Below are positions 1 to 64,000 of a stretch of DNA of 64,000 bases, in pieces; position 1 is the first letter of the stretch, and each line of letters begins with the position of its first letter. Below the pieces are notes generated by a model that was given only the letters and a program-made list of their open reading frames with translations, did not search any database and was not told the origin of the DNA. Source of the DNA: an uncultured delta proteobacterium (GTDB lineage Bacteria > Desulfobacterota > RBG-13-43-22); contig CAWBOS010000010.1 of assembly GCA_963790475.1 (NCBI GenBank), positions 480,001 through 544,000 of the forward strand. Direction: 5' to 3'. The position numbers were made by a program, and so were the translations under genes.

Positions 1-2
1 AA

Positions 3-854
3 AAACCCCTGACCCATTCCCAGGAAAGCAGCCTGGAGTTGATCAAGATAGCCGAAGAAAAGAAACGAATCCTGATGGTGGGCCACACCTTTGAATATAC
101 AGCCGCTGTAAACAAGATTAAAGAGATCATCGAAAGTGGGGAATTGGGGAAGATACTCTATGTTAGTTGTACCCATACAAACTTGGGACTCCTTCAAAAG
201 GATATCAATGTGGTTTGGGATCTTGCCCCCCACGATATATCCATCATTCTTTATGTCCTGGGCGAATTTCCGGTTTCGGTCAACTGCCAAGGGAAAGCGC
301 ATTATAAATCTGATATTGAAGATGTGGCGATCACCTCGCTCAACTTCAATAATGGCTTAATAGCCTTTATACATAACAGTTGGCTTGATCCGAAAAAAAT
401 CCGGGAGACAACAATTGTCGGAACAAGGAAGATGTTGGTTTACGATGACATGAAATTGCAGGAAAAGATAAAGATATATGACAAGGGGTTGGAAATACCC
501 CCTTATTATGATACCTTTGCTGAGTTCCATTTCGCCTACCGGTCAGGAGATACTTATAGCCCAAGAATTGACGAATATGAACCCCTCAGGAAACAGTGTG
601 ATACCTTTTTGGAATGTATAAAAGAAGAGATTCATCCTCCATCCGACGGAAATGACGGATTGAGGGTGGTAGCCATCCTGGAAGCATCCTCCAACTCATT
701 AAAGCAAGCGGGTAAGGAGGTGCCCTTGCGACTGCCCAAAGAAAAAAAAGCCATCCAGACAAATGGAAATGGATACCCTGTTTTTTTAAGGGTCCCCCTA
801 GAGAATAAGATATTGACCCCGTTAAGGGCGCTGGGAAAAAAGAGGGTTGCTTAG
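3..854 (+). CDS. Gfo/Idh/MocA family oxidoreductase, 5' end outside the window
   Basis: Frame is open back to the window edge (KPLTHSQESSLELIKI). It contains the family motifs LMVGHTF and VVWDLAPHDISI, typical of nucleotide-sugar dehydrogenases in polysaccharide loci. Confidence 0.85.
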   Translation, partial: KPLTHSQESSLELIKIAEEKKRILMVGHTFEYTAAVNKIKEIIESGELGKILYVSCTHTNLGLLQKDINVVWDLAPHDISIILYVLGEFPVSVNCQGKAHYKSDIEDVAITSLNFNNGLIAFIHNSWLDPKKIRETTIVGTRKMLVYDDMKLQEKIKIYDKGLEIPPYYDTFAEFHFAYRSGDTYSPRIDEYEPLRKQCDTFLECIKEEIHPPSDGNDGLRVVAILEASSNSLKQAGKEVPLRLPKEKKAIQTNGNGYPVFLRVPLENKILTPLRALGKKRVA

Positions 855-1315
855 CCGAAGTTTTCTTCTATAACACTAAATATGAAATTGGTGAAAACAT
901 AAAGGCATATGATTTTATGGATCTTTTTGGTTTAAAAATTGGAGGCGGACAAAAAAGCTTTTATTAAAAGAAGCAGAGAAGAGAGGGTCTGCTCTTTTTA
1001 AGGTTTAATATCTATTAACCAGATTGAGAGAAATCAGAAATGATCTCATATGAATTTTACAGGAGTAACCCGGTAACAAAAATAGAAGAGTTGCTTGGAG
1101 TTCTGGAGGAAAGAAGAAAAGAATCCTTCCAGAATTACCCGGGAATCAGTCATGGGTTGGGCAGAAAAAGTTTTTGGTCAAGATGTAGGTGTTAAAGACA
1201 TTTATTTTATTCCAGTAAATATTAATAAATAGACAAGAAATACTTGAGACCCACTCCGTTCTTCCTTACAAGCACGAGGTTAAAACGTAAATCAATATCT
1301 GGTAAGCTGGACGAA

Positions 1316-1343
1316 AGTAGGGTCAGAAATGGCCCTGCTTTTT
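1316..1343 (+). terminator. Intrinsic terminator-like hairpin
   Basis: AGTAGGGTCA-GAAA-TGGCCCTGCT: 10-bp stem with two G-T pairs and a GAAA tetraloop, followed by a T run. Confidence 0.6.
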
Positions 1344-1770
1344 CTATGCCCCTTCAAACGATAATCGTTAAATCTCCGAACCATTCCAGAACAAGACTTG
1401 TAGGTGTAATTTAAGTATTGCTTATGCTTAATAAATTCGAAATTAAATGAACAACCTTCTGGAGGGAATGGCCCAGATATTGGGCTCGGTCGGAACGGGG
1501 TCGGGCCATGTTAACTGACTGATATAATATAATATGAAATCAAGTTAGGCCTTTAAAATGGGTCTATATTGAGCTTTTTATGGGCAAAAAGAGCAATATA
1601 GAAAACTAATGGCTGTGGATTGAGGGATACTTGAATGCCGGGAAACAAACCCGGGAAGATGAATGGACGGGAAGCATTACTGTCGGAAGTAAAATACTTT
1701 ACTTGGCTGGTCCCCAATTCCATCATCGTTAGGAGTGTGAAAGCGATTATATTTGGCAGGAGGAAATGAT

Positions 1771-2358
1771 ATGAGTCTGAATAACGAAGTCCTAAACTGC
1801 ATTCATGAACGAAGGAGTACGCGTCGATTTACTGACCAACAAATATCATCTGAACAACTGGATGCTCTGCTTGATGCCGCAATATGGGCGCCTAGCGGCG
1901 GCAACAATCAAAGTTGGTTGTTTACGGCTATTCAGAAAAAAGATGTGCTTCTCCATTTAAATGAGCTTGTTCGTGAAGGATTTCAACATTGGATTCCCGA
2001 TGACGATTACCCCGGAAAGCTAGGTATGAAGAAGCTTTCACAAAAGAAAGGCTATAACTTCTATCACAAAGCACCAACGCTCATTATTGCCTCCAATAAA
2101 CCGAATTACGAAAATGCAATGGCAGATTGCGCCCTGGCGCTCCAGAATATTTTCCTTGCGGCTCAGTCTCTGGGGTTGGGAAGTTGTTATATCAACCAAC
2201 TTCATTGGCTTCGGGATGATCCGCCTGTCCGCGCGTATCTGCTTGAATTGGGCATCCCAAAGGAGCATACGATCTGCTCTTCCGCGGCTATCGGTTTTAT
2301 AGGTAAGGAATCGACCGCGCCTATTCGTAAAGAAGGCACGATACACATTATTCGATAA
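1771..2358 (+). CDS. Nitroreductase family protein
   Basis: Motifs RRSTRRF, APSGGNNQSWLF and NIFLAAQSLGLGSC. AGGAGG lies upstream of the ATG at 1771, preferred over the TTG at 1753. Confidence 0.92.
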   Translation: MSLNNEVLNCIHERRSTRRFTDQQISSEQLDALLDAAIWAPSGGNNQSWLFTAIQKKDVLLHLNELVREGFQHWIPDDDYPGKLGMKKLSQKKGYNFYHKAPTLIIASNKPNYENAMADCALALQNIFLAAQSLGLGSCYINQLHWLRDDPPVRAYLLELGIPKEHTICSSAAIGFIGKESTAPIRKEGTIHIIR

Positions 2359-2591
2359 AGTAAAGTCGTATCGGAATGGTGAGAAAAAAAAGAGCTCTCT
2401 TTCAATCGGAAATCATCAACTTTTTGTTCAGACTAATCCCCACATTTGTAGGTGTAAGGGGTTAATTGGGAGGAGAAGGCGATTTTTATTGTAATTTAGA
2501 GGGGTTCTTCCTGAACTCCAAAACCTCCATTATGAAAAAAATGCAAGTGTTTAAAACATAATTCTATTTGCCTCCCTTTTTTGTTCTAATG

Positions 2592-3998
2592 TTACCATTT
2601 TGGTTTCTGTTGAAAACTCTGATCCGCTCCATAAGTGGTTCCTGCACTGTTGGTGGCCACTAGACGGTAATGATAAACGGTATAAAATCTCAGTCCGGTT
2701 ATCCTGGCCGAAGCAGCAACATAGCCGGTGCCACTGCCGGCTGAGGTAACCACTGTGGCAAACCCGTAGGAAGTGGTCCGCCCCCACTGAAAGATATAGG
2801 TCGTTGATAAGCCGTTGGGATTAACCGTTCCATTCAAAGTGGCGGAATTAAAAATCACAGACGAGGCCGCGCCGGTATTGGCCACCGGTGCCTTTGTGCT
2901 AATCGCAGAGAAGGTTGCTGTCACATTGAGATTCGAGTTCATTGTTACCCGGCAGGTGGACAATGTTCCAGAACAGGCCCCTGACCACCCTCCAAAAGCA
3001 GAGTTGGCATCAGGAATAGCTGTTAAGGTGACTCCCGTACCAGAAGCGAAAGTGGTCCCTACCGGATTAGTGGAGACATTGCCATTACCTGTCCCATTTT
3101 TGCTAACAGTGACGGTATAAGTTGCTGAGGAAATAAGCGAAAAAGAAGCTGCTATGGTGTGATTGGCGCCTACGGAAGAAAAGGTGTAGGAAGTAATCGA
3201 TCCTTTTGAGACACCGTCCACATTCACATTGGCAACCTTGTAACCGGAATTGGGGGTAATAGTGAATGTCTGTCCGCCCCCTGCCGGAACAGAAACCTGT
3301 CCGGAAGGGGAAATAGTCCCGCCAGATCCGGCCGAAGAAGTGATAATGTAAGCGGCCGAACCGTTTTCACTCACCGTAAACACATTCCCGGCGACAGTCA
3401 GACTGTCTGAGCGGGTAATGCCGGTGTTGGGAGAAACCGTATACCTCATTGTTCCACTTCCAATACCGGACCCCGAATTAATCGTTATCCAGGAGGCAGA
3501 AGCCGAAGTCCCCCAATTACAACCAGCCTGAGTAGTGATGGACACACTTCCCGACCCACCGGAGGTGGGAAAAGAGGCACTTGAAGGGGATATGGCGAAG
3601 GTGCAGGAAGGGACTGTATAAATTACCTCATTGGAGAACCCGCTCTCTAACCCCTGGGCATTATAAGCAGTAGCCGCAATATAGTAAGTCGGTCCCGAAG
3701 TCAGGCCATTTAAAATGTAGGTGGTTACGTTACCCACATCTATTTTATTCTGGTAGTTTCCTGATTGCGTCCCGGAATAGATCTTATAACCGGCCAAGTC
3801 CGATTCGCTGTTGGGATCCCAAGTGAGTGTGACCTGGGCACAATGACCTGGCGGGCCAAGATTAGAAAAAAGTATGGTCAGGACTAAGAAAGAAAGAAAT
3901 TTGGGGGAAAAAATAGCGCCAAGCGATTTGGAACAGCCAGAGAAATTCTTTTTCAAAAGTTTGAGACTATCATTCCTAAATACGGCAAAAAAAGACAT
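2592..3998 (-). CDS. Secreted/surface Ser-Thr-Gly-rich multi-domain protein (fibronectin type III, BACON-like and InlB B-repeat-like beta-sandwich modules)
   Basis: Hydrophobic signal-like segment before QVTLTWDPN. FN3 pattern (LAGYKIY..DVGNVTTY..TYYIAATAYN..FSNEV); BACON-like CTFAISPSS..CNW..SWITI; repeats GGTISPSG..TFTITPNSGY and VTLTAIPD..FGGWSGAC; C-terminal SATLNGTVNPNG module. Confidence 0.8.
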   Translation of the reverse strand: MSFFAVFRNDSLKLLKKNFSGCSKSLGAIFSPKFLSFLVLTILFSNLGPPGHCAQVTLTWDPNSESDLAGYKIYSGTQSGNYQNKIDVGNVTTYILNGLTSGPTYYIAATAYNAQGLESGFSNEVIYTVPSCTFAISPSSASFPTSGGSGSVSITTQAGCNWGTSASASWITINSGSGIGSGTMRYTVSPNTGITRSDSLTVAGNVFTVSENGSAAYIITSSAGSGGTISPSGQVSVPAGGGQTFTITPNSGYKVANVNVDGVSKGSITSYTFSSVGANHTIAASFSLISSATYTVTVSKNGTGNGNVSTNPVGTTFASGTGVTLTAIPDANSAFGGWSGACSGTLSTCRVTMNSNLNVTATFSAISTKAPVANTGAASSVIFNSATLNGTVNPNGLSTTYIFQWGRTTSYGFATVVTSAGSGTGYVAASARITGLRFYTVYHYRLVATNSAGTTYGADQSFQQKPKW

Positions 3999-4702
3999 AA
4001 CATCTTTTCGTTACGCAAATACTATACCAGATTTTATTAATTGTAAATCTCATTGAAATAATAGGAATTAATTTAAAATAAAAAAAAATAAAAGGAACAA
4101 ATAACACTTTTTATCTACAGGAATGGATAAAATTTGAGGGAAAAATCATACATATTAATGGGTAGGCCAACCATTTCTTCCATCTATCTGTAATTTTCAA
4201 TTTTTAGTCCAGCTCCCAAGCAACATTTGTAGGTGAAGTCAATAAACCACTCCGTCTCAGGCAGCAAGGAATAGCTCCTAATAAACTAATACCGTTACTG
4301 TCATTTGATCCGGAATGGCATGTCTATCCGATAGGGACTCCCTTCTCGGCGTACTTGAATAACTACCCCGTCCCCCACTTAAACAGCTCACTCAAAAAAA
4401 ACCCTATTCATACTCCTAGAGCGATGATCTTGGGGATCATGGATGGACTGGGTGCTGGAATAAGAATTCAAACTATTTACCATTCGAATTTTTATTTTGG
4501 TTTCCGTTTTCAAGGGGAGAACAAGTCGAGGGGTCTTAAAATCCATGGCGTTCTAAGTTTCGAAAACGGGCTTTGGGGGTATTTTTTAAAATGCGGACAG
4601 AGTGCGGACAAAATGCAAAAAATAGCAAAAAACTTGATGAAAAAGAAAAAGGACTTAAAGCCTGTATGTGCCATAAGCCCTTTCATTTTATACTATTTTA
4701 AC

Positions 4703-4779
4703 TGGTGCCCCCGGCGAGACTTGAACTCACGGCCTACAGATTAGGAATCTGCCGCTCTATCCACCTGAGCTACGGGGGC
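4703..4779 (-). tRNA. tRNA-Arg (anticodon CCT)
   Basis: Reverse complement GCCCCCGTAGCTCAGGTGGATAGAGCGGCAGATTCCTAATCTGTAGGCCGTGAGTTCAAGTCTCGCCGGGGGCACCA folds as a cloverleaf. Anticodon loop TTCCTAA; CCA encoded. Confidence 0.97.
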
Positions 4780-4825
4780 ATGGTTTACCTATAATAGATT
4801 TGGGGGGAGAACTCAATAAGAAAGT

Positions 4826-4919
4826 AGAATCCAGGAGTCAGAATCCAGAATCCAGAATAACCCCTCAACCCTTTACTGCTGTTTCTCATTCTGAATTCTG
4901 GCTTCTGGATTCCAGAATT
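4826..4919. repeat. Inverted pair of 7-bp tandem repeat arrays (family C, copy 1)
   Basis: AGAATCC AGGAGTC AGAATCC AGAATCC AGAAT (4826-4858) faces ATTCT GAATTCT GGCTTCT GGATTCC (4888-4913). Confidence 0.8.
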
Positions 4920-5812
4920 TAAGAGAGACTTTTCAAATACCCTACAAACCCATTGATACTGTTAGCCATAAAAAAACGTTCTCGTTGTTGAGACAAGGCA
5001 TCCATTTGATGAAAGCAGGCCAGCAGGGGGTCTTTTTCCAAGAGGAGTTCCGTCGCCCGTTCAATCACATCCTCGGACCCGGACTGAAGGACCTCGGCAA
5101 TCAATTCCTTCCACAGAAAAAGTTGCTCTCGATATAATCTCAGCATTTTTTGGCTGTTTGGATGGCTGCCGGCGTGGCCATAATAGATGACTTGGTCTTC
5201 CAAAGCCAGCATTTTATCCACACTGGCCACGGTTTGGTCCAAGAAAAATCGGGGCGGGGTAGGGGGGCGAAGATATATTTTTTCTCCGAAAGACAGATAA
5301 ACGCCGGCCGATTCACCGCAAAATAAATAATCCTGATAACAAAAACTCAGATGAAAGGGGGCGTGACCCGGGGTTTCCAGGATAGTCAATGCCTCCAAAG
5401 TGATATCGTCCAGTGAAAAAAGGCATCCCGGTGGGACCGGGTCTATGGGGCCATAGGCCAGGGCTTTCTCTCCCAACGTGGCCAGGCTTCCTTCCCATAG
5501 TCGAGTGGGATCAATCAAATGAGGAATTCCCTTGGTTGGGGCAATTACCTTTGCCGTAGGAAATCGTTTCAGGAAAGGGGCCAGACCGCCGGCGTGATCG
5601 ATATGAATATGGGTCAGCCAGACCTGGTCCACCTGCCGTATTCCCCTTTGATCTAATTGAGTGATCAACCAATTGATGGAGGCCCTTGGTCCCACATCGA
5701 CGACAATGGTCGGATTCCCCTGAATCACCCAGGAGCCGATAAATTTTTCCCACCCGGGAATTTTCTGGGGAAGTTCTATAAAAAAAGGGGGAGATGAAAT
5801 AGAATTGGTCAT
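4919..5812 (-). CDS. MBL-fold metallo-hydrolase
   Basis: Motifs THIHIDHAGG, ETPGHAPFH and YGHAG. Start set at MTNSISS because the longer ORF-track N-terminus runs into a repeat. Confidence 0.9.
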   Translation of the reverse strand: MTNSISSPPFFIELPQKIPGWEKFIGSWVIQGNPTIVVDVGPRASINWLITQLDQRGIRQVDQVWLTHIHIDHAGGLAPFLKRFPTAKVIAPTKGIPHLIDPTRLWEGSLATLGEKALAYGPIDPVPPGCLFSLDDITLEALTILETPGHAPFHLSFCYQDYLFCGESAGVYLSFGEKIYLRPPTPPRFFLDQTVASVDKMLALEDQVIYYGHAGSHPNSQKMLRLYREQLFLWKELIAEVLQSGSEDVIERATELLLEKDPLLACFHQMDALSQQRERFFMANSINGFVGYLKSLS

Positions 5813-5849
5813 AATTGCCAAACCTTCAAAAATCAGCCAAGAGTTTTTG

Positions 5850-5966
5850 TTCACCGCAAAGCCGCAAAGAACGCAGAGGGAATTATTTTTGTTCAATCCC
5901 GTGAGAGGCGGGATTGAATAAAATCACTTCTTTGCGTTCTCTGCGGCTTTGCTCCTTTGCAGGGAA
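5850..5966. repeat. Family A structured repeat, copy A1 (short single-hairpin form)
   Basis: TCACCGCAAAGCCGCAAAGAACGCAGAG, then hairpin TTCAATCCCG-TGAGAGG-CGGGATTGAA, then CTTTGCGTTCTCTGCGGCTTTGC. Confidence 0.85.
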
Positions 5967-6004
5967 AACAGTTATTTCAAGAAACTAAATTCGAACCAAA
6001 TTGA

Positions 6005-6652
6005 TTATTCCTTAGTTTTCGATAATAATCGCCAACCGGTCAGATTAATAAGGGACCAAAGGACATCCAAGGGAAGATGCCGGTAAACACTGCGGTCGAA
6101 ATTGATGGTGATCTGAGCAGGAAACTCCTCATCGGCAGTGTAAAGAATATATTCGACCGGAATACGGGGAAGGAGCAGGAGCTCGAATGAGGCATCTCCT
6201 CTTCCGGTTTTCCGACCGCCGAGATTAAGACCGGCTTGAAGAAAACCTTCAGGGTCTTTTTCGAAGGCTTTTTCCAAAGGTTCTTTAAAAAGCGCATGGG
6301 GCCCCCGAAAAAACAATTCCCCGCCGGGAATCTCTCTTTCGTTAATCTTCTGGCCTTCAACCGCTTTATCCTGGGCTTTCATTAGATACATCAGGAGAAC
6401 CAGGTATTCCTGGAAACTCAGATTTTTCTCAGGGGCATCCTTTCTCCAGATATGTTGCATGTCCGGGCGGCAAAAATAAATCCGATTCCAAAAAGGTATT
6501 CGGTATCCTTCTTCGAATTGAAAGGTGACTAAGGCCCTTTGACTGACATCCTCGGGATCCATGGCTCGTAGATCCTGCCAGTAGTGAATAGGGATGTGAC
6601 TGCTGTCCCGGAACGTAGAAGTCGTGTTGGGATCAATAGAGGGCATAGACAT
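6005..6652 (-). CDS. DUF3786 domain-containing protein
   Basis: Pattern REIPGGELFFRGPH..GDASFELLLLPRIPV..LY.ADEEFPA...INFD is characteristic of this family. Confidence 0.8.
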   Translation of the reverse strand: MSMPSIDPNTTSTFRDSSHIPIHYWQDLRAMDPEDVSQRALVTFQFEEGYRIPFWNRIYFCRPDMQHIWRKDAPEKNLSFQEYLVLLMYLMKAQDKAVEGQKINEREIPGGELFFRGPHALFKEPLEKAFEKDPEGFLQAGLNLGGRKTGRGDASFELLLLPRIPVEYILYTADEEFPAQITINFDRSVYRHLPLDVLWSLINLTGWRLLSKTKE

Positions 6653-8461
6653 TTATTTAGGCAGGGTTTTCCGGTAGAACTCGATATATTTGACCAGTTC
6701 CCGTTTCAAGTCTTTTCGTTCGGTTACCTGATGAATGCCACGGATGTCAAAAAAATAATCCAGATGCTGATAAATCAGACCCGATAACTGCTGGAGGGAA
6801 TTGGACCGAACCAGGCCTTCATCCACTTCAAACCCCCTGGAGGCCATGACCCGTGGTCCGGTGAAAATAACCAGGGCGTTGGGTTCAGCCAGAATAATAT
6901 CTCCCAAAGAGGCATAACTGGCAATAGCCCCGCCGGTGGAAGGGTCTCCCAAAATCGAAATAAAAGGCAGACCCTGTTTTTTCAAGCGATTTATCGAAGC
7001 AATGGTTTTGACCATCTGCATCAAGGCCAGGATCCCTTCGTACAAATTGGCCCCACCGGAACAGCAAAGACTAATGAAAGGGTATTTTTTTTCAATAGCC
7101 AGATCTATGGCCCTTTTGAACTTTTCCCCAAAGGCCACCCCCATCGAACCGCCGCCGAAATAAAATTCAGAAATGGCCAGCATGACCGGTTGACCGAAAA
7201 TCAAAGCCTCACCAGTGACCAGGGAGTCATTGAAATGAGAACGTTGTTTATCCAGAAAATCCCGGTAATACTGGGTGATCGTTTGATTGTCCAGAAGACT
7301 TTCCGCCGTTAAATTCCGGTTGATCTCAAAGAAGCTGTCCGGATCTGAGAGGCATTCAATCCAGCCTCCGGCATCGAGGATGTTCTGCCGGTTACAATAA
7401 GGGCAGACCTGATAATTTTTTAAATAGTCCTCCAGTTTTATTAAGCGGCCGCAGCCTCCGGAAGATTTAGCACTTCGCTCCTGGCCGCAGCGGATATACT
7501 CCTGGTTAAGTTCTAACGGTTCAATGCCGGCATAGTCATCGGGAATTTGGGTGGGGCTGTGATAGGTGACCACCTGGATATCGGGCGGCACCTTGTAAAA
7601 AAATTTTTTGATTGGTTTTTCCAGGAGCTGCCTCAGTTCATGAAGCTTGCCGTGATGCCGGGGCAATCCATAAGCCAAGGCCCTTTTTTCCCGGTGTTCC
7701 AGAAGTCTTTTAACCTTGGTTCGGAAAAGATCCCGGATAGATCTTTGAAGGTAATGCTCAATAGGGGTGACAAATCCTTTCAGGTCTTTAATATCTTCCG
7801 GTACGGGAAGGACCTGATCGATCACTCCTATTTTTTTAAGATCCTGGGCGGTTGGTTTGGAGATCAGCAAAGCCTCCCGGATTCGGGAATCGTCCCGAAA
7901 AATAATGGAAGCCATGGATTCGGGAGGGGCCGTAGCATATAAGGCGTCTTCCAGTTGGGCCCTCCGGTCGGTAACCTGGAGGGCCAACGCCCCTCCGCTT
8001 CCCCCTTCGCCGATGACTATGGATATCGTCCGGATAGGGATGGTGAGGAACTCGTAGATCAAATGACTGATAAAATAGGCCTGAAACCGTCGGGCTGAGG
8101 TCATGGAGATGTCGGCCCCATAAGTGTCAATCAAACAAAGAATAATCAGCTCGTTGGGATCCATGGATCGGGCCTGTTTCAATATCCCCAGGATTTGGGA
8201 GTGTTCATCGGCAGACAACATACCCAGATTGAGTTTTTTGGCATTTTCGGAGTTTCGTAATTTTTCCAGACTCGGTTTTTCCTGACCGATGACCAGGACC
8301 CTCTTGTCCAGATATTTAGCCTCGCCGCAGATTAAGGATTCTCCGCTCGGAGAAAAAGGTTTGAAATGGGTAAAGAGGTTTTGAATCAGATGGGAAGATC
8401 TCGGGCGAAAGGGATTGCGCGTTCGACGTTTAAAAATTTCGACAATATCTTCTTCTTTCAT
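6653..8461 (-). CDS. accA/accD: Acetyl-CoA carboxylase carboxyltransferase, fused alpha (N-terminal) and beta (C-terminal) subunits
   Basis: N-half is AccA-like (LIDTYGA, IVIGEGGSGGALAL, PESMASII). C-half is AccD-like (Cys finger C..C..CPYC, GGSMG..FGEK, SGGA..EG..ALMQM, DPSTGGAIASYASLGDIILAEP, FTGPRV). Confidence 0.88.
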   Translation of the reverse strand: MKEEDIVEIFKRRTRNPFRPRSSHLIQNLFTHFKPFSPSGESLICGEAKYLDKRVLVIGQEKPSLEKLRNSENAKKLNLGMLSADEHSQILGILKQARSMDPNELIILCLIDTYGADISMTSARRFQAYFISHLIYEFLTIPIRTISIVIGEGGSGGALALQVTDRRAQLEDALYATAPPESMASIIFRDDSRIREALLISKPTAQDLKKIGVIDQVLPVPEDIKDLKGFVTPIEHYLQRSIRDLFRTKVKRLLEHREKRALAYGLPRHHGKLHELRQLLEKPIKKFFYKVPPDIQVVTYHSPTQIPDDYAGIEPLELNQEYIRCGQERSAKSSGGCGRLIKLEDYLKNYQVCPYCNRQNILDAGGWIECLSDPDSFFEINRNLTAESLLDNQTITQYYRDFLDKQRSHFNDSLVTGEALIFGQPVMLAISEFYFGGGSMGVAFGEKFKRAIDLAIEKKYPFISLCCSGGANLYEGILALMQMVKTIASINRLKKQGLPFISILGDPSTGGAIASYASLGDIILAEPNALVIFTGPRVMASRGFEVDEGLVRSNSLQQLSGLIYQHLDYFFDIRGIHQVTERKDLKRELVKYIEFYRKTLPK

Positions 8462-8618
8462 GAATAGTCCTCTGAGAATCGGCCTTGAGCGGTGCCCGAC
8501 CGGCTTTGCATAAATAGCCTGAAAACATTCGGTTCTTCAGACGAGAGCAGGGATCCAGACGTCGTCCCGACGAAAGACGGATCAGGTCCGGGGGAGGCGT
8601 CTGGAACCGGTTCCTTTT

Positions 8619-8645
8619 CTAGATTCCCGTTTCCAAGGGAATGAC
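8619..8645. repeat. Family B (GTCA/CGTC-type) palindrome, single degenerate half (B1)
   Basis: CTAGATTCCCGTTTCCAAGGGAATGAC matches the right half CTGGATTCC..GGAATGAC of the other family B copies. Confidence 0.6.
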
Positions 8646-8763
8646 ATACACGGGGCACTTTATTTTCAGCTAATGGGCAAGGATTTTTTTAAAGAAAGAT
8701 TGTTACAAAATTACCTGAATAAGTCAAGGATAAAGGATTCCAGCCGATAATTATAAAATTTCC

Positions 8764-8792
8764 TTGCAAGATTTATTTCTTCTGAATATAAT
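8764..8792 (+). promoter_or_regulatory. Sigma-70 promoter of tRNA-His
   Basis: TTGCAA-17 bp-TATAAT ending 11 bp before the tRNA. Confidence 0.75.
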
Positions 8793-8803
8793 CGGAGTTT
8801 CAT

Positions 8804-8882
8804 GGTGAGTGTAGCTCAGTTTGGTTAGAGCACCAGGTTGTGGCCCTGGGGGTCGAGGGTTCGAGTCCCTTCACTCACCCCA
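8804..8882 (+). tRNA. tRNA-His (anticodon GTG), with G-1
   Basis: G-GTGAGTG TAGCTCAGTTTGGTTAGAGC A CCAGG TTGTGGC CCTGG GGGTC GAGGG TTCGAGT CCCTT CACTCAC C CCA. Confidence 0.97.
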
Positions 8883-8921
8883 TTGTTTTTCCACTGATCC
8901 GGATTCAAAGGAAATTGCCAT

Positions 8922-9584
8922 TTGAGACTGTCATTGAGAGTCTTCGCAAAAATCGCTTGTTTATTGTGCGTTGTCCTGACCCTGTATGCCTGCTCCTCGC
9001 ATAGTTCCGATTCAGGTGGTGGCGGTTATTCATCGGATTATCAATTCCTTTATGACCACAATGCCAAAGAATTGAATGGGTACACAGTGCGTTGGGCATC
9101 AAACACCATAAAAGTCTATACCGGGGGAATTTCAGGGGCGGAGTCAGACATTAATCATTGGGCAGGGCCGGTGAATTTTCAATTCGTCGGAAGTCCTCCT
9201 TCGGACGGGATTTCCTTCAGTACCGTCAGTTCAAGCGGTTACTGCGGGGTAACAAATACTTTTTATTACAATTCCGGCAGGCTCTATCAAGCACAAGTAA
9301 GGATTGATTCCAATCAGATTTTTTGCCGCGGGGGTCTTGATAATTCGGTCACCCATGAAATGGGACATGCCCTCGGTTTTTTTGGCCATACTTCCAATGG
9401 AGGGCTTATGGATCCTGACGGAGGAAATGGGAATATTACTTCGCAGGTGAGAAGATTCATGAACCTTCTTTATAGTAACCCTTACGGTACGGATATCACC
9501 CCTTATCTTTCTTTGAAACCCAAGGCGCTTGGCAGGCTCTACCAACCAAACGGCACCCAAACCATAGAAAGGGTTGATTATTGA
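8922..9584 (+). CDS. Lipoprotein zinc metalloprotease, metzincin/matrixin-like
   Basis: Lipobox-like LYA-C after a hydrophobic stretch; HEMGHALGFFGH (HExxHxxGxxH) followed by Met-turn GLM. Confidence 0.85.
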   Translation: MRLSLRVFAKIACLLCVVLTLYACSSHSSDSGGGGYSSDYQFLYDHNAKELNGYTVRWASNTIKVYTGGISGAESDINHWAGPVNFQFVGSPPSDGISFSTVSSSGYCGVTNTFYYNSGRLYQAQVRIDSNQIFCRGGLDNSVTHEMGHALGFFGHTSNGGLMDPDGGNGNITSQVRRFMNLLYSNPYGTDITPYLSLKPKALGRLYQPNGTQTIERVDY

Positions 9585-10015
9585 TTAAAGCAACCTTCCT
9601 TCTTTTTCTTGCCCTTTTATTGGCTTCTAACGGACTGGCCTGCCGGGAGATCCCCAAAAGGTTCTCGCCCTCCATGGTTAATGTCATGATTCATGATATG
9701 ACCTGCAACGATGTTAACGACAGACTTATAAAGGAATTTAAAAATCAACACCTTCCGTTCGAGTGGATAGACAAAGAGCGGGGACTCTTATCTGTTGGTC
9801 CAGCGATTACCCCTCCCTTGTCATCAGATTCTTTTGTAAAAATGGAAGAAACGTATCAATTAGAAATAAAATGTATCGATCCGATCAGTACCCGAATTTC
9901 AGTCCAGATAAAACTGAAAGGCTTTTCTTCGGACAATAGGTGGGTAGAGATTAAAGAGGCGGAGAAGTTAACCGCTTATGGAAAACGGTTTTTAGACAGT
10001 TTCATCAATAAATAA
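9581..10015 (+). CDS. Hypothetical exported protein
   Basis: Overlaps the stop of the protease gene by 4 bp and has an N-terminal signal-like peptide. No family recognised. Confidence 0.65.
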   Translation: MIKATFLLFLALLLASNGLACREIPKRFSPSMVNVMIHDMTCNDVNDRLIKEFKNQHLPFEWIDKERGLLSVGPAITPPLSSDSFVKMEETYQLEIKCIDPISTRISVQIKLKGFSSDNRWVEIKEAEKLTAYGKRFLDSFINK

Positions 10016-10115
10016 TAACCAGGCATTGCCTTTTAACAACGGGCGATCGGATTAAAATCATCTCAAATATCATTTTCCTCCGCCTACCCCACCCGAGATC
10101 TTTGTATTCAAAAAA

Positions 10116-10811
10116 ATGGTTACATTTTTAAAAACGGAAAATTTTATGATTAATCCATCACTATTTTTTTCCCCCGAACAATGGGGATTGATCCGGAAAC
10201 TGGTTCAAAAAGAAATGAACTTGTCACCACCCAGCCACGGCTGGGATCATGTCCAACGGGTCTATGAACTGTGCCTCAAAATAGGAAAAAAAGAAAAGGC
10301 CGATTTGACGATTCTGGGTTTGGCCGCCCTACTGCATGACATCGGACGAAAAGAAGAACAGGCTTCCAAAGGGAAAATCTGCCATGCCCAGGTTGGGGCT
10401 GAAAAGGCTGATGGATTTTTAGCTCGACTGGGAGTTCCTGATCCGATCAAAAAAGAGGTTCTCCACTGTATTCGCAGTCATCGTTTCCGGGGAAAGCAGG
10501 TGCCTAATTCCCTGGAGGCCAGAATATTATTTGATGCCGACAAACTGGATTCCATAGGAGCCGTGGGTCTGGGCCGGGCTTTCCTTTTTGCGGGGGAGGT
10601 CGGGGCCAGGCTTCATAATTCCCACCAGGACCTTTCCAAAACCGTTTCCTACAGCCAGGAAGATACCGCCTATCGGGAATTTCAGGTTAAACTGATCAAG
10701 ATTAAAGACCGGATGTTGACTTCTTCGGGAAGATCATTGGCTGAAGGCCGGCATCGGTTTATGATTCGATTTTTTAAACGGCTGGATGAAGAAGTGAAAG
10801 GAAAAAGATAA
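10116..10811 (+). CDS. HD-domain phosphohydrolase
   Basis: Motifs SHGWDHVQRV, AALLHDIGR, HRFR and DADKLDSIGAVG. The start could be the ATG at 10146. Confidence 0.9.
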   Translation: MVTFLKTENFMINPSLFFSPEQWGLIRKLVQKEMNLSPPSHGWDHVQRVYELCLKIGKKEKADLTILGLAALLHDIGRKEEQASKGKICHAQVGAEKADGFLARLGVPDPIKKEVLHCIRSHRFRGKQVPNSLEARILFDADKLDSIGAVGLGRAFLFAGEVGARLHNSHQDLSKTVSYSQEDTAYREFQVKLIKIKDRMLTSSGRSLAEGRHRFMIRFFKRLDEEVKGKR

Positions 10812-10816
10812 AGACT

Positions 10817-10915
10817 TTTCACCGCAGAGCCCCAGAGGGCGCAAAGAAAAAATATTTTTCGATTGTCGGTGAGTGGCCGACAATCGAAAAGCTTCGCTAC
10901 CCTCGGGTAAGGTTT
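10817..10915 (+). repeat. Family A structured repeat, copy A2 (left half, directly upstream of the GxxExxY gene)
   Basis: TTTCACCGCAGAGCCCCAGAGGGCGCAAAG, perfect 14-bp hairpin TTTTCGATTGTCGG-TGAGTGG-CCGACAATCGAAAA, then CTTCGCTACCCTCGGGTAA. Confidence 0.9.
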
Positions 10916-10934
10916 TGGTTCTCAAGGGGGAGAA

Positions 10935-11324
10935 ATGAGTTTGGATCTCAACCAATTAAGCAGTGAAATAATTGGTGTCGCTATTGAGGTACATAAAGAA
11001 TTAGGGCCTGGATTGCTTGAATCAACATATGAAGAATGTATGTGCTATGAATTTCGCATCAGAAATATCAGTTTCGAGAGGCAGAAACCGATGCCAATCA
11101 CTTATAAAGGTAATACATTGGACTGTGGTTACCGCTTGGACATACTTGTTGAGCATGCGATTATAATTGAATTGAAAGCCTGTGAGAAACTTGAGCCAAT
11201 TCATAAAGCACAGCTCTTGACTTATCTCAAATTGTCAAATCTTAAACTAGGATTGATTCTGAACTTTAATGTGCCTCTAATGCGGGATGGAATAACAAGA
11301 GTAGTCAACAAGCTGGATGAATAA
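10935..11324 (+). CDS. GxxExxY protein (PD-(D/E)XK nuclease superfamily)
   Basis: 129 aa. LGPGLLESTY gives the GxxExxY motif; RLDILVE..IIIELKA and QLLTYLK match the catalytic D..ExK and Q..Y motifs. Confidence 0.95.
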   Translation: MSLDLNQLSSEIIGVAIEVHKELGPGLLESTYEECMCYEFRIRNISFERQKPMPITYKGNTLDCGYRLDILVEHAIIIELKACEKLEPIHKAQLLTYLKLSNLKLGLILNFNVPLMRDGITRVVNKLDE

Positions 11325-11360
11325 TTTGTATTGCTTGATAGAACTTTTTCAACCGACTGC

Positions 11361-11553
11361 TTTCACCGCAGAGTCGCAGAGGACGCAGAGAAGAATATTT
11401 ATCAATTGCCGTTGAGAGGCCGGCAATTGATAACCTTCGCCACCCTCCGGGTAATTATTTGGCCAAAGGCCATAGATGTGCTGTTCAATCCCGCCTCTCA
11501 CGGGATTGAACAACAAGTGTTAGCTCTGCGCTCTTTGCGGCTTTGCGGTGAAA
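11361..11553 (+). repeat. Family A structured repeat, copy A3 (complete, directly downstream of the GxxExxY gene)
   Basis: Terminal inverted repeats TTTCACCGCA / TGCGGTGAAA. Hairpin TTATCAATTGCCG..TGAGAGG..CGGCAATTGATAA and hairpin TGTTCAATCCCG-CCTCTCA-CGGGATTGAACA. Confidence 0.92.
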
Positions 11554-11555
11554 AA

Positions 11556-12149
11556 ATGTATTTAAAAACAAACAAGTCAGTGTGTCAGGCACTCTTTTTA
11601 GACCGGGACGGGGTAATAAATGAAGACCGGGAGGATTATATCAAATCCTGGGAGGAATTCCGGTTTATTAAAGGAGTCCGTCCGGCTTTGAAACAGTTCC
11701 ATCAAGCCGGAATTCCGGTGGTGGTGGTCACTAACCAATCGGTAATTGGACGGGGGTTGGTCACCGAAGGCAAATTGTCGGTTATTCATGACCGAATGTG
11801 TCAAGCCGTCCAAAAATCAGGCGGCCGGATAACCAAGATTTATTATTGCCCCCATCACCCTGATGACCATTGCCGATGCCGGAAGCCTCGCATCGGGATG
11901 TTGAAAAAGGCGGCCCGGGAATTAAGCTTGGATTTAAAAAAATGCATTTTCGTAGGGGATGCCCTCAAGGATATCCAAGCCGGAAAACGCGCGGGATGTC
12001 GAACCCTCCTGGTTCAAACCGGACAAGGGAGGGAATCCTTAATAAAAGTCCTTTCGCGGAAAACACGGATAAAACCGGATTGGGTTTGCGCGTCCTTGAC
12101 CGAAGCAACGCCTTTGATTTTGGATTGTTTCCGGAAAGCGAAACTATGA
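11556..12149 (+). CDS. gmhB: D-glycero-D-manno-heptose 1,7-bisphosphate phosphatase (HAD IIIA)
   Basis: Motifs LFLDRDGVIN, VVTNQS, YYCPHHP..C.CRKP and FVGD..DIQAG. The ORF-track extension from 11331 is translation of repeat A3. Confidence 0.9.
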   Translation: MYLKTNKSVCQALFLDRDGVINEDREDYIKSWEEFRFIKGVRPALKQFHQAGIPVVVVTNQSVIGRGLVTEGKLSVIHDRMCQAVQKSGGRITKIYYCPHHPDDHCRCRKPRIGMLKKAARELSLDLKKCIFVGDALKDIQAGKRAGCRTLLVQTGQGRESLIKVLSRKTRIKPDWVCASLTEATPLILDCFRKAKL

Positions 12150-12221
12150 GACGGTACTAATGATGAAGATTGAACTTCCGGTTCTGCCGGTGGTTATAAC
12201 CAAATTGGGGAGGCCGAAGGC

Positions 12222-12282
12222 CCGTGTAAACTAAGCGGCGTAGAGGCTTTTTGCCTCGTCAGCCTTGAGCGATTTGTCAGGA
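12222..12282 (-). other. Degenerate integron attC-like site overlapping the 3' end of the DUF2442 gene
   Basis: Minus strand CCTGAC-AAATC-GCTCAAGGCTGAC-GAGGC AAAAA GCCTC-TACGCCGCTTAGTTTACACG has attC spacing with paired inner boxes. The first box reads TGAC instead of TAAC and the final GTT box is lost. Confidence 0.5.
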
Positions 12283-12527
12283 GCAGTTTTCCCATTTGTC
12301 CACAGTTCGTATTCACTCAGGTCAATATCATCACTCCACGAAATCCCATACCTCCCTGGATCAACTTGAACAGCATTGAAAAAAGCAGGATTCGCAAGCA
12401 AGTCAAACTGCGGTCCAGAAAGAAGAAAACTACAATCATAAATTTTTTTAATTCCATTCTCGAAAGTGACGAGTAATCGCGCATCCCCTATGGGTTGTAC
12501 AGAGTTAATTTTTGGTATCTTTTCCAT
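12231..12527 (-). CDS. DUF2442 domain protein (putative antitoxin)
   Basis: Pattern LLVTFENG..K.YD....F..L....FF..V.VD.G.YGISW.DDIDLSE.ELW. Confidence 0.85.
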   Translation of the reverse strand: MEKIPKINSVQPIGDARLLVTFENGIKKIYDCSFLLSGPQFDLLANPAFFNAVQVDPGRYGISWSDDIDLSEYELWTNGKTAPDKSLKADEAKSLYAA

Positions 12528-12534
12528 GTTCAAT

Positions 12535-12652
12535 TTACTCCAATCCGGGCAGTTGCTTATATTCCTTTTATTGGGTTGGGTCCCAATTCCTCGAGGTAAA
12601 GCCGTATCCCCTTAATAGATCTGTCCCCTTCATGAAAGTTTATGATCTTCAC
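12535..12652 (-). pseudogene. Fused remnants of two toxin genes: ParE/RelE-like start and DUF4160-like end
   Basis: A GTG overlapping the antitoxin stop gives MKIINFHE (ParE-like N-terminus) and then diverges. Just before DUF2442 another frame reads NWD..KEYKQLPGLE*, resembling DUF4160 C-termini. Confidence 0.5.
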
Positions 12653-12888
12653 GAGATCGCGGCCCTTGCCCGGCGAAAGGCCTCTTCTGCGGGTATTTCC
12701 TTGGCCTTGCCTTCCTTAAGTTCTTTTAGCCGTCTTTCGGCTTCGGCAACCCAGAGATTAAGATTTTCTTCTTCCGTGGGTGCATCCAGGCTCAGAATAA
12801 GCTTTTCGGCAAGTTGAGCGAGCCTTTCGAGACCGAGGCTCAAAACCTCCGATTCCAAGAATTGAACGATCTTTGATATAGCTCTCAT
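12649..12888 (-). CDS. Addiction module antitoxin component (TIGR02574-like)
   Basis: Pattern LSL..E.LAQLAEKLILSLD......W.AEAERR..E...G....IPAEE.F. Confidence 0.85.
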   Translation of the reverse strand: MRAISKIVQFLESEVLSLGLERLAQLAEKLILSLDAPTEEENLNLWVAEAERRLKELKEGKAKEIPAEEAFRRARAAIS

Positions 12889-12962
12889 TTAAATATCCTA
12901 AATTTTCTTTTTAAAACTGCCGATATAAGAAGTGCTGGCAAGGTAGGATGGTAGAAAAATCC

Positions 12963-12992
12963 TTGACAAACATACTTGTCTGGTATTATTTT
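12963..12992 (+). promoter_or_regulatory. Putative hicBA promoter with overlapping palindromic operator
   Basis: TTGACA at 12963 is overlapped by GACAA-N6-TTGTC (12965-12980); AT-rich -10 region TATTATTTT follows. Confidence 0.5.
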
Positions 12993-13033
12993 AATATCAT
13001 TCACCACCCAAAAAGAAAAAGAGGAAACCCAAA

Positions 13034-13348
13034 ATGAATAAAATATTAAAATTAAGATGTTATGGGTTTAAAGCTTCTTCTGGTAAGTGGGAAGGGGTGT
13101 GTCTTGAATTTAATTTAGCTACTCAGGCAGACACATTCGAGCAATTAAGACAAAAGATGAATGAAATTATAATTAGTTATATTGGAAGTGTTTTTGATAC
13201 TACAGACAAATCTTCTATCCCAAGACTATTAAACCGCAAAGCCCCACTTAAAGATTATTTTTTGTATTACTTGATTAAATCAATAAGAACAATAAAAGAC
13301 ATACCCACCCGAATTATCTTCCAAGAATTAGCCCCTCTCCCGGCATAA
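13034..13348 (+). CDS. HicB-like antitoxin (partial RNase H fold)
   Basis: W.GVCLEFNLATQADTFEQL...MNEII.SY matches the HicB N-terminal pattern; gene is adjacent to a HicA-like gene. Confidence 0.7.
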   Translation: MNKILKLRCYGFKASSGKWEGVCLEFNLATQADTFEQLRQKMNEIIISYIGSVFDTTDKSSIPRLLNRKAPLKDYFLYYLIKSIRTIKDIPTRIIFQELAPLPA

Positions 13349-13355
13349 TATTAAA

Positions 13356-13601
13356 ATGGGGGGCCAATATCCACCCTTAGACGAAAACCAAGTAGAGGGT
13401 ATCCTTAAAAAGCTTGGGTTCTACTTGAAAAGACAAAATTCAACGAGTCATGCCCAATGGGAAGGTATTGTTAATGGAGACCGCAAAATAGTAACGGTTG
13501 ATTCATTAAAAAGTAGAAAAGAAAAATATGGGAAATCCCTTCTTAACAGAATGATTAATCAATTTGGCCTTTCGAAAAAAGAATTTTATTCGTATTTATA
13601 G
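13356..13601 (+). CDS. HicA family toxin
   Basis: 81 aa, basic: ILKKLGFYLKRQ..TSHAQW..VTVD..LL.RMI.QFGLSKKEF. Confidence 0.8.
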   Translation: MGGQYPPLDENQVEGILKKLGFYLKRQNSTSHAQWEGIVNGDRKIVTVDSLKSRKEKYGKSLLNRMINQFGLSKKEFYSYL

Positions 13602-13672
13602 AAACGCTCTCCTTATTCCCTGGTTCTTAAACCTTGAACAATCGCCGCCCTTACCGCCTTATCTGGTGAATC

Positions 13673-13828
13673 GAACATTGTGATAGACTTTTTCCATATG
13701 ACAAACCTATAAAAACAGAAATGGAAACCAAGGATTATAATGAAGCCTTAACCGCGGCCATGGATGATTTAGTAAAAAATCGGAGACACTATCGAAGGAG
13801 ATACGAAGAATGGCCCAGAAGAAAATAG
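13673..13828 (+). pseudogene. 3' half of a putative toxin gene partnered with DUF5647
   Basis: Open frame without a start, EHCDRLFPYDKPIKTEMETKDYNEALTAAMDDLVKNRRHYRRRYEEWPRRK*, overlapping the next gene's start. Confidence 0.5.
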
Positions 13829-14117
13829 AAATAAAGACCCCCTCAACGTGTTGTGGAACGAAATATTTTATTGGTTGGCGAGATCATGAAATATCTATTA
13901 AATGATCCACAGGTCTTCGATTCTCTCCCGGATAAATTTGAACTGGTTGTCCTGCCCGATGATGATCCTGAGATGCGTTTGTATAACCTGGAGTTATTGG
14001 ATAAGTGGGAGAGCGAAAACAAGCCAATTGTTTTTGCCCGAATTAAAACACTACGGGACAAAGGATCCAATGCCATCAAAACCAAGCCTGTTTGTTCCAA
14101 TTCCTGTTGCGGCCTGA
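13810..14117 (+). pseudogene. DUF5647-like protein, apparently frameshifted at both ends
   Basis: Core ERNILLVGEIMKYLL.DP..FDSLP..ELVVLPDDDPEMRLYN. The natural start (MAQKKIEIK at 13810) and natural end (PSLFVPIPVAA* at 14117) are in other frames. Confidence 0.55.
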
Positions 14118-14296
14118 CCCTTTCTTTTTTAACCATACCCCTGAGACCCCTTGAGTAAATTTTATGCGGAGGGATGCTTGGTCCCCTTTCCATCCCTTCC
14201 CACCAAGGGACGTTTTTTCAACCTGGCAAACTTTTTCTTGTCTCCTGAACCCCCTTCCGGTTATTATGAACCTCTCTCTTTCATTCTGAAAGTTTC

Positions 14297-14544
14297 TTGA
14301 AAAGAGGGCCAGGGGATTAAGCTTGGATTTAAAAAAATGTGTTTTTGTTGGAGACAGCCTCAAAGACATTCAGGCCGGAAACCGTGCTTGGATGCCGAAC
14401 CCTCCTGGTTCAGACCGGACAGGGAGGGGAATCCGTAAAAAAATTCTGACCGGAAAAACCAAGATCAAGCCTGATTGGGTCTGCGACTCCTTGGCTTCAT
14501 CTACCGCCGTCTTGCTAGGCTTTTTAAAGGGGGAAGGTTCATAA
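14297..14544 (+). pseudogene. gmhB: Diverged, frameshifted duplicate of the gmhB 3' third
   Basis: ATTAAGCTTGGATTTAAAAAAATG is identical at 11921-11944 and 14316-14339. Translation LDLKKCVFVGDSLKDIQAG..KIKPDWVC parallels the GmhB C-terminus. Confidence 0.85.
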
Positions 14545-14547
14545 TTC

Positions 14548-16308
14548 ATGGAGGACGTATTAATAAAAGGACCGGGCTTGAAAGAAAAATTCCACCTTTT
14601 GAACAACAGATATATCCTCTTCCTATTTCTCTTTTTGGCGGCTATCTCTTTGAAACTATTTATTTTTTTGACACTTTCCCAACCCATTGTTTTTTTCAAA
14701 TATCCTTTCTTCGCCGATCAAATAAATAAAGGGATTGATATCGGGGAGCGAATCCTGGATTTGAGCCCCCTTTATCTCTACGGAATGGTCTTACTCCAAA
14801 AAATCTACGGCTCAAACTGGGAGGCCATGATCATCTTCCAGTTGCTGGCCGGAAGCTTAAATTGCATTTTTATTTTTTTGATCGGAGAAAAAATTTTTAA
14901 CCGGACCGTGGGCTTGATAACCGCCGTCTTTTTGATTCTCTATGGGAACCTGACCCTTTTTGAAATGACCTTGGAACCTGACTCTTTTGCCCTTTTTTTA
15001 AATTCACTTTTTGTTCTGACCGTATTCTGGGCACAAGATAAACGTTTATTGAAACAGTCCCCTATCTGGTTCTTGACCGGCGTTATTCTCGGGCTTTCAA
15101 TCATCACCAAACCCAATGCCCTACTTCTTATTCCCTTCTCTTTGGTTTATTTTTTTTGGGTTATTCCCGGGAAAACTGAAAAGATTCAATCAATGCTCCT
15201 TTTTTTGATGGGAATATCCCTAATGGTCCTCCCCGTCACCCTAAGAAATTATGTTAAATTTCATGATCCAGTTTTAGTCACAGCCGATTTCGGCAAGGTT
15301 TTCTTCCACGGTAACGGGCCGGGGGCCACCGGATTGGAGAGAGCCGATTTGCCGAATCAGGGATTCATGGAAGAAACCAGCATAGAACCGGATTATGCCC
15401 ACACCCTTTTTCGAGTAACGGCCAGAAGGCTTTCCGGTCGCCATCTGACCCCCTCGGAGTGCTCCAAGTTTTGGATGTCCCGAACCCTGGAATATATGGC
15501 AGCCCACCCCTGGCAAAGTCTCAAATCGTTTTCTAAGAAATTTATTTTGTTCTGGCTGAACTATGAGGTCCAGGATTTGGATACCAATTATGCCTATTAT
15601 CAAACCATCCGAACGTGGCCGCTATTGCCCTTTGGTTTGGTTTCCGCCTTGGGTCTGGTGGGGATGATCGCGGGCCGGAAAAAATTTAAACAAGCCTATT
15701 GGCCTTATGTAATGGTTTTGATTTATCTGCTGACCCTTATGGTATTTTTCGACGCCTCCCGCTATCGTTTACCGGCCGTTCCTTTTTTATGCCTTTTTGC
15801 CGCTTCCGGTTGTCTATTAACCTGGGATCTTTTCAAGAAGAGATTATTTCCGAGGGGTATGCTCATACTGGGGTCGATCCTCCTTCTTTCAATTTTTTCT
15901 TTCTTTTTTTTGAAGGGAGAGGTCGATGCCCTGGACCGCTGGCAGCAGGCCACGCGAATCCATTATAATCTGGGAGGGAATTTCCATTTTAAAAAAGGAG
16001 AATATAAGGCCGCCATTGAGGAATATAAAAAGGCCATCGCTCTGGCACCCAATTTTGCTCCGGCCTATAACCAATTAGGGAAATCTTATGCCCTTTTGAA
16101 TGCCCAGGGGGAGGCGGAAGAAAACTTTTTAAGAGTAACCGCCCTGTCCCCGAACAGCGATCAGGGGTACATGAATCTTGGTTTTCTTTATGAGTTACGA
16201 GGAGATATCCGTAAAGCCACGGCCTTTTTCCTAAAGGCCTATTCCCTGAATCCCGATAATTTAAAGGTTCGAGAACAATTGAAGCATTTAGAACCCGTTA
16301 AAAAGTGA
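14548..16308 (+). CDS. GT-C (family 39 / PMT-like) membrane glycosyltransferase with C-terminal TPRs
   Basis: About 11 hydrophobic segments; motifs SPLYLY, TKPNAL, PVTLRNY, FFHGNGP.ATG and SRYRLP; TPR repeats (AYNQLG, GYMNLG). Confidence 0.8.
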   Translation: MEDVLIKGPGLKEKFHLLNNRYILFLFLFLAAISLKLFIFLTLSQPIVFFKYPFFADQINKGIDIGERILDLSPLYLYGMVLLQKIYGSNWEAMIIFQLLAGSLNCIFIFLIGEKIFNRTVGLITAVFLILYGNLTLFEMTLEPDSFALFLNSLFVLTVFWAQDKRLLKQSPIWFLTGVILGLSIITKPNALLLIPFSLVYFFWVIPGKTEKIQSMLLFLMGISLMVLPVTLRNYVKFHDPVLVTADFGKVFFHGNGPGATGLERADLPNQGFMEETSIEPDYAHTLFRVTARRLSGRHLTPSECSKFWMSRTLEYMAAHPWQSLKSFSKKFILFWLNYEVQDLDTNYAYYQTIRTWPLLPFGLVSALGLVGMIAGRKKFKQAYWPYVMVLIYLLTLMVFFDASRYRLPAVPFLCLFAASGCLLTWDLFKKRLFPRGMLILGSILLLSIFSFFFLKGEVDALDRWQQATRIHYNLGGNFHFKKGEYKAAIEEYKKAIALAPNFAPAYNQLGKSYALLNAQGEAEENFLRVTALSPNSDQGYMNLGFLYELRGDIRKATAFFLKAYSLNPDNLKVREQLKHLEPVKK

Positions 16309-16312
16309 CCCC

Positions 16313-16495
16313 ATGCCGGCGGACCGATTCAAATTTATCGTCGTCCCATTTTTAGACGCTGGATTATATCTTTTCTTCGTGGCCCTGTTCAGCCGTAATC
16401 TGGCCGACTATGATCTGTGGGGGTATCTGAGTTTGAGCAAATCTGCTCCGCCGGCTCTTATATTCGTTGGATGGAGAGAGAAACCAGCAATTTGA
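16313..16495 (+). pseudogene. N-terminal fragment of a GT-C-type membrane protein
   Basis: One TM helix then ADYDLWGYLS, comparable to the DNDLWYHL motif in the gene at 22563-24719. Truncated after 60 codons. Confidence 0.55.
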
Positions 16496-16518
16496 TATTC
16501 GGAAATAGGTTCTGAACA

Positions 16519-17526
16519 ATGAGAACAGCGAAGGATTCCAATTGGGAGATAAAAGGAGAACCACCCTGTCTTTCCTGCGGGGGAAGACGGTTTGTGTCTC
16601 TTTTTGCTGCCTTAGACTTTGATGGCGGGACAGAATCCTTTTGTCTGATGGAATGTGAAAAATGCCGTCTGGTGAGAACGGCACCCATATTGAGCGATGC
16701 TCAATTGCAAAAATTTTATTCTTTACCCTATTATGGCGGCGGGAAAGAAAAATTCAATGGTCTAACCGAGAACCTGACCCGTTGGTTCAATTCCTTACGG
16801 GCCGGTTCGATTATGTCCCGAATGCCGGACATTCGAATATCTTCCCCAAGATACCCTCCTAAAGTTCTGGATATTGGTTGTGGGCGTGGTCATCTCCTGA
16901 AGATTTTAAAACAAAAAGGGTGTGACTGTTATGGCTTGGAAAGAAAGGCCTTTCCGGTGAATAGCCAATCCCAGGGCATTCATTTTTATAAAGAAAATCT
17001 TCAAGACATTAGGTTTGAGGACGATTTCTTCGATGCTGTCATCCTCTGGCATGTCTTAGAGCATCTGGAAAATCCCATATCTATTATTCAAGAAGCAGCC
17101 CGTATACTCCGACCCGGGGGTTTGCTGGCCTTGGCCGTCCCGAATTTCGGCAGCCTTCAGGCCAAGCTCTTTCGAGGGGACTGGTTTCATCTGGATTTAC
17201 CCAGACACACCCATCATTTTAGCTGGGATCCGCTTTGCCAGGTCTTAAATCAACAGGGCTTCCGGGTCGTTAAAAAAAGGACTTTTTCAGTAGAGCAAAA
17301 TATTTTCGGATTTATACAAAGTCTTTTTAATAAGACAATCCTGTGGTCCAAACCCAACCGGTTTTATTCCTTGTTGAAAAGAATGAACGGTACTGCTCCC
17401 ATCCCGAATTTTTTAATCTGGGCGGGCTTGGCTTTCTTGATTTTTCCCTTTGCTTTTCTGGAATATTTGATATCCGGGATGTCGGGCAAAGGGGCCACCT
17501 TAATGGTGTATGCTGAAAAATCTTGA
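16519..17526 (+). CDS. Class I SAM-dependent methyltransferase with N-terminal CxxC..CxxC
   Basis: Motifs VLDIGCGRG, LWHVLEHL, LRPGG...VPN and HLDLPRH. Confidence 0.9.
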   Translation: MRTAKDSNWEIKGEPPCLSCGGRRFVSLFAALDFDGGTESFCLMECEKCRLVRTAPILSDAQLQKFYSLPYYGGGKEKFNGLTENLTRWFNSLRAGSIMSRMPDIRISSPRYPPKVLDIGCGRGHLLKILKQKGCDCYGLERKAFPVNSQSQGIHFYKENLQDIRFEDDFFDAVILWHVLEHLENPISIIQEAARILRPGGLLALAVPNFGSLQAKLFRGDWFHLDLPRHTHHFSWDPLCQVLNQQGFRVVKKRTFSVEQNIFGFIQSLFNKTILWSKPNRFYSLLKRMNGTAPIPNFLIWAGLAFLIFPFAFLEYLISGMSGKGATLMVYAEKS

Positions 17527-17541
17527 TTTGACTTAGACCTC

Positions 17542-19416
17542 ATGTCCCTGACATATTTTCACTTCCTTTTGACCCTGTTTTTTTTAGCCCTCTTTATTTT
17601 TGTTTCCACCGGTCTCGGAATGCTGGTGTTAAGAAAAGTGGGCATCTCATTCATCGATTTCGGTGAATTATTTTTCTTTTCCATCGGAACCGGATTTGGA
17701 GTCCTCGGATATTCCATATTCGTTCTTGGGAGTTTTCAACTCCTTCGTCCTCAGATATTATATGGGCTGTTGGGCTCCCTGACAGCTTTGTCACTGCTCG
17801 GTTGGTTCGGGGGTAGACCTTTGCCGGCTTATCCAACATTCAACTTAAGAGAAAAGTCGCTATTAGAGCAATCGTCGGCCTTATTTCTTTTATTTGCTCT
17901 GCTGGCCGGCATGATCTTGGTTCTTACGCCGGAAACAGGAAAGGACGCCCTGATCTATCATCTGGCCGTCCCTAAACTTTTTTTAAAACACCAGGGATTT
18001 TACTTTATTCCCGGGAATATCTTTGCCAACTACCCCCTGTTCAATGAAATGCTTTTTCTTGCGGGTCTTTTTATTCAAGGGGAAGTGCTGGCCAAAGGAA
18101 TGCATTTTGTCGCCCTTCTTGGAATCCTTCTGGGCATAAGACAATTTAGCGGATTACCAAAGATCGAAAATCCCTTTCCATTTTTGAGTTCACTTATATT
18201 TTTGACCATCCCCTCTGTTTTCATAACCTCGCATTCGGCGTATAATGATCTTTTTATAACTTACTATTCCATGGCGGCAGTCCTCGCTTTTATCCATTGG
18301 TTTCAGCAGAGAAGCGATCGATGGCTGGTGGTATCGGGCATTTTTTCAGGATTGGCTGTCGCCAGCAAATATACGGCTCTTCTTCTACCCATCCTGGGCT
18401 GTTTGGGGATCTTATGGGCTTCTTCTTTCTATCGAGAGAAATTGAGGCAGGCGGGCCGATCCCTTTTTATATTTTTAACCTCAATGGCTCTTTTGGGCGC
18501 CCCATTTTACATCAAAAATTGGCTCGTGACCGGAAATCCATTTTATCCCTTTCTCTATCAGATTTTCGGCGGCCGTGGATGGGACCCCGATCAGGCCCGG
18601 CTTTATGAGACCTTTGTACGAAATTTAGGCCTGGGTCGGGATTTTTGGGACTATCTGCTTCTTCCCTGGAATTTAAGTTTTCAGGCCAGGCTGGGCAGCC
18701 CGCGATTTGATGGTCTTTTGGGCCCGATCTTTTTGCTAACCCTTCCTTTCCTGATCGGAGTGGGTCGCCTGGAGAAGCCGGTCAAGATCTTTTGTATTTA
18801 CTGCGCCTTCACTTTCTTGTTTTGGGCCTCTTCCGCCCAACAAATTCGTTATCTGATCCCGATTTTTCCTTTCTTGTCCTTGTTGACTGGCATCATTCTT
18901 GCTAAATATAAAAAGCAGCAGGTCTTGTGGATATTGTTGAGCTTCCTAATTATTGGGAGTATATTTTTTAATAGTACTTATATCATCCGTCATTTTGAGG
19001 CCATCAAACCCATAGGGGTCGTTATTGGGACTGAAGACCGAGACTCATTCTTAAGCCGAAGACTCCCATCTTACGGAATGTTTAATTATATCAATAAAAA
19101 TTTGCCTGGCAATTCCAAGCTTTTTTTGATTTATATGAGAAATTGGGGGTTTTTGTTGGATCGTGATTATTATTCCGATTCCATGTTTGAATCTTATACC
19201 ATTCAAAAGATCCTCTCCGAATCCCAATCGACAGGGGATATTAATCACGCGTTACGGTCCAGGGGATTCACCCACCTTTTTTATGACCAGAACTATATTT
19301 ATCGAGGTCTAAGTACCTTTTCCTCTGAAGAAAAAGAGAAGTTTTTAAATTTTCAAAAAAAATACCTGTCTTTAATAAAAAAAGAGGAGCCCTATTATCT
19401 CTTTCGGCTTAACTGA
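17542..19416 (+). CDS. Polytopic GT-C glycosyltransferase (lipid-carrier dependent)
   Basis: Motifs DALIYHLAVPK, YNDL, GLAVASKYT, PFYIKNWLVTGNPFYP and RYLIPI; many TM segments. Confidence 0.75.
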   Translation: MSLTYFHFLLTLFFLALFIFVSTGLGMLVLRKVGISFIDFGELFFFSIGTGFGVLGYSIFVLGSFQLLRPQILYGLLGSLTALSLLGWFGGRPLPAYPTFNLREKSLLEQSSALFLLFALLAGMILVLTPETGKDALIYHLAVPKLFLKHQGFYFIPGNIFANYPLFNEMLFLAGLFIQGEVLAKGMHFVALLGILLGIRQFSGLPKIENPFPFLSSLIFLTIPSVFITSHSAYNDLFITYYSMAAVLAFIHWFQQRSDRWLVVSGIFSGLAVASKYTALLLPILGCLGILWASSFYREKLRQAGRSLFIFLTSMALLGAPFYIKNWLVTGNPFYPFLYQIFGGRGWDPDQARLYETFVRNLGLGRDFWDYLLLPWNLSFQARLGSPRFDGLLGPIFLLTLPFLIGVGRLEKPVKIFCIYCAFTFLFWASSAQQIRYLIPIFPFLSLLTGIILAKYKKQQVLWILLSFLIIGSIFFNSTYIIRHFEAIKPIGVVIGTEDRDSFLSRRLPSYGMFNYINKNLPGNSKLFLIYMRNWGFLLDRDYYSDSMFESYTIQKILSESQSTGDINHALRSRGFTHLFYDQNYIYRGLSTFSSEEKEKFLNFQKKYLSLIKKEEPYYLFRLN

Positions 19417-19417
19417 A

Positions 19418-21271
19418 ATGGAATTAAAATCACTACCTGCTGTCAACAAAAGATTATTGATTTCAGTCATTTTGATTGGAATGACCCTCTTGGTTTATTG
19501 GCCGGTGACCCGTTACCCATTTATTAATTTTGACGATGGGGGTTATGTCTTTAAAAATTTCGATGTCCAGGGTGCGCTGACCCTAAAAAAAATCGGTTGG
19601 GCTTTCACTACCACTCAACTCGCCAATTGGCATCCGCTGACTTGGCTGTCTTATCTGATGGATTATCAACTCTTTGGTTTGAATGCCGGAGGATATCATC
19701 TAACTAATTTATTTTTTCATTTGGCTAATTCCATATTACTTTTCCTTTTATTGGCAAGAATGACTAAAGGACTCTGGGCCGGTGCCCTGGTGGCCGCCCT
19801 CTTTGCCGTACATCCGCTCCATGTGGAATCCGTCGCCTGGATCGCTGAGCGCAAAGATGTCTTAAGTGCCTTTTTCTGGATACTCTCCATGATAACCTAC
19901 GTGTATTACGTCGAGCGTCCATCGGTTTATAGATACGTGCTGGTTCTCCTGACCTTTATATCCGGTCTGATGGCCAAACCGATGGTGGTGACTCTTCCCT
20001 TTGTCTTGATTCTGTTGGATTATTGGCCTTTGGGGCGCTTCCCCATTGGGAGAGCCGTTCATGGGAGAGATTCTTCGGGGACTCATCAAAGAAAGAATTT
20101 TTCTTTTCTTCTGTTGGAAAAGCTCCCCCTGCTCATCTTTTCGGTCGCCTCCTCTGTCATGACCTTTTATGCCCAACAAAGTGCCGGTGCCGTCAATCAA
20201 GAAATCCCCTTAGCGCCCCGAATTTCGAATATCATTTTGTCCTATATATCCTATCTGGAGAAAATGTTCTGGCCCTTGGATTTGAGCATCTTTTATCCAT
20301 TTTCAACGCACCTGCCCCTTTGGCAAATCATAGGGTCCGGATTTGTCCTGGTAGGCATCTCTTTTGGGGTAATGTGGAAATTAAAGCGGTATCCCTATCT
20401 GGCCGTGGGATGGTTATGGTTCCTCGGGACCTTGGTTCCAGTCATCGGTCTAGTCCAGGTAGGATCCCAGGCCTTAGCCGATCGATATACCTATATCCCC
20501 TACATAGGGTTATTTGTTATGATAACCTGGGGGATATCGGATCTACTTTTCCGCTGGTCCTGGAAGAGGATTTTTTTAGGTTTCATGGCCGGTATTTTAT
20601 TATCGATCTTATCGATCCTTTCCTGGGTCCAGGTCAATTACTGGGAAAATAGTATTACCCTCTTCCAACATGCTTTGAAGGTGTCGGCCGAGAATTATAA
20701 GGCCCATGATATTTTGGGCGTCACCTTAATGGAACAGGGGAAATGGGATGAAGCCGTTTTTCATTTCCGAGAGGCGATCCGGCTTAGACCCAATTATGGT
20801 TCAGCTTACAATAATATGGGGGTGGCTTTGGAGAAACAAGGAAAGGTAAGTCAGGCCATGGCCCAATATTCGGAAGCCCTAAGGGTCCGACCCGGCTTTT
20901 CGGAGGCGCAATATAACCTGGGGATCATCGAGTATCGTCAAGGAAATCTTGAAGAGGCCAAGGTTCATTTTCGCGCGGCGCTGCGGATAAATCATCAGTA
21001 CGCTGAAGCCTATAATAACCTGGCGGTGGTTCTTCTTAGTGAAGGCAAGATCGGGGAAGCCATAAATCAACTCTCTGAGGCTTTGAAAATAACGCCCTCC
21101 TACGCCGATGCCCATTATAATCTGGGAAGGGCACTGGCTTGTGTCGGTAAAATTGAGGAAGCTATGGGGCATTATCGGGAAGCGTTGAGAATTCAACCCG
21201 GCTTCCAAAAGGCTCTTAATAGCTTGAAACTGGCCCAAGAGAAAAAAAATAAACCGGAGGAAAAGTATTGA
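19418..21271 (+). CDS. TMTC-like protein O-mannosyltransferase homologue (TM domain plus TPR array)
   Basis: Motifs FDD..YV, WHPLT..S, YHLTN...H, FAVHPLHVESVAWIAERKD and ADRYTYIP; about six C-terminal TPRs. Confidence 0.85.
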   Translation: MELKSLPAVNKRLLISVILIGMTLLVYWPVTRYPFINFDDGGYVFKNFDVQGALTLKKIGWAFTTTQLANWHPLTWLSYLMDYQLFGLNAGGYHLTNLFFHLANSILLFLLLARMTKGLWAGALVAALFAVHPLHVESVAWIAERKDVLSAFFWILSMITYVYYVERPSVYRYVLVLLTFISGLMAKPMVVTLPFVLILLDYWPLGRFPIGRAVHGRDSSGTHQRKNFSFLLLEKLPLLIFSVASSVMTFYAQQSAGAVNQEIPLAPRISNIILSYISYLEKMFWPLDLSIFYPFSTHLPLWQIIGSGFVLVGISFGVMWKLKRYPYLAVGWLWFLGTLVPVIGLVQVGSQALADRYTYIPYIGLFVMITWGISDLLFRWSWKRIFLGFMAGILLSILSILSWVQVNYWENSITLFQHALKVSAENYKAHDILGVTLMEQGKWDEAVFHFREAIRLRPNYGSAYNNMGVALEKQGKVSQAMAQYSEALRVRPGFSEAQYNLGIIEYRQGNLEEAKVHFRAALRINHQYAEAYNNLAVVLLSEGKIGEAINQLSEALKITPSYADAHYNLGRALACVGKIEEAMGHYREALRIQPGFQKALNSLKLAQEKKNKPEEKY

Positions 21272-21343
21272 TGATCCATCCTGATCCGTCGGCCATCCAA
21301 AAGGGGTCGTCAATAATTACTTCAAAAAATAAAAAAATAGATC

Positions 21344-22087
21344 ATGTATAAAAACAAAAAAGTAGTCGTGGTCATGCCGGCCTACAACGCCGCCCGGACA
21401 CTGCGGAAAACGTATGAAGAAGTCATGGATCAAGGCGTCGTGGATCTGATCATTGTAGTCGATGACGGAAGTCAAGATGAAACAGGATCTATCGCCGGAA
21501 CATTAGCTCATACGAAAGTCTATCATCATAAAAAGAATCTCGGATATGGGGCCAATCAAAAATCCTGTTATCGACTGGCCATGGAAGAATCCGGGGACAT
21601 CATTATCATGGTCCACCCGGATTATCAATACACCCCAAAACTCATTCCCGCCATGGCCTCCCTTATCGGGAATGACCTTTACGATTGTGTCTTAGGATCA
21701 AGGATTTTGGGTGGGTATGCCCTTAAGGGGGGAATGCCTTTTTGGCGATACATTTCCAATAGATTATTAACACTGATAGGAAATATTTTTCTGGGAGCAA
21801 AGCTGTCCGAATATCATACGGGTTACCGGGCCTTTTCCCGCAGCCTGTTGGAAAAAATACCCTTCGAACTGAATTCCTATGATTTTGTTTTCGATAATCA
21901 GATGCTGGCCCAAATTATCTGGTATGGCTATGTCATTGCAGAAGTCAGTTGCCCTACTAATTATTATGCCGAGTCTTCATCTATTAATTTTTTCAGGAGT
22001 GTAAAGTACGGATTGGGATGTTTATGGACGGCCCTGACCTTTCGTCTGGCCAGGATGAAAATCATTCACGTCAAGCGGTTTTCATGA
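21344..22087 (+). CDS. GT2 glycosyltransferase, polyprenol-phosphate-mannose synthase-like
   Basis: Motifs VVMPAYN, VVDDGS.D, NLGYG, HPDYQY, VLGSR and YHTGYRAF. Confidence 0.9.
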   Translation: MYKNKKVVVVMPAYNAARTLRKTYEEVMDQGVVDLIIVVDDGSQDETGSIAGTLAHTKVYHHKKNLGYGANQKSCYRLAMEESGDIIIMVHPDYQYTPKLIPAMASLIGNDLYDCVLGSRILGGYALKGGMPFWRYISNRLLTLIGNIFLGAKLSEYHTGYRAFSRSLLEKIPFELNSYDFVFDNQMLAQIIWYGYVIAEVSCPTNYYAESSSINFFRSVKYGLGCLWTALTFRLARMKIIHVKRFS

Positions 22088-22306
22088 GGAGGTCCATTGA
22101 AAGGTTATTATTGTAGATTGTAGTGGGGTGAAATTTTTCTTATACTTCGAGTAAATTTTTCTCATTAAGCATAATGAGTTCAGGGGGCATAAGGTTGGCG
22201 AAGTGGATACCAACAGAGCCATCAACGGGAGCCTGAATGGATATATAAATAAGGTAGATTTCATAATCGCCCCGGATCCAGGTAATCCGGATTTCTTTAC
22301 TATCCT

Positions 22307-22573
22307 TCACTGTCTTTTATAAATTTGTAAAAATTGACTCCCGAAGATGCCGGTTGGGATCGGACCCTCCAATTGATATTCCCCAAGAAACCATGCCTCC
22401 CGATTCAAAGAATTTTTTATGAAGGCATCCAGGCTAATTAAATAATTGGGTTTGCTAGTCCAAATGAGATTCGGAGGAATAGCAGAATTGATATAGTACA
22501 TGCGCCTGGGGAGAGGATAATAACTTAAGGCTTCGGGGGAGACCAGTAATGAAGTGTTGTTGCTAAATCGCAT
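22307..22573 (-). CDS. Hypothetical protein, probably a C-terminal gene fragment
   Basis: Overlaps the stop of the upstream GT-C gene and reads like the soluble tail of a membrane glycosyltransferase. No family recognised. Confidence 0.35.
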   Translation of the reverse strand: MRFSNNTSLLVSPEALSYYPLPRRMYYINSAIPPNLIWTSKPNYLISLDAFIKNSLNREAWFLGEYQLEGPIPTGIFGSQFLQIYKRQ

Positions 22574-24719
22574 AATCTTTCAGATTGACATCCCAATCTT
22601 TAAGCTGTTTTTCGATCCTTTTTTTCCATTCGGCCTCCCCCAAAGGGACTTTTATGTAGGCGTATATCATCAGCTTAGCGGCTTCGTCGGTTTTACCGGA
22701 TAACATGGCCATGGAGCTAAGATCAAAAAGTTCCTTATAAGTTGTTTCAGGATAAAAGATATCTATGCCCTTTTTTAAAAAATAGTAGGCTTTCCCGTAT
22801 TGGTGTGTCTCAATATAGGCCAGACCTAATGGTTTATAGACTTTAAATTTACTGGGCTCATCCGATTTTTTAATGGCAGTCTTATAAACCAAAATCGATT
22901 CGTCGTAATGTTTCAAACCTCGGAGAGCGTCCCCTTTCAACAGGTAACCATTAGGGTCCTCCGGGAAGTTTTTAATAATCGAATCGGCAAAGGTGAGTGT
23001 TCCACTATAATTCCCTTCCTTGTTAAAAATTGTGGCTAAAATCTGATTGGTCAACGAACAATCGGGAAAAATCTCCCTCATTTTTAACAATTTTTGTTTG
23101 ACTAAGTCTTTATTTTTCAGAGAATCGATGCTGTTATCCACTAATTCAAAAGGGTTTAAATCTCCTAAATCATATTGCACCGCCAGTTCGGGATAATGTT
23201 TTCGATTGAGGTAGAGCACATCGGAATAATCAAAAAAAACCAAGGTAAAGTCAGGGAATTTCTCAATTATTTTTGGAAAATTCTTATTATCATTGGGTAC
23301 CATGATAAAAGATGGATCATATTTTATCAAAAATTTTTTTAGCACATATTCATCATTCCGAGCATTGGTAGACAGAAAAGAGTCTTCGTCTTTAAAAAGA
23401 AAAGGTACTTCCATATCCGAGAAGATTTTATATTTCGGATATAGCATCCATTGTAAATAGCCTCCTTTATTAGGATGATTGAATATCTTACCTTTTGCCG
23501 GAATATAGTTTAAAAAGGTGACCACCCCTTGAGGAAGGTTTAACGTGGAGAAAGGGTACTTGGGTGGGTTGCCGAAATAATTTTTTAAACCGTAAAGTGG
23601 AAACAATAATATAAGACTGACCAGAGGGATCATCAGCCATTTGGTTTTTTTTGCCTGGAGATAAAATGACTGTGATAAAGGACGGATATTGATTAATGGA
23701 AGGGCCAGAAAGACGAATTCATAAGTAAAACGGAGTCCTTTAAAAAGTAATATCACACCACCTAAAAAGATGAAGAGATGGCTTATCCTGATTTTTCTTC
23801 TATTCCAAAGAGTCATTCCCACCGAAAAAATCACAACAAAAAAAATGATATTAAAAAGAGTGGTAGTCATCCGGGGTATTTTGGTGAATTGAAAGGAGAA
23901 AAGCTCATCTAAGCTTAAGGGTTTAAACTCTCTGATATACTGGGAGGCATGAGCAATAGAGCTGGTGGAAACCGTGATTAATTTCGAACCATGAGGGGTG
24001 ATATAGGGAGATCCTAAGGTAATAACTAAAGGAATTACATATAGTAAATCCTTGGGATTTAAATGGGTCTTTTGTCGAATATGGATATAAAAAAATTCGA
24101 GAAGATATCCGATGGTGATTAATAGTATAACCGGATATTCGATACCGTGAAGATTACACCAAAAAATGGCAATGATGGGCAGGAGAAAAACTTTTTGGGG
24201 ATGAAATTCAAGGATATAAAGGAAGAGCACGATGAAGAGGTAGCTAAAGTCATGGGGCCTGATCAATTCAAATCGTGTTAATAAAAAGAACGAATAAAGG
24301 GCGAAAATAATGATCAATGATAGGAGAGAATTTCTTTCCTCCCGGTTTTTGATTAGATATATGAAGATTATAGTTATTGTAGCCAGATAAAGAAAGGTTC
24401 TGAACTGAATAAGACCGTAGTAATCAAAAAGGGAATAGATCAGATAAACAGCCGCTTGAAAAAGCCAGTAATAGTCAACAAACTCCCGGGGAGGATCGAT
24501 GAAGGAGAAGTAACTGGTGTGGGGAAGAGCATGATTATTAAAGATGTATCTCCCGCTATTGAGATGATACCATAAGTCATTGTCAAGGGCTATAATCGGC
24601 CAATTAATAAGATAATAGGAAGCAAGGGATAAGAAAAGTAAGAAATACAAGGTGATTCCGGTCATGGGGTTCAGGTTATTGGGCAGGTGTAATTTAAATG
24701 TTTTAAGGAAGGACATCAT
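22563..24719 (-). CDS. GT-C-type membrane protein with C-terminal TPRs, candidate pilin glycosyltransferase
   Basis: Motifs DNDLWYHLNSGRYI, YYWLFQ, RPH.FS, W.NLHG and IFN....GGYL.W; directly downstream of pilA on the same strand. Confidence 0.75.
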   Translation of the reverse strand: MMSFLKTFKLHLPNNLNPMTGITLYFLLFLSLASYYLINWPIIALDNDLWYHLNSGRYIFNNHALPHTSYFSFIDPPREFVDYYWLFQAAVYLIYSLFDYYGLIQFRTFLYLATITIIFIYLIKNREERNSLLSLIIIFALYSFFLLTRFELIRPHDFSYLFIVLFLYILEFHPQKVFLLPIIAIFWCNLHGIEYPVILLITIGYLLEFFYIHIRQKTHLNPKDLLYVIPLVITLGSPYITPHGSKLITVSTSSIAHASQYIREFKPLSLDELFSFQFTKIPRMTTTLFNIIFFVVIFSVGMTLWNRRKIRISHLFIFLGGVILLFKGLRFTYEFVFLALPLINIRPLSQSFYLQAKKTKWLMIPLVSLILLFPLYGLKNYFGNPPKYPFSTLNLPQGVVTFLNYIPAKGKIFNHPNKGGYLQWMLYPKYKIFSDMEVPFLFKDEDSFLSTNARNDEYVLKKFLIKYDPSFIMVPNDNKNFPKIIEKFPDFTLVFFDYSDVLYLNRKHYPELAVQYDLGDLNPFELVDNSIDSLKNKDLVKQKLLKMREIFPDCSLTNQILATIFNKEGNYSGTLTFADSIIKNFPEDPNGYLLKGDALRGLKHYDESILVYKTAIKKSDEPSKFKVYKPLGLAYIETHQYGKAYYFLKKGIDIFYPETTYKELFDLSSMAMLSGKTDEAAKLMIYAYIKVPLGEAEWKKRIEKQLKDWDVNLKDYAI

Positions 24720-24782
24720 AACTAAGATTTTAATGTGGGATTCTTAATAAGGCAAGATATTTGGTAATCTTATTTTAAAATG

Positions 24783-24815
24783 ATGAAAAAGGGTGTGTTC
24801 CACACCCTTTTTCAT
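24783..24815. terminator. Bidirectional terminator-like hairpin downstream of pilA
   Basis: Perfect 15-bp stem ATGAAAAAGGGTGTG-TTC-CACACCCTTTTTCAT. Confidence 0.7.
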
Positions 24816-25034
24816 TACGGTCAAAAGAAAAGATCTGGGATGAAATTATCTGTTAAGGGTGTCATTTATCGCGCCGGAAGCATCCATAGTATAGACACCG
24901 GTGATTTGGGAACTGGCGCCGGATTAGGTTGAGGTCTAAATAATAAAGCCGTCAATGGGTCTCTTGGCCCTCGCAAAATGGAAGGAGACCCATAGACGGT
25001 TCTTCTTTAATGCGTTTGGAAATTAATTATTCTA

Positions 25035-25406
25035 TTACGGTGTTAATGCCCCATTAGCATCTATTGAATACGTTGTAGTCCCAGTGGTATGGGAAGAACT
25101 GAGGGCAAAAGCTTGCTGCGAACCGCTAGTGACGTTAACGTTTACATTCTTTGAGGGGTTATACCCGTAGAGTTTAATTGAGGGGAGATCTACCGTAGCG
25201 GCCGGGTTGTCTCCAAAATAGGCTTGACCTGCCGTATAGGCATTTTTGATGTCCGCCAGGGCGGAGGCATTATAAGCTCTCACGCGATATTGCGAAAACT
25301 GGGGGATGGCGATGGCCGCCAGGATGCCGATGATGGCGATGACGATCAACAATTCAACCAGGGTAAAACCTTTTTGATTCTTCTTTCTGTTTAATTTCTT
25401 CAACAT
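25035..25406 (-). CDS. pilA: Type IVa major pilin
   Basis: Prepilin site QKG|FTLVELLIVIAIIGILAAIAIPQF; 110-aa mature protein; AAGGAG ribosome site and sigma-54 promoter upstream. Confidence 0.95.
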   Translation of the reverse strand: MLKKLNRKKNQKGFTLVELLIVIAIIGILAAIAIPQFSQYRVRAYNASALADIKNAYTAGQAYFGDNPAATVDLPSIKLYGYNPSKNVNVNVTSGSQQAFALSSSHTTGTTTYSIDANGALTP

Positions 25407-25561
25407 GTTCTTTCTCCTTTTTTAATTTTTATTTTTTTAATCAATAGATCAAACTTTTTTGCTTTCTTAATAGTCCCTCCTCGATTAACCCACCTCCTTG
25501 CTCATTTAATTGAATGGTTTGAATTCCATTTTTTTTTAATGGGTAGATGAATATTTGGATA

Positions 25562-25577
25562 TGCAACAGGAGTGCCA
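25562..25577 (-). promoter_or_regulatory. Sigma-54 (-24/-12) promoter of pilA
   Basis: Minus strand TGGCAC-TCCTG-TTGCA matches the consensus. AT-rich palindrome TAACTATTTTAAATAGTTA lies at 25611-25629 upstream. Confidence 0.85.
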
Positions 25578-25793
25578 GGTGGGGAGGAAATGGTTGTATG
25601 GAAAATTAGTTAACTATTTTAAATAGTTAGTATGGAGGAAAAAAGGAGAGGATTTCCCTGCATTTGTTTTCTGACAAAAATTGTTCCTAAAAAATGAAAA
25701 ATTGCTGGGAATTTTGTTTCCAACCCAACTCCCTAATAAAGTCTTTTTTTTGCCACAGACCTACACGGACAAAAGAAAGGACGAAATTCATAT

Positions 25794-25985
25794 CTCTCAC
25801 AGAGCTCACAGAGCCACAGAGGTTGCCTAATTTATTGATTGCCGGTGAGAGGCCGGCAATAAGTGACCTTCGCTACCCTACGGGTAATTTTTTGGCCGGA
25901 GGCCTGAGATGTTTTGTTCAATCCCGCCTCTCACGGGATTGAACAATAATGATTCTCTCGGCGTTCTTTGCGGCTTTGCGGTGAA
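25794..25985 (+). repeat. Family A structured repeat, copy A4 (complete, variant left end)
   Basis: CTCTCACAGAGCTCACAGAGCCACAGAGG, ATTGCCGG-TGAGAGG-CCGGCAAT, CTTCGCTACCCTACGGGTAA, TTGGCCGGAGGCC, TTGTTCAATCCCG-CCTCTCA-CGGGATTGAACAA, CTTTGCGGCTTTGCGGTGAA. Confidence 0.9.
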
Positions 25986-26035
25986 CAAAAACTTTGGGAG
26001 AAATCAGTAAGGTAATAAAGGATTCTCTTTACTAT

Positions 26036-26131
26036 TTATAGGATCGCTTTGTCTATGGCGACACGGAGATTATGTGGAATTTTTGCGGATTCTTTCTGTG
26101 CTTGTCTTTCGATGATGATTCTATGACTCAC
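26036..26131 (-). pseudogene. Truncated RelE/ParE family toxin
   Basis: A GTG overlapping the antitoxin stop gives MSHRIIIERQAQKESAKIPHNLRVAIDKAIL*, the first third of a RelE-type toxin. Confidence 0.65.
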
Positions 26132-26337
26132 TGTGAAAGCCAATTCTTGCGGAATTTTTCATAAGGAATAAAAGAAACGGCTTCCCTCTCCGCTTTGAGG
26201 AGGTCGATAGTGTCTTCTAAATCTTCAATAAACTCCTCAAGCCTCTGAAAGTCTTTCGAGCTAATCAGTACACCTTTCCTCTTACCCCTTTCATCAATAA
26301 GGAATTTAGGTTTCGTCTCAAGTTCCAGCCTTTCCAT
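26128..26337 (-). CDS. Putative antitoxin
   Basis: AAGGAGG ribosome site; pattern FLIDE.GK..GVLI...DF..L.E.IEDLED; acidic; precedes a toxin remnant. Confidence 0.75.
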   Translation of the reverse strand: MERLELETKPKFLIDERGKRKGVLISSKDFQRLEEFIEDLEDTIDLLKAEREAVSFIPYEKFRKNWLSQ

Positions 26338-26372
26338 CGAAAACCTCCTTCTATATTAATTCTGATGAACAG

Positions 26373-26487
26373 GTAAAAAGTCGTCACCCCGGTGAAAACC
26401 GGGGTCCAGAAGAATTATAACTACTTTAAAATACTGGATTCCGGCTTTCGCCGGAATGACATAGCTTGGGTTTCGGCCACTTTTTAC
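26373..26487. repeat. Family B palindrome doublet (B2)
   Basis: CGTCA-CCCCGGT GAAA ACCGGGG-TCCAG, AT-rich spacer, CTGGA-TTCCGGC TTTC GCCGGAA-TGAC; outer inverted repeat GTAAAAAGT / ACTTTTTAC. Confidence 0.88.
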
Positions 26488-26591
26488 GAACTTGTGAACT
26501 TTAAGGTATAAGGTATTCGGCCTGATTATAAATTATACGATTATAAAAAAATTTTCAAATAAAAACAATCTACAACTTCACCGGTTTATCA

Positions 26592-27428
26592 TTATTCTTT
26601 ATTCTGTCTGAGCAGTGCATCCCCTAATTCCCTGGACCTCCGGGTGGCGGCCTCGACCGCATCCATCAAAGTGCCGTGAAGACCGGCCTTTTCCAGAACA
26701 TGAAGACCATAAATAGTGGTCCCACCCGGGGAGGTGACCATTTCCTTGAGTTGGCTGAGGGGCCAATCCATTTTGCGGGCCATTTGACTTGCCCCCCAGA
26801 CTGTCTGGATGGCCAATTTTTGGGCGATTGAACGGGCCAAGCCCATTTTCACCCCGCCCTCGGTCAGCCCTTCTAAAATATGAAAGACATAAGCCGGTCC
26901 GCTTCCGGAGAGTCCGGTTACGGCATCCAGTTGATTCTCTTCCACCCGTACTGTTTCTCCGATGGCTTTAAACAAAGATTCGGCTAAATCAAAATCTTTT
27001 TCATCAGCAACGGCATTCTTAGATAAAGCGCTGATGCCTGATAAAACCAGGGCCGGGGTGTTGGGCATGACCCGGATGATTTTAGGGGTCTTGGAAAAGA
27101 ATCCGCTCAGATAAGATATGGGTACCCCGGCCGCGATGGAAATAAGGATTTTTTCCGGTGACCAGACGGGGGCCAGGATGGATAAAGCCTTGTCGATGTT
27201 TTGCGGTTTCACCGCCAGGATAACCGCCCGGGAAGATCGGATGACCAGGGGGGTGTCAAGGACGGCCTTAACCCCGTAGGTTTTCTTGAGGTGGGAGAGA
27301 CGTTCTTCGATAATATCAGAGACCCAACAGTCGGAGGGGACAACAGTTTTACTACCCAAAAGACCCTTGATCAGGGCCTCGGCCATGTTACCGCCACCGA
27401 TAAAACCCAAAGAAATTTTCAGTTTCAT
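26592..27428 (-). CDS. proC: Pyrroline-5-carboxylate reductase
   Basis: Motifs GFIGGGNMA, LAVKPQ, RVMPNTP, TGLSGSGPAY and VTSPGGTT. Confidence 0.97.
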   Translation of the reverse strand: MKLKISLGFIGGGNMAEALIKGLLGSKTVVPSDCWVSDIIEERLSHLKKTYGVKAVLDTPLVIRSSRAVILAVKPQNIDKALSILAPVWSPEKILISIAAGVPISYLSGFFSKTPKIIRVMPNTPALVLSGISALSKNAVADEKDFDLAESLFKAIGETVRVEENQLDAVTGLSGSGPAYVFHILEGLTEGGVKMGLARSIAQKLAIQTVWGASQMARKMDWPLSQLKEMVTSPGGTTIYGLHVLEKAGLHGTLMDAVEAATRRSRELGDALLRQNKE

Positions 27429-27458
27429 TTATCAAACCTCCATATTAAATTATATTCG

Positions 27459-27592
27459 TCACAGAACCACAAGGACAAAACTGGACAAAAACGTATCTCT
27501 CACAGAGCCCACAGAGCCACAGAGGCAACCTAATGTATTGATTGCCGGTGAGAGGCTGGCAATCAATAACCAGCCTGTTGCCTGTTGGCAAA
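27459..27592 (+). repeat. Family A repeat, copy A5 (left-half variant)
   Basis: TCTCTCACAGAGCCCACAGAGCCACAGAGG followed by TATTGATTGCCGG-TGAGAGG-CTGGCAATCAATA; nearly identical to copy A7. Confidence 0.85.
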
Positions 27593-27637
27593 CCCGGTTT
27601 TAAATGATCGTATCAAATTAACTCCTTAAAAAAAATA

Positions 27638-27831
27638 TTTTCACCGCAAAGGCTCAGAGGGCGCAAAGAAGAAAATTTCTCCATTGCCGGTGAGAGGCCG
27701 GCAATGGAGAAGCTTGGCTACCCTCCGGTTAATTATTTGGCCGGAGGCCTGAACTGCTTTTTCAATCCCGCTTCTCACGGGATTGAAAAAAAATGATTTT
27801 CTCGGCGTGCTTTGCGGCTTTGCGGTGAAAA
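27638..27831 (+). repeat. Family A structured repeat, copy A6 (complete)
   Basis: Perfect 14-bp terminal inverted repeats TTTTCACCGCAAAG / CTTTGCGGTGAAAA. Hairpins TTCTCCATTGCCGG-TGAGAGG-CCGGCAATGGAGAA and TTTTTCAATCCCG-CTTCTCA-CGGGATTGAAAAA. Confidence 0.92.
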
Positions 27832-27856
27832 AAACTCTCTTTTCGGTATTTTCGTT

Positions 27857-28939
27857 CTAGTGGTCTATCAAAAATTCTTTTTTATATATGTCAAACAGGG
27901 TCATCAAAAAAGAAAGGACGACAGGTCCCAGAATAAATCCAAGAAATCCGAAGTAGAGTAACCCGCCAAGCACACTTAGAAAAGTGAGCAAGGGGTGCAG
28001 ATTGGCTGCCCCTTTAAGCAGTATGGGGCGAAGGACGTTATCGGCTCCGGAAATAATCAAAGCTCCCCAAAGGGCCAGCCCCAGGGCCATCCAGAAGGAA
28101 GAAGTGAAAGCCAGATAAAGGGCGGCCGGGATCCAAATGATGCTCGTTCCTACCAGGGGGATGACCGAACTAAAGACCATACAGACTCCCCAAAAAGCGG
28201 CCGAAGGGATATTGAAAATCCAGAAACCGATTCCTCCCAATAATCCTTGGGTCAAGGCCACAATGATGGATCCCTTAAGAGTGGCCTTGACGGTTTTTTC
28301 CAATTGAAGAATTATCCGGTCATGATGGGAGACTTCCAGAGGGCTGAAGACTCTTATTTCATGTAGAAATTTTTCACCATCGATCAACAGGAAAAAGCTG
28401 ATGAACAGGACAATAATCAAATCAAACAGGGTTCCGGCCAACCCTCTGGCCAGAGCGGTCATTTCCGTATAAATGAATTCCGAAAAGGAGGTCAGAAATC
28501 TTCCCGCATATTCCTCAAGACTCAGTGTTTGAATATTGATCTGCCAACGATCAAAAAAAAGATTGAAATAGACTAATTTGAGATCGATTGCTTTTTTAAT
28601 GGTTCCGTCCTGGAGACCTTTGGATATTTGTTGGTACAAATCCAGGGATTGGCCGGTGATGACACCGGACAATAAGGAAATGGGAATAAGAAAAGCCAAC
28701 ATCATAATAAAGATAGTCACTAAAGCCGAGAGGATTTTCCAGCCTCTAAAAAGCTTAAGAAATTTTTTGTATAGTGGATAAAAGACCATGGCGATCACAG
28801 TGGCGACAAAAAGGTCGGTCAGGAAAGGATGGATTACCAGATAGAAAAGGTAAAGGACCCCGATGAGAAAAGCCAGGAAGACGTAATTGGAAAAAGGGGT
28901 TCGGGAATCCTCATTTTTTTTAAAATAGGGTTGGGCCAT
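27857..28939 (-). CDS. AI-2E family transporter
   Basis: Motifs FFLLIDGEK, VALTQG, IPLVGT..IWIP and DNVLRP.L....LHPL..FLSVLGG...FG..GFILGP. Confidence 0.92.
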   Translation of the reverse strand: MAQPYFKKNEDSRTPFSNYVFLAFLIGVLYLFYLVIHPFLTDLFVATVIAMVFYPLYKKFLKLFRGWKILSALVTIFIMMLAFLIPISLLSGVITGQSLDLYQQISKGLQDGTIKKAIDLKLVYFNLFFDRWQINIQTLSLEEYAGRFLTSFSEFIYTEMTALARGLAGTLFDLIIVLFISFFLLIDGEKFLHEIRVFSPLEVSHHDRIILQLEKTVKATLKGSIIVALTQGLLGGIGFWIFNIPSAAFWGVCMVFSSVIPLVGTSIIWIPAALYLAFTSSFWMALGLALWGALIISGADNVLRPILLKGAANLHPLLTFLSVLGGLLYFGFLGFILGPVVLSFLMTLFDIYKKEFLIDH

Positions 28940-29143
28940 AGGATTACTTTTTAATGGTTATTATAATCCTTTATAGCTTATTCAAACCTTCTATTGCAAC
29001 CAGAAATATGGATTCTTAAGCATGAATCAGTGAACTCATGCAACTATTGAGAATTTCTCGCTTTTGGTGGAAACAAGCTATGAGCGTCCTATTTAATTCA
29101 GGGAGGGTGGAAAAATGTTATTAGATGACTTATAGTAAATCCC

Positions 29144-30187
29144 ATGAACCCTGTATTTCATCCCCAATTGGTTAACGGCCCGCTGGGAGACCCGGTCCTT
29201 TATATAGACATGAAATTTGCTCATCGGGCTATCCTGTTCGATCTTGGGGAAATCCGCTCCTTGACGCCGCGCAAAATCTTAAAGACTTCCCATGTCTTTA
29301 TCTCCCATACTCATATGGATCATTTTATCGGATTTGACCATCTTCTTCGGATCTGTTTGGGCAGACCCAAGGTGGTGAACTTGTATGGTCCACCAAATTT
29401 TTTGGATCAGGTGAAGAATAAAATCTCGGCCTATACCTGGAATCTGGTCGAAAATTATTCCGATTCTCTGGATCTGATAGTGCATGAGGTCCATCCTGAT
29501 CGAGTAATAAAAGCCCGATTAAGGTCTTCCGCGGGCTTCAAAATGGAACCTGACCTGGAGGTCAAATCTTTTAACGGGATTCTTCATGAAGAAATGTCTT
29601 TTCTCGTCCGGGCCGTTTTATTAGACCATAAAATTCCTTGCTTGGCCTTTGCCTTGGAAGAGAAATTTCATCTTAATATCATGAAGACTGAACTGGATAA
29701 AATGGGCCTGGTCAAAGGACCTTGGTTGCGGTATTTAAAGGAAGCCGTCTGGAGAGGGGAAAACCAAAAATTTCCTATTCGGGCCTTCGGATATAGGGAT
29801 GGGAAGTTGGAGGAACGGTTGTTCCCCCTGGGAACCTTACAAAACCATATCCTTAAGATCACGCCCGGCCAGAAGATCGGCTATGTGGTGGATAGTATTT
29901 ATAACGAAGATACCCAAGAGGCCATTAAGACCCTGGTCTCAGGTGCCGATCATCTCTTCATCGAATCAGCCTTTTTGGAGGAAGAGGGCCAACGGGCAAA
30001 GGAGAAATATCATCTCACGGCCAGGCAGGCGGGGACTATTGCCCGCCTGGCCGGGGTGAAGCAGATGACCCCTTTTCATCTTTCCCCCAAATACAGCTTG
30101 GAACCAAATCAGGTTTTCAGGGAAGCTCACCAGGCCTTCGGGAAAACCTCCGAGAAGAAAAAGGTATCGATTGAGAACGGTTTTTGA
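29144..30187 (+). CDS. Ribonuclease Z-like MBL-fold hydrolase
   Basis: Motifs SHTHMDHFIG, LYGP, LDHKIPC, HLTARQAG and FHLSPKY. Confidence 0.85.
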   Translation: MNPVFHPQLVNGPLGDPVLYIDMKFAHRAILFDLGEIRSLTPRKILKTSHVFISHTHMDHFIGFDHLLRICLGRPKVVNLYGPPNFLDQVKNKISAYTWNLVENYSDSLDLIVHEVHPDRVIKARLRSSAGFKMEPDLEVKSFNGILHEEMSFLVRAVLLDHKIPCLAFALEEKFHLNIMKTELDKMGLVKGPWLRYLKEAVWRGENQKFPIRAFGYRDGKLEERLFPLGTLQNHILKITPGQKIGYVVDSIYNEDTQEAIKTLVSGADHLFIESAFLEEEGQRAKEKYHLTARQAGTIARLAGVKQMTPFHLSPKYSLEPNQVFREAHQAFGKTSEKKKVSIENGF

Positions 30188-30232
30188 TATATAAATACCG
30201 ACGAAAGATATTTGAAAACGGTGAAACAATAA

Positions 30233-30444
30233 TAGATTCCGGCTTTCACCGTAATGACGTCACTGGACTTTTACAAAAGACCTTTGTTGATGGACTCGTA
30301 AAAAATCGTCGCCCCGGCGAACCCCGGATCGGGTCCGGGGCAGGCGCCGGGGTCCAGGATCCTTATAACTTATTAAAGATACTGGATTCCGGCTTTCGCC
30401 GGAATGACCAAAATGAGGTTTCATCGACTTTTTACGTGGTTATC
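30233..30444. repeat. Family B: degenerate half (B3) followed by a full doublet (B4) with a nested hairpin
   Basis: TAGATTCCGGCTTTCACCGTAATGACG, then CGTAAAAAAT-CGTC-GCCCCGGCG[AACCCCGGATCGGGTCCGGGGCAGG]CGCCGGGGTCCAG..CTGGATTCCGGCTTTCGCCGGAATGAC..ACTTTTTACG. Confidence 0.85.
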
Positions 30445-30467
30445 TTTGTTAAATTTGTTAAAAAGGA

Positions 30468-30821
30468 ATGAATATTAATATGGAAGAAGACCACCGTCCC
30501 TGGGGGTATTATCAGGTCCTGGCCGATGAACCCGATCATAAGGTTAAACGGATCATCGTTTATCCCGGGAAAAGACTGAGTCTCCAAAGACATCGTCTCC
30601 GGGAGGAACATTGGTATATCCTATCCGGCCAGGCCCTGGTAACCAGAAATCAGGATAAAATCTCTCTAAAAAAGGGGGGGGCTGTGGATATTCCTCAAGG
30701 AGCCATTCACCGGATTGAAAATATCGGTTCGGAAAACGTGTCCTTTATCGAGGTCCAATCCGGGGAATATTTTGGGGAAGACGATATTGAGCGGATCGAA
30801 GATGACTTTGGGCGGTTGTAA
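30468..30821 (+). CDS. Mannose-6-phosphate isomerase type II C-terminal cupin protein
   Basis: Motifs RPWG.Y, KVKRI.V.PG.RLSLQ.H..R.EHW, HRIEN and IEVQ.G.YFGEDDI.RIEDDFGR. Confidence 0.92.
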   Translation: MNINMEEDHRPWGYYQVLADEPDHKVKRIIVYPGKRLSLQRHRLREEHWYILSGQALVTRNQDKISLKKGGAVDIPQGAIHRIENIGSENVSFIEVQSGEYFGEDDIERIEDDFGRL

Positions 30822-30830
30822 TCCCTTCTT

Positions 30831-30970
30831 TTAGCCACAGACGCAGATGGACAAAAAGAGGACAAAAAGGGGTCTCTCACAGAGCCCACAGAGCCACAGA
30901 GGCAACCTAATGTATTGATTGCCGGTGACAGGCCGGCATTCAATAACCAGCCTGTCGCCTGGCGGCGAAA
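30831..30970 (+). repeat. Family A repeat, copy A7 (left-half variant)
   Basis: TCTCTCACAGAGCCCACAGAGCCACAGAGGCAACCTAATGTATTGATTGCCGG-TGACAGG-CCGGCATTCAATAACCAGCCTGT, matching A5. Confidence 0.85.
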
Positions 30971-31017
30971 GGGGTTTATTAATGTCTGAAGGAATTGAAC
31001 GGGAAAAGGGAAAAGAT

Positions 31018-31554
31018 ATGGAAAAAGTTGATCCGGTTTATCTCAGGCCCACAGCGATTATTGACAGCGATCATCCCACCATAATTGAATTCGCACAAAA
31101 GGCTGCCGACGGCATCCAGGATCCTGTGGACCAAGCGATAAGCATCTATCTGGCCGTCAGGGACGGGATTCGTTACGATCCCTACAGTCCCTTTTATCGT
31201 CCGGAACACTATCGGGCCAGTAATGTCCTGAAAATCGGGCGGGGATATTGTGTCTGTAAGGCCTCTTTGTTGTGTGCCCTGGGCAGGAGTTTGGGAATTC
31301 CCTCCAGAGTTGGGTTTGCCACGGTCCGAAACCATCTGGCCACCAAGCAGTTATTGGAACGTCAGGGGTCGGACCTCTTCGTTTACCATGGATATACGGA
31401 ATTTCTCGGAACCTATGCCGATATTCCGGTCGAAATAATCGTGAGCGGCTGGGAAAAAGCCTACGGTCGGGAAAAGGTCCAGGCCTGGATTAGGGAGATG
31501 GAAGAAGCCCAAGGCAAAACGATCTGGAATTTTTACCAGGAAGATGTCGTTTAG
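31018..31554 (+). CDS. Transglutaminase-like protein, possibly with an internal in-frame deletion
   Basis: Motifs VRDGIRYDPY, GYCVCKA.LL.AL.R..GIPSR.GFA.VRNHL and F.YHGY.E. Start chosen downstream of repeat A7. Confidence 0.75.
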   Translation: MEKVDPVYLRPTAIIDSDHPTIIEFAQKAADGIQDPVDQAISIYLAVRDGIRYDPYSPFYRPEHYRASNVLKIGRGYCVCKASLLCALGRSLGIPSRVGFATVRNHLATKQLLERQGSDLFVYHGYTEFLGTYADIPVEIIVSGWEKAYGREKVQAWIREMEEAQGKTIWNFYQEDVV

Positions 31555-31566
31555 ATAACTATAAAA

Positions 31567-31699
31567 TGAGACCTTTGAAAAAGTCTCCTATTACGTCATA
31601 CCGGCGAAAGCCGGTATCCAGAACCAATTTAAAATACTGGATTCCGTGTCAAGCACGGAATGACGAAAAGGAAGTTGGCATAATAATTCAAAGGTCTCA
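31567..31699. repeat. Family B palindrome doublet (B5) inside a different 13-bp outer inverted repeat
   Basis: TGAGACCTTTGAA..CGTCA-TACCGGC GAAA GCCGGTA-TCCAG..CTGGA-TTCCGTG TCAAG CACGGAA-TGACG..TTCAAAGGTCTCA. Confidence 0.88.
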
Positions 31700-31783
31700 A
31701 AATGTTAACATGTTAGATGCTTCAAAAGAAATTTTTTTAAAACGCTAAACTGACATGAAAAATGGAGTTAAGGAGGAAAGATA

Positions 31784-32665
31784 TTGAAGAACCGATTGAT
31801 GCAAACTGAGTTTGATGACTTGAAACTAATCAACCGGGGAAAGGTTAGGGATATTTATGATCTGGGAGAACACCTTTTGATAGTAGCCACAGACCGGATT
31901 TCGGCCTTCGATGTGGTTATGCCCAATCCCATTCCGGGAAAGGGAATTATCCTCACCCAGATATCCAAATTTTGGTTCGGGATCATGGAATCTTTTATCC
32001 CTCACCATCTGATTTCTACCGAGGTAAAGGACTTTCCTCAGGTCTGCCGGACCTATGAAGCAGCCTTGAAAGATCGGAGTATGCTGGTTAAAAAAGCCAA
32101 ACCCCTGCCAGTGGAATGTATTGTCCGCGGTTATTTGTCCGGTTCCGGTTGGAAGGATTATCAGACTACCGGTCAAATTTGCGGTATTTCCCTGCCATCC
32201 GGGTTGAGGGAATCGGATCGCTTGGACAGGCCGATCTTCACCCCCTCCACCAAGGCGGAGAGGGGGACCCATGATGCCAATGTATCCCTGGAAGAAGTCC
32301 GGACTCTTTTGGGAAACGATTTGACCGGGTTGTTGGAGAAGACCAGTCTGGCCATTTATGAAAAGGCCCGAATTTTGGGGGAACAAAAGGGGATCATCAT
32401 TGCCGACACCAAATTTGAATTCGGAATTTTTGGGAATCAGGTGATCCTGATCGATGAGGTCCTGACCCCTGATTCGTCCCGGTTCTGGCCTAAAGATCAG
32501 TATAAACCCGGCGGGGCTCAAAGCAGCTTTGATAAACAATTTCTACGGGATTACCTTGAATCCCTTCACTGGGACAAAAAACCGCCAGCCCCGAACCTAC
32601 CGGAAGAGATTATTCTAAAAACCAAGGCCAAATATGAAGAGGCCTTGCGAATATTGACGAGTTAG
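31784..32665 (+). CDS. purC: SAICAR synthase
   Basis: Motifs [49 protein letters not shown] and DKQFLRD. Confidence 0.97.
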
Positions 32666-32928
32666 ACGTTTTTTCTCTCCTATGAAAAACCAGTTCACTG
32701 CAACCCTGTTATCGAAGGGGTTTTTAGGTAATGAACCTTGGTAAACCCATAAAAAGTCGGAAGGGTCATCATCCTACCCCAAAGGGATCTACGGCCCTAT
32801 TTCGGTCGATCAGCAGAATAGGGGGTAAGGAAGCTTGAATTTCACATTCGGGAGGAAGAAGGTCAGCGAAGGTTGTCCGTGGTCGCCCATTATGACACCC
32901 AAACCCTAATCCTTGATATCAAAAAACA

Positions 32929-34296
32929 TCAACCAAAATTTCCTGACGCTTCCAGGAGCTTTTTCATCATGCATATATTATCGGTGTGCCCGGTGCGCGT
33001 AGCAGTCACCTTTCCCCGAATCGGTCTATTGAGCAGATAAAAATCCCCTATTAAATCCAGAATCTTGTGCCGGGCAAATTCATCGGGAAAGCGGAGTTCG
33101 GTGTTAACCACCTTTTGGTCGTCCACCAAAATGACATTATTAAACCACCCTCCTTCACCCAAACCCAGACGATCAAGCATTTCCATATCCTTCACAAAAC
33201 CGAAGGTTCGGGCCGGTGCGATATTTTTCTTGAATTCTTCCGTGTTATCCAGAACGAAATAGAAGTCCTGTTGGCCGATCGGAGGAGGATAGTCCAGGAA
33301 ATAATGAACGGAAAAGATATCTGCCGGCTCGATGACCAGAGATTTGTCTCCATTCCCAATTTCAAATCGCTGGGCGATCTTCAGCTCTTTTACACGTTCT
33401 TCCTGTTCCTCAATCCCGGCTTCTTCGATCAATTTGCAGAATTCCAGGGCTGAACCATCCATAATGGGGATTTCCTCAATCATTTTCACCATCAGATTCG
33501 TAATCCGGTAAGCGTGAAATACGGCCATCAGGTGTTCGATGGTTTTAGCCACAGCCATCCCCTTCTTCAGCGAAGTGGCCATTTCCGTTGTTTGAACGTA
33601 ATCGACGTGTAAAGGAACCACTTCATCGGAAGAAACGTTTCCAAAGAGGATTCCCCGGTTTGGAGGAAGGGGTTGCAACAATAACCCGGTCTTCATGCCG
33701 GAATGGAGTCCGGTTCCGTATAAGACCATGCTCTTACTCAGGGTTCGCTGAAGGGGAAAAGCGGCCCCTTTTCTCTTGGAGGTCTTAGGTAAAAAGAAGT
33801 CAGCTTCCTGAACCGAAGAAAGGGGAAGCCCGGTGATATCCTCCGTGGACCCTTCGAAGGATCTCCATTTTTCGGTCAGGAGAGTTTCTTCCCTTCCGGC
33901 CTGGGCTGATTTGGGGATCGCCAAGTCCTCCTTCTGACTGCGAATGGCCCGATGGACTGTTTTTAGAAGAACATCGAGGGATAGGGGTTTTTCAATGAAG
34001 TCGAAGGCCCCGAGCTTCACTGCCGCCATGGCCGTGGAGATCGTCGCATGACCGGAAAGCATAATTACCGGACAATTCGGTTCAATCCCCTTCATCCTTT
34101 TTAGTACTTCGATGCCATCCATTCCCGGCATCCAGATGTCCAGGAGCGTCAGGAGAGGAACTTCCTGTTGGAAGATTTCAAGGGCCTCTTCTCCGCTCTT
34201 GGCCGTGGTGAGGTCAAACCCTTCATCATCCAGAACCCCGGTAATAGATTTAATAATTCTCTCCTCATCGTCAACTATGAGGATCTTTTTGCCCAT
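32929..34296 (-). CDS. lpxC: Response-regulator receiver domain fused to UDP-3-O-acyl-GlcNAc deacetylase (LpxC)
   Basis: Residues 1-118 are a receiver (IVDDE, LLDIWMP, MLSGH, FIEKP). From QRTL onward it is LpxC (G.GLHSG, TIEHLMA, EIPIMDGSA, APARTFGF, RFPDEFARHKILDLIGD, GH). Confidence 0.93.
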   Translation of the reverse strand: MGKKILIVDDEERIIKSITGVLDDEGFDLTTAKSGEEALEIFQQEVPLLTLLDIWMPGMDGIEVLKRMKGIEPNCPVIMLSGHATISTAMAAVKLGAFDFIEKPLSLDVLLKTVHRAIRSQKEDLAIPKSAQAGREETLLTEKWRSFEGSTEDITGLPLSSVQEADFFLPKTSKRKGAAFPLQRTLSKSMVLYGTGLHSGMKTGLLLQPLPPNRGILFGNVSSDEVVPLHVDYVQTTEMATSLKKGMAVAKTIEHLMAVFHAYRITNLMVKMIEEIPIMDGSALEFCKLIEEAGIEEQEERVKELKIAQRFEIGNGDKSLVIEPADIFSVHYFLDYPPPIGQQDFYFVLDNTEEFKKNIAPARTFGFVKDMEMLDRLGLGEGGWFNNVILVDDQKVVNTELRFPDEFARHKILDLIGDFYLLNRPIRGKVTATRTGHTDNICMMKKLLEASGNFG

Positions 34297-34388
34297 ATGA
34301 TCACCTTTCCGGGAGGATTAGACGATTGCGCTACCGGATTTTCCTCTTAATCTTCAATCAATGCAGGATATCAAACCTTACTTTATGG

Positions 34389-34417
34389 ATACTATCAGAA
34401 TTAACGTCCAGAGTCAA
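34389..34417 (-). promoter_or_regulatory. Sigma-70 promoter of the receiver-lpxC gene
   Basis: Minus strand TTGACT-17 bp-TAGTAT. Confidence 0.6.
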
Positions 34418-34474
34418 TGAAGACCTCAAACTTGCCTTCTTGACCTTATTTTTGTAAGGAAGCCTTTTTTCCAC

Positions 34475-34503
34475 TTGACCGGCTTATCTCCTTATTTTAT
34501 ATT
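34475..34503 (+). promoter_or_regulatory. Sigma-70 promoter of the acyl-CoA dehydrogenase gene
   Basis: TTGACC-17 bp-TATATT. Confidence 0.55.
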
Positions 34504-34548
34504 TAATACGAAAATAGCTTGGAAAACCTATAGGCTTGTTCGTTCTCT

Positions 34549-34625
34549 GTCATGCCGGACTTGATCCGGCATCCAGAGTTTTGCTTGGTTTCTCCAGCCT
34601 GGATTCCGGCCTTCGCCGGAATGAC
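34549..34625. repeat. Family B palindrome doublet (B6)
   Basis: GTCA-TGCCGGA CTTGA TCCGGCA-TCCAG..CTGGA-TTCCGGC CTTC GCCGGAA-TGAC. Confidence 0.88.
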
Positions 34626-34800
34626 GACTCAACTTACTGATCATACAACATTTTTATGCTTCTTGGTGTCACGCCACCAAAGGCGAGGCATGAGGGTTTG
34701 GTTGTCAAACGGAAAAATACTTTTGGATTTTCTTTTTTGAGACTGGGGTTGCTGATCAACAAAACTATCTAATGCCAACGGAGTAAGGGAGATTGAGCTT

Positions 34801-36006
34801 ATGGATGCCCTTTTGAATATTCTGGATTCATATCAGGCTGGTTTAAAAGAAAAGAAATACGTCAAAGACTTTTACGCTATTCTCAAAGAGATGGTTATTC
34901 CTCATTATCCTACCCTTGAATCAAAAATTGAAAACCACAAAGCCGTCTTCCCCAAAGAATGGGACCGGTTGATGTCGGCTCTTAAAGGGGCCCATATTTT
35001 TGAACAGTTTGTCCCCCTTGAATATGGAGGGCAAAAAACATCCGAGTTGGATATCTATTGCCTGATGGAATTGTTGGGCTATGCCTCTCCGGGTATAGGC
35101 ATTATTTTTGTCTCCCACGGGCGGGCAATCGATATCGTCTGCCGTGGAAATCAATCCCAAAAGGAAGAATACCTCCCCAGGATGGCCGAAGGGCATTTAG
35201 GGGCCATTGCCATGACCGAGGAAAAGGCCGGTTCGGATGCCATGTCCATCGGTCTGATAGCCAGGGCGACGGACCATCACTATCTGCTTAGCGGCCAGAA
35301 AATATTCATCTCCAACAGTGGGTTGGCTGAAATATATACCGTTCTGGTCAACACCAAAGGGACCAAAGGACCCCGTTCTTTAAGCCTGTTTCTGGTAGAT
35401 GAAAATTCCCCGGGTTTCATAGTCGAGGGATTACCTGAAAAAGACGGTCTGAAGGTTTTACCTATCGGGCGGCTTATCTTTAAGGATACGCCCGTTCCTT
35501 TGAAGAACCTGGTCGGAGAGGAGGGCGGCGGACTTTTCCTGACCCTGGGGGTTATTGACCAGGGAAGAATTCATATCGCCGGTATCTGCTGCGGGCTGGC
35601 TTACCGGATTTTTCGGGAAATTTATCAGTACGCCCTTCAGAGAAGGCAATTCGACCATCCCCTGACCAGCAGTCAGGACATCAGTTTCCATATCGCGGCC
35701 ATGTATTCCAATGTGAATGCCGCCAGAGGTCTCTGTCTGCAGGCCTTGCAGCATATCGGGACTCCCTATTATCGGCTGTACTCCTCCCAGGCCAAACTCT
35801 TCGCCTCCCAGATGGTCATGGAAGTAGCTTCTCAGGCGCAGATTCTAATGGGAGGAAGAGGATATCTTCGAAATGATTTGATCAATCAGCTGGCCGCCGA
35901 CGCCCGGGGGATGGAATACCTGGAGGGGACATCCAATGTCCAGAAAATGATTATCACCAGCGAATTATTTAAAATGTACCAAAAAGAGAAAGAAGGAGAG
36001 ATTTGA
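34801..36006 (+). CDS. Acyl-CoA dehydrogenase family protein
   Basis: Motifs P.EYGG, AIAMTE..AGSD, LSGQKIFISN, GRI.IA, R.QF, S.AK..AS, QI.GG.GY and EGTSNVQK.II. Confidence 0.93.
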   Translation: MDALLNILDSYQAGLKEKKYVKDFYAILKEMVIPHYPTLESKIENHKAVFPKEWDRLMSALKGAHIFEQFVPLEYGGQKTSELDIYCLMELLGYASPGIGIIFVSHGRAIDIVCRGNQSQKEEYLPRMAEGHLGAIAMTEEKAGSDAMSIGLIARATDHHYLLSGQKIFISNSGLAEIYTVLVNTKGTKGPRSLSLFLVDENSPGFIVEGLPEKDGLKVLPIGRLIFKDTPVPLKNLVGEEGGGLFLTLGVIDQGRIHIAGICCGLAYRIFREIYQYALQRRQFDHPLTSSQDISFHIAAMYSNVNAARGLCLQALQHIGTPYYRLYSSQAKLFASQMVMEVASQAQILMGGRGYLRNDLINQLAADARGMEYLEGTSNVQKMIITSELFKMYQKEKEGEI

Positions 36007-36029
36007 GCTGAGGTAAGCCTTACCCCGGG

Positions 36030-37052
36030 TCAGTTGATAAAAACTTTGGTGTAGAAGTCGGTTTGCATCAAGGCCTTACCCGCCCCCATAACCACGGAGG
36101 TCAATGGGTCTTCAGCGATATGGACCTTAAGACCGGTTTCCCTTTTCAGGAGTTTATCCAGTCCGTTGAGCAATGCCCCCCCTCCGGCCAGGGTCATCCC
36201 TTCCTGGCTGATATCGCCTGATAATTCGGGAGGAGTTTTTTCCAAGGCCCTTTTCACGGCGTCAACAATGGCCCATATGGGTTCGGCCATCCCTTCCCGA
36301 AGGTCTTTGTCCGTCAGTTGGATGGTTCGAGGGATCCCGGAAAAAACCTCTTTTCCCGACACCTGGAAAGGTATCGGTTTTTGCTGAGGATAGGCCGAAC
36401 CGTAGTCGATCTTAATCTGTTCGGCAGTATTCTCTCCTATCTGTAGATGGAATTTCTTTTGCAGGAAATAAATAACGGATTCATTGAGTTCGTCTCCAGC
36501 CACCCGGATGGACTCACTATAAGCCGTGGAAAACGACATAATGATGGCCACTTCCGTGGTCCCTCCTCCGATGTCCACAATCATATTGGCCCGGGTTGAC
36601 TGGACCGACATGCCGGCTCCAATAGCAGCAGCCATGGGTTCCTCGATAAGGTACACATCCCGTGCTCCTGCTTCCAGGGCCGATTCGACCACGGCCCTTT
36701 TTTCGACCATGGTGATGCCGGACGGGACACCGATGACCAAATTTGGCTTAAAAAAACGGGATTTCCCGCTAACCTTCAAGAGGAAAAATTTAATCATTTC
36801 TCGGGTAATCTCGAAGTCGGCGATTACGCCGTCTTTCAGGGGACGAATCGCGGAAATACGGGCCGGGGTCCGGCCTAAATAGTCCTTGGCCTCTTTCCCG
36901 ACGGCCAGAACCTGGCCGGTTTCATTATTGATGGCCACGACGGAGGGTTCGTTAAGAACCACCCCTTGATTTTTTTTAAAGATTAAAGTATTAGCCGTTC
37001 CCAGATCCATGGCCATATCTTCGGAAAAGAGGCCGAAAAATTTTCTGATCAT
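36030..37052 (-). CDS. mreB: Rod shape-determining protein MreB
   Basis: Motifs DLGTANT, EPSVVA, IRPLKDGVIADF, EEPMAAAIGAG, DIGGGTTEVA and LAGGGALL. Confidence 0.96.
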   Translation of the reverse strand: MIRKFFGLFSEDMAMDLGTANTLIFKKNQGVVLNEPSVVAINNETGQVLAVGKEAKDYLGRTPARISAIRPLKDGVIADFEITREMIKFFLLKVSGKSRFFKPNLVIGVPSGITMVEKRAVVESALEAGARDVYLIEEPMAAAIGAGMSVQSTRANMIVDIGGGTTEVAIIMSFSTAYSESIRVAGDELNESVIYFLQKKFHLQIGENTAEQIKIDYGSAYPQQKPIPFQVSGKEVFSGIPRTIQLTDKDLREGMAEPIWAIVDAVKRALEKTPPELSGDISQEGMTLAGGGALLNGLDKLLKRETGLKVHIAEDPLTSVVMGAGKALMQTDFYTKVFIN

Positions 37053-37064
37053 AGTTTTTTAAAC

Positions 37065-38081
37065 TCACAGATTCATTAAATAAAGTATTGAGGTGATGAT
37101 GGTCTGGCCGGCCGAGGTCAAGGCTTGAATTTCTTCTTCCCTCCAATCATTTTCCCGGTGGCCGATCAAATTCATTACCCCATATAAATTACCGAAAAAA
37201 CATAGGGGAAGACCGATGTAAGATTGGAAGTGCGTACAGGGGTCATCGGGGTAAAAGACATACGATTTGTGGTTCCTCGGTTTCATCGAACGCCGCACCA
37301 GAGGTTTTTCTTCCCGGATGACCCAGCCGGTTAACCCCATATCAATAGAATGGAAGGTTTTTTTCAAGGGGCCCTGCAAGGTTCCATCCGAGGCGACCAC
37401 CTTGTACCGATCCCTCTTCCTGGGAACCAGGGCTAAAAAGGCGGCGTCCGTCCTGGAAAATAAACGGCAACAGTTAAGGGCTTTCAAATAATATTGATTG
37501 ACATCCTGTTTTTCCATGGAAAGGCTGTTGATGTCATTAAAAAATCCCAGAATATGATGCTGATCCCTTTCTTTTTTTCCAACATCTTGGGCGTGAAGGA
37601 TATGAAGGACCAGCAAAGAGAAGTCGTGTAATATTTTCTGGTCTTTATCGGTAAAAACATAGTTTCGTTTGCTGTCAATACACAGGACACCGACCTCTCC
37701 CACGGGAACTGCTAAAAAGGATTTTATCTTTTCGTCCCGCAGATACAGTTTTAAATTTCGGGTATCACGATCGAATTGAGAGATATTGACCGGGCGTTGG
37801 TTTTTGGCCACCCAGCCGATCAGGCTGTCTCCCACCTGGAGTTGGGTATCCGGGTCAATATGAAGACTCAGGCTGTGATAACTTCTGAGATTCAGTTTGT
37901 TCCTGGCGGAATCAAGCAGGAAAAGGGCTGTCGTAAAAGAGTCGGTTACATTACTGATGAGCTGTATTATTTCCTTTAATCCATAATCGGTGACAGTTTC
38001 CATCTGAACGGGAAAAGGCTTCTTAATAAATGGATTATCATCCATCGCATAATATGCTATGTTAAAAAAAATTTGATTCAC
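37065..38081 (-). CDS. Stand-alone tandem GAF domain protein (true start probably further in, 38045 or 38003)
   Basis: Two GAF-like repeats: LIGWVAK..P..I.KSFLAVPV..GVLCIDS and GLTGWVI..P..SYIGLPL..GVM.L. No output domain. Confidence 0.8.
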   Translation of the reverse strand: MNQIFFNIAYYAMDDNPFIKKPFPVQMETVTDYGLKEIIQLISNVTDSFTTALFLLDSARNKLNLRSYHSLSLHIDPDTQLQVGDSLIGWVAKNQRPVNISQFDRDTRNLKLYLRDEKIKSFLAVPVGEVGVLCIDSKRNYVFTDKDQKILHDFSLLVLHILHAQDVGKKERDQHHILGFFNDINSLSMEKQDVNQYYLKALNCCRLFSRTDAAFLALVPRKRDRYKVVASDGTLQGPLKKTFHSIDMGLTGWVIREEKPLVRRSMKPRNHKSYVFYPDDPCTHFQSYIGLPLCFFGNLYGVMNLIGHRENDWREEEIQALTSAGQTIITSILYLMNL

Positions 38082-38106
38082 GCCTTCTCATCAGGCATTA
38101 TAAAAA

Positions 38107-38135
38107 ATTTTAACGCATTTGCCCCAGGTTGTCAA
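38107..38135 (-). promoter_or_regulatory. Sigma-70 promoter of the GAF-mreB unit
   Basis: Minus strand TTGACA-17 bp-TAAAAT. Confidence 0.7.
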
Positions 38136-38154
38136 TTTTTTTTAAGAAGGCAGC

Positions 38155-39273
38155 ATGAAAACGAGGTGTGATATAAAATCAACCTTAATGAGTAAGAGGC
38201 GAAAAACGGTTTCTGTTTCCGTGGGGGGGATTCGAATTGGAAGCAGACATCCGGTAGTGGTCCAGTCCATGACCAGCACGAATACCCATGATGTTTATCA
38301 GACCTTAAAACAGATCCGGGAACTTGAAAGGGCTGGCTGTGAACTGATCCGGGTGGCGGTTCCTGACCAGGCGGCCATCCCGGCTTTGAAGGAAATCATT
38401 CAAAAGTCTCCCCTGCCAATAATCGCCGACATCCATTTTGACTTCCGTCTGGCCCTGGAAGGGATGAAGGTTGGCGCCGCCGGCATACGGATCAATCCCG
38501 GGAACATCGGGGGGGCGTCGAGGATCGCCCGGATAACTGAGATGGCCCAAGAAAAGGGAGTCTGTATCCGTATCGGGGTTAATGCCGGTTCGTTGGAGAA
38601 GGCCCTGCAATCCAGAGCACGGGAAGGAGAACAGGCCGAAGCCATGGTCGAATCGGCTTTAGGTCATATCGCCCTTTTTGAAAAGATGAATTTTAAGAAT
38701 CTCAAGATTTCCCTCAAGTCCTCCGATGTACTGCAAACCGTTCGAGCTTATCAATTATTGGCCAAAGAAGTGGATTATCCTTTTCATCTGGGGATTACCG
38801 AGGCCGGGACCTTGCTTTCGGGAACGGTCAAGTCGGCCCTGGGGATCGGCCTTCTCCTCTATCAGGGAATCGGAGACACCCTGCGGGTATCCCTGACCGC
38901 CCACCCTCGTGAAGAAATCAAAGTGGCTTACGACATTCTGAGGGCCTTGGGTTTGAGAAAGAGGGGGGTGGAGATTATTTCCTGTCCCACCTGCGGTCGG
39001 TGCCAAATCGATTTGTTGCCCTTGGTCCAACGGGTCGAAAAAGAGGTCAAAAAATACACCCGGCCCTTGAAGGTGGCTATCATGGGTTGTGTGGTCAACG
39101 GTCCCGGAGAGGCCCGGGAAGCCGATATCGGCATTGCCGGTGGAAAAAGTCTCGGCCTGCTTTTCGCCAAGGGAAGGATGATCCGTAAGATCCCGGAGGC
39201 GGATCTGGCCGATAGCCTATTAGAAGAGATTGAGAATATGGAAAAAGATAACACTTTAGGCGTAGTAACTTAG
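38155..39273 (+). CDS. ispG: HMB-PP synthase (MEP pathway)
   Basis: Motifs VQSMT, ADIHFD, RINPGNIG, RIGVNAGSL, HLGITEAG, GDTLRVSL, SCPTCGR and MGCVVNGPGE. Confidence 0.97.
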   Translation: MKTRCDIKSTLMSKRRKTVSVSVGGIRIGSRHPVVVQSMTSTNTHDVYQTLKQIRELERAGCELIRVAVPDQAAIPALKEIIQKSPLPIIADIHFDFRLALEGMKVGAAGIRINPGNIGGASRIARITEMAQEKGVCIRIGVNAGSLEKALQSRAREGEQAEAMVESALGHIALFEKMNFKNLKISLKSSDVLQTVRAYQLLAKEVDYPFHLGITEAGTLLSGTVKSALGIGLLLYQGIGDTLRVSLTAHPREEIKVAYDILRALGLRKRGVEIISCPTCGRCQIDLLPLVQRVEKEVKKYTRPLKVAIMGCVVNGPGEAREADIGIAGGKSLGLLFAKGRMIRKIPEADLADSLLEEIENMEKDNTLGVVT

Positions 39274-39310
39274 GAATAGAATTCTACTCAAATTGGATAG
39301 AATATTTCGT

Positions 39311-39427
39311 CGTCATTCCCGCGAAGGCGGGAATCCAGGCTATTCTCAACTTATTAAAAACACTGGATTCCCTTTTTCAAGGGAATGACGAAAATAGGCT
39401 TTCGGTGACTTTTTACGAATCCACCAA
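39311..39427. repeat. Family B palindrome doublet (B7)
   Basis: CGTCA-TTCCCGC GAAG GCGGGAA-TCCAG..CTGGA-TTCCCTT TTTC AAGGGAA-TGACG..GACTTTTTACGAATCCA. Confidence 0.88.
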
Positions 39428-39492
39428 ATGTTACAATATTTCAAATATGGTTCCGGCTTGTCCGGGTTAGGTGTTTGAAAAAAGAATTATTA

Positions 39493-39691
39493 TTCACCAG
39501 ACACAAAGAACACAGAGATATTTTTTTTGAACAATCCTGTGAGAGGCTGGATTGTTCAAACCAGCCCTGACCTCCGGCCAAATCTTTGCCGGAAGGGCCG
39601 CGAAGCTTCTCCATTGCAGGCCCGCCAACGGCGCGGTCACCCGCAATGGAGAAATTTTCATCTCTGCGACCCCTGCGTCTCTGCGGTGAAA
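39493..39691 (-). repeat. Family A structured repeat, copy A8 (complete, inverted, with an insertion in one loop)
   Basis: Plus strand TTTGAACAATCC..TGAGAGG..GGATTGTTCAAA, CCTCCGGCCAA, GCGAAG, TTCTCCATTGC..GCAATGGAGAA, ending CTCTGCGACCCCTGCGTCTCTGCGGTGAAA. Confidence 0.85.
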
Positions 39692-39757
39692 GCAGTTGGT
39701 TCAAACAGCCAGATAATTACGGAAAGAGAAATAATCGACAAGGAGAATTGATTGGCA

Positions 39758-41476
39758 ATGCTTTATTCCCAGTTGTATATCCCAACCTTAAAGGAAAAAC
39801 CGGCCGAAGCCGAAGTGATCAGTCACCAGCTGATGCTCCGGGCCGGCTTTATCAGAAAATTAACCTCCGGCATTTACAGTTATCTGCCATTGGGGGTGCG
39901 TTCCTTGAGAAAGATGGAAGCCATTATCCGGGAAGAAATGAACCGGGCCGGGGCCCAGGAGGTTTTGCTGCCGGCCCTTCAGCCGGCCGAACTCTGGCAG
40001 GAGAGCGGCCGATGGGAAAAATACGGAAAGGAGTTGATCCGAGTCCGGGATCGGCACAACCATGATTATTGTCTGGGGCCGACTCACGAGGAAGTGATCA
40101 CCGATCTTATCCGTCATGAAATCCGCTCCTATCGCCAATTACCGGTAAATCTTTATCAGATCCAGACCAAGTTTCGGGATGAGATCCGTCCCCGATTCGG
40201 TCTGATGCGCGGCCGGGAATTCGGGATGAAAGACGGTTACAGCTTCGACCGGGATGAGGAAGGGGCGGGCCAGACTTATCAAAAGATGTATGAGGCCTAC
40301 CAGCGGATCTTTAGGCGCTGCGGACTTCGTTTTAAAGCCGTCGAGGCCGACAGCGGGGCTATCGGAGGCAGTTACTCTCATGAATTTATGGTGCTGGCTG
40401 AAAGCGGCGAAGATGCCATCCTGGCCTGCACGGCTTGCAGCTATGCGGCCAACGTGGAAAGGGCCGAATCCATTGACCGGTTTCAGGCCGACTTGAATGA
40501 AGGAATAAAAGATCGGGAGAAGAAATCCACACCGGGGCAGAGGACGGTGGAAGAGGTGACCCGCTTTCTGTCTATCCCGCCCCAGAGATTGGTCAAGACC
40601 ATGATCTATCAAACCGAGCGGGGGCCGGTGGCTGTTTTAGTGCGGGGAGATCAGGAGGTAAATGAAACCAAGTTATCAAAAGTCTTGGATTGTCAGGAAC
40701 TGATCCTGGCCGAGGCCCTGAAGGTTCAGGAACTGACCGGGGCTCCTCTGGGATTTGCCGGGGCGGTGGGTCTGTCTCTTCCCCTTTGGGCGGATCAAAC
40801 CCTTAAAAGCCTGAAAAGTTTTGTCATGGGGGCCAATGAGGCGGATTTCCATTGGATCAATCTCAATTGGGAAATCGATGTTGATCTTCCCCAATGGGCC
40901 GACTTGCGCCTGGCGCAGCCCGGCGAACCCTGTCCCCGCTGTCAGGCTGCCCTCGAAGCTTATCGGGGAATCGAGGTGGGGCATGTCTTTAAATTGGGGG
41001 ACAAGTATTCCCGGTCGATGAAGGCCACCTTTCTGGATGAACAGGGCCGGGAGCAATTTATGATCATGGGCTGTTTTGGTATCGGTGTCGGCCGGACGGT
41101 GGCTGCGGCCATTGAACAAAACCACGACAAGGACGGGATCATCTGGCCTATGGCCCTGGCCCCCTTTCAGGTCCTTATAACGCCGGTGGAATGGAGTCCG
41201 GGATCCGAAACGCATCAAACCGCTCAGACAATTCATGAAGGGCTTGAGCGGCAGGGAATTGAGGTCCTGTTGGACGATCGTGAGGAAAGACCGGGGATCA
41301 AATTCAAAGATGCGGACTTGATCGGCATTCCGGTTCGGGTGACTATTGGGTCGAAAGGCCTGGCCGAGGGAATAGTCGAAGTACGTGAAAGGTGTACCGG
41401 CCAGGTACAGAAAGTGCCCAAGGACCAGGTGATTTCGATGATTCAGAAAATTGTCTTAGATGCCTTAATGGCCTGA
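39758..41476 (+). CDS. proS: Proline--tRNA ligase (with INS editing domain)
   Basis: Motifs SHQLMLRAG, LGPTHEE, QIQTKFRDEIRPRFGLMRGREF.MKD, GIEVGHVF.LG and MGCFGIG. Confidence 0.97.
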   Translation: MLYSQLYIPTLKEKPAEAEVISHQLMLRAGFIRKLTSGIYSYLPLGVRSLRKMEAIIREEMNRAGAQEVLLPALQPAELWQESGRWEKYGKELIRVRDRHNHDYCLGPTHEEVITDLIRHEIRSYRQLPVNLYQIQTKFRDEIRPRFGLMRGREFGMKDGYSFDRDEEGAGQTYQKMYEAYQRIFRRCGLRFKAVEADSGAIGGSYSHEFMVLAESGEDAILACTACSYAANVERAESIDRFQADLNEGIKDREKKSTPGQRTVEEVTRFLSIPPQRLVKTMIYQTERGPVAVLVRGDQEVNETKLSKVLDCQELILAEALKVQELTGAPLGFAGAVGLSLPLWADQTLKSLKSFVMGANEADFHWINLNWEIDVDLPQWADLRLAQPGEPCPRCQAALEAYRGIEVGHVFKLGDKYSRSMKATFLDEQGREQFMIMGCFGIGVGRTVAAAIEQNHDKDGIIWPMALAPFQVLITPVEWSPGSETHQTAQTIHEGLERQGIEVLLDDREERPGIKFKDADLIGIPVRVTIGSKGLAEGIVEVRERCTGQVQKVPKDQVISMIQKIVLDALMA

Positions 41477-41570
41477 GATCTTAAAAAAGAAGCGCTCTTT
41501 TGCTGAGAGCTGAAATAAGGGGCATCCGCTGTCTGCTATGACCTTATGAGCTGTGAGCTAATTATAATCC

Positions 41571-43724
41571 ATGATCCGCATCAACACCATCATCGACGAA
41601 CTCTTATCATATTGGCCCCAGGCCGATATTGATTTAATCCAGAAAGCCTATATCTTTTCTGCTAAGGTGCACGAGGGACAGGTGCGGCTGTCGGGAGAGG
41701 CCTATCTGTCTCATCCCCTGGAGGTGGCCTGGTTATTGACCCAGATGAAGCTGGATCAGGTCACCATCGCCGCAGGACTGCTCCATGACACTATTGAAGA
41801 TACTCTGGCCACGGCAAAGATGATCGAAGAAAAGTTCGGGCCGGAGATCCTGCATATTGTCAACGGAGTGACCAAGATCAGTGCTATTCATTTCCAAAAC
41901 CAGGAAGAACGGCAAGCTGAAAATATTCGAAAAATGATTTTGGCCATGTCGGACGATATCCGGGTCATCCTGGTCAAATTAGCCGATCGGGTACACAATA
42001 TGCGGACCTTGGGGTTTCAAACTCCGGAAAAGCAAAAGTCCATCGCCCAGGAGACCCTGGATATTTATGCCCCTATTTCGGCCCGGTTGGGCATGCATCG
42101 GATCCAAACCGAACTGGAAGACCTTTGCCTTTATTATCTGGAACCGGCGGCCTATCAGGCCATCAAAGATGGTGTGGCCAGGAAACGGGAGGAAAGGGAA
42201 AGGTATATTCGAGAGGTCAAGGCCCTGCTTCAGAAAAAAATGGATTCGGTAAATCTGCCTTGCCGTGTGGAAGGACGTCCCAAGCATTTCTACAGTATTT
42301 ACAAAAAAATGATCAACCAGAAACTGGATATCAGCCAGTTATATGATCTCATTGCCTTTCGGGTCGTCGTCAAGGAGGTGGCCGAATGCTATGAGGCCCT
42401 GGGGCATATCCACTCCCTCTGGAAACCGATTTCGGGAAAGTTCAATGACTTTATCAGTCTGCCAAAGACCAATCGCTATCAGTCCCTGCACACCAAGGTC
42501 ATCGGCCCCTTGGGAGAAAGGATCGAGATTCAGATCCGGACCGAGGAGATGCACCGCGTGGCTGAAGAGGGGATTGCCTCCCACTGGCAATACAAAGAAG
42601 GACAACCCCTTAATGAAACCGATGCCAAAAAATTCAGGTGGGTCAGGCAGCTTTTAGAGTCTCAAAAAGTTCAAGATCCAAGGGAGTTTCTGGAATCGGT
42701 CCGTATCGACCTGTTTCCTGACGAGGTCTATGTGTTTACCCCGCAGGGTGAAGTCAAAATTCTCCCTAAAGGGGCGACTCCCATTGATTTTGCTTATGCC
42801 GTCCACACCGAGGTGGGGCATCATTGTTCCGGGGCCCGGGTCAATAAAAAAATGGTCCCTTTGCGGACCACGCTTCAGCATGGGGACGTGGTGGAAATCA
42901 TCACCTCGTCCGGCCATTTCCCGAGCAAAGACTGGCTCAAGATCGTCAAGACCTCTAAGGCCAAGAACCGGATCCGACAATGGCTTAAGATCGAAGAACG
43001 GAAGCGGAGCATCGATATCGGCAAGGACCTGTTGGAGAAGGAACTTCGGAAGCATCAGGTAAATGTGGGTCAGCAAATGAAGAGTGATGCCTTACAACGG
43101 ATAGCCCAGGAATTGTCCTTTCAAAAGGTCGAAGACCTGCTGGCCGGTATCGGGTTCGGGGAAATTTCGATTCGCCAGGTCGTGAACCGGATGCTGCCTA
43201 AAGAAGAAGTCGAAGAAAAGAAAGAGGAAGAACCCCTCTCTATTTCTCCACGGCATACTCCCAGGGAAAAGGGGGGGGTTTTGATTCGTGGGATTCCGGA
43301 TGTGATGACTCGTTTTGCTAAATGCTGTTCCCCCCTTCCCGGAGATGAGGTGGTTGGATTTATCACTCGCGGGAGAGGGATTACGGTCCATGCCCGGTTC
43401 TGTCCCCAGGTGGCCCTGGAAGACCAGGAGAGGATGATCGAGGTGCAGTGGGATGTCTCGGATAAAACCAAGAACCTCTATCCGGTCAAGATTGAGATCT
43501 GGTCAACCGATAAAAAGGGGATGCTGGCGGAGGTCAGTACGGCCATCACCTCGGCCGAGTCCAATATTTTAAAGGCCGATGTGGTTACCACGACTGACAA
43601 AAAGGCCTTTTATCAGTTTCTCATTGAGGTCAGTGATACCCTTCATCTGCAAACCGTCATAACCAATCTTAAAAAAATAAAAGGGGTTATCAATGTCCTC
43701 CGTTCTTTTGAAAAAAATGTCTGA
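41571..43724 (+). CDS. relA/spoT: Bifunctional (p)ppGpp synthetase/hydrolase (long RSH)
   Basis: HD motif LLHDTIEDT, KLADR.HNMRTL, YQSLHT, EIQIRT, TGS (DFAYAVHTEVG), Cys motif AKCC.P.PGD and a C-terminal ACT domain. Confidence 0.96.
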   Translation: MIRINTIIDELLSYWPQADIDLIQKAYIFSAKVHEGQVRLSGEAYLSHPLEVAWLLTQMKLDQVTIAAGLLHDTIEDTLATAKMIEEKFGPEILHIVNGVTKISAIHFQNQEERQAENIRKMILAMSDDIRVILVKLADRVHNMRTLGFQTPEKQKSIAQETLDIYAPISARLGMHRIQTELEDLCLYYLEPAAYQAIKDGVARKREERERYIREVKALLQKKMDSVNLPCRVEGRPKHFYSIYKKMINQKLDISQLYDLIAFRVVVKEVAECYEALGHIHSLWKPISGKFNDFISLPKTNRYQSLHTKVIGPLGERIEIQIRTEEMHRVAEEGIASHWQYKEGQPLNETDAKKFRWVRQLLESQKVQDPREFLESVRIDLFPDEVYVFTPQGEVKILPKGATPIDFAYAVHTEVGHHCSGARVNKKMVPLRTTLQHGDVVEIITSSGHFPSKDWLKIVKTSKAKNRIRQWLKIEERKRSIDIGKDLLEKELRKHQVNVGQQMKSDALQRIAQELSFQKVEDLLAGIGFGEISIRQVVNRMLPKEEVEEKKEEEPLSISPRHTPREKGGVLIRGIPDVMTRFAKCCSPLPGDEVVGFITRGRGITVHARFCPQVALEDQERMIEVQWDVSDKTKNLYPVKIEIWSTDKKGMLAEVSTAITSAESNILKADVVTTTDKKAFYQFLIEVSDTLHLQTVITNLKKIKGVINVLRSFEKNV

Positions 43725-43755
43725 AAGCCCTGACATTTTTTGAACCTTCTATGGA

Positions 43756-43947
43756 TTATACCGACCGGGTTATCTTTCCCGAACGAAGGCATCGCGTGCA
43801 AACACTTACCCGCCTGACCGTTCCCTCATGAACGGCTTTGATATTCTGGAGATTGGGACTCCACCTTTTATAAGTCTTGTTGTTGGCATGACTGACATTA
43901 TGCCCGATTTGATGGCCTTTGCCACAGACGCTACATACCTTAGCCAT
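43756..43947 (-). CDS. rpmB: 50S ribosomal protein L28 (four-cysteine form)
   Basis: [10 protein letters not shown]...[18 protein letters not shown]...VCTRCLRSG; AAGGAG ribosome site. Confidence 0.97.
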
Positions 43948-44031
43948 TGTTGCTCCTTATAATCTGATAAAAATCTATTTTCTTACTCAACGTGAATTCT
44001 AATTCTCGAATCGCCTTTGAATTTTATCTTG

Positions 44032-45066
44032 TTAAACCCACTCAATCGGCGTTTCCGGTTGGGTTCGAGATACGATTTCCCCGATTGAAAAACATTGTTC
44101 CCCCGATTCCTGCAATCGAGCGATTATCTCTTGGATCTGATCGGCGGGGACGACAAGAATCATTCCCAGTCCGTTGTTAAACACCTGAAACATTTCTTTT
44201 TCCGATACGTTCCCCATCCGCTTGATTATGGAAAAGATGGGAGGAATTTTCCAGGAATCTTTTATAATATCGGCCCGGCAATCGGCCGGTAGGATTCGGG
44301 GGAGGTTTTCGGTTAGTCCCCCCCCGGTGATATGGGCCATTCCCTTCAAGGGATATTCTTTGATGACAGAAAGGATGGATTGAACATAGATCCGTGTTGG
44401 CTTAAGTAATTCCTCTCCCAGGGCCGACCCTAATTCAGGAATGGATTCTCCGGGATCCATCCTTAGATCATCAAAGAAGATTTTTCGGACCAGGGAATAC
44501 CCGTTGCTGTGTAAACCGCTGGATGCCAGTCCGATGATCCGGTCGCCGGGCCGGATCTTGGAACCGTCAATGATCTTTTCCCTTTCCACGATTCCCACTA
44601 CAAAGCCGGCCAGATCATACTCACCGGCCGGATACATCCCGGGCATTTCGGCCGTTTCCCCGCCGATCAAGGCACATCCGGCCTGTTTGCACCCGTTTAC
44701 GATCCCCTCGATGATAGCGGTCTGGGTTTCCAGGTTCAACCGCCCGGTGGCCAAATAATCCAGAAAGAAAAGAGGAAGGGCGCCCTGCACAATAATATCG
44801 TTGACACACATGGCCACCAGATCGATCCCGATCGACCGGTGCTGGCCCATTCGCTGGGCGATCTTCAATTTGGTCCCAACGCCGTCGGTGGAGGAGACCA
44901 GGACCGGTTCTGAAAAAGCCGAAGGGTCCAGGCGGAACAAACCGCTGAAGCCACCGATATCGGTAATGACCTGAGGAGAATAGGTCTGACGAATCAGGGG
45001 CTTTATCCGGTCAATAAAGGTGTTTCCCAGATTGATATCCACGCCAGCTTTTTGGTATAAATCCAT
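44032..45066 (-). CDS. purM: Phosphoribosylformylglycinamidine cyclo-ligase
   Basis: Motifs Y..AGVDI, TDGVGTK, GIDLVAMCVND, GGETAEMPG, SSGLHSNGYSL and HITGGG. Confidence 0.97.
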   Translation of the reverse strand: MDLYQKAGVDINLGNTFIDRIKPLIRQTYSPQVITDIGGFSGLFRLDPSAFSEPVLVSSTDGVGTKLKIAQRMGQHRSIGIDLVAMCVNDIIVQGALPLFFLDYLATGRLNLETQTAIIEGIVNGCKQAGCALIGGETAEMPGMYPAGEYDLAGFVVGIVEREKIIDGSKIRPGDRIIGLASSGLHSNGYSLVRKIFFDDLRMDPGESIPELGSALGEELLKPTRIYVQSILSVIKEYPLKGMAHITGGGLTENLPRILPADCRADIIKDSWKIPPIFSIIKRMGNVSEKEMFQVFNNGLGMILVVPADQIQEIIARLQESGEQCFSIGEIVSRTQPETPIEWV

Positions 45067-45136
45067 AACCTTGGTCCTATTTTTGAGTTAACCAAACCCC
45101 AGGGCCGATTTAAAATTCTTAATACTAAAACAAAAC

Positions 45137-45165
45137 ATTTTATTATAATTAGGAAAAGATGTCAA
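45137..45165 (-). promoter_or_regulatory. Sigma-70 promoter of purM
   Basis: Minus strand TTGACA-17 bp-TAAAAT. Confidence 0.7.
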
Positions 45166-45686
45166 TTATTAAAGCATTTTACTTATTGAATATTTTACTG
45201 TTGAAACAGGCAGAGCCTATTTTTATTCAACTAATTGCTTTTAAAGAGGAAATGCCTAATCGAATAGGTCCCTCCTGAGACACAGCTATTGAATGCGGTT
45301 TTTAGTTCCCCGCCTTATGGCCTTTGAGCACTCCGGAGTTCCATCATTTAAACGGGAAGATGGAGGCCGCCGCTATCTCGTTGAACGTTGATGAGGGAAT
45401 AAAGGAGCTCTAATTACTCTGGTATTTCTTCTTGATCCGCTCATTTTCTTAACTTATACTCTTTCCGTCAAATGGAACCTTCTTTTCAAAGAGATTATCG
45501 AGGTCGGTTGGAAGGAAGATATACTGCATTCGGTCTGCCTGAATTTAAACAAACCTATTTAAAATTTTTTTGACAGGTTGCTAATTACATTTTGCGATTT
45601 ACAGGTTTTTAGAAAAACAATTTTGATTTCTAAGCCCGCAACAACAAGTTAGGATAAAAATAGAATTTTTTGCGAGGGTTTCAAAA

Positions 45687-47168
45687 TTGAAAGGCAGGGG
45701 TAGAGTGGAATTATTGAGGGAGGGGAATATTAAATGGGATTACGATACCGATGTGCTTGTTCTCGGATATGGGGGCGCCGGGGCCTGCGCGGCCATTGCC
45801 GCAAAGGATAGCGGGGCGGAAGTCATTATCCTTGAGAAAGCCCCTTTTGGCGGCGGAAACACGGCCTGCAGCGTGGGAAATATGCGTCTTCCCGATAATG
45901 TTGAGGAGGCGATAGCTTACTATAAAGCGTTGTCATTCGACACCGTTTCAGACCAGGATCTGATTCGGACTATGGCCGAAGCTATGGTCGCACTTCCCGA
46001 ACGGCTGAAAGAGTGGGGTATTGACTTGAGACTTCGCGAAAAAAATACCCCTTCCTTCCCCACACTACCGGGAGCCCGATGTATCGATCACTGGTCCGCC
46101 GGATTGGGGGAGAGCCTATTCAATAGTTTGTCCGACCTGGTAAGGCAACATAATATAAGGATCCTCCTTGAGTCGCCGGCAAAAACAATCCTCAAGGATT
46201 CAAAGACAGGAGATATACGCGGGGTTCTGGCAGAACAGGCCGGGAGAAGGATTTTATTAAAGGCCCGAAGAGGCGTTGTTTTAGCCACCGGGGGCTATGA
46301 AAATAACTTTGAGATGCAGGGGTATTTCCACTTCCCGGGTTTGAAACTTTACCCTTTCGGCACACCTTATAACACCGGTGATGGAGTGAAAATGGCCTCC
46401 GAACTTGGGGCCGACCAATGGCATTTTGCCAGTACGGAATGGTTTGGCCCCGCCTTAAAAGAACCCACGGAGAAAACAGGGGTGGCCATAGCTTTCAGGC
46501 GATTCAGCGGCAGCTTTCTTTTTGTGAATCGCTCCGGCAAGAACTTTATCAACGAGTCTATGTACTTCCCTCACAGGAAGGAATCTCTGGCCTTTACCCA
46601 CTTTGATCATGAGCGGGCTGAATATTCCAATATTCCCTTTTACCTCATTTTCGACGAGAAATTCAGGAGAGAGGGTCCCCTCTATGGGCTAAAGAATTCA
46701 AAGGTGGGTTATGCCTCCTGGCAGAATCTGGATGAATGGAGCCAGGATAATACGGCTGAGATTGAAAAAGGGTGGATAACCCAAGGGGGGTCGATTAGGG
46801 TGTTGGCCGAGAAGCTGGGGATCGATTCGAATGGCCTGCAGGAAACCATAGCCCAATACAATCGGGATTCAAGGGAGGGAAGAATAAACGCCTTCGGAAG
46901 GTTATCAAAATATATGGCCCCTATCGAACAGCCCCCATTTTATGGAGTAGAGCTGTGCCTGAGCATCATCAATACCCAGGGAGGGCCCAAACACAACAGC
47001 CGGGCTCAGGCCCTGGACATGGAGGGCAAACCCATCCCACGGTTTTATAAAGCAGGGGAGTTGGGGTCCTTTTTCGGTCATCTTTACCAGGGAGGCAGCA
47101 ATCTTCCGGAAGCCCTGGCCTTCGGCCGTATTGCCGGCGAAAACGCTGCCGCAGAAACAACTTGGTGA
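45687..47168 (+). CDS. FAD-dependent oxidoreductase, fumarate reductase / 3-ketosteroid dehydrogenase flavoprotein family
   Basis: Motifs DVLVLGYGGAG, LEK....GGNT, VVLATGG, NTGDG, TQGG, G.PIP..Y.AGE, Y.GG.N and FGRIAG. Confidence 0.9.
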   Translation: MKGRGRVELLREGNIKWDYDTDVLVLGYGGAGACAAIAAKDSGAEVIILEKAPFGGGNTACSVGNMRLPDNVEEAIAYYKALSFDTVSDQDLIRTMAEAMVALPERLKEWGIDLRLREKNTPSFPTLPGARCIDHWSAGLGESLFNSLSDLVRQHNIRILLESPAKTILKDSKTGDIRGVLAEQAGRRILLKARRGVVLATGGYENNFEMQGYFHFPGLKLYPFGTPYNTGDGVKMASELGADQWHFASTEWFGPALKEPTEKTGVAIAFRRFSGSFLFVNRSGKNFINESMYFPHRKESLAFTHFDHERAEYSNIPFYLIFDEKFRREGPLYGLKNSKVGYASWQNLDEWSQDNTAEIEKGWITQGGSIRVLAEKLGIDSNGLQETIAQYNRDSREGRINAFGRLSKYMAPIEQPPFYGVELCLSIINTQGGPKHNSRAQALDMEGKPIPRFYKAGELGSFFGHLYQGGSNLPEALAFGRIAGENAAAETTW

Positions 47169-47495
47169 TTCTGAGGAGGCCTTTATTAATCAGTCTGCCT
47201 CGGGCATATAGGGGATTGCTGCGACTTATAGAGATAGAGCCCCATTTTCCGGTGAAAGAGTTCCTTTGTCCGACCCCATAGGGTTTTTCGAATTCTATCC
47301 TTTTAATTAAATCTTCAGGACCATTTGAATTAAAATACAGCCCTTATTCCGAAAAAATACAGTTTTCCCACCATTTTCTTTTTTATAATTTTTGATAATT
47401 TATGTAAAAATTGGTAAAAAAATTTTAGAGGTATTCACGGCAAACGGTGTGAAATTTATCCTCAGAGAAGTCAAGATTATAAAAGGAATTTAAAA

Positions 47496-47900
47496 ATGGA
47501 CATACCACAGCGAATCCTTATCGTGGATAACCATCCTGCACTCCGAGAGGGATTAAAGTCTATTCTGTATATTCTCCCTAATTTTGAAATCATCGGTGAA
47601 GCCGCTGACGGGATGGAAGCCCTTAATTCCGTCGACAAATTGCGTCCCGACCTGATTTTGATGGATCTATCCATGCCCCGGATGGACGGTATAACCGCAA
47701 CCAGGGAAATCAAGAAAAAGTGGCCGGGAACTAAGATTCTGGCTTTCACTAATCATAATAGCCCTGAATACCAGACAGCCGCTTTGGAGGCCGGTGCGGA
47801 CGGATATCTTTTAAAAGATTCTTCCGGCACCGAATTGATTCAATCGATCAAAGATATCTTGGATGGAAAGCAAGGGCTCCTTCCGAAGGTCATGGAATAG
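47496..47900 (+). CDS. Single-domain response regulator (NarL-type receiver without HTH)
   Basis: Motifs ILIVDNH, GEAADG, LMDLSMP.MDG and AGADGYLLKD; ends right after the receiver. Confidence 0.88.
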   Translation: MDIPQRILIVDNHPALREGLKSILYILPNFEIIGEAADGMEALNSVDKLRPDLILMDLSMPRMDGITATREIKKKWPGTKILAFTNHNSPEYQTAALEAGADGYLLKDSSGTELIQSIKDILDGKQGLLPKVME

Positions 47901-47937
47901 GGCATCCCCCCGTCCTTTCTTTTATCTCCTTCCCGGC

Positions 47938-48633
47938 TTACCATATTTGTGTCGATTCAGTCTGTCTTAATTCTTCTTCCACCTCCTCCAACCACCAGGC
48001 TTGCCACGACGGGCTGTGGAATAAAGAGGTTTCCTCGTCGAACTCCAGGTGTCGTTTTTGGTTGGTCTCCAGGGCCGAGTTGATCTTCTCCTTGATTTGT
48101 TGAACGATTTCATTATAGACCTCTCGAGGGGTCTGCCTTATCACCACAAAATCAGATGCCCATTTTTGAGCATCTGTGGTCAGTTTCCGAGCGGCGAGTT
48201 CTGTGAGGGCGAAGTGGATCTGTTCATGCTGAAGCACATAACCGGTTAGGGCTGGTTTGATTTTCGGGTTCCACCATGACTTGTCGGGTATTATGACCGC
48301 CTCAAAGGCAAGATGGTTTATGCTGCCAAGATATTTAACTTGATCCGAAAGAGGCCAGGGGGTGATACTGAATTTCGAATCGGCTCTTAGGCGTATCAGG
48401 ATCGCCGATTGGGCGTTGATGCTTTCCCCGTGGGTCGACAGATTTTTCGGCAATGAAGTCGCGCGAAAGTCTTTGAGTGTCAATGGCCTGTAGGTGAAGC
48501 CGGTCGCGATGCCGTTGCGTATTTCGTCTGTCGGCATCGTGCGCGGTTTGGCATAGTCCGGCAACTGGGCGCAAGCGCTGACCCATATTAAGGACAGCGA
48601 TAACACTGCATATCGGAGAGAGCGATTCTTCAT
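47938..48633 (-). CDS. Lipoprotein, putative Zn-dependent protease (DUF922-like)
   Basis: Lipobox VSA-C; YRPLT..DF and LQHEQIHF.LTE..AR.L; C-terminal FD.ET. Confidence 0.7.
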   Translation of the reverse strand: MKNRSLRYAVLSLSLIWVSACAQLPDYAKPRTMPTDEIRNGIATGFTYRPLTLKDFRATSLPKNLSTHGESINAQSAILIRLRADSKFSITPWPLSDQVKYLGSINHLAFEAVIIPDKSWWNPKIKPALTGYVLQHEQIHFALTELAARKLTTDAQKWASDFVVIRQTPREVYNEIVQQIKEKINSALETNQKRHLEFDEETSLFHSPSWQAWWLEEVEEELRQTESTQIW

Positions 48634-49011
48634 GGCAAAGCCCTACACCCAGATGATATAAAAGTAATCCGTCAACCCCAAGAAAACCGGCAAGAAAAAG
48701 TTATTGATCCCATAGAATGTATTTGTCATTTTCCAATAGAGTTGGTTTTAAGGCTTTTATCTTTCTTCCGTTTTAGAGATCCCGGGGCCTTTCATCATGG
48801 GACCGGCTTTTAGACTAACTTTTTTGAGAGACTTCGTCAAAAAGAAAAACAGGTTGCCCTGATTCCCTTAAAAAATATGGAGATACTCCGCAAAATGTTC
48901 AAGCTGAGACAAACAACTACAAGGCTACTTGTCCGGGCCCGGAGCGCTCTTGCCGCGACTGCCTTGGTTACTTCCGATGAATCTGCAAATGACTGATGGA
49001 TGTTCCAGCAA

Positions 49012-49209
49012 CTACTGCTCCGCCAGCACTCTTGAGTGGGCCTCCTTGATTTCCTCCATCGCTTTCTTTATCTTTGGATCATGTGCTTTTGCTGGATCGG
49101 CATAGATCTCATCAACCATTCGCCCCGCATCGGTTTCCCAACCCTTTATCCATCTCTTGGTCAACTCGATGTTCGGTCTTTCCTGGGCAATTAACTTTTC
49201 GGCTGACAT
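49012..49209 (-). CDS. Small hypothetical protein
   Basis: Strong GAGGAGGAGG ribosome site before the ATG; 65 aa, charged and helical-looking. Confidence 0.55.
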   Translation of the reverse strand: MSAEKLIAQERPNIELTKRWIKGWETDAGRMVDEIYADPAKAHDPKIKKAMEEIKEAHSRVLAEQ

Positions 49210-49448
49210 TGCCTCCTCCTCTCTATCTCCAAAATTTGGATTTAAAGTTTCTATGTGCGCTTATATCACCAATCACCTTGAACCAATGGTCTTAGGGGTC
49301 GGTTTCTATAATAACGTCTCCCGGGGACTTCGTCAAAATCAAAAAAGGAGGTTTTCCTTCCTGCTGTCTTCAAAATCATGGTTACTGCTATTATGCTGGA
49401 TTTCGTTGGAAAATCATTAGCTTCCGGTTGCCAGTCCTATTTTTCCCC

Positions 49449-49477
49449 TTGACCCTTTCTTTTTCTTGTCCTATATT
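49449..49477 (+). promoter_or_regulatory. Sigma-70 promoter upstream of the nitroreductase remnant
   Basis: TTGACC-17 bp-TATATT. Confidence 0.55.
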
Positions 49478-49544
49478 CTTTCTCAAAAAAGCAAACTCTG
49501 GTCAGATTTATCAAAGAAATTATTTATCGAATGGAGAAATCAAA

Positions 49545-50036
49545 ATGGATGTTGGGGAAGCGGTCAATAAGAGAAAATCTATTCGGGCTTTTAAGTCCGA
49601 TCCGGTGCCGGCGGAGACATTAAAGAAAATTATTGAAGGGGCTCTGCACGCTCCGTCAGCATCAAACAGCCAGCCGTGGGAACTGGCCATCGTCAGCGGC
49701 GCCAAGCTGGAAGAAATCAAAAAGGCCTTCATCGAAGGAGCGGGCAAGCTCGCGGTGGATATGCCCGGGGCTATCCAATATCCGGAGCCCTATGCCTCAA
49801 GGCGCGCTGCCGTCATGACCGGCGCTCTCGATTTGATGGGCGTGGCCAGGGATGACAAACAAGCGCGGGCGCAATGGAGCCTGCAGGGCGCCAAACTGTG
49901 GGGTGCGCCAAGCTGCATTTATGTGATGATTGATCGAGGATTTTTCTATATTGATGACAAAATCAATATCTGGCCGGCCTTTGATAAACTGCGCACCACA
50001 AGAGAGCCTCTGAATAAGATGGCTAAGTTTTACTAA
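49545..50036 (+). pseudogene. Nitroreductase family gene, C-terminally truncated
   Basis: KRKSIRAF, APSASNSQPW and WGAP are present, but similarity stops at WPAFD. The usual N..L.A...GLG segment is missing. Confidence 0.7.
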
Positions 50037-50117
50037 GTTAAACCAAGGCAAGGCGCAATCGGTCTTCAAACAATCCGTGCCTATCAAACATAGGCACTTT
50101 GCCAAGGAGAGTGAACG

Positions 50118-50573
50118 ATGGACCAAGATGAATTCAAGAAAATCATTTCCCAGGCAATCAGCCGGGAAGTCGAGGCCTTTACCTTTTACAATACTGTATC
50201 CGACAAAGCGAAGGATATGAATCTCAAGAGGCTGTTCAAAGGCCTCGCCGAAGAAGAGGCAAAACACAAGCGCACCTTAGAAGGGTTTCTTACCAAAGAT
50301 CCGGGGAAGATGCATTTTTCCGTGTCACCAGACTATAAAGTTGTGGATGCGCTTCCTACGCCCCCCCTAACTCCCGACCTTAAACCGGTTGATGGCTTGG
50401 TCATTGCCATCAAAAAGGAACTTGAAGCCATGCGGATCTATACCCAACTGGCCAATGCGAGTGGGGATGCAACGCAGAAGGACCTTTTTCTCGAGCTGGC
50501 CTCGATGGAACGTGGCCACAAGAACAAACTGGAGGATCTCTATACGAACATGGCCTTTCCGGAATCCTGGTAG
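50118..50573 (+). CDS. Rubrerythrin-like ferritin family protein
   Basis: Two diiron repeats: AISRE..A..FY..LAEEE.KH and AIKKE..A..Y..LA.ME.GH. Confidence 0.9.
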   Translation: MDQDEFKKIISQAISREVEAFTFYNTVSDKAKDMNLKRLFKGLAEEEAKHKRTLEGFLTKDPGKMHFSVSPDYKVVDALPTPPLTPDLKPVDGLVIAIKKELEAMRIYTQLANASGDATQKDLFLELASMERGHKNKLEDLYTNMAFPESW

Positions 50574-50640
50574 CGGGCCTGCGTTTTCTTGGGGGAAGGT
50601 TGGTCGAGTTCCTGCAATTCTTATCAACTGACGGTTCTGC

Positions 50641-52374
50641 TCAGGGACCGGCCAGGGGTGAGGTCACATCCAGGAAGGAGGTTTTGAACGAGGTGACCAC
50701 ATCCACAACCGTAGGCCTTTCACCTTTTAGGGCCTCGGCCAGGGCTGCGGAGATCTGATCCGGCCCTTGCACTCGAAACCCTTGGCAACCCATGGCTTTC
50801 GCGATCTCAGCGTAATTCATATTTCCAAAATCACTGGCAATGACCCTTTCCCCCTGTCCGTGTTTTACCCAGCCCAGAGCCGAGTTATTAAAGATCACCA
50901 CTCCAATGGGGATATTTTGTTCAAGGGCCGTCATTAGCCCGTTCATGGACATACCGAAACCACCGTCTCCACAGACCGCCAGGACCTGGCGGTCGGGGTA
51001 GATGAGCTTGGCCGCCATGGCCGCAGGGATGGCGTAGCCCATGGCCCCGATACCGGGCATGATCAATGTTCCGGCTCCTTTGGTCTGGAAAAGATGGGTC
51101 ATGAAGAGCCGGTTCTCCCCTGCGTCACAAGCGATAAAGGCGTCATCGGCAACAGCTTTATGGATTTCGGCAATCAGCCTCTCAGGAAGGATGGGCACTT
51201 CTTCAGAGCCGTAAGCCGGGCAATTGAAAAAGTGGTGTTCCTCTCTCAATTTTTTCAGGCCCTCTTTCCTAGTGCTAATTGTCTCTACCGAAGGCCGGCC
51301 TTTTTTTCGGATGGCGGCGGTTAACTGGGACAGGACCAGGGCCGCATCACCGATAATCTGATGTTTACAGGGGAAAGACCATCCGGCGTTTTTCGGCTCG
51401 ATATCGACCTGAATAAGGTCCTGTCGCTGAGGATCAATGAGCTCAGGGTTTTCCCTGGCCGTGTCTACAGGCCCGAGTCGAGTTCCAACGCAAAGAACCC
51501 AATCCGCTTGGCCGATAAAGGCATTGGCCGTGGCCTGGCCGTAGTTACCAAAGGCGCCGAGGGCCAGTTCATGGGTTTCGGGGAAAACACTTTTGCCGGA
51601 AGCCGTGGTCCCCACAGGGGCTCCCAGGATTTCAGACAGCTCCTGGAGTTCTTTATAGGCCTTGCTGAGACGAACCCCGTTCCCGGCCAGGATCACGGGA
51701 TTTTTTGCTTTCAGCAGGGCTTGCGCGGCGGCCTCAATAAGGGTGGGATCTCCGGCGGGTTTGGGCGGCAGATAGAACCGGGTGGGGTACAGGCACGGGG
51801 TGCTGTTTGGGCCTACCCGGCCCTTGAAGGCCGCGCTGTGGCAGATGACCGCCACCGGACCCTGTTCCCCGCATAAAGCGTGTTTAATAGCCAGTTGGAC
51901 ATTCTGAACGGCCTGCACCGGCTCCTGGGGCACCATGGTCAACTTGGTTACCCCGCTAAAACTTTGTTTTGCATCCCAGGCGCCGTATTCACCCGTTCCC
52001 GACTGATAGGGGGCATGCTGCGAAAAAGGTGCTTGATCGGAAAGATCAGTCAATATCAGCATCGGCGAACTGCCGAGATGAGCCTCGACAACGCCCAGGA
52101 GCCCGTTTGAGATCATAAAGGCCCCCTGTCCGATGGCCACGCCCGGTTTTCCGGTCAGGCGGCCGTAGACCTCGGCCATGACACCGGCCAGGGATTCGTG
52201 GCGCACCAGGACCGTCCTGATGGTCGATTGATGAAAATAAAGGGCATGGAAAAACCTCCCTGTATTTCCTCCGGCTATGCCAAAGACCATATCGATCCCC
52301 ATCTCCTCCAGCACCCGCATAATCGCTTCGGGAACTGACACTTCTTCCTTTAGTAACTTTTCCGTAGTCGCCAT
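50641..52374 (-). CDS. Thiamine-pyrophosphate enzyme, acetolactate synthase large subunit-like
   Basis: Motifs VRHE..A..MAE.YGRLTG, GPV, PVILAG.G, GAMGYAIPAA and GDGGF.M..NN. Confidence 0.92.
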   Translation of the reverse strand: MATTEKLLKEEVSVPEAIMRVLEEMGIDMVFGIAGGNTGRFFHALYFHQSTIRTVLVRHESLAGVMAEVYGRLTGKPGVAIGQGAFMISNGLLGVVEAHLGSSPMLILTDLSDQAPFSQHAPYQSGTGEYGAWDAKQSFSGVTKLTMVPQEPVQAVQNVQLAIKHALCGEQGPVAVICHSAAFKGRVGPNSTPCLYPTRFYLPPKPAGDPTLIEAAAQALLKAKNPVILAGNGVRLSKAYKELQELSEILGAPVGTTASGKSVFPETHELALGAFGNYGQATANAFIGQADWVLCVGTRLGPVDTARENPELIDPQRQDLIQVDIEPKNAGWSFPCKHQIIGDAALVLSQLTAAIRKKGRPSVETISTRKEGLKKLREEHHFFNCPAYGSEEVPILPERLIAEIHKAVADDAFIACDAGENRLFMTHLFQTKGAGTLIMPGIGAMGYAIPAAMAAKLIYPDRQVLAVCGDGGFGMSMNGLMTALEQNIPIGVVIFNNSALGWVKHGQGERVIASDFGNMNYAEIAKAMGCQGFRVQGPDQISAALAEALKGERPTVVDVVTSFKTSFLDVTSPLAGP

Positions 52375-52798
52375 ATATCCTCCATTAATGATAATTCACT
52401 ACAGACACAGAATCTACAGGGTATTCATTTTTTTCTGGCAGGGGAGATTCCCGATCAGAAAAAGTGACTAACTTCAAGCATAGATCAGATTATTCTGAAA
52501 CTTCTTTATGAGCCTATAAGGTACTACTTAGTTGCCTTCCTGATACAGTTTTAGCTTCCTTTTTTTCCAAATTCATAGTATTTTATCACAAAGTGACTCT
52601 CCTTGGGTCCTTTGATTTCCCCAATAAATATCCGACTACCCTTGGGGGCCACCGCTAAGTTTCGACTACTTTTAACCCATATTCGAAAAACGGATTTTGG
52701 AGTAAAACCAAATCGCCGTTATCTTTATCTCCCAGACCAGGACGGGCGAGTATGGCAACTTGTCCTAAGCTCTCCAAAATAAGAAGAAACACCATAGT

Positions 52799-54064
52799 AT
52801 GAACGATGATGGGAAAATAACCATTCTCCTCGTGGAAGATGAAGCATTCATTGCACTGTCCGAGATGCTGACTCTTAGGGAATACGGTTACAAAGTTATC
52901 CCTGTTTTTACCGGCGAAAAGGCAATAGAAACCGTTGAAAAATCTCCTAAGATCGATCTTGTCTTGATGGACATCAATTTGGGAAAAGGAATGGACGGGA
53001 TTCAAGCCGCCAGGTTAATTCTTGAAAAGCGTACGCTTCCTGTAATCTTTCTATCATCGGCTACCGATCGCCAGGTGGTGGAAAAAACCAAGGAAATAAC
53101 CTCCTATGGCTATATCGTCAAGGGCTTGGAAGAGATAGTACTCATTGCATCTATAGAAATGGCATTCCGACTTTTTGAATCGCAGCTGAAGGAAAGGCAG
53201 CAAGAGAAGGCGCTGAGACAAAGTGAGGAGAAGTATAGGACTATCATCCAGGCAGCCCTGGATGGCTTCTGGCGGGTGAATAGAGAGGGACGTTTACTGG
53301 AAGTCAACGATGCCTATTGCCGGATGAGTGGCTACAGCGCCCAGGAGCTTCTGGCCATGTTTATTCCTGATTTGGAACTTAGCGATTCTACCGATGGCCT
53401 AGCCGCCCATATCCAGAAGATCATGGTGCAGGGAGAGGATCGTTTCGAGTCAAAACACATCCGCAAAGATGGAAGAATCTTTGATATCGAAGTCATCGTC
53501 CAATCCTGCCCCTCTGATGCGGGCCAGTTTGTAGTATTCCTAAGGGACATCACCGATCGTAAAAAGGCTGAGGAAGATCTCAAGACCTTGTCTCTTAAAG
53601 ATGAACTGACCGGCCTCTATAACCGCCGGGGTTTTTTTACATTGGCCGAACAAGGGTTGAAGACGGCCCAACGGATGGGAATAGAGATGTTGCTCATTTT
53701 CGGAGACTTGGATAATATGAAGAGAATTAATGATACCTTCGGCCATAAAGAAGGGGACCAAGCCTTGGTGGATGCTTCACAGATACTTAGGAAAACCTTT
53801 CGGGGGTCGGATATCATCGCCCGGATTGGGGGGGATGAATTTGTCATTCTGGCTATGAACAAACTTGAGACCTCGGCCGAGAAACTTATATCCCGCTTCG
53901 AACAGGTCTTAACTGAACATCATCTCCAAACAAAACGTTCCTATCCCCTCTCACTGAGCCTGGGTATTGCTTATTTTGATCCCCAAAATCCTTGTTCCTT
54001 AGATGTCCTGCTCGCCCAAGCAGACAAATTGATGTATGAGAACAAGCTCAAAAAGGATAGATAA
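52799..54064 (+). CDS. Diguanylate cyclase with receiver and PAS domains
   Basis: Receiver (LLVEDE, LMDI.L, YIVK), PAS (VNDAYCRMSGYS..EL, RKDG, RDITDRK) and GGDEF domain (DELTGLYNRRGF, RGSD inhibitory site, RIGGDEF). Confidence 0.94.
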   Translation: MNDDGKITILLVEDEAFIALSEMLTLREYGYKVIPVFTGEKAIETVEKSPKIDLVLMDINLGKGMDGIQAARLILEKRTLPVIFLSSATDRQVVEKTKEITSYGYIVKGLEEIVLIASIEMAFRLFESQLKERQQEKALRQSEEKYRTIIQAALDGFWRVNREGRLLEVNDAYCRMSGYSAQELLAMFIPDLELSDSTDGLAAHIQKIMVQGEDRFESKHIRKDGRIFDIEVIVQSCPSDAGQFVVFLRDITDRKKAEEDLKTLSLKDELTGLYNRRGFFTLAEQGLKTAQRMGIEMLLIFGDLDNMKRINDTFGHKEGDQALVDASQILRKTFRGSDIIARIGGDEFVILAMNKLETSAEKLISRFEQVLTEHHLQTKRSYPLSLSLGIAYFDPQNPCSLDVLLAQADKLMYENKLKKDR

Positions 54065-54226
54065 GATAGAATTATTAGCCCTGATGCCAATACACACTTC
54101 AAACAGCAATTGTTAATTTGCAGGGCCGTTTTCTAAAACATCTGTAGAGTTGCCAAGCGGGAAAGGTCTGTCTCTTCTTTTCCCCTTTTTTCTGTGACCG
54201 AGAAATATTTAAAAGTGAGGTACCTT

Positions 54227-54766
54227 ATGAAAAAATGGATTATCGATCCTGAACACACCGTCGCCCATTTTACGGCCCGTCACATGATGATTACGGATGT
54301 CCACGGTCAATTCAATAAAATATCCGGTGTTATTTATTTTGATCCTGCAGAAATGGAGAACACTTCCTTGGAGATAGAAATAGATGCCACAAGTATATGG
54401 ACAGGCATTGAACGGAGAGACAACCATCTCCGAAGTGCCGATTTTTTCGACGTTGAAAAATATCCCAAGATTCTTTTCAAAAGTGCAAAGGCCGAAATCG
54501 CCGGGAGCAACTTATTGAAAATTTACGGGGAGTTGACGATTCACGGTATAACTCACACCGTTATTCTTAATACCGAGTACTTCGGTCCAATCCAGTATGA
54601 GGACGAGACGGGTTCATACACTACCATCGGTTTTTCGGCGACCACCTATCTGCGTCGAGAAGATTTCGGCATGAATTGGAACAACAATTTTGGGCCAGGT
54701 AATTTTATGGTCGGAAAGCATATCGATATTACCCTGGATGGGGAAGCGGATCTCTCTCTTGAATGA
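54227..54766 (+). CDS. YceI family protein
   Basis: Motifs W.IDP.H, H.MIT.V.G.F, RDNHLRSADFFDVEKYP, GELTIHG and REDFGM.WN. Confidence 0.93.
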   Translation: MKKWIIDPEHTVAHFTARHMMITDVHGQFNKISGVIYFDPAEMENTSLEIEIDATSIWTGIERRDNHLRSADFFDVEKYPKILFKSAKAEIAGSNLLKIYGELTIHGITHTVILNTEYFGPIQYEDETGSYTTIGFSATTYLRREDFGMNWNNNFGPGNFMVGKHIDITLDGEADLSLE

Positions 54767-54975
54767 ACAGCACCATCCCTGCGCCTTATGAGTTCGATTT
54801 GGGTTTGGAATTTGAATTTCAGACTTGATAAGGATTTCAAAATAATCTTGAAAATATTTCTACTGGGAATTCGAAGGGAATTTTAATAAAGAAGAAGGGC
54901 GGCTAGGCCGATTAGATTATCCTGCGGCCTGTCCGCCCCTCGTTTGCGTTGCTATCCAAGCAACGTTCAAGATTT

Positions 54976-55089
54976 TCAACTCTTGCACTTGTGGCATACC
55001 TTCCCAGGATTTTGTTTCCAGAGCTTCTTCACTTTATCCCAGTAGGCCGCCTCCTTGGCCAGGACCTTGGGGTTCAGCTTATTGGTCAT
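54976..55089 (-). CDS. Putative 37-aa small protein with C-terminal CxxC
   Basis: GGGAGGTGG ribosome site, then MTNKLNPKVLAKEAAYWDKVKKLWKQNPGKVCHKCKS*. Below the ORF-track size cut-off. Confidence 0.4.
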   Translation of the reverse strand: MTNKLNPKVLAKEAAYWDKVKKLWKQNPGKVCHKCKS

Positions 55090-55148
55090 CCCGATCCACC
55101 TCCCTTCTCGCAAAGGTTTGACCTATGATACCAGTTAGTGGAGGGATG

Positions 55149-55440
55149 TCAAAGCCATTTTTTCGAGCGGATCACCTTTCCTGGAGAACTCCCAAAGAGG
55201 CAGGCATCAACGCAGGCCGCCTTTTTTCCCCTATTTGATGGATGTGCCTTTTCGCAAAATTTTTTCAGACATTCCCGTTTATGACCGGTAATCGCAGCCA
55301 TCGTCTTCGAGTCGCAAGACCTGAATACCGGCCTGGCGAGGATTAAGCGGCCCCGGATCGTAAGAGGAGCAGGCGACCTGACAACGTTGACAACCGCGGC
55401 AGTTTTCGGAATTGATCCTGATGGAATCTGCATAACTCAT
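55149..55440 (-). pseudogene. Frameshifted 4Fe-4S dicluster ferredoxin-like gene
   Basis: GAGGAG then ATG at 55440: MSYADSIRINSENCRGCQRCQVACS..NPRQAGIQV..DYRS*. The second cluster (ECLKKFC..ACVDACLFG) continues in another frame. Confidence 0.65.
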
Positions 55441-55477
55441 GTCGGTCTCCTCACTTGTAATTCATAGTGTTTTTCAA

Positions 55478-55535
55478 CAAAAAAAATCCCCAAAACTGAC
55501 CTTGTCGGCTTGGAGATTTACCTTCTCTCCAAGTC
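55478..55535 (-). terminator. Terminator/antiterminator expression platform of the cobalamin riboswitch
   Basis: Minus strand AAATCTCCAAGCCGAC-AAG-GTCAGTTTTGGGGATTT followed by a T run. Upstream GACTTGGAGA can pair alternatively with TCTCCAAGCC. Confidence 0.7.
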
Positions 55536-55544
55536 TTTAGTCGG

Positions 55545-55730
55545 GCATTGGCAGGTCTTCTGACTGATGGATCATCCTAATCCCCGCGCTTTCCCAGATC
55601 GTTTCGTTTCATTAAGCCTATGACCCGGTGACAATCTTTGCGGGTTTCGTCCCCATACACAGCGGCGGGTCCGTGCCGTAATCTCACCGGCTTCCCTTTT
55701 GGGCTCGAAAGAGCCACCAAACGTCCATGA
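55545..55730 (-). ncRNA. Cobalamin (B12) riboswitch
   Basis: Minus strand GGTG..AAAAGGGAAGCCGGTGAGATTACGGCACGG.CCCGCCGCTGT..CACCGGG..CTGGGAA..AGTCAGAAGACCTGCC (B12 box). Confidence 0.92.
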
Positions 55731-55978
55731 ATTAGTTCGTAATCCACTTTTACCGCACCCGGTCTATTCCTGTCAATAAAAAGGGGACACCCAATCAGTT
55801 CTTGGTGGAATTGCCGGGAGAAATAAGGCTTTTAAGCCACGCGGGGAAGAGAGAATTTATGGAATCTTCACGACAGGTATAAGAGGAAACCTGTAGACCG
55901 GCAAGGGTAGAACAGATAGAATTTTCCCTGAAGTCAGTTAAAGAAGAAAGGATGATATCCTTTCTGAAATGTTGCTAA

Positions 55979-56344
55979 GTGAATTGGAATAGGCCGCTTT
56001 GTTATAAAGTTATAACAGCATGTTTGGATTGGAAAATGGAATATTTTCCTCGCCAAAAGCCGATTATTTTAGTTTCCTTTTTATCAATCTGCTTTTTAGT
56101 AGGCATCGTTTTTTCAAGCTACTATATAATGAGCGAGCTTGATATGTTTTCTCCTAATCTCTCCTTTGAGGACCAAGACCCGGGTACTCTGACTACCGTT
56201 GAGAAAGTCAATCTATCCTTTTCTTATTTAGAGCCCCCCTTATTGCCTATCTGTAATTCATTCCTTCAGGCCACTCTTGTTTTACAAATCTCCCTCGACA
56301 GCTCAATAAACTGCCCTAATCCCTTTGCGGAGGCTTTTTTTTGA
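55979..56344 (+). CDS. Hypothetical protein with one TM segment
   Basis: ORF only; no family recognised. A likelier start is the ATG at 56036. Confidence 0.3.
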   Translation: MNWNRPLCYKVITACLDWKMEYFPRQKPIILVSFLSICFLVGIVFSSYYIMSELDMFSPNLSFEDQDPGTLTTVEKVNLSFSYLEPPLLPICNSFLQATLVLQISLDSSINCPNPFAEAFF

Positions 56345-56366
56345 CCACTCAAGAAAGGAAAGAACC

Positions 56367-56654
56367 ATGAGTGCATACGCAATCTTCGATGTCGAAATCC
56401 GCGACCTTGCACGTTACCAGGAGTTCATGAAAGCTGTGAAGCCCGCGCTCGAAGCGGCTGGAGGAAAGTATCTTGCACGAGGCGGAGCGCATAAGGTTTA
56501 TGAAGGGGACTGGCAGCCAAGGCGAATCGTGCTTCTTGAGTTTCCGTCCATGGCAGCAATGGAAGAGTTCTACAATGGATCCGTATACCGCGAACTCAAA
56601 AGCATGAGAGAGGAGTGCAGTTCTGCTCGGCTCGTATGTGTTGAAGGCATTTAG
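56367..56654 (+). CDS. DUF1330 domain protein
   Basis: Pattern M.AY.I.DV...D..RY..GG.YLARGG....EGDW.P.RIVLLEFPS..FY....Y...R; AAAGGA ribosome site. Confidence 0.92.
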   Translation: MSAYAIFDVEIRDLARYQEFMKAVKPALEAAGGKYLARGGAHKVYEGDWQPRRIVLLEFPSMAAMEEFYNGSVYRELKSMREECSSARLVCVEGI

Positions 56655-56810
56655 CCAAAATATCACGCCAATCGCAACGGTGATGCCTAACCCCAACCTA
56701 TTTGGAGCGGGAAATGAAGTGGGAGTTTCGGCAACATCCAATATAAATCCTCCATAGGGGATCAAGCCCTTGTGGAGGCTTGTTTTTCACCTTGTCCCTT
56801 TTTTACTCAC

Positions 56811-56839
56811 TTGACTCCTCTTTCCTCCTAATCTATATT
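56811..56839 (+). promoter_or_regulatory. Sigma-70 promoter
   Basis: TTGACT-17 bp-TATATT upstream of the gene at 56883. Confidence 0.55.
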
Positions 56840-56882
56840 CCTAATTGATGAAATGTGGGTCTAAGGACAGGAGAGGGCAGGC

Positions 56883-57638
56883 ATGCTGAAAATCGGACAC
56901 CGGGGCGCCATGGGCTATGCCCCTGAAAACACTCTGGGCTCCTTGGCCAAGGCCCTGGAACTTGGTGTGGATGGGATTGAGTTGGAAAAAATCTTAGTTT
57001 CCGATTTTGACGGGACCATGACCTCTCTTGACTTTTACCAAGTGGCCCTCGAATATCTCCCGGTATCGGCCGCTTCTATTTGGGAAGCGCATATGAGGGA
57101 AGAGATGGGTCTTTTTGATGCCCTGGCGGGAATATTTGCCCGGCTGCATTGCTCGGAAGCGCAGATGGAGGTCCTGTTGAAAAAGGTAGGATTAGACCTG
57201 GGGATAAAAAAGGCCTGCAACCGTCTGCTCGACCATGGATGGCGGCTGGTCATCGCCTCGGCCGGGTGTGCCTGGTATATTGATAAGCTTCTCACCCCCC
57301 TCAACATTGAGGCCGAGATTCACGCCAACCCCGGCCATTTCAGCGAAGCGGAGGGGCTGATCATGGAGCTCCCCATCGCCTCCCGTTATTGCAGCCGGGA
57401 AACCGGTATCGATAAAACCCGTTTGGTTCATGCGGTCCATGGCCGTAGTGTTGTGGCCTTTGCCGGTGACGGTCCGCCGGACTTAGGTCCGGCGCTTCTG
57501 GTTCCTCCGTCGCTGCGCTTTGCCAAAGGAAAGCTGGCCGAAGAACTGAAGGAAAGAGGGGAGGGCTTTAAACGGTTCCGATCCTGGAGTGAGGTGGTCG
57601 ATAATCTTCTTGACGGCAGTACGGAATATCGACAATAA
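56883..57638 (+). CDS. MtnX-like HAD-IB phosphatase carrying an N-terminal glycerophosphodiester phosphodiesterase fragment
   Basis: First 34 aa IGHRGA.GYAPENT..S..KA..LGVDGIEL (GDPD start), then LVSDFDGTMT, IASAG, I.AN, GIDK, FAGDG.PD and FAKG.L (HAD-IB). Confidence 0.8.
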   Translation: MLKIGHRGAMGYAPENTLGSLAKALELGVDGIELEKILVSDFDGTMTSLDFYQVALEYLPVSAASIWEAHMREEMGLFDALAGIFARLHCSEAQMEVLLKKVGLDLGIKKACNRLLDHGWRLVIASAGCAWYIDKLLTPLNIEAEIHANPGHFSEAEGLIMELPIASRYCSRETGIDKTRLVHAVHGRSVVAFAGDGPPDLGPALLVPPSLRFAKGKLAEELKERGEGFKRFRSWSEVVDNLLDGSTEYRQ

Positions 57639-57647
57639 TCCCCCCTT

Positions 57648-58538
57648 CTATTTTTTCATACCAAGTTCGATTAAAAAGCGGTCAAATTCAGGCGTCCAGA
57701 TGGGAATAGCGTTTTTGGAAACAAAGAGGAAATGACCGTCATACCCAAAAGGTGGCTGTATCACCAGCCGACCTTTGGCCCCGGCTTCCTCGAAGGCCGC
57801 AAACATCTCCCTGACGACTCTTGGCCCAAAAAAAAGGTCATTTTCAGCATAGTGCCAGAGAACCGGAACTTTTATCGTCTTGGCAAATTTTCTTATTGTT
57901 TCGACCAGTCGCTCCGGGGCGCAGGGGATTCCGGGGTGGGTCTCAGGGCTTCCGCCATTTCCTCCGGCAAAATTGACCACGCCGATAATACCGGGAGGAT
58001 TCAGGCTGGCGGCGGCCAAAGAGCCAAGGCCTCCGGCTGATTGGCCGACCAAAAGAATTTGGTCGGGTCGTACGAAAGAAAGTTTAGAAGCAAAGGTTAA
58101 AGTCGCCAGGATATCCCTGGCCGTTTCCATAGCGGCTTCATAGTAGAGAGGGGTATCGCATGGGCCGAAATCTTCAGCCCAGGGTCCCCCGGAGCTTCCG
58201 TGACCCCGCCGGATGGGGACAATAACGGCAAAGCCGCGTTTTAGAAATTCACGGATTTGGGGAATAACCCGGAACCGGCCGATGTCATGAAGGAAAACGG
58301 AGTCTCTCCTGGTCCCATGGCTTAAGACGATGAGGGGAAAGGGGCCGTTGCCCGGAGGATGAAAGGTGGTAGCCGTTAATAGTATCTCTTTCTTCCCCAA
58401 GCTGCCGTCCAGGAACAGGGGAACCCGGACAACTTCCTCGTTGAGATCAGCCAGAATTTCTTCATCCTGTGCCAGAACCGACCACGGGAAAAGGAGAAGG
58501 AAAAATACGATCAGGTATCTGAATTGTTTATTATCCAT
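57648..58538 (-). CDS. Exported alpha/beta hydrolase, dienelactone hydrolase-like
   Basis: Signal peptide; motifs GPFPLIVLSHG, RRGHG.S.G, GQSAGG, NFAGG, YAEND.FF and DGH. Confidence 0.88.
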   Translation of the reverse strand: MDNKQFRYLIVFFLLLFPWSVLAQDEEILADLNEEVVRVPLFLDGSLGKKEILLTATTFHPPGNGPFPLIVLSHGTRRDSVFLHDIGRFRVIPQIREFLKRGFAVIVPIRRGHGSSGGPWAEDFGPCDTPLYYEAAMETARDILATLTFASKLSFVRPDQILLVGQSAGGLGSLAAASLNPPGIIGVVNFAGGNGGSPETHPGIPCAPERLVETIRKFAKTIKVPVLWHYAENDLFFGPRVVREMFAAFEEAGAKGRLVIQPPFGYDGHFLFVSKNAIPIWTPEFDRFLIELGMKK

Positions 58539-58643
58539 TTCCTTTTTCCCTTTCTTGAGCATTGATTGGCTCATTGGTTGGGGATTTTTTTGTTTTATGA
58601 CCGCGCCTCTCCTTTTGGCGGCGTTTCAATCTTCAAAACCAAA

Positions 58644-59432
58644 TTATTTTTTCTGGATGAATTTCTGAGCCTCGGCGCTAAAGGATTGGCCGCTGCCGGC
58701 ACCTAAGCAGATATCGGTTTCCAGGCGTAACCCCCAGTCCAAGGGGGTGGACATCGACATATTAACCGCTCGTTTGGCACCGGCGACATGGCGCGGATTC
58801 AGTTTGGCCATTTCTTCAGCCAGTTTCCTGGCCTCGGACATCAATTGGTCTTTGGGATAGACATGGCTGACCAGATTGATCCGGAGGGCTTCCTGGGCAT
58901 TGATGCGGCGGCCGGTAATAATCAGCTCTTTGGCATAAGCCGGGCCCACAATCCGGGGCAAACGTTGAGTGGAGCCGAGATCGGGGATGACGCCGAGGGG
59001 CATCTCGGGCAAAGCGAACACGGCCTGTTCGACGCAAAGGCGGATGTCACAACAGAGACTCAGTTCAAAGGCCGCGCCGAGGCAATAGCCGTTGATGGCC
59101 GCAATCACCGGAACCGCCAGTTCTTCATACATGGTGAAAATGGACTTTAGCCCGTAAAGACGGTCAAAGCCGTCCCGGTACGCCCCCAGCAAGGCCGATC
59201 CGGATCCACCTCCGGCGATCATTTTCAGATCCATACCGGCACTGAAGGCCCGCTCGCCGGCGCCGGTCATGATGACCACGCGAATCTCAGGCGTCTCCTT
59301 GATTCTCTGGGCCGCAGCCATCAGGGCACGGTAAGAATCCTGATTGAAGGCGTTCATCGCTTCCGGCCTGTTCAAGGTAACCGTGGCGATGGTTTCATCG
59401 ATGGTCAGCAATACTGTTTGATTGTCCGTCAT
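58644..59432 (-). CDS. Enoyl-CoA hydratase/isomerase family protein
   Basis: Motifs [35 protein letters not shown] and PE..LG.IPD.G.TQRLPR. Confidence 0.94.
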
Positions 59433-59469
59433 AACTCTCTTCCTTTCTTTATAACATTATTGATTTAGT

Positions 59470-59562
59470 ATGATAGCAATCGAGCGTTCAAGAGTCAATC
59501 GACCAGACGACGAATTTTTTTCCTATTTTCCCTTGACTCCTATTTCTTTCTCATCTTATACT
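59470..59562. promoter_or_regulatory. Divergent sigma-70 promoter pair
   Basis: Minus strand TTGACT-17 bp-TATCAT (59498-59470) and plus strand TTGACT-18 bp-TATACT (59533-59562). Confidence 0.55.
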
Positions 59563-59672
59563 CCCCCACATATTAAAGCAAGCCTGTAACGGGAAAGGTT
59601 TGAAAATTTGAATAGAAGGTCCAGGCCCTTTGTTTTTAAGGCCAGGCTTGATTTTTGGAGGTCGAAGATTTT

Positions 59673-60914
59673 ATGAAAAAAGCAAGATTAAGTGAAACCG
59701 GGTCTGCCCGCGAAACCCAACGACCGGAAAATCCCGTGAAAGGGATCTGGATGCTCCCCGGTTTTGGAAACACGGGAGTGGTCGAAACCTCCCAAGGGCT
59801 GGCCCTGGTAGATGTCCCCGGGTACCACTGGGTCGGGCGAATGATGGAGATGCTCAGAGAAAATTTTAAAACCCCGGTGCACACGATCTTTCTCACCCAT
59901 GGTCACCTGGATCATGCCTTAACCCTGGACCGGGTTTTTGAAGAAAACGAAAAAAAAGGTTGTACGGGACCTCGGGTGATCGCTCACAGGAATCTGGTTA
60001 AACGATTCAATCGCTATCGAATGCTCGCCGGCTATCACGACCATATCAACCGGATTCAATTCGCCGTTCCTGAAGGGGTCTCGGCTTTTCCTCTTCCCCA
60101 ACGGTATCCCGATATCACCTTTGATCAAAGCCTCAGCCTTTCCATCGGCGGGCTGGATTTTCATGCCTTTCATGAACTGGGGGAGACCGACGACGCCCTG
60201 TGGGTCTGGGTCCCTGAAAAAAAAGCGGTTTTCGCCGGGGATATGGTCATCATGGGCATGCCCAATGTAGGCAATCCTTTCAAGGTTCAACGATATACCC
60301 TGGAATGGGCTGAAGGACTTGAGGCCATCGTGGCCAGGGAGCCGGAGATCCTTATCCCCGGTCATAGTCCTATCATTCTAGGAAAAGAAAAGATTCGAAA
60401 ACAATTGCTCACCGTATCCCGGGCCCTTCGATACCTCCATGATCAGGTGGTCAAGCGCCTTAATGCCGGTATGTGGTATGAGGACATCCTTCATGAAGTG
60501 GATTTGCCCGAGGATTTAAAATCTTCAGAGCATCTGGCGCCTGTGTATGGATGTCCGAAATTTGTGGTTCACGGCATTCTCCGCCAGTACACCGGCTGGT
60601 ATGACGGTAACCCCTCAAACCTTTTCCCTCCTAAAAAGGCCGAGATCCAAAAAGAGATTGCCTCTTTGATTGGAAAAGGGAAAGTGATAAAAAAAGCCCT
60701 TGATCTCAAAGAAAAAGGGAGGACGGCCATGGCCCTTCAATTCGTGGATATAGCTTTGTCCGCCGATCCGGACCCGGAGGAAGAGAAAAAGTTACACCAT
60801 CTGAAGGGTGAGCTGCTTGGCATCATGGGGGATAACGAACCCAGCTACATTGCCCGGAATATTTTTTACAACGGGCACAATCAGGAGATGAAATTAGCCG
60901 GGGTGAAGGATTGA
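59673..60914 (+). CDS. MBL-fold alkyl sulfatase-like hydrolase with dimerisation domain
   Basis: Motifs THGHLDH, GETDD, PN.GNP.KVQRY, IPGH and Y.GWYDGNP..L.P; GGAGG ribosome site. Confidence 0.88.
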   Translation: MKKARLSETGSARETQRPENPVKGIWMLPGFGNTGVVETSQGLALVDVPGYHWVGRMMEMLRENFKTPVHTIFLTHGHLDHALTLDRVFEENEKKGCTGPRVIAHRNLVKRFNRYRMLAGYHDHINRIQFAVPEGVSAFPLPQRYPDITFDQSLSLSIGGLDFHAFHELGETDDALWVWVPEKKAVFAGDMVIMGMPNVGNPFKVQRYTLEWAEGLEAIVAREPEILIPGHSPIILGKEKIRKQLLTVSRALRYLHDQVVKRLNAGMWYEDILHEVDLPEDLKSSEHLAPVYGCPKFVVHGILRQYTGWYDGNPSNLFPPKKAEIQKEIASLIGKGKVIKKALDLKEKGRTAMALQFVDIALSADPDPEEEKKLHHLKGELLGIMGDNEPSYIARNIFYNGHNQEMKLAGVKD

Positions 60915-60955
60915 AGAAAAAAGGGAGTTGGATGTAGGAACAGGAGGACCGCCAA

Positions 60956-61756
60956 TTGAAAATCGTGGTTTTAATCAAGCAGGTTCCAGCCACCGATAAG
61001 GTCAAGATGGATGAGGAGACCGGAACGATGATCCGGGAGGGCATAGAATCCGAAATCAATCCACTGGACTTATACGCGATCGAAGAAGCCGTCAGGATCA
61101 AAGAGAGGGTGGGAACCGGGGTTGAGATCAGTGTGATCTCCATGGGACCCAAGAAAGCCGAGGAAGCTATCCGAAGCGCCATTGCCCTTGGGTGTGACCA
61201 AGGATACCTCCTTTCAGACCGCAAATTTGCCGGTTCCGACACTTGGGTTACGGCCTACACCCTTTCCCAGGGGATAATAAAGATCATCGGTTCATTCGAC
61301 CTGATCCTCTGCGGAGAGAGAGCAACCGATGGAGAGACCGGACAGGTCGGGCCGGAAGTAGGGGCCTATTTGGATCTTCCGGTTCTCACCTATGTCAGCA
61401 AGATCGAGGAAATCGGCCAAGAAAAAATTGTTGCCCATCGCGCTATCGAAGGGGGCCACGAACGGGTCGAGGCACCCCTGCCGGTGCTGATCAGTGTGGT
61501 CAAAGAAATTAATACGCCCCGGATGCCCAATTTCAGCGGAAAGATGAAGGCCAAGAAGGTTGAAATCCCCCTGGTAACAGCGGATGATATCGGGGCCGAC
61601 GAATCAAGACTGGGGCTTAAAGGGTCGCCTACCAGGGTGGTCAAGATCTTTCATCCCCAGGTGGCCCGAAAGGGAAAGATTGTTTCCGCAGCCGGTGATC
61701 CGGATGGAGCGGTGAATGGTCTGGTGGGTTTTCTGGCCGAGAAAGCGATTATATAA
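60956..61756 (+). CDS. etfB: Electron transfer flavoprotein beta subunit
   Basis: Motifs V.IKQVP, INP.D..A.E.A, SMGP, LLSDR.FAGSDT, G..ATDGETGQVGP and GLKGSPT.V. Confidence 0.96.
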   Translation: MKIVVLIKQVPATDKVKMDEETGTMIREGIESEINPLDLYAIEEAVRIKERVGTGVEISVISMGPKKAEEAIRSAIALGCDQGYLLSDRKFAGSDTWVTAYTLSQGIIKIIGSFDLILCGERATDGETGQVGPEVGAYLDLPVLTYVSKIEEIGQEKIVAHRAIEGGHERVEAPLPVLISVVKEINTPRMPNFSGKMKAKKVEIPLVTADDIGADESRLGLKGSPTRVVKIFHPQVARKGKIVSAAGDPDGAVNGLVGFLAEKAII

Positions 61757-61757
61757 A

Positions 61758-61874
61758 TCAAGGTTCAAGGTCTGAGGTGTAAGGGTTCAAGGTTTTTCCA
61801 TAAGCCAAAAACCATACACCCTTATACCTTGCACCTTGTACCTTATACCTACTTATACCCTGGACCGTACACTT
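61758..61874. repeat. Inverted pair of 7-bp tandem repeat arrays (family C, copy 2)
   Basis: TCAAGGT TCAAGGT CTGAGGT GTAAGG.. faces ACCTTGC ACCTTGT ACCTTAT.. between etfB and etfA. Confidence 0.8.
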
Positions 61875-61900
61875 AAAAATATTTTGTAAAAGGAAACTAA

Positions 61901-62920
61901 ATGGAAGAACGAGATTATAGTCAATATAAAGGGGTATGGGTGTTGGGGGAAGTGAGAGATCGACAAATTCACCCCGTATCCTATGAACTTCTGGCCTGGG
62001 GAAGAGGACTGGCAGATAAACTCTCGGTGGATCTTTCCATTGTCATCATCGGGAGCGCTATTAAGGACCAGGTCGGAGAACTCATAGCCAGAGGCGTGGA
62101 TAAGGTTTATGTGATTGATCATCCGGCCCTGGAACACTTCAGGGTTGACCCTTTTGCGGCGGTTCTCACGGCCCTGGTCAAGGAATACAAACCGGAGATT
62201 TTGATCGCCTCGGCCACAACCATGGGGCGGACTATTATGCCCATTTTGGCCGTGAAGCTGGACGCCGGTCTCACGGCCGACTGCACCGGGTTGGATATTG
62301 ATTTGGGGGAAAAACTCCTTATTCAAACCCGCCCGGCCGTGGGAGGAAATATTATGGCCACCATCAAGACCCCGGTTTTACGGCCTCAAATGTCAACCGT
62401 TCGCCCCAAGTCCAAGAGGGCCCTCCCCAGCGACCCTTCAAGAAAGGGAGAAGTCATCATCAAACAGTTCAGCGAGGAGATTCTAAGTTCGAGGGTCAAA
62501 AGGCTGAATTTTATAAAAGAGGAAGCTATCGGGGCGCCCATTCAGGACGCCGAGCATATCGTGGCCTTCGGCAAGGGTCTGAAAGACGGCAAGCATGTGG
62601 AACTGATGGCCGAACTGGCTGAAATTTTCAAGGGAACCTTGGGGGCCTCGAGGAGTGCCACCGATCTCGGTTGGATTTCATATTCCCATCAGGTCGGTCT
62701 CAGCGGGAAGACGGTCTGTCCCAGGCTCTATATTGCTGTCGGAATTTCAGGGGCGGTCCAACATCTGGCCGGTATGTCCTCAGCCGAGACTATCGTGGCT
62801 ATCAATGCCGATCCGGAGGCGAATATTTTCGGAGTTGCGGATTACGGAATCGTGGGAGACCTTTTTGAGGTAGTTCCTCTCTTGATAACAAAATTAAAGG
62901 AAAAAGCCAAGGAGGCGTAA
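61901..62920 (+). CDS. etfA: Electron transfer flavoprotein alpha subunit
   Basis: Motifs GLTADCT, QTRPA.GGNIMATI, PQMSTVRP, GASR, QVGLSGKTV.P.LYIA.GISGA.QHLAGM and AIN.D..A.IF. Confidence 0.96.
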   Translation: MEERDYSQYKGVWVLGEVRDRQIHPVSYELLAWGRGLADKLSVDLSIVIIGSAIKDQVGELIARGVDKVYVIDHPALEHFRVDPFAAVLTALVKEYKPEILIASATTMGRTIMPILAVKLDAGLTADCTGLDIDLGEKLLIQTRPAVGGNIMATIKTPVLRPQMSTVRPKSKRALPSDPSRKGEVIIKQFSEEILSSRVKRLNFIKEEAIGAPIQDAEHIVAFGKGLKDGKHVELMAELAEIFKGTLGASRSATDLGWISYSHQVGLSGKTVCPRLYIAVGISGAVQHLAGMSSAETIVAINADPEANIFGVADYGIVGDLFEVVPLLITKLKEKAKEA

Positions 62921-62927
62921 AAAAACA

Positions 62928-64000
62928 ATGGAGCGTCAATATGGGAAGGTCACGATTGAGATCATCGATGAGTTGAAAAAGATCGTCGGGGAGAAGAATA
63001 CCATTTTTGATGATAAGGCCAAGCTGAAAGAATATGGAATGGATACCTTATCCCTGATCACCGGGGTGGTTGCCGAACCGGAGGTGGCGGTGAGACCCGA
63101 ATCCACGATGGAGGTGGCGGCCGTTATGAAACTGGCTGCCAAATACAATATTCCGGTGACTGCCAGAGGGGCGGGGACCGGCCTGGCCGGGTCGGCCATC
63201 CCCGTCAGCAACGGGATTGTTCTTTCTTTAGAAAAAATGAACAAGATATTGGAGATCGATACGGTGGACCGGGTGGCGGTCGTCGAAGCCGGGGTCATCA
63301 CCAAAGATCTCTGCCGGAAGGTGGAGGAACACGGGCTTATGTACGCCGGATATCCCATGAGTACCGAGAGCAGTTTCATCGGCGGGAATGTGGCCACTAA
63401 CGCCGGGGGGGCAAAGGTCATCAAGTACGGAAATACCCGGAAACATATTCTTGGATTGGAAGTGGTGCTGGCCTCCGGAGAAGTCCTCCAGCTTGGAGGT
63501 CGTTTCCGAAAGAGCACCTGGGGTTATGATCTTATGGAGACCATCATCGGGTCGGAGGGAACCCTGGCCATCGTCACCAAGGTTATCGTCAATTTAATAC
63601 CCGGTGGGGGTAAGACCCTGGATCTTATCGTGCCTTTTCCGGATACGGAAACTGCGGTCATCTCCGTGTCCAAAATGATCGTCGAAGGCAACATTTTCCC
63701 GGTGGCGGTCGAATTCATGGACCGAATGTCCCTGACCCTATCGGCCAAACATCACGAGATCACCCTCCCCTTCACCGATAGGGACGACGTGGGGGCTTTT
63801 CTCATTATCCAGCTTCATGGAAAATCGCAGGAAGAACTGGATGAGATTTATGAAAAAGCCGGTGAATTGTGTTTGGGAAATGGGGCCCTGGATGTCTTTG
63901 CCGCCGAGAGCCGGCGCGACTCGGAAAATATCTGGAAGGTCAGGGAAGAATACAGCCCAGGGTTTAGATTCCTTGAAAAAATGTTCTACGGGAACCCGGG
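62928..64000 (+). CDS. FAD-linked oxidoreductase, GlcD / D-lactate dehydrogenase (LctD-like), 3' end outside the window
   Basis: ATG at 62928 (MERQYGKV..). Motifs VTARGAGTGLAG, IGGNVATNAGG..KYG.TR..LGLEVV.ASG and GYDL...IGSEGTLAIVT. Open to the window end, so absent from the ORF track. Confidence 0.92.
   Translation, partial: MERQYGKVTIEIIDELKKIVGEKNTIFDDKAKLKEYGMDTLSLITGVVAEPEVAVRPESTMEVAAVMKLAAKYNIPVTARGAGTGLAGSAIPVSNGIVLSLEKMNKILEIDTVDRVAVVEAGVITKDLCRKVEEHGLMYAGYPMSTESSFIGGNVATNAGGAKVIKYGNTRKHILGLEVVLASGEVLQLGGRFRKSTWGYDLMETIIGSEGTLAIVTKVIVNLIPGGGKTLDLIVPFPDTETAVISVSKMIVEGNIFPVAVEFMDRMSLTLSAKHHEITLPFTDRDDVGAFLIIQLHGKSQEELDEIYEKAGELCLGNGALDVFAAESRRDSENIWKVREEYSPGFRFLEKMFYGNP

Follow-up and report, generated by a model that had tools for sequence, protein, structure and literature searches.

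An NtrX-type receiver built into LpxC points to probable control of outer-membrane lipid synthesis by NtrY at the enzyme itself

The window analysed here, a stretch of 64,000 nucleotides from an uncultured delta proteobacterium, carries on its minus strand a gene (32929..34296, stop codon included) for a 455-aa protein in which a response regulator receiver, a linker and the deacetylase LpxC follow one another, as read from the ORF list, the sequence itself and Pfam and NCBIfam matches. Pfam places Response_reg at residues 5-114 (E 2.5e-30) and LpxC at residues 183-448 (E 8.2e-83), and this fusion ORF is a real feature of the locus. The original prediction, that an intact receiver is joined to a complete LpxC in one ORF, is borne out by the Pfam and NCBIfam matches and by the motifs it named, which lie where it had placed them; the linker, which it put at about 60 residues, comes to about 55. 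Its observation that no histidine kinase lies nearby also stands, since HisKA and HATPase_c are found in none of the 18 ORFs lying from 19.4 to 48.6 kb in the window. The sequence directly 5′ of the ATG reads as a Shine-Dalgarno-like AAGGTGA (34301..34308, minus strand). The further claim that the gene has its own sigma-70-like promoter did not hold up: the scan returned one weak site, TTGACT-17-TAGTAT (9/12; 34389..34417, minus strand), and sigma-70-like sites are no commoner (3 found) than in shuffled sequence (2.5 +/- 1.7).

The receiver (residues 1-123; 33928..34296, minus strand) is of the NtrX/NtrC type. Its assignment draws on PF00072, NCBIfam, invariant residues and an AlphaFold2 model of the (beta-alpha)5 fold, with five strand-helix units at a pLDDT of about 85-95. 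D9-D10, the predicted phospho-acceptor D53 (codon 34138..34140, minus strand) within LDIW (52-55), SGH (81-83) and EKP (102-104) were all located, so that the acidic pocket, phospho-acceptor aspartate, Ser/Thr, Lys and fold of a receiver are each in place. D9, D10, D53, S81, K103 and P104 do not vary in either alignment of fused relatives (44/44, and 65/65 members down to 39% identity). NtrX is the top NCBIfam match of the receiver (125 bits), RssB is also among these matches, and the best matches among solved structures are 4d6x and 5m7n, both of which we take to be Brucella NtrX. In the sister genus the best match of the window receiver is an NtrY-adjacent regulator, at 52-53% identity and 118-120 bits compared with 94 for the next match, in line with the NtrX likeness noted in the original prediction. 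The 125 bits come from the receiver alone and fall far short of the 600-bit cut-off of the NtrX equivalog NF051870. The window protein has neither AAA+ nor HTH, and hence lacks both the NtrX layout (receiver, AAA+ without GAFTGA, C-terminal HTH) and the GAFTGA and Walker B elements by which the AAA+ domain of sigma-54 enhancer-binding proteins is recognised. We conclude that the receiver at the N-terminus is derived from NtrX, which partners the sensor kinase NtrY. The fused LpxC shares its receiver type with NtrX of the NtrY/NtrX (PlrS/PlrR) system, but the output is an enzyme rather than a DNA-binding domain.

The LpxC (UDP-3-O-acyl-GlcNAc deacetylase) domain spans residues 179-452 (32941..33762, minus strand). 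It covers model positions 1-267 of 268 in PF03331 (278 bits vs a cut-off of 27), exceeds the cut-off of TIGR00325 lpxC (247.8 bits vs 187), aligns with solved LpxC structures at an E of about 1e-52 and is modelled with a confident fold. The motifs EH (254-255), HKILD (410-414) and GH (436-437) are present, and E254, H255, T364, H410, K411, D414, D418 and H437 align with solved LpxC and are invariant or nearly so in relatives. The E254-H255 pair (33532..33537, minus strand), which matches a conserved E-H pair in the solved chains, and H410-K411-x-x-D414-x-x-x-D418 within HKILDLIGD (33043..33069, minus strand) are invariant in 44/44, and H437 (32986..32988, minus strand), aligned with the conserved G-H histidine, is invariant in alignments A1 and A2. 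In E. coli LpxC we take H79, H238 and D242 to be the zinc ligands and E78, H265, T191, K239 and D246 to be catalytic; on this assumption E254 would be the catalytic glutamate, H255 the first zinc ligand, the HKILDLIGD residues zinc ligands and catalytic-site residues, and H437 the second catalytic histidine. The domain is complete and is a predicted deacetylase. The second-best NCBIfam match, the LpxC-FabZ bifunctional protein NF009667 (198 of the 465 bits needed), likewise has LpxC within a two-domain protein, but there the partner is metabolic, FabZ at the C-terminus, whereas here it is a signalling domain at the N-terminus.

Between the two domains, the linker (residues 124-178; 33763..33927, minus strand) has a pLDDT <50 throughout in the AlphaFold2 model and a column identity of 0.02-0.26 in the alignment of relatives, and its length is no more conserved than its sequence. 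The idea that it is a remnant of AAA+ or HTH was rejected, since it has no Pfam match at E<=10 and its sequence is unconserved. A linker that is both unconserved and disordered offers no evident rigid path for allostery. Complex prediction of the receiver (1-122) with LpxC (181-455), using alignment A2, scored 0.01 against a mark of 0.32, which speaks neither for nor against an interface.

Whether the fusion extends beyond this assembly, a question raised with the original prediction, is answered by a 928-nt contig from another study that spans early LpxC, linker and receiver, and the fusion is not an assembly artefact. The best two DNA sequencing runs contain 0.38 and 0.24 of the sequence words, their contigs being short and of low depth; no RNA run was among those listed for the sequence. 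Both domains are present in all of the best 120 protein clusters, and the fused type was found in 101/401 sampled genomes of the host's phylum (about a quarter; receiver directly confirmed in 52 of the 101), in 97 of which it is the only PF03331 match. Among Atlas clusters with both domains, the commonest phylum is Binatota or Acidobacteriota for some. In our first tree the fused LpxCs make up one side of a branch (support 100, starred) against 45 stand-alone LpxCs, including ones from the same phylum, and the corresponding branch in the second tree has a starred support of 99. In the second tree, 4 of the 16 short representatives classed as 'stand-alone' group with the fused clade; they may be fragments or cases of receiver loss. 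The trees indicate that all receiver-fused LpxCs form one clade, apart from ordinary LpxC, with a single origin. The matches listed by a related-locus search of genome contigs were mostly stand-alone LpxC, and the one apparent full-length fusion among them, L059 in Nitrospirae, was rejected, as lpxC there is a gene of its own that comes after one for a NarL-type regulator.

Some members of the clade are longer, having first a degenerate sigma-54 AAA+ domain and then an HTH remnant between receiver and LpxC. The six long forms inspected retain Walker A, have lost the Walker B acidic pair and have no GAFTGA; HTH_8 is detected in long forms below threshold. The top NCBIfam match of long relatives is NtrX over the whole model (255-347 bits, below the 600 cut-off), and some are named NtrX by JGI. 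All 20 long forms lie in one 25-row subclade of the second tree (support 86, not starred); short forms arise there again, on at least 4 occasions, which shows repeated loss of AAA+. A 'long form first' history was not sustained, as short, ntrY-linked forms are basal in this tree. Two short AAA-lid+LpxC proteins (P0195 and P0224) were set aside as apparently mis-called starts of long forms.

Just two LpxC matches were found in the host genome, each with a fused receiver; there is no stand-alone lpxC, which settles a check proposed with the original prediction. With lpxA, lpxB and lpxK also present and the fused genes as the only LpxC matches, the fused type can be assigned to the host's lipid A pathway. 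In three genomes a second, divergent receiver-LpxC paralogue occurs alongside another LpxC. A single NtrY orthologue is encoded elsewhere in the host genome (G000:C12:823900-826131; E 1.4e-193, next kinase 1e-32), with the gene for its periplasmic helper DUF4390 (PlrP) before it, that for NAD kinase after it and no regulator gene adjoining, and no protein of the genome reaches the NtrX cut-off. Since the fused gene has no kinase neighbour in the host, the assignment of its partner rests on orthology and on this orphan kinase. Another host receiver (C13:140579) is 50% identical to the fused one, so that cross-talk or another kinase is possible. A LapB marker (Zn_ribbon_LapB, 28 positions) was dropped as unspecific, matching 10/14 control genomes and 5/5 genomes tried.

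The position typical of NtrX, directly downstream of ntrY, is absent in the window and is seen in 11 related loci: in 10/18 type-1 loci with 5-kb flanks, and also in L031, the gene immediately upstream, in the same orientation, encodes a full-length NtrY-type kinase. At the locus that holds the orphan DUF4390-ntrY pair in the host, the gene order in the sister genus is lpxC-DUF4390-ntrY-activator-ppnK, with a sigma-54 promoter before lpxC; DUF4390/PlrP also precedes ntrY in beta-proteobacteria, according to excerpts of a report on PlrS/PlrR (PMC13001219). Stand-alone lpxC is clustered with ntrY in 8/79 unrelated loci from three phyla, and the sigma-54 promoter consensus occurs before lpxC in 7/11 cluster loci vs 0/20 fused genes. 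Published work, in the parts drawn on here, links NtrYX functionally to lpxC mRNA and LPS level (PMC7240162, PMC12444477); loss of NtrYX raised lpxC mRNA 8.8-fold in R. sphaeroides (PMC7240162). In the host's own phylum, lpxC is given in the portion of the study used here as the single mapped target of the D. vulgaris sigma-54-type regulator DVU2934 (Rajeev 2011, PMC3333781). This two-component regulator, which accords with the sigma-54 sites before clustered stand-alone lpxC, resembles the present case in target and phylum, but it exerts transcriptional control through separate proteins, whereas here the receiver is built in. In our reading, control of lpxC by NtrY has moved from transcription onto the enzyme itself.

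LpxC catalyses the committed step that sets the amount of lipid A in Gram-negative bacteria, is essential in most of them and is an antibiotic target. The sections consulted of a 2025 review describe FtsH/LapB proteolysis in enterobacteria, activation by MurA in P. aeruginosa and transcriptional control by NtrYX and ChvGI in alpha-proteobacteria, and name the regulation of LpxC beyond a few proteobacteria as an open question (PMC12444477). By these accounts, all such systems share with the fused LpxC the same target and the same logic, in which lipid A flux is adjusted to the state of the envelope; the difference is that the regulatory input is here built into the LpxC polypeptide. The words 'fused', 'fusion', 'receiver' and 'response regulator' are absent from the text of this review (PMC12444477), and we found no description of a receiver-LpxC fusion in the literature searched, in keeping with the suggestion in the original prediction that this control mode had not been characterised. 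A two-component receiver built into LpxC is probably a control mode not yet described, and a variant of the receiver-enzyme regulators. Among these, CheB (receiver and methylesterase), PleD/WspR and RpfG (receiver and cyclase or phosphodiesterase) have the same order of N-terminal receiver, flexible linker and catalytic domain; phosphorylation relieves occlusion in CheB and drives dimerisation in PleD and WspR. Those proteins are signalling enzymes, whereas the catalytic domain here is a zinc deacetylase and belongs to a biosynthetic pathway that is essential.

The receiver of the NtrX type carried by LpxC makes it probable that NtrY controls the synthesis of outer-membrane lipid by acting on the enzyme itself. 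In the circuit that we consider likely, the orphan NtrY, helped by DUF4390/PlrP, would phosphorylate D53; the phosphorylated receiver would alter its surface and pairing, and across the floppy 55-aa linker this change would affect the catalytic availability or the lifetime of LpxC and so set the flow into lipid A. We infer D53 phosphorylation from the adjacency of ntrY in relatives and from the orphan NtrY of the host; its effect on LpxC, whether up or down, is likewise inferred. Because LpxC is normally essential, such control could not be a simple on/off switch. On a broader proposal, for which we see the case as evenly poised, NtrY/NtrX is at root a governor of lipid A, with lpxC either sigma-54-driven in ntrY clusters or receiver-fused across several phyla; in the present lineage, NtrY phosphorylating the receiver of LpxC would then switch the committed step post-translationally. 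What is gained is a whole LpxC clade with a receiver, the sole LpxC for most of its genomes, a probable kinase in NtrY with its helper DUF4390/PlrP, and a connection between the fusion, the clustering of lpxC with ntrY behind a sigma-54 promoter and the published effects of NtrYX on lpxC. If the broader proposal is true, LpxC control would gain one more paradigm, next to proteolysis through FtsH/LapB and activation by MurA, and it would offer an explanation of how NtrYX indirectly affects lpxC in alpha-proteobacteria, which is so far unexplained. The fusion also bears on the purpose of NtrYX and on the way in which bacteria other than enterics adjust their lipid A.

The same architecture could be read in other ways. 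The phosphorylated receiver might serve as a conditional degradation or localisation tag, through which a protease or membrane partner handles LpxC differently while catalysis is untouched. Such a tag would be the two-component counterpart of the way in which regulated proteolysis controls LpxC in E. coli, and the reading draws on the excerpted account of LpxC amount being set by proteolysis in enterobacteria (PMC12444477), on the existence of single-domain and receiver-fused protease adaptors (RssB being among the receiver matches) and on a floppy, unconserved linker, which fits a tag better than tight allostery. One relative (L040) does have an FtsH gene at a distance of 3 kb from the fusion, but it is a single case, and no conserved protease or adaptor gene stands beside the fusion among 20 loci; we consider a tag rather unlikely. 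A receiver that survives as a relic for the sake of folding, dimerisation or solubility, no longer phosphorylated and leaving LpxC constitutive, would suit the lost kinase neighbour of the window gene and the AAA+ and HTH that are clearly decayed or deleted in the fused family. We judge this reading very improbable, since the phospho-site residues and P104 remain invariant in all 65 relatives while the adjacent linker varies, the host keeps ntrY without any other adjacent partner, and ntrY adjacency is retained in many lineages.

The direction of signalling might also be reversed or two-way, LpxC reporting substrate or product load to a receiver that acts as a phosphate sink for NtrY or as a feedback sensor and, in long forms, tuning DNA binding. 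Long forms could still bind DNA through their HTH remnant, and the divergent paralogue that accompanies another LpxC in three genomes would suit a sensor role, but the short form has no DNA-binding part and no precedent was found in the material examined, so that we give this reading scarcely any weight. Most genomes have no LpxC type other than the short form, and all of the conserved active-site residues checked are retained in it, which argues that the fused protein is an enzyme first.

The open reading frame at window 32929..34296 (minus strand), which starts with an ATG after an AAGGTGA run, encodes a 455-aa protein in which a receiver (Pfam Response_reg, residues 5-114, E 2.5e-30) is joined to LpxC (Pfam, residues 183-448, E 8.2e-83), as the original prediction, which left the strand unstated, had correctly described. 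The protein scores 247.8 bits against the NCBIfam lpxC equivalog TIGR00325 (cut-off 187), and structure-sequence comparison matches its C-terminal part to solved LpxC chains (E about 1e-52), with the conserved E-H, T-F, HKxLDxxGD and G-H positions all aligned. The top solved matches to the receiver are 4d6x and 5m7n, which we take to be Brucella NtrX, and NtrX is also its top NCBIfam match (125 bits), in agreement with the predicted NtrX-type likeness. An AlphaFold2 model (mean pLDDT 81.2, pTM 0.76) based on a 65-sequence alignment contains two confident domains, with residues 124-178 disordered. Judged by its residues, the protein is shown to be a catalytically complete LpxC tethered to a predicted phosphorylatable NtrX-type receiver.

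This architecture is genuine, conserved and widespread, and an assembly artefact is ruled out. Both domains are present in every one of the 120 top clusters (69-100% identity) from a search of 5.8 billion proteins, and a 928-nt contig from another study, spanning window 33616-34500 (early LpxC, linker and receiver), places the fusion beyond this assembly. At 50% clustering, 21 short fused forms (receiver, linker and LpxC) and 15 long ones are among the 150 top-ranking representatives out of 1.84 billion. In the ESM Atlas, 17 clusters of at least 50 members carry both domains; for the top three, the most frequent phyla are Thermodesulfobacteriota, Candidatus Binatota and Acidobacteriota. Within a sample of 401 genomes of the phylum, the window's own included, a close relative of the window LpxC (E <= 7e-80) is present in 101. 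The receiver was directly checked in 52 of these relatives; the match is full-length in 34, is cut by a contig end in one more, and Pfam detects an N-terminal receiver in 17 of 17 further relatives. The remaining 49 all lie in open frames of at least 401 aa except that of G304 (277 aa). At window 33777-33944 a related organism's contig (run X3, record 20) skips 166 nt within the linker region, which is consistent with a linker of varying length, although 166 is not divisible by three.

The fused protein is this cell's LpxC. The genome (6.34 Mb, 100% complete, 9.7% contamination) also contains lpxA, lpxB and lpxK, and a search for a stand-alone lpxC found none, since its only two PF03331 matches, both on contig C10, are receiver-fused. 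The second, outside the window (C10:1766992-1768317; L002:1033-2358, plus strand; 441 aa), belongs to a divergent type 2, about 40% identical to the window protein, that occurs in three genomes (G000, the window's own, G312 and G034), each time beside another LpxC; type 2 may be a spare enzyme, act on another substrate or serve as a sensor. A single LpxC match was found by the PF03331 scan in 97 of the 101 genomes, the exceptions being G000, G199, G258 and G074.

In a 76-row tree of LpxC domains, all 31 fused forms fall on one side of a branch with support 100 and 45 stand-alone LpxCs from many phyla, including same-phylum proteins from Desulfobacula and Desulfonema, on the other. A second tree of receiver plus LpxC (50%-identity representatives) gave a branch with support 99, and placed four of 16 short 'stand-alone' representatives, which may be fragments or secondary losses, inside the fused clade. 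The trees show a single origin of the fusion. The long forms of some relatives (~709-745 aa) carry a Sigma54_activat AAA+ domain and AAA lid between receiver and LpxC; in the six inspected, Walker A is retained, the acidic pair of Walker B has been lost and there is no GAFTGA, and five have a Fis-type HTH remnant (the one tested, in L033, matches HTH_8 with E 0.0015 and 18.7 bits, under the cut-off of 22). The N-terminal parts of three long forms have NtrX as top NCBIfam match over the whole model (255-347 bits, under the 600 cut-off), and JGI names for long-form relatives are 'response regulator NtrX' for several and LpxC for others. With a long-form query, the long architecture makes up most of the best 120 clusters. 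The second tree gathers all 20 long forms into a single 25-row subclade. Within it, short forms recur at least four times, strongly supported, and so the AAA+/HTH part was lost repeatedly.

Receiver residues D9, D10, D53 (the predicted phospho-acceptor), S81, K103 and P104 and LpxC residues E254, H255, H410, K411, D414 and D418 are invariant in 44 short forms, as they are, together with H437, in 24- and 65-sequence alignments. Column identity in the linker of the 44 short forms is 0.02-0.26. A strictly conserved phospho-site next to a linker that varies freely speaks for a functional receiver.

The window gene converges with purC and diverges from an acyl-CoA dehydrogenase gene, and none of the 18 ORFs between 19.4 and 48.6 kb encodes a kinase domain, bearing out the expectation that no histidine kinase lies nearby. 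The proposed sigma-70-like promoter fared less well: one site exists ~90 nt before the gene, but the frequency of such sites does not exceed that in shuffled sequence. Of 18 window-like loci with 5-kb flanks, 10 encode a full-length NtrY-type kinase (NtrY_N, HAMP, PAS, HisKA and HATPase_c) immediately upstream and on the same strand, seven lack it and one ends too early; among 29 loci with 1.5-kb flanks, it is seen in L031 alone. In L034, ntrY is preceded by a gene for DUF4390/PlrP, which genetic evidence identifies as a periplasmic third component of NtrYX-family systems in a 2026 study whose text does not mention LpxC (PMC13001219). The own genome has one NtrY orthologue (C12:823900-826131), 43% identical over its full length to an NtrY preceding a fused LpxC (E 1.4e-193; next kinase 1e-32). 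At C12:823275-826131 (L142:5276-8132) a PlrP-like DUF4390 gene is followed by ntrY and directly by the NAD kinase gene, with no adjacent response regulator; this DUF4390-ntrY-ppnK order recurs in a second genome of the genus. No own-genome protein reaches the NtrX equivalog cut-off (top score 397 of 600 bits). Within this genome, the next-best matches to the window receiver are at C13:140579 (50% identity), which lacks the DEGF/LDIW/SGH signature, and in the type-2 paralogue (47%). At C13:138355-142041 (L138) a kinase gene precedes the 50%-identical receiver, which continues, through apparent frame changes, into sequence resembling PAS and kinase domains; a hybrid kinase or a disrupted gene may lie here.

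In three of three sister-genus genomes, the NtrY orthologue has a stand-alone lpxC next to it and an activator after it. The locus seen in full (L147, genome G360) reads lpxC (295 aa)-DUF4390-ntrY-activator (472 aa)-ppnK, and the sister-genus activator is a receiver-AAA+-HTH protein with GAFTGA and Walker B intact. This NtrY-adjacent activator is the top match of the window receiver in two of these genomes (52-53% identity, 118-120 bits; next 94 bits). In the window's genus the ntrY locus retains neither lpxC nor the activator, and tblastn at 1e-3 found no remnant of either there. Across many phyla, ntrY is directly downstream of lpxC on the same strand in eight of 79 stand-alone loci (Desulfobacula, Desulfonema magnum, Geopsychrobacteraceae, two 'delta' MAGs, Ca. 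Acidoferrum, Thermoanaerobaculia and Rokuibacteriota); in the majority, the cluster also includes DUF4390 and an activator. A near-perfect sigma-54 -24/-12 consensus (TGGCAC-N5-TTGCA, 10 or 11 of 11 fixed bases) stands just before the stand-alone lpxC in seven of 11 cluster loci (L147, L148, L149, L071, L090, L091 and L095), the 11 including three sister-genus loci that represent one lineage; the background over all loci is 6.2 sites per Mb, or ~0.04 expected in the 5.9 kb scanned. This suggests that an NtrY-dependent sigma-54 promoter for lpxC is conserved in lpxC-DUF4390-ntrY-activator clusters of several phyla. For 20 fused genes, the 400 nt upstream contain no sigma-54 site (at least 9 of 11 bases), and none was found upstream of the window gene (within 500 nt), the own type-2 gene or the own DUF4390-ntrY pair. 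A NarL-type response regulator gene immediately precedes a stand-alone lpxC in a Nitrospirae MAG (L059, 3426-5580), the two genes being adjacent but unfused.

Sigma-54 and AAA+ features are lost where the fusion exists, the fused gene is ntrY-linked in relatives, and the own genome has an orphan NtrY. Receiver-enzyme regulators such as CheB and PleD offer a model for receiver control of LpxC, and the receiver-LpxC joins the receiver-enzyme response regulators as a putative new form. NtrY would phosphorylate D53 of the fused receiver, which would alter LpxC activity, our preference, or stability. The long, unconserved linker suggests coupling by domain docking or pairing over a rigid relay. In the simplest history, the fused clade would have transferred to the protein itself a control of lpxC by NtrY that works through a sigma-54 activator in some lineages. 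The original idea of receiver control over LpxC is supported and extended, with NtrY as named candidate kinase, and we regard the full circuit, including phosphotransfer and its effect, as probable.

Transcriptional links between these systems have been reported: NtrYX loss in R. sphaeroides indirectly raises lpxC mRNA 8.8-fold and also LPS (PMC7240162); lpxC is listed among ChvI-dependent genes in a Caulobacter ChvGI/NtrYX preprint (10.1101/2021.04.17.440287); and lpxC is the single mapped target of the D. vulgaris regulator DVU2934 (PMC3333781; also PMC4114195, 10.1101/2021.11.05.467447), the S. fumaroxidans lpxC adjoining the orthologous regulator operon according to the authors (PMC3333781). 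A review from 2025 on how lipid A is regulated describes effects of NtrYX and ChvGI on transcription; the terms 'fused', 'fusion', 'receiver' and 'response regulator' do not occur in its text (PMC12444477). We found no description of a receiver-LpxC fusion in the freely accessible main texts searched.

Envelope genes were seen near fused lpxC in other loci. In two relatives (L041:3210-4531 and L046:3224-3994, family f47) it is divergent from genes for Pal-like OmpA and CpoB/YbgF-like TPR proteins, a Tol-Pal neighbourhood, and, as single cases, tamB lies downstream in L039 and ftsH 3 kb away in L040. Elsewhere in the window, a 718-aa ORF (22563-24719, minus strand) has no Pfam family at E<=1e-5, and a 338-aa protein with two GAF domains (37065-38081, minus strand), encoded directly upstream of mreB (36030-37052, minus strand), may sense small molecules as a partner of the cell-shape machinery.
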